The position numbers were made by a program, and so were the translations under genes. Shown in pieces: positions 1-64,000 of a stretch of DNA of 64,000 bases. The number at the start of each line of letters is the position of its first letter. The first letter of the stretch is position 1. Below the pieces are notes generated by a model that ran no database searches, was not told the DNA's origin, and was given only the letters and a program-made list of their open reading frames with translations. The DNA is from Calcarisporiella thermophila CBS 279.70 (taxonomy: Eukaryota; Fungi; Calcarisporiellomycota): the NCBI RefSeq assembly GCF_041956535.1, contig NW_027192192.1, positions 809,796 through 873,795 of the forward strand, read 5' to 3'.

Positions 1-103
1 CGCCTGCAAGAAGCAATTCTCCCGCAAGGACGCTCTCAAGCGCCACGTCCTGGTCAAGAAGTGCGGCCAGCTTCCCCCCCGCGAGAACGCAAAGAAGAAC
101 TAA
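1..103 (+). CDS. 3' end of a C2H2 zinc-finger transcription factor (partial, runs off window)
   Basis: Frame 2 reads ACKKQFSRKDALKRHVLVKKCGQLPPRENAKKN*, with the zinc-finger F-x-R-x-D-x-L-x-R-H pattern. Stop TAA at 101-103. Confidence 0.8.
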   Translation, partial: ACKKQFSRKDALKRHVLVKKCGQLPPRENAKKN

Positions 104-1569
104 CTATCTATTGCCGTCTATTTTATTTTATTTTATTTTATTTTTTTATTTATCCTCGTTTCCCACCGATTCTCATCTTTCTCTTTCTTGTTGTATTTAT
201 ATTTTCTCCCGGATCTCCCCCTTGTACATTGGACTTGCTCTCTTTTCTTTTTCCTTTCTATTTATCTGTGAAGAATACTCCGGCATGCCCCGCCTCCCCC
301 CCTTCTCTTCCCCTCTTCAAAATAGATACACTTCCAATATCTATCTATCCATCCAACTATCTATTTTTTCTTTTTTGACTTCCCCCTCCCCCCCCCCCTC
401 TTGTAGCCTTATTCTTTTTTGGTTTCCTATTGGCTTGCTGAGAGATGTAAATAAGAATCTACTTTCTAACTCTAACGTGAAGGATCGGCGAAAAAATGAT
501 GAAAGAGGGGTGGAACCCTCGTTTCTCGGTTTGGATTGACACTTGTGCCGAACCTCTCCTCTGATTTGCAAAGTGGGTTGCTTCCGAAAGTTCTCTATAG
601 AGCAAACACTCCAATCGCTCCTCCACTCATTCCTCCAAGACCAATGCTCACTTCGGCTGTGTAATGTCGCTTGAAATTGGAGCGGAGCCGGGATCGGAGT
701 GGGGAGGGAGGGTGCGGAGAGGAGCCACACTCGACCTTCGGGTCATGTTCCCACGGGAACCGCGTGCGGATCAATCCACAATTCCGCTTAAACTTAGGCT
801 TTGACGCTGCCTCATCCATTCCGCGTGCACACCAGGACATTGGCGGGGTCGTATGACCCCCCCCCCCCCGTTGTTCATGCTTCTTGATTAGGAGCATACG
901 AGGAAGCCTGGCTCGGGCTCATTAGCATTGGACTCTTATGCGCGGCGTGAGGCGCGACAGGGAGCGAGGGAGGTGAAGCCTGGTACAGGCCGCAGCGCAT
1001 GACCCAATTTTTGGCAATATAGCCCGATCCCGCCCCCTAGAGCCAATCTGGAAGTCTGAAACGACCGTGAGTAGGAGTGGCCATGGGGGGCTTGTGGCGT
1101 GAATAATGGGAGAGGCCATGCTTTACCTTTTCAAATCTCGGTACGTTTTCTGGGCAGGTTTGATAAGATGGATGGACGCACACCCGCTTTTGTAGATTTC
1201 CTTTTTCTCTTTATAAACCAACTTACCTAACACCTATTTATGCCGGCCGCTCGTTGCATTATAGTGTTGCATTTCGCGTTTTAAAGGAAGGTGCTACCTC
1301 TGTCCTGCTCTGCCCCTCTTTTTTCCCACCTGTCAATCGAGATTGGGTGGAACGAGGGTGCGGGTGATGGTGTGGGAAGAACGGGGAGCCAAGGGAGGGG
1401 AGGAAGTTGAGCCGAGAACGGAAAAGATAAATGAAAAAGATCGGCTCTCGTTCTGCCAAAGAACAGCGATTTTCGGGGGGCGCGGGTGAAGCTCGGGCGT
1501 ACAAGCTACACTCGGCCCCATCTCAACATCATCCTCGATGGCCTGCTCCAAGTGAAAAATTCATCGGGC

Positions 1570-1624
1570 GGCAGAGAGAAGGAGTTCGATAGGCGTGAAG
1601 CCTATCGAACCCCATCTCTCTGCC
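1570..1624. repeat. Near-perfect inverted repeat (hairpin)
   Basis: GGCAGAGAGA-agga-GTTCGATAGGC-gtgaa-GCCTATCGAAC-ccca-TCTCTCTGCC: 10 bp and 11 bp stems. Confidence 0.85.
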
Positions 1625-2095
1625 TATGGAAAACTCGCTTTAGCTCCTTGCTCCCCTTCATGTGAATAGAGACTAGGATATGCCCATTCACACGGCACAA
1701 CTCCCCCTCCCCCTCCCCCTCCCCCATCCCTTGGTTTTGTGCTCATCATTCAGAGACCTTGGAAACCCCAGCTGTGGAGGATTCGGCAACCACGGCCAGG
1801 AACGACTCCCGCCTTGTATATTGCAGGGAATAATCATGCAATGGGTGTGAAAAGGTTGACAAGCAGGAATAGGAGGGAAAAGGGAGGGAGGGGAGAGGGG
1901 TATGCATGTGCCTGCTCCCATGAAATCAACCGCTTGTGGTGATTGGACCGACTGGGAAGGAGGGGAGAATAGAGCTTAGGATTCCTTTCTAAATCTCCAT
2001 TACCCGCTGCAGAGATGAATGGTATTTTATTATTGCCTGTACACTGCAAATAAAAAAGAAAGCCATGACAAGAAAAACAGGAGGCACATGCCATA

Positions 2096-2615
2096 CTAGT
2101 TCCGGGACAAAATCTCTCGTAGATTGTTCTGGTGTTCAGTAATGTTCCGTTCAAGATACTTCTGCTTCTTCTCCAGGGCCTGGATGTCCGTGGCGTTGCT
2201 TTCGATGCGATCCTTAAGCTCGTTCTGGAGGTCGCTGAGGCTGGTTTGGAAGAAACTACACAGACAACGAGTTGGGGGTTAGGGAGCGACTCGCCTTCCT
2301 CAGGGGCCAAAGGAGCATATACTCACGCCTTGCCGACCGATTTGTACGTCCGCACCCCATCATTCAGCTCGCTGAGCTCCTTTTTTGTCAACTCCGCGAG
2401 GCGCTTCTCGCGTTCTTTGGCTTGCATCTGAGCCTTGACCCCCGAGAGCTGGCGGTTGCTCTCCGCCATCTGGTTTTGAAGTTCAATGAACACCTGCGCG
2501 ACCGGGAGATGAAAACATCACACAGTCCACGATAAGCAAAGGAATCAAGGATAAAAAACACCGCAGGAGACTGAAGGCCCCTCACCTTTTTAATGGTCTC
2601 GTCTGAGAGTGACAT
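2096..2615 (-). CDS. PFD1: Prefoldin subunit 1 (3 exons)
   Basis: Spliced: MSLSDETIKK|VFIELQNQMAESNRQL...ELNDGVRTYKSVGKA|FLQTSL...ALEKKQKYLERNITEHQNNLREILSRN*. Beta-prefoldin Y-x-S-V-G-K motif, GT-AG introns. Confidence 0.9.
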
Positions 2616-2692
2616 GATCAATGTGATCCTGGAGTGACGCGCTGCGCAGAGGTGCCGGGAAGCAAAGCGCAAGAAAAACACAAGGGAAGCGG

Positions 2693-2700
2693 TGACGTCA
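2693..2700. promoter_or_regulatory. CRE-type palindrome TGACGTCA in the short PFD1/GID4 divergent promoter
   Basis: Exact ATF/CREB consensus in a ~185 bp head-to-head spacer. Confidence 0.4.
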
Positions 2701-2800
2701 CAACATGACTGCCAAAAATGTCAACTTTATTATGTGCGCATTTTTTCTCCACTCTGCAACCCTAAGGCGACTCTTCCCTGCATCCATTAGAATAGATAGC

Positions 2801-3952
2801 ATGCCTATCAACACAAATACTAGCCTTTGCCCCACCTGTAAATTGACTGAATCGGACTGTGCCTGTCATCCATCCTCATCGCCCCGAAAATCGCTTGCTG
2901 TTTCGCGATCACTACAGAGCATTCGATCTAAAGATTTCCTCTCCACACGTCTCACCCCCACCACGATCCACGGCCTCTATCCGGGCTCCCGCTTCAAAGG
3001 AGAGCAGCGTAGCCAGGGTTCTACGTACGATGTAATGGTCGAAATTCAGGTAAGTGAGGCGCTCCTTCCCATGAGTGCTGATTGAAATTGACTAAGCTTG
3101 AGTGGGGCAATTTGGATAGCATGTCGACCTCTCCGACTCCTTTCTCTGTGGCTATCTCCATATTAGTGGCCTAACCGAAGACCATCCCGAACTCACGACC
3201 TTTTTCGAAGCGGAAATTATCGGGCCGCGTTATTCGTTTCTAACACGGAAATGGGATGCCGATGCCTACATCGATCTAGAGCATTGGGTAACCTGTTTAG
3301 CCATTGAGCTCCTTGGTAGCGTAGCGATGTGGTGTTGCTAATTTCTTTCTCCCACCTACGCACTCTGTCTAAATTCTTGCAGAAACAATTCGTCGCGTTT
3401 CAACCCTATGAGCGAATGTTCAAAAAAGACAATCGGTTTGTGTACGACTCCAAGGATCATATCTTTATGAGGTGGAAGGAGCGGTTTTTAGTACCAGATC
3501 ACCGAGTCGAGTAAGTAGTTTTACAGGCTCTCTCTTGAGTCGGCCAGCCCTGACTGAACTTCTCTGCTCTTCCTCTCTCTCCCCCCCTCCCTTCCCCCCG
3601 ATAAAACGAAATAAGCCACATCGCCGGGTAAACACACTCTATTCGCCCTCCTAAGGTTGGCTAGCTGCTTACTCGTTACCATCACTCTTATTTTTTTTTA
3701 TTAGGGCAAGCTTTGCCGGGTTCTACTACATTTCCTACAATGTCCAGACCGGACACATAAGCGGACTTTACTACCATAGCAACTCCATCTGGTAAGGCTA
3801 TACTTGGACATCCTTATTTTTCACAATGGTTCTTCTCACCTGGGCAACTCATCCTGTCTCCCCTTTTTTTCTCTCGCTTCTCCTCCAGGTTTCAATTGCT
3901 CTCCCTCCACCACGAGCCGGATAGATGTGCACCCGTCTTTGAGTTTCGATAG
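2801..3952 (+). CDS. GID4: Vid24/Gid4 substrate receptor of the GID ubiquitin ligase (6 exons including a 12-nt microexon)
   Basis: Motifs [70 protein letters not shown]; C-terminus FEFR*. Confidence 0.92.
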
Positions 3953-4441
3953 CTTTCAAACGCCCTTGTTGTTTCATTATTTCTGTAATTTATTTTACAC
4001 CTCTTTATTCTGCATATATTTTCCAAGATATAAAGCCATTTATTTCCACTTTGATTCGGTCGTGATGTCTCTTATTAATATCATTTCTTTCTTCCCCCCC
4101 CCTCCTCGGACCCTGAATTACTTTGTTGACCTTCCTCTCCTCCATTCTATCTCCATGTCTCAAGCTGGATACTCTTTTTTCTTCTTTCTCTTTTCCTTTT
4201 CGATGAAACACAATATACTCGTGATGATCATCTCATTGTAATGGATTCAATAGAAGATGAAAGTGAATCTATATTGTGAAGGGGCTATAGTCGCTAAGTG
4301 GAGGGTGAGAAGAAAATAGAGAGTTTGAAAATCTACTCGAAAAGTGACAGCAAAAGAGAAAACAAGTGGCATGATATGATAAGCAAGTAAATTACAGTTT
4401 AGATTGGATGCGAAAAATAGAGCCTAAAAACTTCCAGTCGC

Positions 4442-5574
4442 TTAGCCCAACATCCAAACGGTGGCCAGAAGAGGCACCACGACCGCCCACCATGACCAGA
4501 TTTGATGGCTGGCAGCGGCCTCCGTCGAAGCTTCCGTGCCGGCGCTCATCTTGATATTGCGGAAGAGGGAAAATGTATCGACCGGGGTGGCCCAATCGGG
4601 GGTGTTTCCTCCAAAAAAGGTGTTGAACATGAACTGCAAAAGGAGAGGAGAAAAGGTAAGCCAAAAGCCTGCAACCCTTCGCCATCACGATCATCTCTAC
4701 TTACAGCCGATAAATCAACGCCGTCCGATTTACGATACACCAGGTTGGTGTTGTCTGTCACGGGTTGGTCGTTGATCCAGAGGCGGAGAACGCCGTTTCT
4801 CCTCTCCAAGGCATTTTCCTCCACCAGCATGTCAACCTTATTCCACTTCCCCGGCTGGAAGACCGCATTGCCGCGGCCAAATGACGTACCGAAGTCGTCA
4901 TTGCAGCGCACTCCCTTATCACGGTCACAGATGGAGTTGCCCGTCAATGTGTAAGCATACGCTTCCTAAAATACACCGCCCGCGGGTAAGTCAATAGGAA
5001 AAAAAAAAAAGGCCATGGACAGGGAAAGACTCACTGCATCAGCCTGGGACCTCCACATCACTCGCACCGAAAAGCAGTCGTCTCGTATAGCGCCACCCTC
5101 GCATCCGCTCCCCGGTCTTCCGCCGAAAACCCCCGGGAGTTTCCCGCCCTTCATCCAAGGAAAGTCGGCCGGTAGACCCACTTCGTAACTCAACATGACT
5201 CGGCGTAACGGTGTGCCACTTTCGGGAAACGGTTTCGTGTAGAAAACGGCCCCGCCCTCGACTGCTTGCCCTTTCTTGGAGGCGGACGGGCTATAGCTCC
5301 CCTTGGGATAGTTGACCCGCAGTACGACCTGCCCAGAGTTCGTGAGGGGATCCGCCACAAAGCTCAAACCGGAAGCTCCGGCATTAATGGTGTTATTCAC
5401 CACGTTCCAGTTTAGAATGATGTGCTGTGCGGCATCGTTGAGGGGAGTGCTGGGGAATGGAGCAGTCCAAAATTGGGACATGCCCACATCGGCTGGCTGA
5501 GGGATCGATTGAGACACCACCAGCGTTAGTAGAGGCAGGAGAATGGCGAGCGTGTAGCCGTTCATTTTGGTCAT
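4442..5574 (-). CDS. Secreted polysaccharide lyase family 14 protein (3 exons)
   Basis: Signal peptide; VNYPKGSYSPS, FPWMKGGKLPG, CFSVRVMWR, SFGRG, MFNTFFGG motifs typical of PL14. Confidence 0.85.
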
Positions 5575-6200
5575 GGAATGAAATGAGAGAAGAAGCAGAT
5601 GTCTTGTGTGTTTACGATGCTATTAATTCTCCCGCAGTGTTTCCGGCTAGAAGATGGATGATATTTTTAGGAATGAAGCAATAAAAAATATAAATAGGAT
5701 ATGGACCTCAGGGGAACATTATCTATGCAATATGAGAATCCAACTCCCAATTGCCCCTGTTCCACGAGCTCCGAACACTAAAAAATACGTGTGACGTAGC
5801 CCAAACCCTTCATCCGATTGGTATTGAATCGTATCATGACGAAATGCATCACTTGCTTTTTTAAAAGATTTGGTCCAAATTAAAAGCTAAGGGGTAGTTC
5901 ATATGCACAGGGTGATCCTCCGAGTATAGGAAGGCCCCAGTATTAGCATTCGACACACATAGAAAATGATAAGAAAGCATCGCGACATGGTGGATTAGTA
6001 CAATAAGACAGAAAGTAATACATTGGCTTGGAGTAGATATTCACACGCACATACATATAAATTATAGGACGGAAGCGCCACCATGATATAACTCGTGGTA
6101 TAAGCACATTGAATCTGGTATGACGATATTAAAAGGAACAGCAAGCACCGCACACCACAAAGCCGAGCAGCAATAGCAAGGATACAAGCCCAGATGCACA

Positions 6201-6968
6201 CTAAACCCCCGTCATGGGAGTGACCGGCGTCTGTATCTCCCTTGCTCGTATTGGTCCCCATGTCACCTCTCCATAGTTTGGCGGCCACATAGCCAGTCCA
6301 TTGCTTCTCAACACGTGAAGCTCCCACCCGACTGCAAGCGCGCCCACAAAGGTCAGAGTTCCCCCAACGGCGAAGCTGAGCCAGCCAAACACCATGGCCA
6401 TATAGGCTTGTTGGTAGACAGGATAGGCCGTGGTACTGCACGTCTTGCTTGCCTTGAGCCAGATGCTTCCAACTAACGACCACACAAGCAGGAAGAAGAG
6501 GACGAGCAAACCGGAAGCAGCGGCACCCCGATAGGACGCGAGAGCTATGAAGGCCACCATGAGGACCAGGCACGAGATTATGATGGCTCCCACCAAGTAG
6601 GCGATAAGAGGTTGATCACAAGCTGCATGATACTGTTGGGGGAAGGAAAAGAGGATTTAAGCAGGATGCGTGATGCTTTGCTGACGATATAATTAACCTA
6701 CTTGGTAAGTGAGGATGTTCCCAATGTACACAATGTTCTATTGGTTTCAACAATTGCGTCAAAACTGGCGGGTAGGATGCAGGAAAAGAGTCTTTTTAAT
6801 TACCACAATGTGAAGCGTGACCAACCCTAGGAAGAGGAAAATGATGATGGCCATAAGGGGAATCATTTTCGTAAATGCTGCCCAGCTACTCTTGGCTTCC
6901 CCAGGATCCTGGAAGCGTCTCAGAATGGTTAGCTGAAGATCTTGAGCGGCCGCTTTAGGATTGAGCAT
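6201..6968 (-). CDS. Small multi-pass membrane protein (TMEM272-like), 3 exons
   Basis: Spliced product has ~4 TM segments with CDQPLIAYLVG and W-x-x-x-G-x-x-W...C...Y motifs. Confidence 0.6.
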
Positions 6969-7216
6969 AAGAATCCATAAGGAGCCAAAATGAAAACGTC
7001 ACTCTCTGAGGGAGGAAGGATCAAAGTTTGTACAACCCTAATCTTTATTTAGAGTTTACATATATCTATGATGAAAAGCAAGTGGAAACAAGAGCAGAAA
7101 AAAATAAATAGGGATAAGTCAATGTCTATTCAGTGTATGATGGAAAACGGATGCGATAATCAAATAGAGAATGTAGAAAATATGGGATGAAAATGCATGA
7201 GGGTTAAAGGGGGAAT

Positions 7217-7765
7217 TCACATCTTTTCTAGCGTGAAGGAGGATTCTCCGGCCTTTTTCGATAGGCGATATCGTGACAGGGAGTAGGTCTCATACATCTT
7301 CGACGCAAGCCTAGCAGCGGCAATATGGTACGGCTTTCTGTTGGCAAGCCGTGCCCATTCGCGGTTGGCCCAAATACACATGGCCAGGCATTGGCGGCGC
7401 TCGTTCAAAGAGGCATACCAGTACTTCAATAGACCTCCACTGTTCTTTGCTTCCTCGTGAGCTCGAGCATCTGCGTCATAGAGCTTCTCTGAGTCAGCAT
7501 CTGCGCGTCGAATGGAGCGGAAAGCCACGACGAACCACTCGCCCTCCACATCCTCCCCCATCTCCTTGGCGAGAGCAGTCCAGTCGAAGGCAACTTCAAG
7601 CGGGGCGTCCATGACATCCACCTCCGAGGAGACCCGAATGTTGACAGCCGCACGGGCCATGACTTCGTCGGCCGGGGTGATGACAAGCTTGGAGTGATCG
7701 ATGGAGCTAGCGTGCTGGTAAGGATGGTGGAGGAAATTGGGTTGAGAGGGGCGAGGAACAATCAT
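7217..7765 (-). CDS. UPF0643-like protein (dimeric alpha/beta-barrel-like), intronless
   Basis: FVVAFRS...D..AHEEA..SGGLLKYW...CLAMCIW...A..A...PYH..A motif set. Confidence 0.75.
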   Translation of the reverse strand: MIVPRPSQPNFLHHPYQHASSIDHSKLVITPADEVMARAAVNIRVSSEVDVMDAPLEVAFDWTALAKEMGEDVEGEWFVVAFRSIRRADADSEKLYDADARAHEEAKNSGGLLKYWYASLNERRQCLAMCIWANREWARLANRKPYHIAAARLASKMYETYSLSRYRLSKKAGESSFTLEKM

Positions 7766-8555
7766 GGTGCAATAACTTCAAGGAAAGGAGTGTATAAAAA
7801 GAATGAGGTGGGATGTAGAAGGAGGATAGTTCTTGCAAAAAAGATTCCATCCACGTCCCCCCCCTCTATATACCCTTCCGTTCAATACTGGTTGCGCCCA
7901 TGCTCATCCCTGTTTCTTGTCCCTGATTCAGAAACATACTAATTATGTTCAAAAGAGAAATAGTTTTTTCCGCATTTGTTAAATGTTCCACCAGTATTGA
8001 ACCGACTGGCTGGCCAGGGCAGGCTAGGTGAAAATACCCGACAACTTTTGGTCCTCGTCATGTCCTCTCCTCTCCAGCTCCAAAATCCTCTCCGGTTTTC
8101 GCAAGTCCAAGAAATGGAGCAATGACGAAAGAGCTACTCAGTCATCCAAGAGAGAAATAAGGTGAGTACGGGGCTATGGAGGCAAGAAATACGGCATCTC
8201 TATATATACCTGTCGTTCGCAAGCTATGCCATCCCTCAGGCTGTAATTGATTGATAATGGAGTTTAAGATGGCTGATGAGAAGACGTGCGCGAGTATGGT
8301 AAATGCTTCCACCAGTGTTTTCCAGGATAGGAAGCCAAAACCGGATCTTTTCCCTCTTAAGGTAATAGTGTTGATCAAGTCTGCGTAGATCATGTCTCCA
8401 AAGGAACCTTTGCCTCCCGCTTTGGTCTAAAACCCTGGTTTTGAAAATTTACCTTCTTTTTTACCGGTTCCAATTTTTAACTCGGAGTGTCAAGCCACTT
8501 CCTTAGCCACTTATGATGGTTTCCGCGTTGTCCATTCTCATGGACTGATCCGATC

Positions 8556-10053
8556 ATGAATCACTTAACCAGCTTTATCTCCAAGTTCTCCGATGAACTC
8601 TCCATTGTGATCCAGGATGAGAAAAGAATCGCTGCATCGCAAAAGGATCTCGCCTTGACCCACCGTAACCTCTCTGCCAACCTTGCCAACTGGGGAAAAA
8701 AGGAAGGCGATAATGATATGGTGGACATAACCGCCAAATGGGCGATTCTTATCGGAAAGTTGGGGGATCTTCATGCTGATTTATCTCGTGAGCATCCGAT
8801 GATTTGTGTGTGTTGCTTGAATTATCTAATTATTTCTTTTCTCTCCTATTCTTTTAGGGCATTACGATCAGTATCGTTCCAAACTCAAAACAATTCGCAT
8901 GCAAGAACAGATACTCCATGACATCCATGAACGGCGTCGCCAGCTTCACGCCAAACTCAACAGCTCAATCAAGTCTTCCGCACGCTCCGAAGCAGAACGC
9001 GAGCTCTTTGCTTTGGAACAGCACCTCCCGATCCAAACATCCCAGCTTGCCAATTACAAAAGAGTCGCCCTGCAAGAGGCCATGCAACAGCAAATGCGGG
9101 CCATCGCAGAACACGCTGAAAAAGCAGCCATAATAGCAGGTTATGGCAGACTTCTTGCACAGGAGATCGACACGACAGAAGTTCCCGTCGGTCATCCGCG
9201 CCCTATATATAATAGTTCGTTAGTCACGACGGATATCATCAACAAATGTAGCGCAGCCCTCGAGAGCTGGAGGCTATCCTATGGGCCACAGGAACTATCC
9301 CAAAATCCTCTGGAGACGTACACTGTTTCCCCCCTTGCTAGCGAATTCAACCAGCTAAATCTACACGGCGATACGACTCCGCGGCCGCCTTCCATAACCT
9401 GCAGTGCTAGTCATCAGCAGCCCATCTTCCCCACTCCTCAGATACCCTCCAGCCAACCTCCGTATGGTTGTGCTGCATTTCCCAGCCCCATGGCGCCAAC
9501 CTCCACTCTTCCTCACCATGAAATCCCGCCAGGAGTCTCTTCTCCTTCCCTTCACTCCGCGAGTTTCTTGAGCGATTCCCCCACCATTGGTTTTCACTCG
9601 CCTGCTATCCTCACTTCACCACGCCCTGCCTATCCGACTCCATCCTCCCAGACCTATTCGGCCCCCATGTACTCTGCGCCCCCTCCCACATACAACTCGC
9701 CAAAACCCAACTTTATTATTCCTCTTTGGGACACACCATCCCCAGAAGCAGCTCCAGTGTCGGGGCCTATCCAGATGCCGGTGCCTCATCCACCGGGGCC
9801 CAACTATGCGAGCTCCCAGCCACCTTTTTATGATCATCCACCGACTCCGAAGCCTATTCCAGAGAACGCCTCAGGACACCCTCCTTCGATTTCTCATGCT
9901 ACTTCTGCACTGGCGCCGGCATGCCCCTCTTCGGCACCCAATTCACCCGGGTTTCCAACCAACCCATCGCAGCGCCCTCCTCTAAAGCCTGATACACCAA
10001 GCTTGATTACCACTCTAAAGCCCGACGAGGTAGACGAGACCCCTGCAAAGTAA
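8556..10053 (+). CDS. Eisosome Pil1/Lsp1-family BAR protein with long Pro/Ser-rich tail (1 intron, ~8788-8858)
   Basis: LANWG..E..DM.DIT.K, YDQYR..LK.IR..E, LANYKR, EHAEK..IIAGYG..L..ID.T.V..G..RP.Y. Confidence 0.85.
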
Positions 10054-11460
10054 CTTACGCTGTATTTAGAGGATATGGTATATAACCTTGTAAAGTGGGT
10101 GCCTTCATTTTTTTTTAAGTTTACCTTAATAATTTCCCTGTGTCTTGTCGCATTTTCGTCTTTCTTCTTGGCATTTTTAAAGCACGAATACAGTATCTGG
10201 AATGACTAAGCCCAGTAATGCCACTCGCCAAATCCCTGAGACACCCGCCTCTACTGCTAGCCGGTGGAGATCAGGTTGGTTGTGTAAGAAGAGCCTGTTC
10301 TCCTTGCATCCCAAAATTTCCGCAGGCTTCCTTGCATTGGACGAAATCACTTAAGCAACAGGGTCCGTTGATCCTCTCCTCACCTAAGAAAGAGATCTGG
10401 GTCTTCGCAACTTAAGCCGGACCCACAGTCACAACGAAATAGACTCGGTGGAGTCTATTTCTCTCCCTCGCATGCTCCAGCTTGTGTGCTGGGGTAACAA
10501 AGTATGTACAAGCAGATAATTGGAGAGAGAGAGGCACGAGAGACCCTATTAGGTGGGATTCATGTATTATGCCGATGATCCATTTGCCTCCTCGAAGCAA
10601 TATGTCTCCATTGCAGAACGGCTGTTGCATATCATTTGCGATGGAAGCCAGAGCTTCTACCGGAGGTCGGCCGAAGGCTCTCGCGATTGATCTAACCCGA
10701 CCAAATCCCCCTTCCTGATCCAGCCTTGCTGGCATGCTCGCTTTGATGGTTCTGGCTTAAGTGGTCACAGGGGAGAGAATGAACCGTATTTTTGGGCTGC
10801 AAAGCTAGGTAGCGAAAACTCTGCCATTTGAGTATTGTGATCGGATGGGATGGTGAGCGGCCACCGGCCATAGCTTCCGGAGTGTCCCTGCCGGGCAGCT
10901 GAAACTGGAAAATCGGAAATGCAGCGGAGAAGGGAGTTTAGCCGATAAGCATACAGGGGATCCTCAGGGATTGCTTATCTTTAAATATACACCGTCGGGG
11001 GGTTCCAATTGGAAACCAGCTTATCCATCGATATCAAAAAAAGTTTAAATTCACCGGTTTAGCTCTCTGGTTTCTTTGCAAGGGTCTTTTGATCGGCGCG
11101 CCCTTGGAGGTTTTGCTTAATTTTGTACATATTGCACTCCTTTGCAGAGGGTTTCCGTAAAAAGGTTATAGTGGGCGCTATATTCGCTTTTTTGCAGTAC
11201 AAACACCGAGAAGAATCGAAAAAGAAATTAAAACAACAAATATACAATTAAGTAGAGGAAAGTGGATGGGGAGAGCAGAGGAGAGTCAAGGAAGATGTAA
11301 TCAACAAGCAAATAAAGGGGATTTTACTTACAAAAATAATGAGAAGAAAAAGCTTCCAAAACATGGGCCAGTATTGGATCCTCCATGGGCCGAGATAGAA
11401 TAGAGAATAAACTAAATAGGTTCTCCCGAGGGGGAGCGGGAATGTAGGGGGTGCTGTAAT

Positions 11461-11937
11461 TTAACGTTCCACCATCCCACACGGTAGGCTATCTCGCTCG
11501 ACGATCACGCCTCGGTCGACGTCTTCTCCTCTGAGCATGAGCCGCTCAACCCCGTCTTCTCCGCGCACGACTTCAAATTCGGGGCTTCCTTCCCGGGTCA
11601 AATATTGCCCGTTCGGGCAGAGCTTTGTCCAGTGAGAGGGGGGCGGAGGCGCCGCTTTTGTTTGCCTGCACGGCCCCCCGCTTGGGTTGGCCGGTCTCGG
11701 CTGGCAGGGTGAGCAGCTAACGATCAAGGGGGATGTCGGCTGTGGAGTATGTGTGCCGTCCGGGTCTTGAATGGCAGGATGGGCGACCAAGCGAACAGAA
11801 ACGGCGGAGGCCCGGTGGCGGCCAGGTCGCCAGTGGATAGAGGGGGTGGGCCGTTCAGGCTCCCAAGGGAGATTCCAGCCGTGAGGGTGGTAGGTATGGG
11901 CATGGGGGGTTGGGCGTGTAAGGTATTGAAGCGACAT
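11461..11937 (-). CDS. Hypothetical 158-aa protein, intronless
   Basis: ATG-initiated GC-rich ORF in AT-rich flanks, with a TATA-like TATATAAAG ~155 nt upstream. No recognised domain. Confidence 0.5.
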   Translation of the reverse strand: MSLQYLTRPTPHAHTYHPHGWNLPWEPERPTPSIHWRPGRHRASAVSVRLVAHPAIQDPDGTHTPQPTSPLIVSCSPCQPRPANPSGGPCRQTKAAPPPPSHWTKLCPNGQYLTREGSPEFEVVRGEDGVERLMLRGEDVDRGVIVERDSLPCGMVER

Positions 11938-12425
11938 GGCTATTCTTTTACTGCTTTTCGGAATGCTACTTAATTAGACGAAAGATGACTTGCGCCTTGG
12001 AGTATAGACTGTATAACAATGAGATATACTGGGCGGTAGGAATATACAGAGCAAGTCTGGGGAAGGCGAGAATGATACTGTTGTTAAATACTTTATATAT
12101 AGGGGGAAAGGCAATGGGATTTAATTATGGGAGAGTGAGTGAGAAGGTGTTAATTTTTTGTTCTTTTTTTTTGGACAGCTATTTCGAAGGAGTTTTACGA
12201 GAAATTTTTTTTTTGTACTCAGCTGCAAGGGAAAAACCTCGTGACACTCCGTGCTCAGGTTAGGTTTCCCCGTGTATGCGCATATGAGTGAAGGGGCAAA
12301 GTCAAGCTAGCTTCAAGTGTTTTTTCACAATGCAATCAAGGTAAAACCGCACAAGTGGGAAATGCTGATGATAGAGTGGTAGAAATGCTGTAAAACAGGA
12401 CACAAATAAGGCAACTGGTGACGTA

Positions 12426-13438
12426 CTATATAATTTTTTTGGTGGTGAAGAAGCGAACGTGCAGTAACGTCTGCAGCCAGCACACGCCTGCAATAGCTAG
12501 CACCTGGAGCATCGACCACCACACGACACGCTCGTTGGTGCGCTCGGATAGGTCGCGAAACACTATCTCCCGCTCGCGCTGATATGCCTGCTCGCGGCGG
12601 ATATCCTCGACTCGGTCCCTAAGCTCTTGGAGCCGTGCCACAAAGTCTACGTGGGAGGAGGGGGGCATGGTTAGCGAGGGTCCGCAAGGAACACAAGCAA
12701 TATACAATCCGTTACCGTTCAGTTGCTGCTTATGGTCGAACTCCTCGGAGAATGTCTGACGCTCCACGTTGAAATTCAAGTGAAATCTCTACATATGGTT
12801 ATGGAAATCCTTTCGAAATCTGGGATACACTCCAATCTCAATACATGCCCATTCTTACCATGCGATTGTTATTCCACCATGAAGTTCTGTTAGAGGCAAA
12901 GCATAGTGAATGTTCGCCTATATTAAGGTGGAAGTTAGCCATGTACCTGCGCTAGTTCGTCAAAGGCGCTCCTTTGGCATTACCTGTTCCCGCTGTTGTG
13001 AACGTAAATTTGCCCTCAGAAGCGGCTTTCAACGCAAGAACATTATGCTTTCCGCGTGTTTCCTATAATCACATCAGTTATTAGTTTGTTTGAAAAACAA
13101 AGCCAACATCAGATTGCTTACCTCCACATTTATTTCTACTCCAATCTCAGGATTGGAGACAAAACTTTTTTGTGCTTCACTCCAGTCCTCGATTTTATAT
13201 TTGCCTATATTCACGTAATACAAAATGGATTCCAAATATATGAATTAGAGTCGAGCATGCCTTGCGATCAAGTTTATGCAGTAACCCCACCAACAACCAT
13301 GGTGTCCTTGGGGAGATCTTCATAGAAACATTTGATCTCGGTCCCTTCAAGATAGAAGTAGAGCGCATGGACTGAATGGAATAAAAGAAAGAATAAGAGT
13401 GAAGCATAGAAAGCGCAAAAGCTTGAGTAATTGCGCAT
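12426..13438 (-). CDS. p24/emp24/gp25L family cargo receptor (alpha/Erp1-like), multi-exon
   Basis: Signal peptide then ALYFYLEGTEIKCFYEDLPKDT; GOLD domain; EQAYQREREIVFRDLSERTNERVVWWS; C-terminal FFTTKKII. Confidence 0.92.
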
Positions 13439-13725
13439 GGCACCAATGCTAATGGAGCGTGATGTTAGGGGGGAATAGTTGCTATGTCTATTTACGGAGG
13501 GTCAATTCTAAAAATTTAGGCTTTCTAGCAATCTATGAAACCAAGTGTGGCTGCTATTCAACATCGAGCAACGCTAAACTGCTGCAAAAGTTTATTCAAA
13601 TCTTAACCATTTTGTAGAGAGGGAAAAACGCCATGAACCTGTCCACGAATAATCTAGTATGCCAAAGCTATCCTAAAGATCCCTGTTGCGGTAAAACAAA
13701 GAGTTACGATGTTTTCTCACTGATT

Positions 13726-16283
13726 TCAGCATGTTCCTTCCTTGTGACACTTTTGGGCATGCTTCCACCACTATGTCCAAAAATAAAATAAAGATACAAA
13801 AATGCCAAAGAGCCATCCTCTTTCAAGACCAACAAATCATTCGACTCACATATATCTCGGGAACCACCACCTCACATAGTTTCTCACTCTCCACCGCCAC
13901 CCATTTGCAGCACCGGTGACACTGTCCCTCGTATATGCCTTCCTTCATAGTGGGCTTTCCACTGGTGGCCACACTGTTGTGCACGCGCCTATAACGGTAT
14001 GCCACGGGTGGGGCGAATGGACGGCCGTTCAGTGAAGACACGCCATGGAAGAAATGCAAGTGGTACCAGTACGCGCTAAATTTCATATTGAACCAACGCT
14101 CTCCCGGACATAGAGGACACAAGCCACTTTTCGATACCCCGATCCCCTTGGCCCAACGAGGGGTGTAAAGGTCAGAAGGCCCCCTCGGGAGATTTGGGCG
14201 GCGTCCATCACGGGTGCGACCGGCGGCGGATTGATTGACAAGCTGCGGCTTTTCGTAGAGTCGGGGAAGAGGGATGGGAGGCTCTGAAGGAACTCCAGCT
14301 GAAGGTTCATGAGCGGATAAAACCTTAGGTCCAGCCTCCAGTGATGACGATGTTGTGCTCCAATCTTCAAGAGATGAAGCGTGATCACTATTGGAGGCTA
14401 GAGAGACATGCCCATTTTTGCTAGGTTGAACTGGCGGGGCGGGGTAGGGCGTATTTGCAGACGCTTTTCGCACAACCTTTTTCTTGATCCTCTTCCGTTT
14501 CACCCCCGAGGTAGTTGTGCTCGAACTGAACTGCAACCGTTTACTAGGAACGGTGGCCCCTTTGGAGGAGATTAGAGCCGCACGCTCAGCAAGCCGGGAA
14601 CTTCGGCGTAGGTCCATGGCGAATGCGAGCTTCCATGCCAATAACTTAGAATCGTTCATATTATCTTCGCCTAAATTTGAAGACCCTTTTCTATTCTGAG
14701 GCAAGGTATGGAATATGGGGCTGGAGGAGGAGCTTACAGCGCCCCTTCCCTGCTTCCGCGAAACCATTTGCTCGTACTGCTCTCTCTGTGCACGGACTGG
14801 AAACTTAATGGGCGAATCGTAGCTTACAAACGAAGATTTTGCAGATGAGCCTGTGAACGAAAGGGAATCTGAGCCGAACAATGAGCCACTGGAGTCGGGG
14901 GATAACTCGCGTATCATAGATCTTTGAGTAGGCAAATGTATCTCCTGCTGAAAATTCTCCTTTTCATCATCGCAATCACTCCGATTAAAACAATGGCTGG
15001 GCGTGGGGCTAGGTGGACCAGACGACATGGGTATAGCGCAACAATTTAACCCTTGTGCCCTTGGTTTTTGACCATGAGGGAATATCTTGTGAGGCGAGCA
15101 GTGAGGTGAGAGGAAGGAGGGAGGCGAAGTATTAGAAAACGTAGGGAACCCAGAGAGATTGGAGGAGGAAGGGGAATTCATGTGGTAATTGGGTGCATAT
15201 CTCGGCTGTGTTTAGAATAATCTTCCATTAGTTGTGCTGAAATAAATCAGGGACAGATGACAAAGAGTTTGCCTGTTGCGAGTTGACGTTGGCTTGAGAA
15301 TCAGCTAGCTTCTCATCTTCATCGATTTGCTTCTCAAGATCTTGCATTAGATCTAGCTGGGGTAAAGTATCTACCCGTGATAATGGACACAAACAAATAG
15401 GTGATAAGTAGTGCACTACTATGGGGGGAGCAGATCGACCCAAGCAAACAGAGGAATAGAATACTGCAGGAAAAATTCTATGACTTCGCGATGATTACCC
15501 TTTACTGACAAGAAGTGAACGTCCTGGTTGCTCGGGTCGTTATCATATTCGGCAGCACAAGTCGAGCATTCATCCTGATGGATCTGGTTGTCTGACGAGG
15601 CAGAACTCAGAAAGAGAGAATATTTATCAACAATGTGCGATAGCAGTTCTTGAAGTTTTGTGTCCGTGATTGCATTAATCTGGAGCATTTGTGAAGCAAG
15701 CAATCCTAGTAAACCTTGGTTAGCAACACACAAGACTTTGTGGGCTTCGCAGCAGCCCGCAATATTATGAAGATCGGCTTGAATATACAAGCGCTGAAGT
15801 AAGGTTTCAATTTCTACGCATACACGCTGGATAAGCGCATCCAAAGCTAAGCAATCTCCTCCACATTCGCCGGGGGACGGAAAGTTTATAAATGTTTCTG
15901 CGGCATCACTAAGAGTCAACCCTCTGTTATCCAGCAAAAAAAAAAAAAACTCGGGCAAACGCGTAAATAAATTCATGTATTAGAGGAATGAATGCATTCA
16001 ATTGCAATGGAAATGGATAGCAACCGTTGATTTTCCGAATGAGAATATCGGATCGACACATTATTATTGTCTGTATCACAACTTGTATCCGCGAAATCAT
16101 GGTTTTTTTCTATTTAAACATCGTAACGCAACCAACAAGCATAATGAAGAAGTGCATATATGGGGACAGATAATTCAAGTTACCGCTGGAATTTGTGCTC
16201 GTGTCTGTTCGCCGTAAATCGTCATCCACATATTCTGTAATCTCGAGGGGATCAGATGAGAGCTGGAGATAGTCTGTGAACAT
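13726..16283 (-). CDS. Rua1/DUF4451-domain putative transcriptional regulator (multi-exon; 5' exons tentative)
   Basis: DLYTPRW.KG.G..K.GLCPLC...WFNMKFSAYWYHLHFFHGVS..NGRPF.PP, EGQCHRC.KWV; last exon WWKHAQKCH. Confidence 0.75.
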
Positions 16284-16478
16284 TTTCGAACCAAACCAAA
16301 TCAAAGCTTGATCAAAGCTCTGAATTAAATGAGCTCAAGAAAGAAGAAGAAATAGTAATGGAAATTTTTTAAATGAATTCGATTTCAACGCATCAATCTG
16401 ACTGCTTTAATTTAAGTCAATTATGGAGATGGCGAATTAAACAAGAATCAACTTGCATCGATATTACTGCGAAAAAGT

Positions 16479-17710
16479 ATGCCATACACAAATCTCCATC
16501 GAAATCCTTCGCCACCGCCAGGAGAAACTCAATGTCAACGGGACAGAGATCTAATCAGGTCTACGGTTGCAGGAGTTATGATTAGAATCATAACGGCGAC
16601 GGAAGAAGAAGCAATTGATAAATTAGATACAGGACAAGATGCCGAGGATGACACGCCATTCGAGCGAGCACTATGTGCATGCTGGGATATCTCATCCATC
16701 GAGGATTATGCGATTTTCATGTTCAAGGAATGCCAAGCTCATCGGTTGATGCTAAAGGTTAGATTCTGTTTGGCTTTGACAAATATAATTGGGTTTTAAT
16801 TTTTGGTGACCATTATGCTATAACAGATTATCACTTTCACAGATCGCCCGCGTACAATGGAACTTGCCATGGGAATTTTGGCTAATCTAGCTACTTTTCC
16901 CGATATATCCTCCTTCATCGCTGAAGATAAGGATGCGGCAGCAATAGTCGGAATCGTCTTAAATGAAGTGAATGATCCCCGGACACTCTTGGAAACTTGC
17001 AGGTCACTATTCCAATTTTTACATCAGCAGATACGATAAAAATGTTTACTGTTGTTCCATTAGATTCCTCCGCAATCTCCTTTCATCCCCACGCCTGCCG
17101 CATGTTTCGGGAACCCCCATGCCCTTCTATAAGCTAACTTCCACGCACGGAATTATTCCCCAAATGTTGTTCATCGCTTCCAACACGCTCAACTCCGATT
17201 TACTAAAGATGATACTCGAGGCACTTAAGATGGTGTTCTGCTGTTGCGAGCTCAGCTTTGGCGAGAATTTCACCAAAAGCCATTTATACATGTTTATACA
17301 CCGCTCGACTGAGCGCATCGTCAAATTCGAAGATAAGCGATATACAATGTATTACTAATGTTTAAAGATTTAGAGCAACTTGCCTGATGAATCTTCTAAT
17401 CCAATTAACCTCCTCTTATAGAAGAATGATAAAGCTTCTATTGGACCTATTCTTGATTTGGCTTGATTTGGATTATATTTCTCCAGAATATTTGGGTAAA
17501 TATTCCTTACTGCAACCAGCAAAATTTTGCTATATGGACCTTTATATTGCCCAACTAACTCTTTCTGAAACCGTAATAGTACCTCTTGACGAAGCTATCA
17601 CTGCACAAAAGTCGAATGGGATTTTGAGTCGAGATGAAGGGGATGAAGAGGAGGAAGAGTTAAACGAGTTGACAGAGCAACTGAAACGGACATTAAGTCT
17701 CTCTGGATAG
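16479..17710 (+). CDS. SAAL1-like ARM-repeat protein (5 exons)
   Basis: N-terminal RNPSPPP, LCACWDIS, PRTMELAMGILANLA, DPRTLLETCR. These resemble animal SAAL1 (DRNPSPPP; C.VWDMS; PRL.EI.VGILGNMA; DPPTLLETSR), recalled from memory. Confidence 0.75.
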
Positions 17711-18009
17711 CTGAATAACTGCTTTTAAACCACCTTCAATACAGTATCGTTATAAATTTTTATTAGAGACGTGATGAAATGATTGTTTGGGTATCAAGGA
17801 GCAAATCTGGCAATTACAGTAGTAAGGCTTTCATAAAAAAATTTCTGACAAGGTTTCATTTGCTGTTGAGTACAACCAGAAAAAAAAAGAGGGAATACTT
17901 TATGGTAATAAGAAGAGAAAAAAATAGAGTCAGGGTATCAAAATCTATTCGTAAAAGTCAAGGGAGTCCGTTCATATCAATAAAAATGGTGAAATGGTAC
18001 GCTCTATGT

Positions 18010-20682
<2,673 letters not shown>

Positions 20683-21272
20683 ACCCTCCAGAACTAACTA
20701 TGGTCTCACACCTTCCCTATTTATGCGATAAGCTCTATTAAAAAAGAAATAAATAAAATATAAAGGCAGTTAAGAAAAAAAAAAACTCTAACACGAAAAG
20801 GCGAGGAGGAAGGGGGAAGGAGGGGAGGGGTAGAGAAATAGAAGTAAAAAAAAACAATAAAAGGAATAAATGAACCAAAGAGAACGCAACGAAAAAGTGT
20901 GAAAAACAAAGCGCAACCGAGCGTCTTGCTAAGGCATTCTTTTTTTTTTCCGAGAAACCGAAATATTCTCATCTGATCCTTAAGGGAATGTTGGGTGGCA
21001 TTTTTATCGCGATTCCGCTCTTAAAGTATTCACAAATTCAAAAAAGAAATCGGCACAGTAAATTTCCATTTTGAGCCATATGAAAAATGTTTGATTTTAT
21101 CCCAGGAAAAAAAAAACGAACAAGGATTAAGGAAAGAAACGGGAAATAAGAAATTTTGAGAGTAGTTAAAAAAAAAAAAGCTATTATACAAATATAACAG
21201 TATTAAATTGATAAATGAGTCCTCTAAATAGATAGTACCATTAGCCCAAAGAATACAAAGCAATAAAAAAAG

Positions 21273-23296
21273 TTAGGTTTCTTCCATTTCTAATGCATCG
21301 TCTGTTCTCAGCATATGATGTGTTCCGTTTTTTTGCATTAGCCCCATGCGCTGTAATGCTGTAGTACAGCAATTGGAGCACCATTTGAAAACGCCGCTTG
21401 TTTGCAAAAGATAGAAGGGGAGCCCCAAAAGCACAAGGCTAAGTCCTATTAAAGATTCGATGGGGGCAGATGTGAACGGCATCACAAGGAGGAAAATGGC
21501 GACAAGGCAGAATAATAAAGGCGTAGTAATCCAAGTGCGATATGAGCGCTTAAGTTCGGGAGCACGGATCCGAAGATATATAAGGCCAACCACGGTTAGG
21601 AAGTAAAATCTGGATATGAGGAAACGGTGGGGAGGAGAGTGAGCCAATCTGGCAGAGGATGCAATATAATATTCCGGATTAGAGGCAGAGAAACTTACAG
21701 CCAAGCCGTTACTCCATAAAGATTGACGAGGGTGTGAAAGCTACCGGGCACGATCATGATGATAGTGAGGACCATTTGCAAGATCAAAGCGGCGACGGGT
21801 GTTGCCCGTTTTGCATTGATCTTTCCGAAAATCGAAGGAATGTGTCCTTGTCTGGCTGAGACATAAATCAAGCGTGCTCCTGTAAAGACGGAAGCATTGG
21901 CTGCCTGTAACAAAGGATAAGCAGGTAAGCAGATGGAAAGACAAGACATCGTAGCGGAAGTTTTCAACTTACCCCGAAGCAACTTAATGCCACACAAATC
22001 GCAAACATTACTCCACCAAGTGGACCAAACATAGTTTTGCCGAATTCCTAGGAGAGAGCAAAGTGAACTTTCAGCACCAAAGAAGTCATTTAAATCTAAT
22101 TCACCCTACCAACGCAATCGTGGTCGTTTTTCCAACAACCGCGGCAGGCAGCACAGCATAGTATGCAACATTCGTGATAATGTAGCAAACTATCACTAGC
22201 GGGATACCGAAGCCAATAATGCGCGGGAGGTCACGCGCTGGATCCTTCATCTCTCCAGAGACATAATTCAGATTATTCCTAAGGGAGGAGCATATTTTCA
22301 GCCCCAAGCGATAAAAAAAATTCCAACAGCTTATCCATTGACACTCACCACCCATCGTAGCTCCATAGAGCTGAGTAGAGAGCTAGTGCGTAATCACCAA
22401 AAGATATGCTCTTCCAATCGCCCATAATGTCCCCGCTGGTAAAATTTCCGCTATTGCTCCCCCGTGCCAACACCACGATGCCAGTGATAGCAATGGCAAG
22501 CATGGCCAGCAATTTCAGGATAGTGAACATATCCTGTGTGCGTGTAGCGAACTTGACTCCCACTGCGTTGATGACCGTCAAAACCAGAATGCATAGTATT
22601 GACAGTAATTTTATCGTCCACTCGGGTATATCGGAAGCATCGCCGTCAAAAGCAGTGTGATAGATAAGCCGGCATATATATTCGGCAAAAACAACAGTGA
22701 TAATGGCAAGGGAGCCCGGCTAAATCATCAAAGCAAAGATTTGTACTCAGCCAATGTTAAGCATGGAGGCAAAAATCGCACACTACCTTCAACACCACAA
22801 TGGCGACAAAGCTAAAAAGAAACGATGGCAATCCGCCAAATGCCTTCTCAAGGTAAAGCGCCTCTCCTCCGCTTTGGGGAAAAGTAGTCCCTAGCTCTAC
22901 ATAGCTGAACGCCCCCGTCATCGCAAGCAATCCTCCCACGATCCATACCAGCAAACTTACGCCCACGCTCGCATGAGAATATGCCAATACAGGCCCAGGC
23001 GAAGCAAAGATTCCAGATCCTATCATCAATCCAATGACGAGGCCAAGGCCGCTGAAAAATCCCAGGCGACGGTCCAAGTCGACCGGTCGCTGCTCTGACA
23101 TGGAGAGTGGGATGAGGAGTTGCGAATCGTTGAACTCGAGGAGGGAGAGCGAGGAGGAGTTTTGTTTTCGGAGAAGATCGTCATCTTCCTCGGAGCCCAG
23201 CTCGTCGAGCTCATACGAATTGCGCTGTGCATAATCGGCGCCCACATCGTAGATTACCTCCTCCTCCTCCTCCCCATTGGAATGTGAGAATACCAT
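21273..23296 (-). CDS. L-type (LAT/APC) amino-acid permease
   Basis: IGSGIFASPG, ELGTTFPQSGGE, ALWSYDGW, EMKDPARDLP; ~12 TM segments. Confidence 0.92.
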
Positions 23297-23767
23297 AAAT
23301 ACCTCTATTGAGAGAAGAAAACCAAACAATCAAATTACAAAGACAAAATACAGAGTGGGACGACCCAATATCTTTCTATAAAATTAAGCGGGCAAGCTTT
23401 CACTCCACTAGATGAAAAAGGATCTAGTCAGAGAGGGTCGGGAGAAGAGAAGCGGTTCTAATTTTTTTTTTCCTCCACTAAAGAAATGTTTGGATTTCAC
23501 TAACACCAATTTTGGACTCAGCGCAAATTTCCGGTATGTTGTTATTCAGCAAACATCTATCGACGATAAACAGGAGTACGTAAAGTGGGTTTTTGCAAAT
23601 GATAAAAAGTAAATAGTTATTAGAAACGCGCAGCGTTTCAAACAAAGAAATATGCCAGATATTGAGCAATACTAAAAGCCATACTCTAATTTCAGCATTA
23701 AGCAATTCATTAAAATGAGGAAGAGAACAATATCATCAATTTGCTAGAGGCCCACTGTGATTAAAAA

Positions 23768-24947
23768 TTAAAAGAGGCGCAAGCGACGGTACCCGCAGAA
23801 AACGCCACGATTGCCCTCCTTGCTCTGCTCTTTGCACACAGTTGCCGCAGGACAAGCCATCTTAACCCATTTACCAAAGCGACACATCTTGAAGCCATTG
23901 GACTTTCCTTCGGAGTCACATTCCATTGTATTGGGTTGACATTCCTCCTTGCCATTTCCTGGATTTTGTCCATTACCAGGTGTCTCAGGGTTCTCAGGGT
24001 TCTCAGGCTGATCAGGCTGACCAGTTGGCTGCGATGGCTCCGAGGTTTTCGAGGGCTTCGTAGGCTTGGATGTCTTGGTCGGCTTGTTGGTGGGCTTAGG
24101 ATCTTTGGTCGGCCTGTTGGTGGGTTTAGGATCTTTGGTAGGAGTTGGGTTCGAAGGGGACTTGGTAGGCTTGTTGGTCGGCTTCTCAGGCTTCTCAGAC
24201 GTTTCGGGCTCCTCGGGTTCCTCAGGTTCCTGAGGAGATCCTTCAACATCGCCGTTTCCGCTAACGGTGATCGTCTTGCGTTGAGCAAACAGATCCTTTC
24301 CGGTGTTCTTATTGCCTGCGAATTCCGGGATTGTCTTTCTACCCGGTAGATTCACGACCAGCAACTCCTTACCAGTAAGCTTTCCGTTCTGGGATCCAAC
24401 GATATTAACATCAGCACAGTTCATGTAATACTCGCGGTTTCCAATAGCATTAACCCAAGTCCAAGCGAATACAGCCTATCGAAAATGAGACAATCAGTAA
24501 CCATATCCCGGTGAAAGAAAATAGAGGGGGAGAGGGATTATCTACCTTGCCAGAAGGCGCATTGTTGGGGATTTTGATGTTATAATTTCGCTCCAAAGGG
24601 CAGGTTTCCATCTCATCCTGAATCACCACAAAAGTCTTGCCTTTGTCGTAGCTCAGGGCAAACTGACAGTGGCCTCCTCCGTGGGGAGCGCCACCAACAA
24701 TAGAAACTGGGACCGTGTCTCCAGCCTTGAAGGTGCTCTCGGCCGGACCTTCCTTGAAACCACGGCACGGGAAGGTAAAGCGACCCCCCAGAGGAGATGT
24801 CATATCAAAATCAATGTCGCTGTTCTTAGAGTAGAATTTGGAAAACTTGGAGCGACGTGGAGCAGGTTTCTCCATCTCCATGTGCGCAGACACGAGCGAG
24901 ATGAGAGAGAGAGCAGTGACGAAAATGGGAAGCTTGGAAAACATCAT
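23768..24947 (-). CDS. Secreted AA11-type lytic polysaccharide monooxygenase with P/T/K-rich linker and C-terminal CBM19-like module (1 intron)
   Basis: Signal peptide ending SA followed by N-terminal His; FPCRG, GGAPHGGGHCQFALSYD, FAWTWVNAIGNREYYMNCADV; Cys module C...C...F..C..GKWV.M.CP..TVC. Confidence 0.88.
23960..24235 (-). repeat. Coding tandem repeats in the LPMO linker (TKDPKPTN[RK]P x2, PEN/PEE, GNGQNP)
   Basis: Visible 30-nt and 9-nt periodicity in the DNA and protein. Confidence 0.8.
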
Positions 24948-26423
24948 CTTGAAGAGAGATTGGCGGAAAAGGTCTTTTCAAAAGACGAGAATGTGGAGTA
25001 TATCAGGAGAGATTTCGACCCTGCGAAAGACGCGAGAAATAGGAGGCGGGGGAGATAAATAAAACGAAAGGAAGTGGTGCGGGGGTATGCGTGGGATAGA
25101 TCCTTGAACCTGCAAGGTGTTTGGATGAAGAGGATGATGAGGAAGAAGAAGTTTGGAGGAGGAAAGGTGTGAGGAAAGCCGCAACGAGCATGCAGCCGCG
25201 ACCTTTATATGCCGTTTCATTTGACCCGCGAAAAATTTCGGGCTCCGACGGTCCGAGAGATCAAACCTAGAGAGGCCGCTCCATTGGAACATCGTCAATC
25301 AAATAATTCCTATATAGGCCAAGCCAGACTGGTAATTAACTTTCCAATGGAGTCGAGTCGAGCCACAACACCCTCGTTGTTTCCAAGCTCAACTTCCTTG
25401 GCCAGTTAGTCTTGCAAGCTCAACTATACGCGGAATACCTGGCTTTTTTGAATTCGCGTGAGCTGCACCAGATAACCTCAGGTTGCTCACAAAGAGTACA
25501 GCTCTGTGGAGTAGCTTCTCGAGCACAACATGAAACCAGAACCCAGACCTCTGCAGAACTTCCCGATACTCGCGCCTTCCGAAATCGTCTTCCGAGGAGA
25601 GGAATCGGTATTGCTTATGTTTAGCCACGCAAAATATATCCTCCTCTCATGTGTCTCATCTTGGCGAACATTGCGCGATGTATGGTGAAGAGCCCAAGGA
25701 TCCCAGAAGTTCGTGGTTTGCGGCATCCAACGGGCAGAATAAACCCACATCTCTTTTGCAATCAAGGGCCTTAGATCCGCAGGCAGAGAGGAGGCCACTA
25801 TCTGGTGACGACAGCCGGAAATGCATTATCCCAGATTGAGTTTAATATACACCTGGGAATATCGCCCACATCGAGGAACTCAGGCAAGCACTATCTAGTG
25901 AAGGAGAAAATAACTGAGTTTCGGATTTTGGTTTGCTTCGACTGAAAAAAAAAAGAACTCTTAGAAAATGGAGCGGCTACAAGCATTTACAGGTTTGGAG
26001 GTGTTGCCGGATATTGCCGAGCGCTAGGAACGGAGCAAAGATTCCCGAGTTGAAATTAACGGTGCCTTGGTTTAATTGAATGCGGACACCAGCCATTTTC
26101 TCCTGGACTATATGATCATACTTGCGGGTGAAAACTAGGTTGAGTTAGTAGATTTCTGCTGCGCTTGACGAAATCGACCTCTTATCACTAGAGTGACAAC
26201 GCCGAAAACTTTCGTCTTACAATAAAATGGATCCTGTTACTATGTGCTCTATGCAACTCAAATGGTAGTAGGCTATAGTTTTCTATTCAGAGTTTATATC
26301 CAGGAAACTTTAAGTTTGGGAGAGGCAAAAATGGGAAAACACGTGTACATATACTATATCAATTAATTACAGTTTATTTACAACGAAAACACCATGGAAT
26401 ACACGGTCTGCGTTCAGAACATG

Positions 26424-29215
26424 TCAGAGAGCCATTAATGGGCCGCCATACTCCTTCGAAATGCGGATATTTACTTTGGCTCTTACCTCGCGGGCAGCCT
26501 CGCTCCATTCTGGGCTGTGTTTGGACGCTAATGTGAATGAAAAGAGGGCGGTTAAGGATCCAATAGTTTGGCAAACAAATAGAAATAAGACGAGTCATTA
26601 TTCAGAAAAAAAAAAGATATAGTTCAAAAGTTGAAAGTAGTAGGTGGGCCTTTTCCAAATCTCTATCTTCCACCAATGCGATCAGATACTGCTCGAACAG
26701 TTTAACGTCTTCCGGCTGTGGACCCACTTCGTTGTGTGTGCGTATCCACTCTCGGAGAATCCCCCGTAAGTCAGAGAGCTCGGTTTTGCCGAGAAGCGAG
26801 GGCTTTTCTCTTCTAGCCCCGGGGAGCTCGCTAGAAATTCTTGGCGGCTTTTCAGAAGAAAGTTAATAACTTTGCACGTGAGAGCACGAGCAGTGGGTTA
26901 ATTAATGATACCTGTATAGGGGCGTCTATGGAGTTTCTGGCCTCTCTTTTTCGAGGCTCTAAGAGTGGGGCCTCCGCTTTCTTGTGGGAATACTCTTGCA
27001 AAACTTCACTTTTCAATTCTAGTCCACACGAAATAGATGATTAGAATGCGTGACTCCTCCTTATTGAGAGCAAAAGAAAGACACCTGGTGGCAATGCATC
27101 CAAAAATTCAGGGTCTATTTCAGGTGGCATTTCTCGCCGCGTGCTACTCCCAGCAGGAAAGTCGCCTTCGCGCCAATGCTGCGTAAGCGTGATGGCGGAA
27201 ACATTTGGCTGCCGGATCGGCTTGTCCATAAACTTCTTCTTTTTGCGAGGGCTTTTTTTGGGTCGGCCCCTACCTCTTCTCGGAGGAGGCTCTACGGTGT
27301 CGGTGGAGGAGGTGCGGGCCATGGGCTGCGGAAGTGGCTCCTGAAGAAATTCGAGAATTTCATTTCTAACATGGCTCGGAAGCTCCTCTAATACATCGGG
27401 ATCAATCTGATAGAAGAGGGCATAAGTGGAAAAGATGCTTGGATGCAGTGAATAATAAATAAAAAGGGGTAGAATACCTGTGACGCAGTGGGGAGTAAAC
27501 TCGCCCTCTCATTCGGAGGAAGCCGCTTCGAAGCACGCATGGGTTCTTTGCCATCCGACCGCCGCTTTTCGGTGCTATTGCAGCTGTAGGCCCTTAGCAT
27601 CTGGTTTCGCATTTGCTCAGGCATGGCCAAGAGCGCTTCTGGATCCAGCTGAGACCAAGGCGGGAGATCAGTTTGTGTCGATGGCTCATTGACCGGCTCA
27701 ACTCTATTCGATATTGGGGGTAAACCCCTGGATTCTAGCTCTGAGATTTCAATTGAAAGTCCTTGATAAGACGGTAGAGCCATGTATGAGCGAGTTTATG
27801 TGGAAAATAAATTCTCCCATATAAGGTCTCAATTATAATTATAACCGTAATTACCTAATATTTCAGCTGGTGGAATATTGAGCTGTCGAAACATTATGTA
27901 GCTCTCGGCCGATATTTTGGGGGTATCGTTAGAAGCTTCGGACCAAGTTATGGTTTTGCAGTGGGAATCATCATCCTTGCGAGTAATTACCTAGCGCGAA
28001 CATAAAAAGTACCTCAGATAATGAGAGAATGTTAGGATTTCACTTCTATTTCTACTCACTTTTAAAGAAAGCTGTCTTCCCCGCCGCCCAACTTCTCTCA
28101 GATGACCACTTACTTCACCGGCCAGCCCGTGAAGGAATCTCTATATTATCAATCATACGTCAGCAGATGCAAGGATAAATACAAGGGAATTGGAAACCTA
28201 CCTCCACTTGTTCGTTGGTCTCGAAGCGAATTCCCCACTAAACGAAATATCATGTTAAATATTTCTATTCAGTCATGCAAGTAACTTATTTGCCTACGGT
28301 TACTTCAGCCCCAATCGAAGTTTGCGAAAGATCCTCTTGTATCCTCTCCTGGGTCCGGGGCTCCGGCCGCGGGGGGGTTTCAGGCACCTCCACTCTCTCT
28401 TCCTCCTCTGGCGTCTTTACCTCCTCTTCACTCTTCTGAATCCCTCCTTTTCGTAATGCAGAAGATTCTCCAGCGTTGTTCGACCGAGAACTTGACGCTG
28501 ACGCACTAGGGCTCGATGCATAAGCAAAGATGAGGCGTTGATCAGATTTGGGTTGAAGAAGGCGGAAGCGCGTCCAAGATAAGAGTCTCCCATGCTTTAC
28601 CGACTCAGTTATCCATTCCGGGAGCACAACGCGGTAGTTCCTGTTGTTAAAAAAATATTTAGCAAATAGTTTAATTAAAAAAATAGAGAAGAAGGGTAGA
28701 AAGGAGATGGAAAAAAGGGCGCACCGAAATTGATGCTGTTTGCTTGGGGTCAGATTACTGCACACGATATGCGTCACTTTGGATGGCTCCACTGGTGTAA
28801 AATGAAAAAGGAAAAACTGTGGTTATGGCATTGGAATTCTAGTGTAATAACTATTTAAATTACAATAGTGCTGGAAGCTGCCTCCGTGTTCGCATACCAA
28901 TCTCCTAATCTCGTTGTGATTCGGCTTTGTGTATCCGTTGACATGGATCGTGAGTCCTTGGAAGATTGGGGGGAATTTGCGGCCCGCATTTTTGTAGCTA
29001 TGGCGTAGAAGAAGAGGATAAATTTCTTGGACATTTTCCTAGCACCCCATTGAGCATTACATTTCATATTCTTGATCATTTAACTTTAGTCGCTTCGCAT
29101 GCATGTACTTCCCAAACTCCCCAAATTGGATAGCACCGTAAGGATCGAGCTCATCTACCGTTTCCACTTCCTTGTTCCCTTTAGCGCCATCGCGTCTCCT
29201 GGAATCCTCTGCCAT
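26424..29215 (-). CDS. REV1: REV1-like protein lacking the polymerase catalytic core (BRCT - degenerate PAD - 3 UBM - AT-hook - CTD)
   Basis: FGEFGKYMHAKRLKL; BRCT IFQGLTIHVNGYTKP...EHGG; SIGAEVT|WGIRFET; UBMs (SQLDPEALLAMPEQMR, SQIDPDVLEELPSHVR, EIDPEFLDALPPELK); CTD LREWI...P..EDV..F..YL..LVEDRDLEK...W...YG. Confidence 0.88.
26533..26620 (-). other. U12-type (minor spliceosome) AT-AC intron
   Basis: 5'ss ATATCTTT, branch point TCCTTAAC (26551-26558), 3'ss CAC. Removing it restores the Rev1 CTD frame. Confidence 0.88.
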
Positions 29216-29637
29216 AGTGGCAAAATTTCAAGCGTTGAAATCAATATCCAGTATTCATAAGAGTTAACTTTATATATAATTTTTCCAATTCCGCTCAGAC
29301 TCTCATTTTCAACAGCCGTCATCAAACCTAGCTGTACGCTATAACAAAATCTATTATAATTTTTATGAAAAAGGGGCACCAAGGGCAATATAAATAGGCA
29401 AAAATAAAGAAAAAGGTAGATGATGAAATCACCAAAATAGAGAAAAATAAAATAGAAATATTATACAAAAAAAAAAAAATAGAAAATACACGTATTACTT
29501 AAACATTGCAGAAAAAAAGAGAGGGAATATGTTTACCACAAATAAGATCTAGTACCGTCATGTCCATTAATGCATTGCCCATTCCTCCATCCTCCTTATA
29601 ATTTTCCTCTCCTCCAACTAATAATATCCAGAGTAGC

Positions 29638-31764
29638 TCAGCTCTTTCCATTTCCCAATCGTCCCTCTTTTTCCATCCTACGCCTCGCTGGGTCATTCTC
29701 CATAGCCAAAACAAAGGAGGCTTGCATCTGTTTATGGCGATCCTCGATATAGCCGTTCAGATCAACAGAATCAGAAGGCGAGAATAGACTCTCCCCATCC
29801 TGCGATATTATCGGTGGGGTGGTGAGCTCTGAAGACGACGCAGTATGGATAACATCGTGGTCCACCACGGCCTGGTAGAAGAGCACATAGCCGGATCCCG
29901 CCATTGGGGCGTCACCAAAGTATTTCGAGATTTCGGATTCATCGATTTCCTAGATAGGGGGAAGAGTTGGGGGACAAGGTGGATAAGAGACGAGGAGCTC
30001 TACACCTACCTCTACCAGGTCGTCGTCAAACAGCACCCACTTGTCATTCGTTTTAGTGATCGCAATATAATGACCATACTGCAAGCCACTGTACGATGTA
30101 GAGAGGCAGTGAGATTTAATAAATAGGGCACCGCACTTCATCAACACGAACCTTCCAATATGGACCACGATGGCAAATAGCTCGTACATACGATCCGAAT
30201 CCTCAGCATTGTCAGACTGATCCGGAAAGAAAAAACCAAGCGTTCCCATTCAGTAAATATTTCCAAAATTGAAAAAATTGCTTAAAGAGCTTACAGTATT
30301 AAATAATCGTAACTCAAAGGGAAACGTCACACGATAGGAGAGCTTAGCATACCGCTGCAGACGTTCCTGGTATTTGAAACGTTTCAGATGCAGTGCAAGG
30401 ACATAGGGCAGTTTTTTTATTTTCATTCTATTCAGTATTAGCTGGGTTATCTATCATTTAACAGAGGGGTCCCGATCAAGATAGCTACCTTTTCTCAGCC
30501 TCCTGAAGCCCGCAGCAACAATCGCAAAAGAACTTATTTCTTTGGCACAGCATCTCGCTCGCTGAGAACTGACGCAGGCAGGAAGTCACCGACGTATTCT
30601 CTTCAATGTCAATCGAGAGGTCAAGAAAGGCCTCATCCCGACACGTCACCTAGCCAAATTGTTGACACCTAGAATTTCAAAGCCCACTTTTCTCCAGACC
30701 AAAAAAAAACTTACCGTCTCACAAGTCAAGCATCTAGTTTCGTTGGTCAGTATTCCCTCGAAGAGCTGGTGAATCCAAGTGGACCCCGCGCCGCTATTCG
30801 AATGTGAAAAGTGGTGCGATTTTATAGTCCCATTGCTGCTTGACAAACTCGCCCGCTCATCCGACGAGTTGCTGGCAGTATGATCATCGCTCTCCAAGGC
30901 CATCCTCTTCTGGTACCGAAGTATATCTTCAGCCAGCGCGTTTAGCAAATACATAAGAAACTCGTGCGCATCTTGGTGGTCGCTACCTCGGAATAAACCT
31001 GTTTGATATTGCCGCGTGAGTATGAGTATACAGAAAGCACGGAAGAGAGAATAATAACCATTTTCTCGTTTGAGCTTTGCGATAAGTGCGGTGGGTGCAA
31101 TTACGGTATGGTTTCGTCGCTGTGTCCCTATTTTCCAGAATAGTTGCTTCAGTGCCAAGAAAATGGTGTCGTCCATCCCTGGCACCTCGAACTCCCCCCC
31201 ATCGGTCCCCGGTGGAATCTTATTCGAAGAGAACATAGGGTATGTCCCCATTCTGGTCGTATTGTTCGACATATTGGCGACTATCGACAGAGCTCCCATG
31301 AGGGATGGGGGAGATTGAATAGTTTCATCCAGCGACATTTTGCTGAATCTATCGGTGATAAATTCTTTTCTTGAAGTGGCGCTAGGCGAACTGGGTGCGA
31401 CGGGGCCACCTTGGGTCTGCAGGGGAAAAACAACATTGGGGTAACTTTGCACACACTCGCGGAAGGGTTTGCACGAGAAGAGGGCCTGGAGAATAGAATT
31501 GCAGAAGCAGGTATTACCAAACTATAAAAAAAAAGAGATCAGCTTTTGAATCGCAACGAGTAATCTGTCAAAGGGCTACATTTTCGAGTCCGGTGTAATG
31601 CTCTGTGGTAGAGAGTAAAATATCGTTGGAGAGGGATCGGTTGGATTGCGAGTTCTAGAGCAAACGAAATTTATGTACATCTGCATGCCAGAATCTAAAT
31701 TCGATAATAAGCAAGATCTACTCACAGTTGTCTTTGTTCCGACTATCCATTTCAAAAGTGACAT
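29638..31764 (-). CDS. Ubiquitin-specific protease, USP12/46 (Ubp9/13, CreB) type
   Basis: GLEN|[62 protein letters not shown]. Confidence 0.93.
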
Positions 31765-32558
31765 GATAACAAAATGGACAAGAGGTAGGCCAAAAGGAGA
31801 CCTTTTCGCATATATTATGTCTCGTCCAGTTTCTCAGATTGTGATGTGTTCCAAAGAATGCGTTGTATGAGTTGGCGTTTTGCAAGAGTAACAATTTTCT
31901 GAGAGGATGGAAAATGAATGGCCACCGTGAAAGGAAGAGATTAATCAAGACAGTAGTGCATACGATGTAGAACAGCGGAGTTGATTAGGTGGGAGGCGAT
32001 GAGAGTGGAGAAAGAAAAACAGCAGCACGTAGTGAATATTGACGGTGCTATTCAAGGTTCAAGACTATTAAAGTCTTTCCCAATTACCACGAAATACCGA
32101 GCAAAATGTGAAATTTTTCTCTCGTGCTGCAGCATTTGCAGAGTATTTGGCATCATTATCTAAGAATTACGACACAAGAAATTAAACCCAGCGAAATTTC
32201 AGTGCTTTATTGAAGGTTGCATATGTATAGTATATATCAATAGGATTATGAGATTCTAAGACTTTTTTTCACTGCTATCAATAAGAATGAACTTCAACCA
32301 ATTTAAAGAAAAAAAAAAAAGATTATATAGGCAGCTTTGTTAAAAAGCCACAGTTAGATAATCTTTTGTTGAAAAGACCATCCAGCATCATCATTTTGCA
32401 ATTGTTGAAATCACCAATGTTAGAGTGTTGAATCTCTTACCTAGAGAAAATGTTGAATTTTGCTCTTACCATTACACCGAGGAGCCTTTTGTTGAAAAGA
32501 CTACTCCATTTACACATCATGTACGTACACCTATATACAAAAAAAAGGAGGGAGACGT

Positions 32559-35034
32559 CTACTCCCGTTGAGCACGGAAGTGACGCGCAACCTCGCACAT
32601 ATTGCTGAGTTGTGCCTGAACCTCGGACCAGGTACGGGTCTTGAGGCCACAATCAGGGTTGATCCAAAGCAGGTGCTTAGGAATATACTTCAGCATTTCA
32701 GCAACACGGTCGCGCATTTCTTCGACGGAGGGCACACGAGGCGAGTGAATATCGTACACTCCGGGGCCAATTTCATTGGTATACTGGTATTTCTCGAACG
32801 CGCTCAACAGCTTCATGTCGCTCTTGGAGTTCTCGATCGTAATCACATCGGCTAGGAAGGATAAGAAAATATATTAGCTCATCTTTTCCTTCTTCAACCA
32901 CTCTCTCGTCCCCCTCCCCCCCTCCTCCCTCTGGAGTAAGAAGGCCACATACCATCCATGGCTTGAATAGCCTCGAAGATGTCGTTGAAATCTGAGTAAC
33001 ACATGTGAGTATGAATCTGGGTGCTATCCTCAACACCTGTCGTCGACAAGAGGAAGCTTCGGACACTCCAGTCCAGGTAGTAGCCCCAATCCTTTCGACG
33101 AAGAGGCAAGCCCTCGCGAATGGCAGGCTCATCCACCTGGATGCACGGAATGCCAGCTTTCTCCAGATCCTGCACTTCATCGCGGATGGCGAGTGCAATC
33201 TGCTGGCAGACGTCCTTACGAGGGATATCATCACGGACGAAAGACCAGTTGAGCATGGTAACTAGGATGCAAAGGAAATCAGCATGGCAAACAAACAATA
33301 GAATGAATCACCCAACGTACCAGGGCCAGTTAGCATGCCTTTCATAGGCTTTTGGGTCAGAGTCTGGGCATACACGGTCTCCTTCACGGTCATAGCGAAT
33401 GGCCGATGAACATCCCCGAAGATCACGGGGGGCTTCACGCACCGCGAACCGTAGGACACAACCCATCCATTGTCGGTGAACAGATACCCTTGCAAGAGTT
33501 TTCCGAAATGAGCCACCATGTCATCACGCTCAGATTCACCGTGGACAAGCACGTCGAGGCCAACTTCCTCTTGGAACTTGACAGCATACTGAATCTGGGT
33601 TTTGATGAACGCCTCGTACTCCTCGGCTGTGATCTCACCCTTGGTGAACTTGGATCGAGTGACGCGGATCTCTTTAGTCTGAGGGAAAGAGCCGATGGTG
33701 GTCGTGGGGAAAAGAGGAAGGTTAAGCTTGGCAACCTGGCGTTCGCGACGGTGCTGGAATGCAGATTTGCGTCGGTACATGTCATCGGTCACTGCATTGA
33801 CACGTTCCCGAACAGCGGCGTTGGTAGTGTGAGAAGAGTTCTTGCGGGCTTCAATGGAGCGAGCGTTATCCGCTAGCTCATCCTTTACTGCAGTGTCGCC
33901 GGCATTCAACGCCTTAGTGAGCACTTTGATCTCCACCGTCTTCTCTGCAGCAAAGGCAAGCCAATCGAATACCTCGGGATTGTTCTTCTTCACATTCACC
34001 TCATATTTTGTCGACACAGGGCTGTGAAGCATGCTAGAGGAGGGTGCGATGAACACACGCTCCGAACCAACCGCTTCGACAACGCGACGTGCAGTAGCAA
34101 GCGCTTGGGCGAGATTAGTTTTCCAAATATTGCGACCGTCGACGAGACCGAGAGACACGACCTGGGTAGGCTTGAGCTCAGCGAGAACGGCGTCAAGTTG
34201 TTCCGGGTTGCGAACAAGATCAATGTGAATACCATCTACAGGAGCGTTTCGAATAAGTGCAAGATTGGGGGCGATGGTGCCGAAGTAAGTGGTGAGAAGG
34301 AGTTTAAGCTGAGGCGTGGTAGTCTTCAGGCGACTGTACACCGTCTCGAAGGCGGTGAGGTCTACAGGCAGATCCTTAATAAGGACTGGTTCATCAATCT
34401 GTACCCACTCAGCACCGGCAGAAGCAAGCTTGGTAAGGAGCTCTTCATATGCAGGGAGAAGGCGTGGAAGGAGAGAAAGGGTGTCAAACTTCTCAACCCC
34501 CTTAGCAGCCTTCCCGAGAAGCAAAAAGGAAATGGGGCCAAGCAAAACAGGGCGAGTGCGGATACCAAGTTCCTTGGCTTCCAAGAACTCATCGACGGGC
34601 TTGGTCGTTGCGAGATGGAACTGCTGGTCAGGAGTAAATTCGGGGACGATGAAATGATAATTGGTGTCGAACCACTTCTTCATCTCACAGGCGGGCACAT
34701 CGACCTTGGGAGTGGTCTCGGTAGCAGGCTTCTGAAGACCACGGCCCATAGCGAAGTACTGGGTCAAGCCATGAGGAAGATGCTGGTAGCGCTGAGGGAC
34801 GACACCGAATACGTAGGCAGTATCCAACACATGATCGTAGAATGAGAAGTCATTGCTTGGGATGTGCTCGATACCGTTATCCTGCTGGAGGCGCCAGTGA
34901 GCCTCACGAAGTTTCTTCGCACCAGCGAGGAGGTCGGTTTCTGTAATCTTGCTGGACCAGAAACTTTCCACCAACTTCTTCAACTCACGGTTAGCACCAA
35001 CACGAGGAAAACCGAGGTTTGTAGCAACAACCAT
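32559..35034 (-). CDS. MET6: Cobalamin-independent methionine synthase (3 exons)
   Basis: [58 protein letters not shown]. Confidence 0.98.
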
Positions 35035-35760
35035 TTTGAATAATGTAATTTTAGTGAGAAGGAAAAAGGGAAAAATTAAAAAAAAAACTAGGAGTAAAGG
35101 GGTAAGAAAATGAAGAGACTATTGCAAGATGAGAAAAGAAGAGTATGGTGAGAAAGAACTCGGTGAGAGAGTAGCCTTAAATAGGGGCACAAATCAACCC
35201 CCGACAAGAGGTAAAAAAGCTTTTTCTCGAGCACGCGCAAAATATAAGGTGATTTACCCCCAACAAAAGAAAATAAAAATAAAACCAGAATAGTGCTCCA
35301 GGAAAAAACTTAGGTTGAAGAACAATAACAAGTTCGATCAAGAGCGTGTAATGATATGCATCAATTCAGAATGGCACCGTTTCCATACTATCACTATTAC
35401 TCTTCCCTCAAGTAAAGAATTGCTTTTCCCAAGCTTTTCGTATAACATGCACCCCGCCTATTGGCTTATAAAGGCGTGCTTATTACGGAATGACTGGGTA
35501 CAACTGGCTAGAATTCGAGATATTAGAATCCGCTCTAGAGTATCACCATCTCCCTTTTGATAACATGTGCCTGCCCCATCTCCGCTATTTCCCATTCCAC
35601 CATCTCTGGAGGCTTAGCCATGGCTCTTTTCAATTTCATGTTTTGTCATCAGCGAGGTTTTGTCATCAAAGCGTGACGGCTAACGGAATAGAGACCTAAA
35701 CAAAAAGGTGAGGACGATACGAAGTCACTTCTTAGTCCGTTTCGTGATCCGTAATCCGTA

Positions 35761-37061
35761 ATGTCCACTACACAACAATCAACAAGATCATCCCTTTTTA
35801 CTTGTCTGGCATGCCATGTCGCCTTCCACACCTCCGATCATCAAAAGGAGCACTACCGTACTGATTGGCATCGCTACAATTTGAAGCGCAAAGTAGCAGA
35901 GCTTCCCCCCGTCACAGCAGAGCAGTTTGCAAACAAAGTGCTAGCACAGCAGGCGAAAACCAAGGCTGCAGATGATCGTGCAAACTACTCGGCGGAGTGT
36001 GTGGCGTGTGGAAAAGTATACTCTTCGGAAAATGCGTACAATAATCATTTGCAGTCCCGTAAACACAAGGAGGCCGAGATCAAATATGAACAGAGAGTAA
36101 GCAAGAACGGACAGGAGACCGAAGCACGGAAACCAGCCGAAGCAAGAGAACAACCAAAGGACGCGAGCACATTGGAGAAGAAACCAGTACCACAAGCAAT
36201 CACAGAAGCAACCACAGAGGCGGAGATGCTGGATATTATCGATAAAAAAATCGAGGCCGCCGTTAGACTGGAGGAGACGGACTGTCTCTTTTGTACCCAT
36301 CAGAGCTCTACTTTTGAGAAGTATGTATTCTATGAGTCGAGTACTATCCCATGTACTAACACGGCATCCCTCTTCCTAGGAATATAGAACATATGACCGT
36401 GTCCCACAGCTTCTTCATACCCGATATTGAATACCTCGTTGATCTGAGCGGCTTGATCAAATATCTTGGAGAGAAAATTTCGGTCGGCAACCTGTGCATC
36501 TACTGCAATGGTCGGGGTCGACAAATGAATAGCCTTGAGGCGGTACGTAAACACATGGCAGATAAGGGCCACTGGAAGATTGCCTACGACACGGAGGATG
36601 ATGTGGTGGAGATTGCAGACTATTATGATTTCTCATCAAGCTATCCCGATGCAATGGAGACGGATGGGGATGGCGTGGAACTTCCAAGCACGGGAGGTGT
36701 TCAGTTGGCCGAGGATGAAATGGAGCTCATACTGCCCTCTGGAAATAGAATCGGGCATCGCTCGCTTCACCGTTATTACAAACAAAGCTTGCGGCCTACG
36801 CAGCTGGAGAGAGATTCGGCTGCCATCGGCCACTTGATTACCCATTACGAAAATGAAGGTATGGTCGGGTCGGAATCCGGAGGCAATAAGCGAAAGCAGC
36901 CCCGCGCACGAGGGTTGCTTTCCGATCGCGCCTACAACGAGATACACATCCGTAAGACCCATGATCAGTTCCGTGAGCGACGGAATCATCTCGACTTCGA
37001 TTCGCGGATTGGATGCAAGGCTAATAAGTTGCAGCGTCATTTCCGTGCTCAAATCTTGTAA
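35761..37061 (+). CDS. REI1: Cytoplasmic 60S maturation zinc-finger protein Rei1/ZNF622 (1 intron)
   Basis: FTCLAC...HYRTDWHRYNLKRKVAELPPV, CLFC, HSFFIPDIEYL, LILPSG.RIGHR, HFRAQIL. Confidence 0.95.
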
Positions 37062-37454
37062 CCTATTGCATCTACCCCCTCCCCCCACTTTGAACAAAGA
37101 CGATCCCCCACTTCGTTTTATCTTTCGATGTACATATATATATATTCAATATTTACTATGTAGTTAGAAGGAGAAAGAAAAAAAAATGAAAGAAGCGTGA
37201 GATCAAAGAAAAACACTACAAATTGTCCAGTCAGAAAAAAAAAACATCCCAATGATAATGAACAATGTCGTTAGAATAACCATGATACTATGCAGAGTGA
37301 AGTGAATCGAATTGGGTATTAGTACACCATAAAAAAAATAAAAGGAACCCTTTGGAAAGGATTAGAGAGGCTACTAGAGGAGGAAGCGAGGAGGGAAAGA
37401 AGTGGGAAAGCGAAATGCAAAACTAAGGCATCTTTCGTTGGCCGCACACCATTT

Positions 37455-39430
37455 CTATCCCGTTGGGTAGCGGATGCAAATAATGGGCCTTTTTACTTAT
37501 CTCGCATGCCTCCACTGCGCGGTTCTGGCGCTGCAAAAGGAAACGAAGACAAAGAGCCAGATAGATCACTATCACCGAACTAATGAGGTTGACGGTGTCG
37601 CCTTGGGCTAGAGTTGGATATCAACAATGGATTACTCTTCAGCAAAGGATAGAGGAAGGAGAGGGGGGGGGGGTGAGGAGATGTAGAACTCACCATATGA
37701 GGCAGGATTCCGATAGAGCAGCTGAGCTAATATCTCGGAAAACCCACCGATTCCGGCGACGAAGGTCGCCGCCAACAGTCGCTTCGTTGCATCGTGGCTG
37801 TAGTTAGAGGTGATCCACGCAGAGAGCAATGGTAATATGGAAAACATGCCCGCCATCACGAAAAATAACACTAGATACCGGACCGAGGGCTGCCTTACGA
37901 AAATCAGGACCAAAAACCCGAGAGTAGGAGGAATTCCACAGGCAGCGATGGGGATTCCACGCTGGCGCTTGTGGTCCGAATAGTAGGCAACGCCAAGAGA
38001 AAGAATCGATGAGCACAAAAGGATTGGGATTGCTAGCGCCTGGGCTTGGGCTCCAGCATATCCCATTTCAGCAATAGTGGCGTGGATATACTTTCGCTGG
38101 CTGCTGATACAAGTGTAGACGGCTAGATAGAGAATGGTCAGAAAGTATACCTGACAATCCAGAAAGACCTCCTTTATTTTGGTGAGTTCCACTCGCACTT
38201 CGGCGTGGTCGCAAGAAGTGGATTGTGCAGCTCGCTGCTCGGTCCAATCGCGCTCCTTGGGCGATAACCATGTCGCGCTTTGGGGAGAATCGCTGACGAG
38301 AAAGCTAATAGCAAAATAAATAAAAAGAGGCTATTCTCAGTATTCACCCCTGTAAGTCAAAGCAAGCAGTAAGATCACTAACAAGTTCAACACGCCAACA
38401 AAGCAAGTGGTCATTCCGGCGCACAACAAGAGAATCTGCCAACCGCTGAGGACTCCGTTTCCCCTCGCGGGGGATAGACTCACGAAACCACTAAAGGCAT
38501 AAACGATTGCAAGACCCACTAGAGAGCCGTCAGAACCCTATTGCCACTTCCACCCGGTAGGTCTACTTACGCCATATAAGGCTGAGCCGAAATGCGTGCT
38601 CTTTCTGAGAGTAGTAGTATGGGAGCAAGTGGATGATGGCCGGGAAGACCCTAAAAGAGAATTGGACGTGAGATGACCCGATCTACCCGCCCCTCTGATA
38701 AGGATGTGTTTACCCTGCCTGGAAGACGCCGATAAAGAAGCGCGTTACCAGGACGCTCTGTCAAGGGCGAAATCATACTTCACATTAGTGGAGTTCCGAA
38801 GGATTCAATGGGATATAAAATGAAAGGATACCATGAAAAATTTAGATAGCACGCTTAATGCTAGAACGATGCCCGAGAGGGAGATCATGATGGACAACCT
38901 AAGTTAAAGGGATGAGGAAAGGGTTAGAGTGCTTCGACCCCTACTGGCAATATGGAGAGAACAAACCATTTTTGGGGACCTATCCACTTGAATATTAAGC
39001 TCAATCCGAACTTCAATAGAAATGCAGTTAGTCCCAAGGCAGCCTTACTAGTTTCAATAGTGAAATCATACATTCATGATCATGTATCCTATGGCACTGA
39101 ACAGCTCAATCCAGTAGAATCTCTCTTCGCCGATGCGCAAGTCCTGATCGATATGCGCCGTCCTTGCCTAGTTGCAAATGAGTAATGTGTTTTTAGGCGA
39201 TATTGCATGGGAGCTTAGAGAATCGAAATACTCACGATATACAGGCTAGACCTGTCGAACTTGTGCACCGCAAACAGCACCATCAGCCAGACAACTAGCC
39301 TGCCATCGATTTTGCGCACTAGGCGCCGTTCGTCATATACGAGCTGCTCATCGTACAGAGCCTTTGCCTTACTAGAAGCGCGCAGCCTCGTCGTGATCAG
39401 GGAAAAGAGTTGGGGTAATCGTAGGATCAT
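37455..39430 (-). CDS. MFS transporter, Dal5/anion:cation symporter family (multi-exon)
   Basis: ERRLVRKIDGRL, DRS, RFFIGVFQAG, LSGWQIL, W.SP.ERDW, YSDHKRQRG. Confidence 0.85.
38758..38831 (-). other. GT-AG intron with U12-type donor
   Basis: Donor GTATCCTTT. 3' end ...CCCTTGACAG, with a U2-like ACTAAT further upstream. Confidence 0.55.
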
Positions 39431-40508
39431 GGCGTCAGTCTGGTGAGGGCGTGAAAGCAGAAAGAAGCAACATCAAGAAGGCGGCGGAGGGGAAGAATAA
39501 TTGAGGAAGGCTCTCACAGGTCACGGTGCCTAGCGCGTCTCTCCATACAGCTCGCATTCCGCATTAGGAATCGAGCGTCCACAATACCCTTCCTCGCCGC
39601 GGGTCCCACGATATAGAATGTGGGTTGGAATTTGTGAGGAATCGCTGACCAGAACCGGGCAAGCGTTTCGGCTTGCGGCTCCGGGGGCAGGAGCGGGGGA
39701 GAGGAATGGGCAAGCCTGGCCTCATTACATGATGATCCTAGCGCGTGCTCTGCCGTCAAAAGAATGGCGGAAAAGCCTGGTGTCATCTCCACATGCTGAG
39801 TTTGGATTCCCGACAGCTCGGCCGGGATTTGGTCGCCGCAGCTCTCTGAGAATCGCACAATGCAGGCAGATTGGTCTCAGCCGCAATCTCTTTGGCCCAA
39901 CGGGGCCCGTGTGCCGGGGAGGGTCGTGTGCGGTCCATTACGGCACGCCAACGAGAAAGGCACTAAAGGTGCTTGCTTGTCGAGCTTTGTTTTCAATCAA
40001 CCTTAATTTGTGGATCACTTGCCTTGACCAAGCGCACGCGGGCCGCCTGGTTATCTCATCACAACGCGCGTGGGCCGCGGCAGTCACGATGACCGGCGGG
40101 AACCTTCGGGGCCGGCTGTGCCATCTGGCCTGCTGGTGTGGATGGTTGGCCGGCGTTGCATGCTGATCGCCCAGCGCGTCAGGCAACCAAGCTGACCTCA
40201 GCCCAGGGCGAAAACAAACCGCGAAGACAGAATCGTGCACATGATCTCCGCATTCGCGTGCCTGGGCCCGCCATTTGCCGGGGGAAAGAGAGTTTAATTT
40301 TTCATTTTGCGACGGAGATGGCCTGAGGAGGCTGCAATTTTCAGGGGAGAGGCTGCAAATCCGCGCGCGTGGATTGCTGGGGAGCCCAATCTTTCTCGAA
40401 CAGATTTGCATATAAACCCAGCCAGTGAGAGCCGCCCTTTCACGCTCTCACCTTGGCTTTTTAAAACGCGAAAAGAGGCCTCCCGTCCGGACCTTTGCAG
40501 CTGCTACA

Positions 40509-41323
40509 ATGAGTTGTGACATTGATTGTCGACCGCTCGTAAAGCCTTGCTCTCTGGCCAAGCGGCAATTGCCCGACTCTCTGCTAAGTAAGTGTGATGC
40601 CCATCCTTAAAATGCTGGCCTGTTCTCCCCTTGGACTGTGCCATGATGGTTGCGCATTGTGCTCTCAACACAGAGTCCTCCGTCGTCTGACTGACCTGCT
40701 CTCCCATGTCTCGTAGATTTTGCTTCAGAACATATCTGGGGGCTCATCAAGAGCTACTCCCCGAAGCGGGAGGAGAGACGAGGCCGCTACTCTAAGCGGG
40801 AACCGGTCATTCTACCGGAATTCATGTTCTACATGCACCGAATTAATTCACGAGGCGGCATTAGCCCGCTTATCATGATATTGGCGATGATATACGTGTT
40901 TCGAATCAAAAAGCGGCTGCTGCCGAATGGGGTCGGTGGATACGGTAAGCCTGCTGAATTAGCCATGATACTGGTTTCGAGCATTTGGAACTAACCGAGG
41001 ATCACCTATCCTTCCAAGGATTCTGCCACAAGATCTTCACTGCATGCATCCTAATTGCGTGCAAGTTCCTCCACGGTGGCCATGGAGCTGGGGAATGGGG
41101 TGAGGAGTGGCAGGATTTGCGGCGACTCGACCACGGCAAGACGAGCCACCTCCCCCTTACCTCACGCGCAATGTCCAAGCTGGGTGGCTATGTCTTTAGC
41201 TGCTCAGAAATCAATCTGATGGAACGCGTGCTCCTCCAGCTGCTTAACTTCGATGTCTTGGTGCGGCCAGATGAAATAGTGACGTTTCTACAAGAGCATC
41301 GCAAAGACTTGTGTGCCCCATAG
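40509..41323 (+). CDS. Pho85-type cyclin (Pcl1/2-like), 3 exons
   Basis: LPEFMFYMHRI..RGGI...IMILAMIYV.RIKKRL..NG.G, HKIFTACILIACKFL, FS.SEINLMERVLLQLLNFDV. Confidence 0.85.
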
Positions 41324-41906
41324 AGTTCCAACATGTACCCTACTTTTCTCTTATTTAATCTGTGCCCGCGACTTTCTCACCTCCATCTAGCGCGGCCATC
41401 TCTCTAATTCAACCCCCTCTCCAAGATGGACCCCTTCTGCCTCCCACGTGTAAAGTACTGCAACTGCATGTGTATTTTTAACTTGTTACTCTGCGCTTCC
41501 TCTATTTACTTCTCTCGCCATATTGAAGACATACATTCCATCTGTTTTCCTTCCCCTTTGTGCTTATAGTAAAATCAATAATGCATCCCCTTATCCTTCC
41601 CCCTCCCCTCTTCCCTGCCCTCATGGAGAATTTTCGGAGTTCGAAATCCTTCGCGAAAACGGTGAAATTTACGCGTTTCATTTCCCAATTATATCTCCTC
41701 AACTAATAAATGCTTTTCCGAGGCCTCGAGGCAATCAACTCCTGCTTCCCGATGATTCATCCACACACGTCTTCATAGCTCTGCACTTCTAATTCCACTC
41801 ACCTTTGTAATCCAACTGCACGGACAGCCATTTCACTTTTTTTTTTACTGTTTGAATCCTCTCCGAAAGTTCCTTAATTACGCTTCCTCCCCTCGTCTTT
41901 ATATTA

Positions 41907-43915
41907 ATGAACTGCGGATTCTCCTTTAAGCATTCGCACAAAAGCATTGCTGCCGAAAGATCGCAGCTCACTACTCCCGCACTGCTGCGAAAGTCACCCG
42001 TTATCAAGGGTGGAGGCATACTCAAACGTACGCGAAAACTTTTCACGCGTCGGCCCGCATCTATGGATTCGCGAGGACTGCATAGGGATTCAGACGTCAC
42101 AACAGCGTCCATCGATAGCCTCGAGGACATGGTGGCATCCCCCACCATGGAGACAAAGCACTCGAATGTAAACCCTAAGACTTCGATTTTCAGATTTCCC
42201 TTCTTCTCCCGCCCAAATCGTCAACGCCGTGAAACTCTGCAGACGCTCGAATTCCGACGCATCGACATTGCGCCAAAACTACGCAAGTGGCGGGATGCTG
42301 TCTCGCAGGACGAGATAGTACGACTGGGGCTTGATGTACGGCAGTGCATGTGGCAGGAGATTGCGTTTGAAATTATAGTAACGGAAGAGGACTACGTGAG
42401 GGATTTGAAGATGCTTTTTCAGGTAATGCCAATGTCTCTTGAAGCTCATTCGCCTATTTCCAGGCATTAAAAAGGTGGGAACCCGCATACATAGATCTTC
42501 ATCAAACCTATCCGTGACCATGGGATCAACGTGCCCCATCACGCCTCTTTGCTATTTAATAACATCAGAGATATGATCATTCTGCATCAGTTGCTGTTGG
42601 AGGTTTGTGTCCATGTTTGTGGCCGTATTGAGTGTGAATTAACCTTGGAGGGGGGGGGACGGTCTCTCTTTAGAAAATGGAAGATCAACGAGACCGAGAA
42701 TGGCCAGTCATGTCAAGCGTAGTGGGGTTGTTCGAACCACATCTCTGGAATTTTGCCATCTACACCTCTTATCTCTGCAACCTAGATCTTGGCATCCAGC
42801 AAATAGAACGATGTATCACCAATAACGAACCGTTAGGTGTTTTTTTGAAGGTAAGAGAGGGAGCAGACGGCTACTGATAACGGATGAACTTATCTCCAGA
42901 TAATCTCTCTTTCCACACGACCTAGGAGCAGATGCTGAAGCCAGAATGTCGGAATCTTACCCTACAGGCTTTCATGGTCAAGCCCGTGCAACGACTAACC
43001 AAGTATCCGCTCTTTCTAAAGGTAATCAGCTTGCGTCCCCTCTGGGCTACCCCCCCCCCCTCTCTTTTTTTTTTCTGACTCGAAGTCCTCGGTTGCTTTG
43101 CGCTAGAACCTGTTGGAAAATAAGGATCCACATTACCCAGACTATGAAAAGACGTCCCAACTCTTAACCAAGATGGAGGCTATGATACACAGGATGCAGG
43201 AGGAGAAGCGGAAAGAGGAGGAGCATCGGAATATCGTGCGGCTCTTTCAAAGTATAAAAGGATCAGAGGTATTGCTGCATTTTTTTCCTTTACAAAAGGG
43301 TCCCCATGCTTGCTCCTAACCTCTACCTTCTACAAGAAATACCCGGAAATGCAGAATATCCCTCGTGACCGCTCTCTCCTCCTCGAGGGGGATCTAATGC
43401 TACTCAATATACCCTTCGAGATCCCCGCCAAACCCCATTTTCCGCACATCGCCATCCACACCGCCGAAGAGTATTCCCAGCCTGTGCACGTTTTCCTATT
43501 CAACGACATGCTTCTCCTAACCCGTTTCAGTGCCTCCAGCAACCAATACAAGATGGTGCGACCCCCGGCGCGAGTTACCCATGTGCGGAACGTGACGACC
43601 CTTGCTGGGGACAGTATGCCTCCTAAGCTGCCTGCTCCTACACCCGCCTCCTTCACTTTCGGTACCCCTTCTTCGGGGGGCGACGAGACCGCCCTCCCTT
43701 TCCTGCAAGCCTACCCGCTCTTCGAATGCACCCTCGTGCACCGCTCCAGCACCACGCTCCTCTTTTACGCCGTTTCCGATCAGGAGCGTGCTCTGTGGGT
43801 TCAGCGACTTGCCCAGTGTGTCAAAATGCATACAAATCGCACGAACGACGAGGAGATTGAACCGTGGTGGTACCACAGGCGAAAGCGCCGAAACGTCGAG
43901 CTTGGAGAGTTTTAG
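41907..43915 (+). CDS. Dbl-homology (RhoGEF) + PH domain protein
   Basis: QEIAFEIIVTEEDYVRDL, LFNNI, LTLQAFMVKPVQRLTKYPLF, HPDY; PH segments VHVFLFNDMLLLT and ERALWVQRL. Confidence 0.9.
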
Positions 43916-46407
43916 TATTTTTATTTTTTAGTACCCGATCAACTAATGTAGCACTTTCGTGTCTGTTTTCTGTATTAAGATGCTTGACTTGTCTGAGGAA
44001 AGGGGTCGCCGGTGGATGCGACCCTCCAAGTTCTCTCTATCTTTATTTTTTTTTCTATTTGTGGCCTTATCCTCTTGATAGACAAGAGATGACGTGCTAG
44101 CTTGTATATATAAATGATGTCTATCCTGAACGCTCAACTAGAGAGCATGGCTAAAGGGGGGGAGGTTCGGGACATAAGAGGGTTTAGAGTTAGGAGACGA
44201 ACGGTGGCTGAATTAGTCACTAAGATTAGCAGGAGTGTGGTGCAGCATGGAATGGGCGCTCTCCTGCGCTTGAGAAGGCACATTATTTACCAGGCCTTCG
44301 CCGGGTGCTTCATTGACATGAAGGGCCGTTGTAGGAGTTCTTCGCCCTGTCAAAGAGAATCCCAGTGTCCAGTCCACGAGAGCGGAGAAGAATGACTAAG
44401 CACAAGCCTTCCTTGTGGAAGCTCTGCCCACCTCGCTCTCAATTTGGTTTATACTCCCCGAGGACGCGGTTCGGAGTTGCAACTCTCCCACATGGTAGGT
44501 ACAAACCATGGTGTTCACGCAAGAGCCTCACCGCAGGAAGGGAATTGCGTCTGTTTTGAGAGCCTGATCCCATAACGGAACTGGTGCATCGGTGCTACGC
44601 TGGCCAATAGGGCGCCCGCTGACTAGGTTGCGGTGACAACCGAGCCTCCCGAACTCCGCTTAGGCCTGAAAAAAACATAAGAGATACACCGGAGCTAAGA
44701 TGCGTTGCGAGGTTAAGATATCGGCGATAGACTATTAAAGGACAAACATAAGATTTTCTTTTTCTCCGAGCCGCCGAACCTCAGGAAATGCGGAGATGCC
44801 CTCTGGAAATATGGAAATATATATATATGTGCGTATTTCATGTCGGTCTTGCATCGCATGATTTCCCATACTACTCCGTGGCTCTAGATACTCCACCTCA
44901 AGGGCAATTGCCTCCTACCAAAGCCACCTGGATACATAGAGCCCGACCATTTCGCACATACCTCTGCGATCTCCCCCCAATCCCCTCTACTCAGTAGCAC
45001 GAATAACGCCTTGAACCATGATCCACACTCCATCCAGGACGGCTAGTCTCAATTCTCTATGGCAACCGCCCAGCTCATTTACCAAAACTCCACACTGCCT
45101 GCCCCAAACAAACTGTCTCCAAGCACAGATCACCCGGCCAAGAGCCACCGGCAGTACAAGTTTTGCATCGGGACGGGGGCATCATATTGCGTGCGAGATT
45201 GAGAGAAGGAAGCAACGGAATTGGCTTTAATGACAGCACGATAGTGGGGAAAATGTCCCCTCTTAGCATTTTGCACACTCTGTTTCTTTTTACTGCTAGT
45301 GTATTATGGGATAGTGGTATATTGTGTCTATACTTGGTGTATATAGGATTTTTGTTCTTTTGTGATCGAATTAATATTCATACGAGTTTTCAATTGAAGT
45401 TCAGCCCCCTTGTGTTCATGAACATGTGTGACCTATACAAAAGGAGCACTCGAGAAATTATGGATAGCCCCTACTTCCCTGCTAAATTATTCCAACACGG
45501 GAAATTATAGCTGGAAAATTATAACAGCGGGAGAATGGGAGAGGCGGGCAGGGCTTAATCGGCCGGTTTCATTGATTTAGGTAGAAAATTGATCAAGGCT
45601 TTCCCAACCGCATTGTCTTAGTCTCAAGAGCTCCATCATATTAGAACAACGCATTGCATATCGGCCTTAGATGGCAAAACGGCCCTCTCGAGCCAATCCA
45701 ATGGGGCCGCTCCAAGAGTTGATTGCTAATGAAAGGGGGATTTGGGTCCAAATAAAAGTAGTAGTGCACGTTGGAGGGGGCGGGGGGGGGGTTATGTGAG
45801 CATGAGGCATTCCTATTGAAAGGGGAGCAGGATTGAAATGGGATTCCACAGCAGCTATAGCACACAATCTAGCATTTGCAGTGGGAAAAAAAAAAGCGGC
45901 TCCCTAGTTGCATAATGGATATAAATATGTCGTTTTATGCGAAAACATCTCCGCAATGATTCGTGACTGCACTTTGCCCGATTTCTGAAAGCCGGATGAA
46001 TCCTCCCTAGCGAATACCCTTGCACATAGTTTAATAACCGGAGTTGTTATATTTATCAGCACACAAGACGTATATTTTTTTTACCCAGTTAGTGTATTAA
46101 GTCCTTATTAAATCTTTTCATAATTGTTCTCTCGAGCCCATGTCATTCCGTTTGATTGTGCATCCATTTTAGTCATTTCCTTTGGAACACACCTACCCCG
46201 CGATTTCCGAGGCTCATTCATTCTTTCATACTGAGAAACTGTATAGGATTTTTTTCTGGGAGCAGAACTATAGTCACTCCGCCTTTTTTTAACGTGTGCC
46301 ATTTAACTCTTTCGATTCTCGCCATTGCGGTATCGCCGTAATCATTTCAAGTAGCCAGTAGACCCACACCTTTTGCCTTTATTTTCCAAATAATCATCGG
46401 TTTAGTC

Positions 46408-49400
46408 ATGGTCGAACCCATTGTTCTCTGTATCGTTCGTGCGCTCTATGATTATCAAGGATCGGATTCCTCCTCGCTGAACTTTCAAAAAGGCGATGTT
46501 ATTGAGGTATGGTGATTATTGTGTCCATTATCCTGCCTAGGCTGCATAGTTTTTGTTCTGCAGGTGCTGAATCAACTCGAGACAGGCTGGTGGGACGGGG
46601 TCGTGGACGGTAAGCGAGGGTGGTTCCCTTCCAACTACGTCGAAGTCATCGAGAAATACGATTCGGAAGACGAATCGGGGCTGGAAGAAGTAGATGAAAA
46701 CGATGTAAGTTATTCTTATTCATCTTGTTGCTGCTCCCTCCTCGGTTTGCTCCCCCTCTTCTCATCAACTTGTTGCTACTATTTCAGGAGGAAAATGTCT
46801 GGGTTCCACAGACCGCACCCAGCGGCAATGTTTTCTATTTTAATACTGTCACCGGAGAGTCCGTCTGGGAGTTGCCTGTGGAGGAGGGTGGGAGCCCTTA
46901 CACCCAAAGCAGTAGAAACTTGGATTCGACACAAGTATGTATATCCCTTGAAAATGGCTCTGCTTGGCCTATTGGGAGCGAGAACGCTCACTATGAATTT
47001 CGCCTTTTCAAGGTGTATCCCAAATTGTCCGGCTCCTGGACCATGCAAAAAGCGCCCGACGGTATGAACTACTTCTATAACACGGTAACGCAAGAGGTGA
47101 GGTGGTCACTCCCCTCTGCGGAAGAGCTACGGGGCGACGCCAAGGAAAGGAAGCCTTCCTTGAACCAGGACTTGCCCCCCAACTGGGAGCGGAAGACGAC
47201 TCGCCAAGGGCGCGTCTACTACTATAACCCCGTTTTGGATGAGACGACTTGGACCTTGGATAAGGTCGACCCCGTCACCGGTCAACTCCGCGATAAGCCG
47301 GCCGAGAATGAAACCCTCCAGTCGCCCGTCACGCCTCTTCAGCAAGAGCCACCCATTTTGCCCCATAATCTCTCCGTCTCAAACCAAGCCGAGCCTAGGC
47401 ATCCTCGCAGCGAATCACCCATCGGGTCCATATCTTGGGCAGCGCTTGTCTCGAACATTAATGCCGCCCTTGATGCATTAAAACAGAGGAGAAAGCAGAA
47501 AGAGAAGGTGCCTGCGGACTCGCACACAAACTCCGTCATTGGGTCCGTGCGGCTGCTGCTGCATGCATGCGACTGTCTGGATCGGGAGTCACCTCACTTA
47601 CAGAAGAATCGCAACTTGCGAGCGGGTCGACGTGCCATTACGACCGCTCTTGCCAAGTTGACCTTGTCAGCGAAGCTTGCGTCCGGGATCTTGGACTCTG
47701 CGGATTACGAGACGCGGATTCAAGAGGAAGCCGCCAGCCTTTTCGCCGCAGTCGAGCATTTTGTTGAAGTGGCCCAGAAGGATGGGGTGGAGCTTCGAGA
47801 GGCAGACCCCCATATATTGAAGGAGGAGATCGCAGGCAAAATGAAGAAGCCCAGCTTGCTCTTCAGTGCAAAGGTGGGGGAAGAGCCGCCGGGTGACGGC
47901 GACGACGCCAGCTCCGCCGGTACGGATCTTCTGCTGAGGCAGATGCGTGACCTGGAGACCCAGCTGGAGGAATATGCGCAGCATACAATCAAGCTCAGTG
48001 GCATCCTATTGGACAATATGGAGTTGACCATACTGCAGCCGTCCAAGTCCCTACAGCTCCACAAATCCTCGGAGCTCCTGGGACAGGCGAATGAGCTGGT
48101 CGGATTGATAAGTTCGCTGCTTGCGCTGACCGAGGAATCCACCTTCATCCAGAAGCTGCCCGGATACAGCTCTCTCCAGCACTCGAGGCAGTCGCTGTAC
48201 AATGAGGCCGGCGCTTTCATCTTGGCGTCGCAAGCCATCACGCAGCCCGACGACTCCTCTCTCCAGAATTCCTTGATCCATATGCAGCACACGGCCAGGC
48301 GCATCGTGAGGGGGACAAAGGATGTCGCATTTAAAATTAAGAATATGTGGGCCGAGGTCGAGAAAAACAACGAGTCGAGGCGGCCGTCTGCCGTCCGGAT
48401 CAAGGAGGAGCCTGGCGAATTGGACCGGATTGACGAGGAGTGGCCGGAAGAAGAGATGTGTGGGGAGAAGGGGAGGGGAAGTACCGCAAGCGACAAGACC
48501 ATGGTTCAGCAGGGTGCGAAGATGCAGGATTTGGGGTTTCTGTCGCTGGGACCGGATGTGAGTAGTCTTGGTGGCCCGGAGAAATCGGCTGGCGAGGCTA
48601 AGAGCAAGAGCACCGAGGATAAGGAGCATAGACGCGGGACCGAGGATTCGATCGGGGGCGCGACCCTGCATGACCCGGAATCGCGTCGCACTTCCAATGC
48701 AACCAGCGAGACCGGAAACGATCTGAAGTCGGAGAAGCTCCGGAAATTCTTTGGTGAAGATCCCATGGAGAAGGGGGAAAAGGGGCTACATACCGATCAA
48801 CCCTGGTATTTGCGGTACGACGTGGACCCGGACGAGCTGTTGCTCACGCTGGATGGCACTGTCAAAGGGGGCACCCTTCGAGGACTCATCGAGCGCCTGA
48901 CGATGCACGATCAGCACGATCCGAACTTCAACTCCACCTTCCTGCTCACCTATCGCTCCTTCACCACTACAGAGAAATTTTTCCTCCTCCTCAGCGAGCG
49001 TTTTGTCATCCAGGAACCCCCTGGGCTGACCGAGCAAGAGCACAAGATCTGGGTGGAGAAGAAGCAGAAGCCCATCCGCCTAAGGGTGTTCAATGTAATG
49101 AAAACTTGGCTCGAGAACCACTACATGGATGAATCCGACGCGCGCGTGCTGCCCATGCTGCGCGAGTTTGCAAGCGGCCCAATGCTGGAGCAGATGCCCA
49201 CCGCGGCCGAGCAGCTCATCAAACTGATCGATCGACGTATGGCTAACCCCTTGGGCCGTGTCCGCAAGATGGTTGCGAAATCGGGAGCCACCGTGCCTCC
49301 CTCCATCGTGCCGAAAAACCTGCGCAAGATCAAATTCCTCGAGTTGGATCCGCTTGAGCTTGCTCGCCAACTCACGCTCATGGACTCAAAGCTCTACAAC

Positions 49401-50472
49401 AAGATCAAGCCAACCGAGTGTTTGAATAAGGCGTGGAGCATGCTGGAAAATGAGGAAGTGGCAGAAAACATTAAATCCCTCATCGGGCAAAGCAATCAGG
49501 TAGGTCCAGGTTGCGACGTGGCGGCTTATGTCGCTCTTCTATTCGACGACTGACTATTCTTCTCTTATTCTGTCCTTAAACTAGATGACTTGCTGGGTCG
49601 CCGAGTCTATCCTGACCCAGGTGGAAATGAAAAAGCGCACTGCTTTAATTAAGCACTTTGTGGCTGTAGCAGAGGTATGGGGCCAATGGCATGTGGAGAG
49701 GCTTTCTCTCTCCCCCTTCTCTAACCGTATACTTATGACTATCTTCTTTGTGTTGGTGCTCTAGAAATGCCGGAGTCTCAACAACTTTAACACGTGTATG
49801 GCGATTGTGGCAGGGTTAGACTCGTCGGCCGTGTTTAGGCTGAGAAGAACATGGGAGGTAAGATTTTTGGATTCCCAGTATGAGGGAGAAGACGGAGAGG
49901 AAAACGGGGAGTGGGGATGCTTTGGGTTTTCCTGCTTTCTTCATTTGAATCTGTGAGGATAAGTACTCACGGCACTCTCTCTTGCTAGATGGTGAACCAG
50001 AAGACTATGCAAACACTCTCGCAGCTCAAAAAACTCATGAATTCCATGAAAAACTTTGCAGAATATCGGGAGGTGCTGCGCATGTCTGAGCCACCGTGTG
50101 TGCCATTCCTCGGCGTCTATCTCACCGATTTGACCTTTATTGATGACGGCAACTCGAACTACATCAAACGCTCCCGAGAGCTGATCAACTTCGCAAAGCA
50201 TGCCATGACCGCCGAGGTGATCAGTGAAATACAGCGCTACCAAGTGACCCCGTATGCTCTTGCGCCGGTTCCCGAGATCCAGTTCTTCTTGCGTGGCTAT
50301 TTACAGGCAAGTAGGCCTGTCGAAGAGCTCTATCCCCTGAGTCTAAGTTTGGAGCCAAGGTAAATTATACATTTCCACATCATCCCCTATGCATGGTTAT
50401 TTCTGCCATGTATATTTTGGAATATGCATAATAATTTTGTTTTTCATCTCCTCTAGGCGCGACGATGACTAG
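46408..50472 (+). CDS. CDC25: Cdc25-like Ras GEF (SH3, 3xWW, REM, RasGEF)
   Basis: VRALYDY, GWWDG..GKRGWFPSNYV; three WW domains; VKGGTL..LIERLT, FLLTYRSF, ELARQLT, PCVPFLGVYLTDLTFI. Confidence 0.92.
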
Positions 50473-51065
50473 GACCATTACTAAGCAACCTGATCAAGAG
50501 CAAAACAAATGGTTCGGAGTCCATTTTTTTTTCCCATAAAAGTTCCCTCATGTTATAAATGTGTATTTTTTTCCTCAGTATCATATTTTATTTTCCCCCG
50601 GATATTCATATAATACTCTCTACTCGGTTTTGCTTTCCTCGCTTCTTTTAGCGGCATCATTTGCTTTGTTTTTTATTCTTCTTTTTTGGTGGTTAATTTT
50701 CTTTTCTTTTCACAATAAATAAGGTTGGATGTTATACAGTGCAACCTTGTCAACGGTGGTTGGAGGCTCAACCACCCTTGACTGGGCTTCAAGCAGGATA
50801 ACTGGTCGTACTAGCCACAGTAGCCACATATTTCTTTGGACCAACATCACTTATTTGTTTCATTCTTCGCCCATCTCCCCCCTCCAACTCACCGCTTTCC
50901 CCTCCAAACCCCCCTGATCTTGCCCTATTTATTCTTAACTATTCTATACCAATATCCGCCCGCTTATTTATCCGCATTGCGTATAGAGAGTCCGCTCCCG
51001 AACTCTGATTGTCGGTTCGGTTGAGTTTTCCTTACCATTTCCCCTTAATATTTATCCCCTTTCCG

Positions 51066-53365
51066 ATGCACTTCCGGAGACGAACTCGCGGGCGAACGCG
51101 CAGAGGTTCCAGCGGTTTGTTTCGGGATCTGGGCAACCTTTTGGACAATGCCTATGATACCGATGTCGAATTTAAAGTCGGCGGAGGAATGGGTCCTGGT
51201 TCTGCCCAGACATTCCATGCCCATCGCATCATCCTGCGCTGCCGCTCCGCCTATTTTGGCAAACTTTTTTCTGATGAATGGGGGGGAGGAGAGGGCGAGA
51301 TGAAGAAAAAGCTTGTGCTGGACAAGCCCCATGTCTCTCCGGAAGTGTTTTCACAGGTGTTGAGATTTATGTACACCGGCCAGTTGGCGCTTAAAATGGC
51401 CGACTTTGGAACAGATGATGAAGATTACTCTATGGTAGATGAGTATGTGGTTAGGAAGAGTGTGACGGTGGCCGGCACCGAAGATCAGAAAAAGCAGGAT
51501 GCAGCCAATGCGAAGCTACTGCTTGGGATAATGAAGGTCGCGGATGAAATGCTCGTCAATGATTTGACCATTGTTGCGCAGGAGGAGCTCTTGGCGCATT
51601 ATACTGATTATGTGCGCGAGCGAGCGCTACGGCTCCTCATCCTTGCCGAGACCCACAAATTCGCACTGCTGCATGACTTTTGTGTACGGACCATAAGGAC
51701 GGATCCTTACCCCTATTTCTTCTGCGAAACCGCGGCCGATCTTGACTCCTCACTGATGAAAGAGCTGCTGGCCTCAGACGATTTGCGGATGAAGGAGTCA
51801 GATATCTGGGATGCCCTCGTAGTATGGGCTGCGCATCGCTGCGGGCTCAATCCTGCAGACGCTGCCAATGCGGAATCGGCATGGACTCTCGACGAATTAG
51901 AGGAGATGCGCTCGACCCTTGCCTCCGTGCTCCCCCACATCCGCCTCTTCCAAATATCTCGTGCCGACTTCGAACAGCGTGCCGGACACGTCGGACTCCT
52001 TCCACAGGAAATCCAGATAGAGTTATTTAAATACCATGCCCTATGCGACTATGTTCCGTCACCCCCTGAGCCCTACCAATTCTTGCCTCCTCGGGCGACG
52101 CCCAATTTTGACTCGTTGATCATCACCGAGAAACACCGACTGCTCATCGACAGTTGGATTCTCGGCCATGATGAGGCTACTTACCTATTCACCTACAGCG
52201 AGTCGCCTTCCCCCTTAATACCCATGGGCTACGACATGAGATCGGCCTTGGAGTCCCAGGTGGAGGCCGCTGGAATGCCTTCATCGCTTCCTTCCGAAAA
52301 TGGCGGCTTAGTTCTGTCGCCGGTAGAACTGCCGAAGCTAAAAAAGTTCAACTGGGAGCTTATTTTTCGTGCGTCAGAGCACGGGAGAGATGCAAAGAGT
52401 TTTCACAGGTCTGAATCAGCAATTTTGATAAACCCACATTTTTACTTTATATGCATTCTTAATTCTTTCTCAGAACAAAAGAAATTGCATAAGAAACTTA
52501 GAGCTATACTTATCCATTCCTCTGAAAATACCTATATAGATACTGCGACAATCAAGGTGCAACGGTGACCCTAATACGTACCGAGAAGACTGGCGAGATC
52601 ATTGGCGGCTATAATCCTGACTCGTGGCTGTCCACACCTGGAGGACGATTCACTCGAGCTCAACAGTCTTTTCTCTTCTCCTTCTGCTCTCGTACCACAA
52701 ACCCTAAGCCTCAGCCATACAATCCAGGGAAAACGAACCAGGAGGCTGATGGTGTTAGTGAAACAAGTGCGGAGGCGGCCAGTGCGACCCCATTGGAAGA
52801 GCCACTCGTGACCAAGATTGACAACTCTGATTCAAGCAATGGACCCCAGCGACCCGCGTCGTTGGAGCGAGAATTGCATCGACTTAATATCAGCGATCAA
52901 CGGACTTGGTCGCCATCCATCAAAGTGTCGAGCATGGAGGCCGAGGACAAAGAAGAGGCTCGGCCACCCAAACGGAGAGTTGAGCCGGAATCGGAGTGGG
53001 ACTCGCCCGGCCGTTTGTGGCAGGCGTCGGCATCCCTTCTGGGCCAGTCGCTTCCGAACTCCCCACAGCGTATGAATGCTGCTCCCTCCCATGAATTCCC
53101 CACCGTCATTGGCCCTGCACCTGACTACCCCACGTTGCACCGCCTCAAGCCCCTGCACGACATGTATGCGATATTTAATAGTGCAACCTGTGGACCGGTG
53201 TTTGGGGGTGGCCATGACTTGTACATCGGCGCCTATTTCGATCGAGGAGAGACCTCGTGTTTTTCGAGAAGCTATACCTACACTGGGGTATTAAGGACAG
53301 GCGAGGATGATTTCTCGGTAGACGAGCTGGAAGTTTGGAAGGTCACCTCTACTGAGAACAGCTGA
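51066..53365 (+). CDS. BTB/POZ-BACK-TLDc protein (1 intron)
   Basis: FHAHRIILRCRSAYF, VLRFMYTG; BACK E.DIWDALVVW; TLDc LIFRASEHG...FH..CDNQGAT...IIGGYN, GPVFGGGHDL, ELEVW. Confidence 0.9.
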
Positions 53366-53573
53366 TTTCCTATTCATTCCCTGTCTACTTTGCCTCCACA
53401 CAATCTATTTCTTGTTTTTACCCCAATAATTTGTATTTTAATCAGACACACACATTTCTACAATTCTCCAAACACGAGGGGGTGTACGAATTTCCAAAAC
53501 AATTGCTCTATTTTCTTTCTATTATGTCTAATTTTTCAATAGAACACTATGCCTCATGCAAGAAGAGGTCGCG

Positions 53574-54879
53574 TTATTGTTGTTCAAACTTTTGGATATC
53601 GTCCACCTTATACACCCCTCGGTATGCGTCATTCACAGCTGCTTCCACGGCCATCTGCGCCACCGTTTCAACCCGCAAGGGTGGGGTGTTGGCAGCCGTA
53701 CAGAGCCATTCGGGCACCATAGCACCAAGGGGTTGAGGAGGTTTACCGATTCGATTTAATGCTATAAGCGCGGCAACCAGGGGCATAGTAACTGGGCGAG
53801 AGTCAGGAGAGTACATCATTCCTAAAGCAAACAACTGGTAAGGTCTCCTGGAAATTTGGCGGGTTCGACCGAGCTTGTCTATTTTTATTACCTGGTCGAA
53901 GAATGACAGGCCGAATCGATGAGGACATGGAAAGGAGAGCTTGTTCTGCCTCGCGTTTGGTGGATATGTAACGTGGGTTTATAAAAGGCATAGTCGAGGC
54001 TGAAAGATATACGAACGCGCGTGTTCCACCTAGGCTTGCAGCCTCTTTGGCTACGGTAATGGCTAGAGGCATGGCAGGGAGGGTGAGATCCGGCCTCAGT
54101 TGAAAGTAAAGGTTAAGTGCCCACCTGAATCTCTGTTCATGGTCTCATACGTATAATCATGTGCTTTTGCCTGGTATTTGCCTCCTTGTTCGGCGCTTCT
54201 ATGTTGCTCATGGTTAACCTCATTACTTGCGCTTGCTTTTTCTACGGTCCTTCGCTTTTTCATTGGGTTTGCACTTGCACCACCATCAAATAGGCTCCTT
54301 ACTCCCTCTGCTAACTCCTCCATGTTGGTGCTCCTCACGATCCCCTTATAGTCGGCCTCCAATAGGATGCCAACGGTATGAACAATGCCTGAGCATTCTT
54401 GAAGGAAGCTGCGATAGGATGGTGGGTCGAGAGCATCGGCCTTTTCCCATTGGACCTTGAAAAGAAAAGAAAGGAAGGAAAAAAAAAAAGATGAGTAAAG
54501 TCCACATGTGTAAATTCTTAAACGTATTAAAACCTTTTCGGCCCACATTGGACGAGAGTTACGTCGATGTATGGAAGGTTCCCCGCTTCGACTATTTTTC
54601 CCATTGAATAGTATAATTAGCTTTATTGATACTGATGTTTTTTTTCAGTTAAATTACGAACCTTAAACTAATGACATCTAATCCTCTCAGAGCAGCAACT
54701 CTGCACACTTCGTAACCTTAACAATTGTATTAATTAATTTATTTTCCGTGTAAAAGGGAAGATGAGAAATTAGTACCAACAAACCCAGATCCGCCCACAA
54801 CCAAGAGCTTTTTTGCGTTAGCTGTGGAGGAAGAGGAGGCAAACCGGACCGAGAGATTGCGAGCAATTAGAGAATGCAT
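53574..54879 (-). CDS. Mitochondrial NAD(P)-binding atypical SDR, Coq11-like
   Basis: Presequence-like N-terminus; LLVVGGSGFVG, VHTVGIL, TYETMNRDS, FVYLSA, PRYISTKREAE, ILRPGMMYS. Confidence 0.85.
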
Positions 54880-55231
54880 TATTGGTGTATACTAAGATTC
54901 GATCTGGTGTGGATTTTAACATAACGAGTTACTTTCGGGGGTTTGAAAGAATTTGATATGGCGCAGCCTTTGCCACCATCGAATGCAAAAATCAAAGTTT
55001 ATCATGGAGAAAATAACTAGGAGGGTTCGAATACTGGCGAAATCTAAATTGGTGCAAGGACTTTGCTTCTTAAGTTGTTCTCCAGTATTTACCATTCCGA
55101 TTTCGGCTGCAGACATGAATATATACATATGGATAAAATATGTAGCAGCTGCATAAAGTCCAAGAGTTGGATCCACACTGCGTGCAGCCTCTCAATAGTT
55201 ACCCCTTTCAATATAATCGAGAGGGGAAAAT

Positions 55232-55309
55232 TAGTTTCTCTGAACTGACCACTTTCCCCTTATCCCCAAGGGAATAGAGGAGAAAGTGGTCAGTTCAGAA
55301 GAGAAACTA
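55232..55309. repeat. Long inverted repeat (hairpin)
   Basis: TCTGAACTGACCACTTTC pairs with GAAAGTGGTCAGTTCAGA (18 bp perfect). Extends outward (TAGTTTCTC/GAGAAACTA) and partly inward. Confidence 0.85.
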
Positions 55310-56152
55310 GGCCTATAAGCTTCGGTCAAAGTAGATCGAGATATACAATCCTCGAGAATCCTTTCGAATTCTTTGGCGCCCACTTAGTTCAAAGATAACC
55401 CAAGGTCTCGAAAATCTATTTGTACAATAAAGAACTGCGCCCTTCTGCTACTTTGCCTTATCCAGTAATTGCAGCGAAGAACTTATCAATAGACAAAGCA
55501 AGATTTTAGAACAGACACGCACTCCCAGGAGATTATGATGGAGAGGGGATATGGGCACTTGTGTTAGCTAGGCCTCGTACCTTCGTTTGTAAAACTACAG
55601 GTGAAGATTATCCAAAGTTTCAGGCTTCGAGTAGAGTGGTAACACGGTAATACAGAAAAGGATTCAGGGTTTTTGACAGAAATCGGGGGGAGCCTGGATG
55701 AATTTCTCTAAATTGCAGCGCCAGGCCTCTCCTAGCCAATTTCTTCCAAATTGGCAGCCAAACAAATACAGTCTCTCGAATGGCCGGAGCTGAAAAAACA
55801 AATGAAAATGGAAAAGCATGGATCTGCGACAGAAATATCCATCGTCGAAGTATCACGAAAGAAGTATTTATCAAATTAATAACTTGAAGAGGGATTTTTT
55901 TGGCCGCCCTTATATCCTCTCTGTTTCTCTTCTCGTCCCTGTGCATTTGAGGGAGCTATCTGTCATTCCTTTTATTCCGTTCTTTAGGGCTTTATAACTG
56001 ACGGTTCATACCTGATATATTCCCGCCCTTGTCTATTCCCACTATCCTTTTCCTCTTTCGCCTTTTCCCCCTCTTTTGTTTCTCTATAAAACAAACAAAA
56101 GAGCCAAGGGATCTATAGAGCGGCGATATTTCCCCCCTCTTCCCTCCAAAGT

Positions 56153-57142
56153 ATGCTCGTTGTGCCTGTTTTACAGGTTGCTCTTCAAGGAGCGACAATA
56201 GCTCTCGGCGTCAACGCAATTATCTATGTTATTAAGCAACTGCGTACGAGCACTACACCGAATGTTATCAATGTCCTCAAGCTAGCCCTTGCACTATCGT
56301 TAACCCTCAAAGTCACTGGTTTTGTAACCTTTTCTATGCCACTTGGAGAGGCATGCTATGCTGTTGCAAAAGCGGCAGACCTGCTCTACCATATATCCAT
56401 GGTGGCAGCAAATCTGGTGATGCTATCACGAGCAACCACCGTGTTAGGATATACATGGATTGCAGTGTGGATGGAATGGATTTTCACAGTATTGAGGGTC
56501 GCTTTTGGGTAAGTACTGGCCTTTTTATGGCCCCCGCTCTTTCGCAACCGTCTCTAACGATTGGATTCGATATACTGGAACCATAGACTCTGGGATGTCG
56601 GCGCAACCTATGCCTCACCTATTCAGTCGCCCAATCCACATCTGAACAACTCTTGCATGTATAACGAGGATTTTATCGCAGGTCTTGCCTACGTCTGTCT
56701 CGACACCCTCGTCGATCTCTACGTCACCTCCTCTATCACCATCCGCCTTCTCCAACACCGGTCACAACTCCGTCGAGTCGGGGTCAGTGCTAACGTCTCA
56801 CTGTATACCGCCATTGTCAGCTCGAATCTTCTACGCACTTCCCTTCTCCTTGCCACCAACTTCATTTCACTTTTCGTGATTGTCCTCCCCGCAGCCATGC
56901 CCGCATCTATGGTACTGATCTGGTCATTTGCAAATATTGCTTATTTGCTATGCGTGACCTACGACTCCGACATGATTCGGTGGCTGCAACAAATGAACGT
57001 CGAGGCTCGGGGCGGCGATATCCAAACGCCCCTGAGCGATTTCTCCCTAGGCTCTTCGGGACGGATCAGTATTAGGTCCGGAAACTCGGGCTCGCCACTC
57101 ACGCAGCACGCGGCAAAGCCTGGCGTTTTGCTCCCATTATAA
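56153..57142 (+). CDS. Multi-pass (about 7 TM) membrane protein, GPCR-like (1 intron)
   Basis: Series of hydrophobic helices with Cys in predicted extracellular positions and a Ser/Gly-rich tail. Confidence 0.65.
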
Positions 57143-57874
57143 ACTCATTTTCAACACGCACATAACAAAACTTCACCCCCATCTCATCCTCTCCTCCTTC
57201 TCAATTAATATTGCACAGCGATCATTTGCATACTTTTTGTGTTATTAGGGATTATTGTCTTATAGCATTCGTTCCTCATGTGTACCGTAGCTGTATTTTC
57301 TTTGTTGCTTCATTCTTCATTTCGTGTAGCTTTCCTTAGTGTTTTCAGCCTTGGATAAACTGTCTATATTTCCCTCGAGAACTCGAGTAATCTTTTTCAC
57401 ATACATTTGTCCTGTTATATATTAAAATATATATTTTACATATTTATTATTGCTGAGAGTCGACCTTAAAATCAGAGTTGAGATATGGGAGTTTCCGTGC
57501 TTGATCAGGCATACCGCATTTAGATTTTATAGAATCAGCGCTTCTTTACTCTCTTCAACAGTATTCATATTGCCTTAAATATAATATCAAGAATATACAT
57601 TCTCGAAACCATTTTTACGCCTCTCTGCCTTACATCCCTTTCTCTTCTTCATTACAAATTATATACTAAGTTTTACACTTTGTATTCTAATTATAATTCG
57701 CTTTTATATTCACACCAAAAATTCGTTGCGTCTGGAGATCAATCTTCCAGTCATAGTTCAAGTAGATGTGGAATAAGTACAATTTAGCGGGAATATATAT
57801 AGAAAAACAACATATCTGTCGAAATGCAAATGCAGATATTGTTTAAAATACTAGCTATTGCCGACTCAATAAAG

Positions 57875-59648
57875 TCATGTCTGTGGGAATCCCGTTTCTC
57901 CAACCACTAGCTCTTTCTCGCTCTTTCTCGGCTCATTCTGCAGCTTCTGAACATTCCTCTTCCGCTGTAACTTTCTACACCATGCAGCACCACCGAGCAT
58001 AAAGAACATTTCAAACAATATGATACCCACATGTCCATAAAACCATACTGCCCTCCATGCGATAATTGATTCTCGCAGTCCTAGCAAGAAAAATGGTGCC
58101 GTGTAGTAATTGATTGACATCACAGCCGCAAATCGGCCCATCGTGTCGTAGATAAACTTCGATCGGGTAGGCTGTCCATCCGGTTTCAGGAACAATGGCC
58201 GAAAATTGCGACGCATTTTTCGGGCCAAAACCTGAGCGAAAGCTCCAGATACAAAAGTGAGATAGTATCCAATATGGAACCCATGCCACATCGCAGATAC
58301 AAAGAAGGTCAAGGCCGTGGGTAACAGTCCTGGAGTTGAGCCTTGGGAAGCAACTCGCAGATAAACGTAGTTCTTGAGCCATTTATTTGTTCGCATATTC
58401 CAAGCTTCTATAAGGATTTTGAGGTTGGGCGCTGTTTCGTATACAATTGGATTAACGTTGGAAACACGATCCCTATAAATCAAGAATTATAAGGCCAGTT
58501 CCAAGGAAATGAACTACTCAAAAGTAAAATTACCAGGTGGGGTTGCCGTTCTTATCATAGCCGTTAAATCCAAGTCCCGCGATGATACATGCTCCTTCCG
58601 CCATCAGCCAAACTGTATAATATTTGGCTCGATTGGTGAAGATAACTCCTTGCAAATAAAATATCCTATTACAATAAATATTTGCCAATAAGTATTTTGA
58701 AGACATTCCGAAGTCTTATCTAGTAGCACCGTTTCCATAGTGGCAATTGCATAAACTCCTTTGCAATCATATACTCCGTAGGAAATTGTGGTCCTAGAAC
58801 CAACAGAAGCATTACAAAGACCAAACTCTTTCCAAGTGAAAACAAGCCCGGCAAAATGGCACTTGGTCGTTCCAAAATTTTTTGACCAGTTTTTTCGTCA
58901 CGTTTCTCGAAAATAGTGAGCGTAGTAAGTGCACGGTAGTCTGCAAACTCACAAGCAGGGCCGACGAGATAGCCGCCGAAAAAGAAGGACCAGCCCAAAA
59001 ATTCCAGAAGAGTAGGATATTGGGTTATGCGCATGGCACGTTGATACTCATTCAACTCCTTTATAAGTAATCAAATAATGTGACACATCTGATGCTTGAA
59101 TGTAATTATCTAATTGAAACCTACTTTTTCAGGTCTGGTGCCGTCATATACACTAAACGCAAAGGATGTAAGCTTGATGGTTAGAATCATCATTAAGCTC
59201 GAATGTTCGAACTCGGTATCGCCCAACTGGCCTTTCAAATGCCGTAGCATATGACTAGAACAAAAAAAAGCACAATGTTAATAAGTATTGATGGATAACA
59301 GCATATAAAGCCTTATTATGTGATGCATTCATACGCAAGAGATAAATGTCCCATTATTAAAACGAATATAATAATGGGTGCTACCGAATCTCGTCTCCAT
59401 CGCATGATGAAATATGTGAATAAAACCGATGTCAAAAGATACAACAATCCCAAGATCTGTCCATGAAAAAACACATAATCAATAAGAACAAAAAAGAGAG
59501 AAAAGGCATGCTTGAGAGTAGGATTATCGGGCAAACGGCTGTAGATGAAGGCGGTAGGATAGGTAGAGAGAATGGAAAAAATTATTTTCAAATGATCGGG
59601 CGGCACATCCACTACAGCGCCCAAATTACTGAAAGTATTGTCAAACAT
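57875..59648 (-). CDS. ALE1: MBOAT lysophospholipid acyltransferase Ale1
   Basis: MILTIKLTSFA, FFGGYLVGP, WNMRTNKWLKNYVYLRV, TFFVSAMWHGFHIGYYLTF. Confidence 0.93.
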
Positions 59649-61920
59649 GCTAGGAACATGAAAAAAACAAGGATGAATGCTAAATTAAACGAAAATAGAG
59701 CTTTTAATATCAGACTCAATATTTCAAAAACGAGGGGAATCATTTTCAGGTTTAAGAAGTGTGGGGGTGCATCATATGAATTTAGCACACCCAACCACTG
59801 CAAGACTACGATTACCTATTTTGGTGGAATTCCATACTATCACTGTTTTTAGCATTGGACCCTAATATCCATATCCGAGCGATTAGAATAAAATATTACA
59901 AGCTTAGACTTGCACAAGAGTGTGTCCTAGGTTCAGGACAAGCAATTAAGTCAAAAAAAAAAGCCCTCCGTTGCTAAGAGAACCGACCTCCGTTGAGGAG
60001 GGGGATAGATTTAATCGAGAGGATAGCATTGGGTGAACATTGGTAATGATCAGGGAGCATGTGTTAAGTTTTTAATATTGATGTACAATAGTAACTGATT
60101 GCAGATAGGTTTCAATGGATAATCGTACGCGTTGAAAATTCTATTAACCCTATTGTATCAAGTCTCAATTCAAGAGTGAAATCTGATTCAAAAAATGACA
60201 GCACTTTGTAATCTCTAACGCTTTCAAGCAATTCAAAAGTGAGGATCCCATTAAGAAATGAATGATAGATCCAGAGCAAAAAATAAGTACACATTATTAT
60301 AGATAACACTAGAAAAATAGGAAAGAAAATAACAGATTCCATAAATACGGTAAAGACCTCTGTCATTGGAAACTTGAACAACTGTCGGAGATCAAATTGA
60401 AATAAAGGAACACATGTGTATTTGTTGGAATTTTAATCAGATTATATTAATCACTAGTTCAAAAAGAAATACAAATAGCTAAACTATTTAAGAATAACAA
60501 GAAATCGTAAACAGGTAATATGGTTTATACACAAACAAGTAAAAATCAAGTTTAATTAAAATACCGACAATTTCAGATTATCAGTCACGCCTGGTCGTAT
60601 TCCAACAGTATTCTATCTTCTCCATCCCTAGGAATCCAGGTTACCAGGGGCTTCTTTAGAATAAAGACTCGAAAACCGATCTACTGCAGCCTTTCCATTT
60701 CATTTCGAATAAAAGTTCCATATATACCACAAAGTCAGTAGAGCCACAGAGCATTCTTTGATTCCCAATTGAAGATGAGTTCTATTTAGTAGAACTTACG
60801 ATACACGCCAGGTATAGTATTTAATTTGTACCAAATTACATAAAGCTCTGAAAGCCATCTTTTCAGTGGGTTAATCAAATTTTGAAACAACAATCACCAA
60901 GTTCAATCACTACTGAAAAAAAAAGAGGATTGGTTAACAGCGTCCATCCAAGTGGATGGCCTACTTTTATTTTGTTTATCACCCCTCGTATCTATAGACT
61001 GATGATAACTTTTTAGAAAGCTAGGTATAATTGCTCCAACCGTTCTTTGTATGGGTCCTTTGCTTTCACAAAAGTGCTCCATTTCATCCTGCAAAAATTA
61101 CGCAAACTGCAATTGTGTAGCAACCTCTCCAGGCAGCATCTTGAAAACAATGCCATCTTTGATAGGGAACTCTCCAAACTTGTAGGCTAAGGATTTCCAA
61201 TCAGATTCGGACAGTCCCTCCAACTCTCACACAAATGTTATTGGGCTAACGAATCAAGGGATTGCGATCGTTTGTAAGGCTATACGAAGCTAACAAAAAT
61301 GCCAACCCAACTGAGATGCTGTGCGTAATCACACTTTAACAAGTATTGGAGAGCCCAGTTAGGGGCACAGGGACATCTATGCTTTCGACCCTGCGCTCCT
61401 TAAGGATGCGTTACGAATGAGAAATGGTTTCGCGGAACCCTAAGAATATCTTTATCGCGAAATTGCAATTTCAATAAAAAATATGACCAGTAAGTTGGTC
61501 ACTAAACCAAGCCAAGAGATTATATTTATATTTAGGCTGATTAACTCCACATCATTGGAATCCCTCAAACTTCGAATTTTCAAAAGTGACACAAACTTTC
61601 TGTATTTATTCATTAAAAGAGGTCGATATTTCGCAGAGCAGATGTGATCGGACAGGGCTTGGACACAAAAGCTCAAAGAGAAGTTAGGTTCTAATTTGTG
61701 TGACTAGTAAAGACCAATATTCTACGGTTCAAATCTAATAGAATACCCTCAACTCTCTTCCAAATAAACCATTCATTATATCCGTGTATAGAATGTAAAT
61801 TGCAAGAGGGTCACAGTGTTCACCATTCACCAACTAAGAGCAGATTTCATATAAATACGGGACCATGAAGCTTGACGGAACTTCATCAACCTACTCCAAT
61901 TCTTTAGAAGTCTCTCAAAC

Positions 61921-63330
61921 ATGCGTTTCCTCATCCCAATCCTTTCACTTTTAGTCTTGGTTCATGGCCAGAACACCCTTTCTGAGACTTTACATAGCAT
62001 TCCTACCAACAAGAATAGCTACTTGAGCCAGCAGCAGGTCGATGCAGTCAAGTCCTATGTTAGATTGGCGTCCATTGCTGGGTGTAGTCGGATGCGAACT
62101 GGCCAGCTGTTTAAAGAGACACGAGAATGTTCATTAACGAAACTCTGCACCAATTTTGAACATGTTAAGTTGGTGGATAAGTAAGTGCATTTCTGCTCTT
62201 AGTGCGCACTCCCCATCAGTTCAAATCTAACTTATGTTACAATAGGTTTGATCGTTCTCAAACGGGCGATATCGGAGGCTTTTTCGGGAGGGATGATAAG
62301 CGCAAGGCCTTGATCGTTTCTTTCCAGGGAACTTCTACGTGGAATAATGGGCTAACCGATGTGAAGTTCTTACAAGATGAGTACCCCAATGTGAAAGGGG
62401 CCTTTGTTCATACAGGTAAATCTTTGAAATAAAAAAGACATCATCAGAAAACTTTGAAAATATAATACATTTACTCCTTTATGCTTTTTTATAGGCTTTC
62501 TTCAGGCCGCCAACGCGGTTAAAGAGTATCTTTATCCAAAGATAAAAAATGAAACCCTGAAGCTGGGCGAGAACTTCAAAAATTATGAAGTTGAAGTGAT
62601 CGGTCACTCTCTTGGCGGAGCCATTGCAACTCTCTTCAGTAATGTATCTTCTCTCTATTCCAAACATTACTCTTTTCTAATTTTTCTAATTTTTCTGAAT
62701 TATTTTAGCTGCGGAATTAATGAATAGCGGCAAGCAAAACATTCCCAACTTTAACAAGGAGAAAGTAGTTCTCGTCACACTGGGGGAGCCGAGAGTGGGG
62801 AATGCAGAGTTCGTCCAATTCATGAACCAACAGCCTATCCTTCAAAAGCGGATTACGAATCGCAATGACTTTGTGCCTTTCATTCCATTTGAATGGTCCT
62901 TTTTCAGCTTTTTGCCCAACTATGCAAGTCGTAATTTCGTAATTCATGCTTTCGACAATGGAAAAGTAGTTCACTGTGTTAACGCTAATGACCAAGCTTG
63001 CGAGGACGACGAAGGATTTTTCAAAAATGCCGGACAAGATATGTTGGATATGGCATTGATGTCGGGTAGCTTTGATGTGAGTAGAGATGAAATTAGAAGA
63101 GAAACATTGAACAATTGACAAATTTCTTAATTTGTTAGCATTTTGAATTCAAAGATGTGATAACCGGATGCCCAACTGGCGGCAGCAGGACTCCGAAGGC
63201 AATTGGCGAGATAACTCTGGCAGATGCCTTCCTTGAACAATGGAAAGCTTCCAAAAAAAACAATAAGAATCCTGAATCCAATCCCCCTGAGAAAATCGGG
63301 CAAAAAGAGGAGTCGAAAAATACCGAATAG
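61921..63330 (+). CDS. Secreted class 3 lipase (5 exons)
   Basis: Signal peptide; IVSFQGT, VHTGF, GHSLGG, GEPRVGN, RITNRNDFVP. The catalytic His is restored (SFD|HF) by a final intron at ~63078-63139. Confidence 0.9.
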
Positions 63331-64000
63331 AAGATTCCCCACTCTGTATTTCATGGCTAGATAGAAAACATAGAAGTTTGTATACTAGATGCCGTGTTGA
63401 GGGGAAGTTTAGCACAATATGGATCGATGGCGCAGTATGGAGGGGAGGCTTAGATTTAGTGGCTTACTTAGATACTTCTTTAATATATTATTAGCTTAGA
63501 TACACATCTTTAGATAGTTTTAGTGGTATAGAGTGGTTTAGAGCCTTACAATTATATTTATCTCTAGATTATCTTATATTACTTGATTATTTCATTTATA
63601 TCTTCATGATAATCTTGTTTCTATTTATATCTGTGATACATTATCTTTAGTATAGAAAGGGTATATCTTTAGTTTACAATATATGAGTGCTGTTTAGTTA
63701 GGATAAATCTGATTACACTACCACCATCTTGTGTCGTTTACTAGTCTTCTGAAGTGTTTGGTAAGGAGCAATCGAGAGCTTAGGGATAGCTAAGGGATTG
63801 CTGGATAGAACCTTATTAGACCAATATTCGACTCAACAGCCGTACTATTATACTATATGTATTTTAATAGATATCAAATGATTTCCAATTATAACCAATC
63901 GCCTTCGTATTTTGATACTTTCTAGTGCTTAATTGACTACTTGATTTCAACCCGATGGGCTGATATCAATGAACAAATAATGGCATTATTATGGCCGCAG

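What the first reader, a model, noticed from the sequence alone, without database searches (positions are those of the whole stretch)
26424..29215. REV1 homologue with the whole polymerase catalytic core missing: a scaffold-only Rev1
Seen: one continuous exon (~28642-28298) runs from the end of the BRCT (WITESVKHGRLLSW) through only ~80 low-complexity codons into SIGAEVT|WGIRFET, which is the start of the little-finger/PAD domain. No N-digit, palm, fingers or thumb sequence (HVDxDCFF, SxDE motifs) lies anywhere in the 2.8 kb gene, and no intron is large enough to hide them. The PAD is also eroded, lacking the usual P.KF.GHG.CD loop. All exons I could reconstruct stay in frame, and the BRCT, three UBMs and CTD look well conserved. 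Established: Rev1's main role in translesion synthesis is non-catalytic, binding Ub-PCNA via the UBMs/BRCT and Rev7/Pol zeta and other Y-family polymerases via the CTD. Inference: this is a naturally evolved, catalytically absent TLS adaptor still under selection.
Basis: partly seen in the sequence, partly recalled or inferred. Interest (0 to 1): 0.85.

Follow-up and report, generated by a model that had tools for sequence, protein, structure and literature searches.

The report
Fungal Rev1 lacking its polymerase core
In the heat-loving fungus Calcarisporiella thermophila, the only copy of the DNA-damage-bypass gene REV1 has lost its whole enzyme part but kept its protein-docking parts, which looks like a natural test of whether Rev1 can work purely as a scaffold.

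Summary
Observation confirmed. The minus strand (29215-26424) holds an intact 12-exon, 666-aa REV1 of Calcarisporiella thermophila (neighbouring MetE 100% identical to its protein). It keeps M1, BRCT, PAD, three UBMs and CTD. BRCT lies 106 aa from the PAD entry, against 344-771 aa in 121 homologues. Three profiles found no Rev1 core elsewhere in the assembly, only Pol eta-like and Pol iota-like genes. REV1_C is single-copy. Nine of 11 intron positions match Mucoromycota REV1 genes; exon 4 fuses two ancestral exons. A second in-frame deletion (13 aa) removes the G-loop that binds the evicted template guanine, present in 129/129 homologues. The PAD keeps 20/40 conserved residues (relatives 144/158, p=3e-8), while M1+BRCT (35/42) and CTD (14/14) are at baseline. 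So the loss is old, and scaffold modules stayed under selection. Best reading: a non-catalytic Pol zeta adaptor. No core-less Rev1 turned up in databases, papers or earlier scan notes (which cover this genome only).

The parts
26424..29215 (-). REV1 gene without polymerase core, 12 exons, 666 aa
   Evidence: frame, splice sites; intron positions shared with Jimgerdemannia, Bifiguratus, Umbelopsis REV1
29072..29140 (-). M1 helix motif (aa 26-48), exon 1
   Evidence: alignment; identity to other Mucoromycota 0.52 against 0.44 among them
28556..28966 (-). BRCT domain (aa 63-147), exons 2-4
   Evidence: Pfam BRCT E 1e-4 on exon 2; M1+BRCT keeps 35/42 conserved columns
28298..28640 (-). Exon 4: fusion exon joining the BRCT end, a ~75-aa Ser/Glu/Pro-rich linker and the PAD entry; site of the core deletion (about 1.6-2.0 kb of genomic DNA in relatives)
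   Evidence: single copy in the genome
27730..28324 (-). PAD / little finger (aa 225-328), exons 4-8, degenerate
   Evidence: IMS_C on exon 6 and in the genome search; 20/40 conserved columns kept, net charge -4 against median +5
27967..27972 (-). Site of the 13-aa in-frame deletion of the PAD G-loop (equivalent of yeast Lys681/Met685/Gly686)
   Evidence: role of the loop from PMC5645340
27586..27666 (-). UBM 1 (aa 350-376)
   Evidence: 73% identity to Jimgerdemannia Rev1 residues 1004-1033; motif
27344..27495 (-). UBM 2 (aa 407-433), split by intron 8
   Evidence: Pfam UBM E 5e-7 on exon 9, two stretches
26990..27118 (-). UBM 3 (aa 509-529), split by intron 9
26427..26805 (-). Rev1 C-terminal domain (aa 570-666), exons 11-12
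   Evidence: Pfam REV1_C E 1e-11 and 0.03; 14/14 conserved columns kept; only REV1_C match in the genome
26533..26620 (-). U12-type AT-AC intron (5' ATATCTTT, branch TCCTTAAC, 3' AC) inside the CTD
   Evidence: removing it keeps the frame into the last REV1_C helix

Best explanation
This is the sole REV1 orthologue of C. thermophila. An old in-frame internal deletion removed the N-digit, palm, fingers, thumb and thumb-PAD linker, so it has no dCMP-transferase activity (shown: the catalytic residues are physically absent). It most likely works as a non-catalytic translesion-synthesis adaptor (inferred from homologues). The UBMs and BRCT recruit it to ubiquitinated PCNA. The CTD binds Rev7/Pol zeta on one face and the FF motifs of Pol eta or Pol iota on the other. 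M1-BRCT docks on Rev3 and DNA and tunes Pol zeta. Insertion opposite lesions is left to Pol eta, Pol iota or the replicative polymerases. The PAD has lost its template-binding features and survives as a partly constrained, probably PCNA-binding or structural, remnant (weakest step).
For: Shown: intact frame and canonical or U12 splice signals. Shared intron positions. No core in the window or genome. Single CTD. The G-loop is present in 129/129 homologues and deleted here; it binds the evicted template G (PMC5645340). Domain-specific decay: PAD 20/40 against 144/158 (p=3e-8; still 20/34 without the loop), M1+BRCT 35/42 against 150/169 (p=0.43), CTD 14/14 against 49/55. Terminal branch for PAD 0.93 against 0.41-0.48 in single-species relatives; M1+BRCT 0.45 against 0.34-0.42. 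MetE shows no general rate increase in this lineage (0.64 against 0.64). Partners: REV3 with intact catalytic motifs and Rev7-binding-like proline motifs, PCNA with the K164-equivalent lysine, a Pol eta-like gene with FF motifs, a Pol iota-like gene. Literature: M1, BRCT and CT are the only Rev1 parts resolved in the yeast Rev1-Pol zeta cryo-EM structure (PMC11276120). Catalytically dead Rev1 keeps its regulatory role (bioRxiv 10.64898/2026.01.21.700666). An isolated yeast PAD fragment, aa 623-767, binds PCNA (PMC4990258).
Against: One assembly only, 454/SOAPdenovo (PMC11393059 supplement). No second species with the same architecture. REV7 was not located by my own search: HORMA found only a MAD2-like gene, which also shows the first-look filter can miss divergent genes. 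No fold or binding test. A catalytically dead point mutant keeps the DNA-binding core, so yeast data do not prove that a core-less protein is functional.
Confidence: 0.8

Rival explanations
1. Assembly artefact or very recent strain-specific deletion: the real gene is a normal full-length REV1.
For: 454/SOAPdenovo short-read assembly. No reads could be checked. Every homologue retrieved has the core or is an end-truncated fragment.
Against: The junction is in frame, gap-free, single-copy and repeat-free. No orphan core piece on any of 116 contigs. The conserved R-G-I-D-x-R-P-L linker end and the R-[QK]-S motif before the PAD are gone or changed. The G-loop deletion in exon 7 and the PAD-specific decay (p=3e-8) are separate, older lesions that a mis-join would not create.
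Confidence: 0.06
2. Pseudogene or gene in neutral decay after Rev1 function was lost, as in the complete REV1 losses reported for Glomeromycotina.
For: PAD decay. No Pol kappa detected. REV1 loss is known in Mucoromycota (bioRxiv 10.1101/2025.09.02.673565).
Against: 666 codons without stop or frameshift, and 11 intact introns including a U12 intron. CDS GC 0.51 against intron GC 0.34. M1, BRCT and CTD at baseline conservation while the PAD lost half its conserved sites. REV3 is intact.
Confidence: 0.04
3. Split or duplicated gene: the catalytic core, or a full second REV1, is encoded elsewhere and missing from or missed in the assembly.
For: BUSCO missing 1.7%. The genome search scores only first-look candidates.
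Against: A Rev1-core profile recovers even 33-aa exons of the distant Pol eta and Pol iota paralogues but no Rev1 exon, and IMS_C finds the eroded PAD exons. A core working in trans would need the G-loop, which is deleted.
Confidence: 0.04
4. Expressed and selected, but mainly a brake on Pol zeta or a non-TLS adaptor (recombination, cross-link repair, G4 replication), rather than a promoter of lesion bypass.
For: M1 is the best-conserved element relative to baseline (0.52 against 0.44), and M1 mediates Rev1's inhibition of Pol zeta on undamaged DNA. Catalytically dead yeast Rev1 keeps this role.
Against: Three UBMs and a fully conserved CTD fit recruitment to Ub-PCNA and polymerase switching. 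The two roles are not exclusive in yeast.
Confidence: 0.06

Closest known systems
Fungal Rev1 (Jimgerdemannia RUP45435, Bifiguratus OZJ05683, Umbelopsis, Mucorales; yeast Rev1, PDB 2AQ4/8TLQ)
   Same: Domain order M1-BRCT-PAD-UBMs-CTD, intron positions, single-copy status and sequence (about 50-60% in BRCT, 34% in CTD).
   Different: No N-digit, palm, fingers, thumb or catalytic Asp/Asp/Glu. G-loop deleted. PAD degenerate and acidic. 666 aa against about 800-1460 aa.
Engineered catalytically dead Rev1 (yeast rev1-cd / D467A,E468A type; discussed in bioRxiv 10.64898/2026.01.21.700666)
   Same: No dCMP transfer, with M1, BRCT, UBM and CTD kept; these mutants retain most scaffold and regulatory function.
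   Different: The mutants keep the folded, DNA-binding core. Here about 350-400 residues are physically absent, and the allele is natural.
Complete REV1 loss in Glomeromycotina and Microsporidia (bioRxiv 10.1101/2025.09.02.673565)
   Same: Loss of Rev1 polymerase activity in an early-diverging fungal lineage.
   Different: There the gene is gone, followed by Pol zeta. Here the scaffold half and REV3 are kept.

Membership tests
Rev1 orthologue | N-terminal M1 helix plus single BRCT | tested here: met
Rev1 orthologue | UBM repeats | tested here: met
   three UBM-like repeats; Pfam UBM E 5e-7
Rev1 orthologue | Rev1 C-terminal domain (PF16727) | tested here: met
   best non-repeat hits of the CTD exon are Rev1 proteins
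Rev1 orthologue | Descent from the REV1 locus (shared gene structure, single copy) | tested here: met
   9 of 11 intron positions match Jimgerdemannia/Bifiguratus at the same motifs; one REV1_C in the genome
Y-family DNA polymerase / dCMP transferase | Palm-fingers-thumb core (PF00817) with catalytic Asp, Asp, Glu | tested here: not met
Y-family DNA polymerase / dCMP transferase | N-digit with the templating arginine (yeast Arg324) | tested here: not met
   the core profile includes the N-digit; no hit in the window or genome
Y-family DNA polymerase / dCMP transferase | PAD with Rev1 G-loop | tested here: not met
   PAD present but the G-loop is deleted
Rev1-type TLS scaffold (function) | Binds Rev7/Pol zeta, Ub-PCNA and RIR motifs; needed for induced mutagenesis | not testable with these tools
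Rev1-type TLS scaffold (function) | Transcribed and spliced as modelled | not tested

The most novel reading that the evidence does not exclude
[quoted passage not shown] It would define a minimal Rev1 scaffold and predict loss of the C-opposite-abasic-site mutation signature.
Probability: 0.5. Interest if true: 0.85.

Novelty: new variant of a known kind. Interest (0 to 1): 0.72.

Why it matters
Rev1's catalytic activity is dispensable for most mutagenesis in yeast and vertebrate mutants, yet the enzyme core is kept in every complete homologue retrieved here. Why it is kept is an open question. A free-living fungus that deleted the core but held M1, BRCT, UBMs and CTD under selection is a natural separation-of-function allele. 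It shows which modules the scaffold needs, and they match the three parts seen in the Rev1-Pol zeta cryo-EM structure. It gives a compact, probably thermostable protein for structural work on the mutasome. It also makes a testable prediction about the mutation spectrum at abasic sites and N2-guanine adducts.

Tried and rejected
It did not name the places as human-like. Later searches of this region were by reference: protein-level exon searches and one own-genome DNA search of exon 4. The spliced 666-aa model was not sent to any database search or structure predictor. It was searched exon by exon by reference, and the joined model was built only inside scripts from coordinates, for the frame check and for alignment with proteins already fetched. 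The deposited annotation of this genome was not returned. Searches for other core-less Rev1 proteins were blank: representatives search with the CTD exon, two word-index searches, JGI metagenomes (one Mortierella-like full-length REV1, used as a control) and ESM Atlas without IMS clusters. These have limited reach and do not prove absence. Paper searches found no report of a natural core-less Rev1. Rejected: core hidden in introns (all 60-93 nt) or flanks (a USP gene ends at 29641); core on the other strand; the C10 and C29 IMS hits being a split Rev1 core (they are Pol eta-like and Pol iota-like with their own C-termini); the C8 hit (E 0.13, no Rev1 motif). The low UBM1 identity is a misalignment of repeats, since the local match is 73%.

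Full report
Observation. The minus strand from 29215 to 26424 carries a 12-exon gene that splices to one 666-codon frame with no internal stop; all introns are 60-93 nt. Ten introns are GT-AG. The last (26620-26533) is a U12-type AT-AC intron with a TCCTTAAC branch site, and removing it joins the two halves of the REV1_C match. Exon-by-exon Pfam scans give BRCT, weak IMS_C, UBM and REV1_C but no IMS. Full-length fungal Rev1 proteins match the window at BRCT, PAD, UBMs and CTD and skip everything between, for example residues 139-638 of the Jimgerdemannia protein. An unfiltered HMM of 126 Rev1 cores finds nothing in six frames of the window but scores E 1e-92 on a control Rev1 locus. The distance from the BRCT tryptophan to the PAD entry motif is 106 residues here and 344-771 (median 534) in 121 homologues.

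Organism. The neighbouring MetE gene is 100% identical to VTP21DRAFT_4444 of Calcarisporiella thermophila, and the next hits are at most 63%. PMC11393059 lists this genome (CBS 279.70) as 454/SOAPdenovo with BUSCO 97.4% complete and 1.7% missing, and does not mention Rev1. That the window comes from exactly this assembly is an inference. No close relative was available.

Is there a core elsewhere? In the whole assembly (28.2 Mb, 116 contigs), REV1_C matches once, in this gene. Pfam IMS, a Bifiguratus core, a profile of eight Rev1 cores and the DinB model all return only two loci, on C10 and C29. C10 has Pol eta features, including a C-terminal zinc finger. C29 is closest to Pol iota (E 1e-12). 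The Rev1 profile picks up even 33-residue exons of these distant paralogues, and IMS_C finds the eroded PAD exons, so a true Rev1 core should have been seen. No Pol kappa was detected. The first-look filter is imperfect, though: the HORMA search found only a MAD2-like gene.

Anatomy of the loss. Nine of the eleven intron positions (three in the N-terminal region, four in the PAD, two in the UBMs) fall at the same motifs in the Jimgerdemannia and Bifiguratus REV1 genes, some also in Umbelopsis. This independently supports the gene model. In those genes the BRCT-to-PAD interval spans 2.0-2.4 kb with seven or eight introns; here it is under 0.4 kb with one. Exon 4 is therefore a fusion of the start of the ancestral post-BRCT exon with the last few codons of the exon before the PAD. 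The cut falls at the PAD boundary (yeast PAD = residues 621-738, PMC5645340). Exon 4 is single-copy, gap-free and without repeats.

A second lesion. In exon 7 a separate in-frame deletion of 13 residues removes the K-H-x-G-H-G-x-C loop. The loop is present in all 129 full-length homologues; the three regex misses show it in the printed text. It aligns with yeast KYMGMG, the G-loop whose Lys681, Met685 and Gly686 hold the template guanine evicted by the N-digit. This element matters for catalysis, so its loss agrees with the missing core. The conserved arginine of the D/E-x-R-G motif and several other basic residues are also changed. The PAD net charge is -4 against a median of +5 (minimum -2) in 127 homologues; part of this shift comes from the deleted loop.

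Selection. A leave-one-out count of conserved columns gives: PAD 20/40 kept against 144/158 in four other Mucoromycota lineages (p=3e-8; 20/34 without the loop); M1+BRCT 35/42 against 150/169 (p=0.43); CTD 14/14 against 49/55. Tree branches agree (PAD 0.93 against 0.41-0.48; M1+BRCT 0.45 against 0.34-0.42), and MetE shows no lineage-wide acceleration. The PAD thus acts as an internal clock: enough time passed for it to lose half its conserved sites while M1, BRCT and CTD lost no more than expected. This argues against an assembly error, a recent deletion and neutral decay. It is protein-level evidence; dN/dS could not be computed.

Mechanism. Shown: the protein cannot be a dCMP transferase, and its interaction modules are conserved. 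Inferred from homologues: UBMs and BRCT bring it to ubiquitinated PCNA; the CTD binds Rev7 and RIR (FF) motifs on opposite faces; M1-BRCT contacts Rev3 and DNA. M1, BRCT and CT are the only Rev1 parts resolved in the yeast Rev1-Pol zeta cryo-EM structure (PMC11276120). M1 restrains Pol zeta on undamaged DNA, and catalytically dead Rev1 keeps its regulatory role (bioRxiv 10.64898/2026.01.21.700666). An isolated yeast PAD fragment binds PCNA (PMC4990258), a possible reason the remnant is kept. The partners are in the genome: REV3 on C4 with intact catalytic motifs and proline motifs resembling Rev7-binding sites, PCNA with the K164-equivalent lysine, and a Pol eta-like gene with FF motifs.

Comparison and novelty. 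By descent it is the REV1 orthologue. It fails the defining tests for a Y-family polymerase and should not be filed as one. It most likely works like an engineered catalytically dead Rev1. All homologues retrieved have the core or are end-truncated fragments. Whole-gene REV1 loss is reported in Glomeromycotina and Microsporidia, but paper searches found no natural core-less Rev1. These searches have limited reach. Earlier notes of this scan, which cover this genome only, hold nothing comparable.

Limits. The genome's own annotation was not returned. The claim rests on one assembly of one species.

Verdict. A real and unusual new variant of a known protein: a naturally core-less Rev1 whose scaffold modules remain under selection. 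Confidence in the scaffold reading 0.8; interest 0.72.

Noticed in passing
window 26533-26620 (-): U12-type AT-AC intron in the REV1 CTD. The same pattern was not found in the Jimgerdemannia, Bifiguratus or Umbelopsis REV1 genes. REV3 (L030:2796, 71 nt) also has an AT-AC intron, so both TLS genes would depend on the minor spliceosome.
   Followed up: partly
G000 whole genome: Only two Y-family polymerase loci were detected (Pol eta-like on C10, Pol iota-like on C29); no Pol kappa.
   Followed up: partly
window 27254-27283 (-): The RRGRGRP/basic segment between UBM2 and UBM3 also occurs in the Jimgerdemannia and Mortierella-like Rev1, so it is ancestral rather than an innovation. It could supply residual DNA binding or a nuclear signal.
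   Followed up: partly
window 28641-28724 (-): Intron 3 is 84 nt, in frame and stop-free, so retention would insert 28 hydrophobic residues into the BRCT without breaking the frame.
   Followed up: no
window 29641-31540 (-): A ubiquitin-specific protease gene (GNTCFCNS and HY motifs) ends about 425 nt upstream of the REV1 start codon on the same strand.
   Followed up: no
window 23770-24980 (-): Secreted protein with a His at the predicted mature N-terminus and a Pro/Thr/Lys-rich tail, resembling a lytic polysaccharide monooxygenase (resemblance from memory, not tested).
   Followed up: no
L033 and L034: The deposited Jimgerdemannia (RUP45435) and Bifiguratus (OZJ05683) Rev1 models appear mis-spliced at the PAD entry: intron bases retained in the first, an early donor dropping six residues in the second.
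   Followed up: partly
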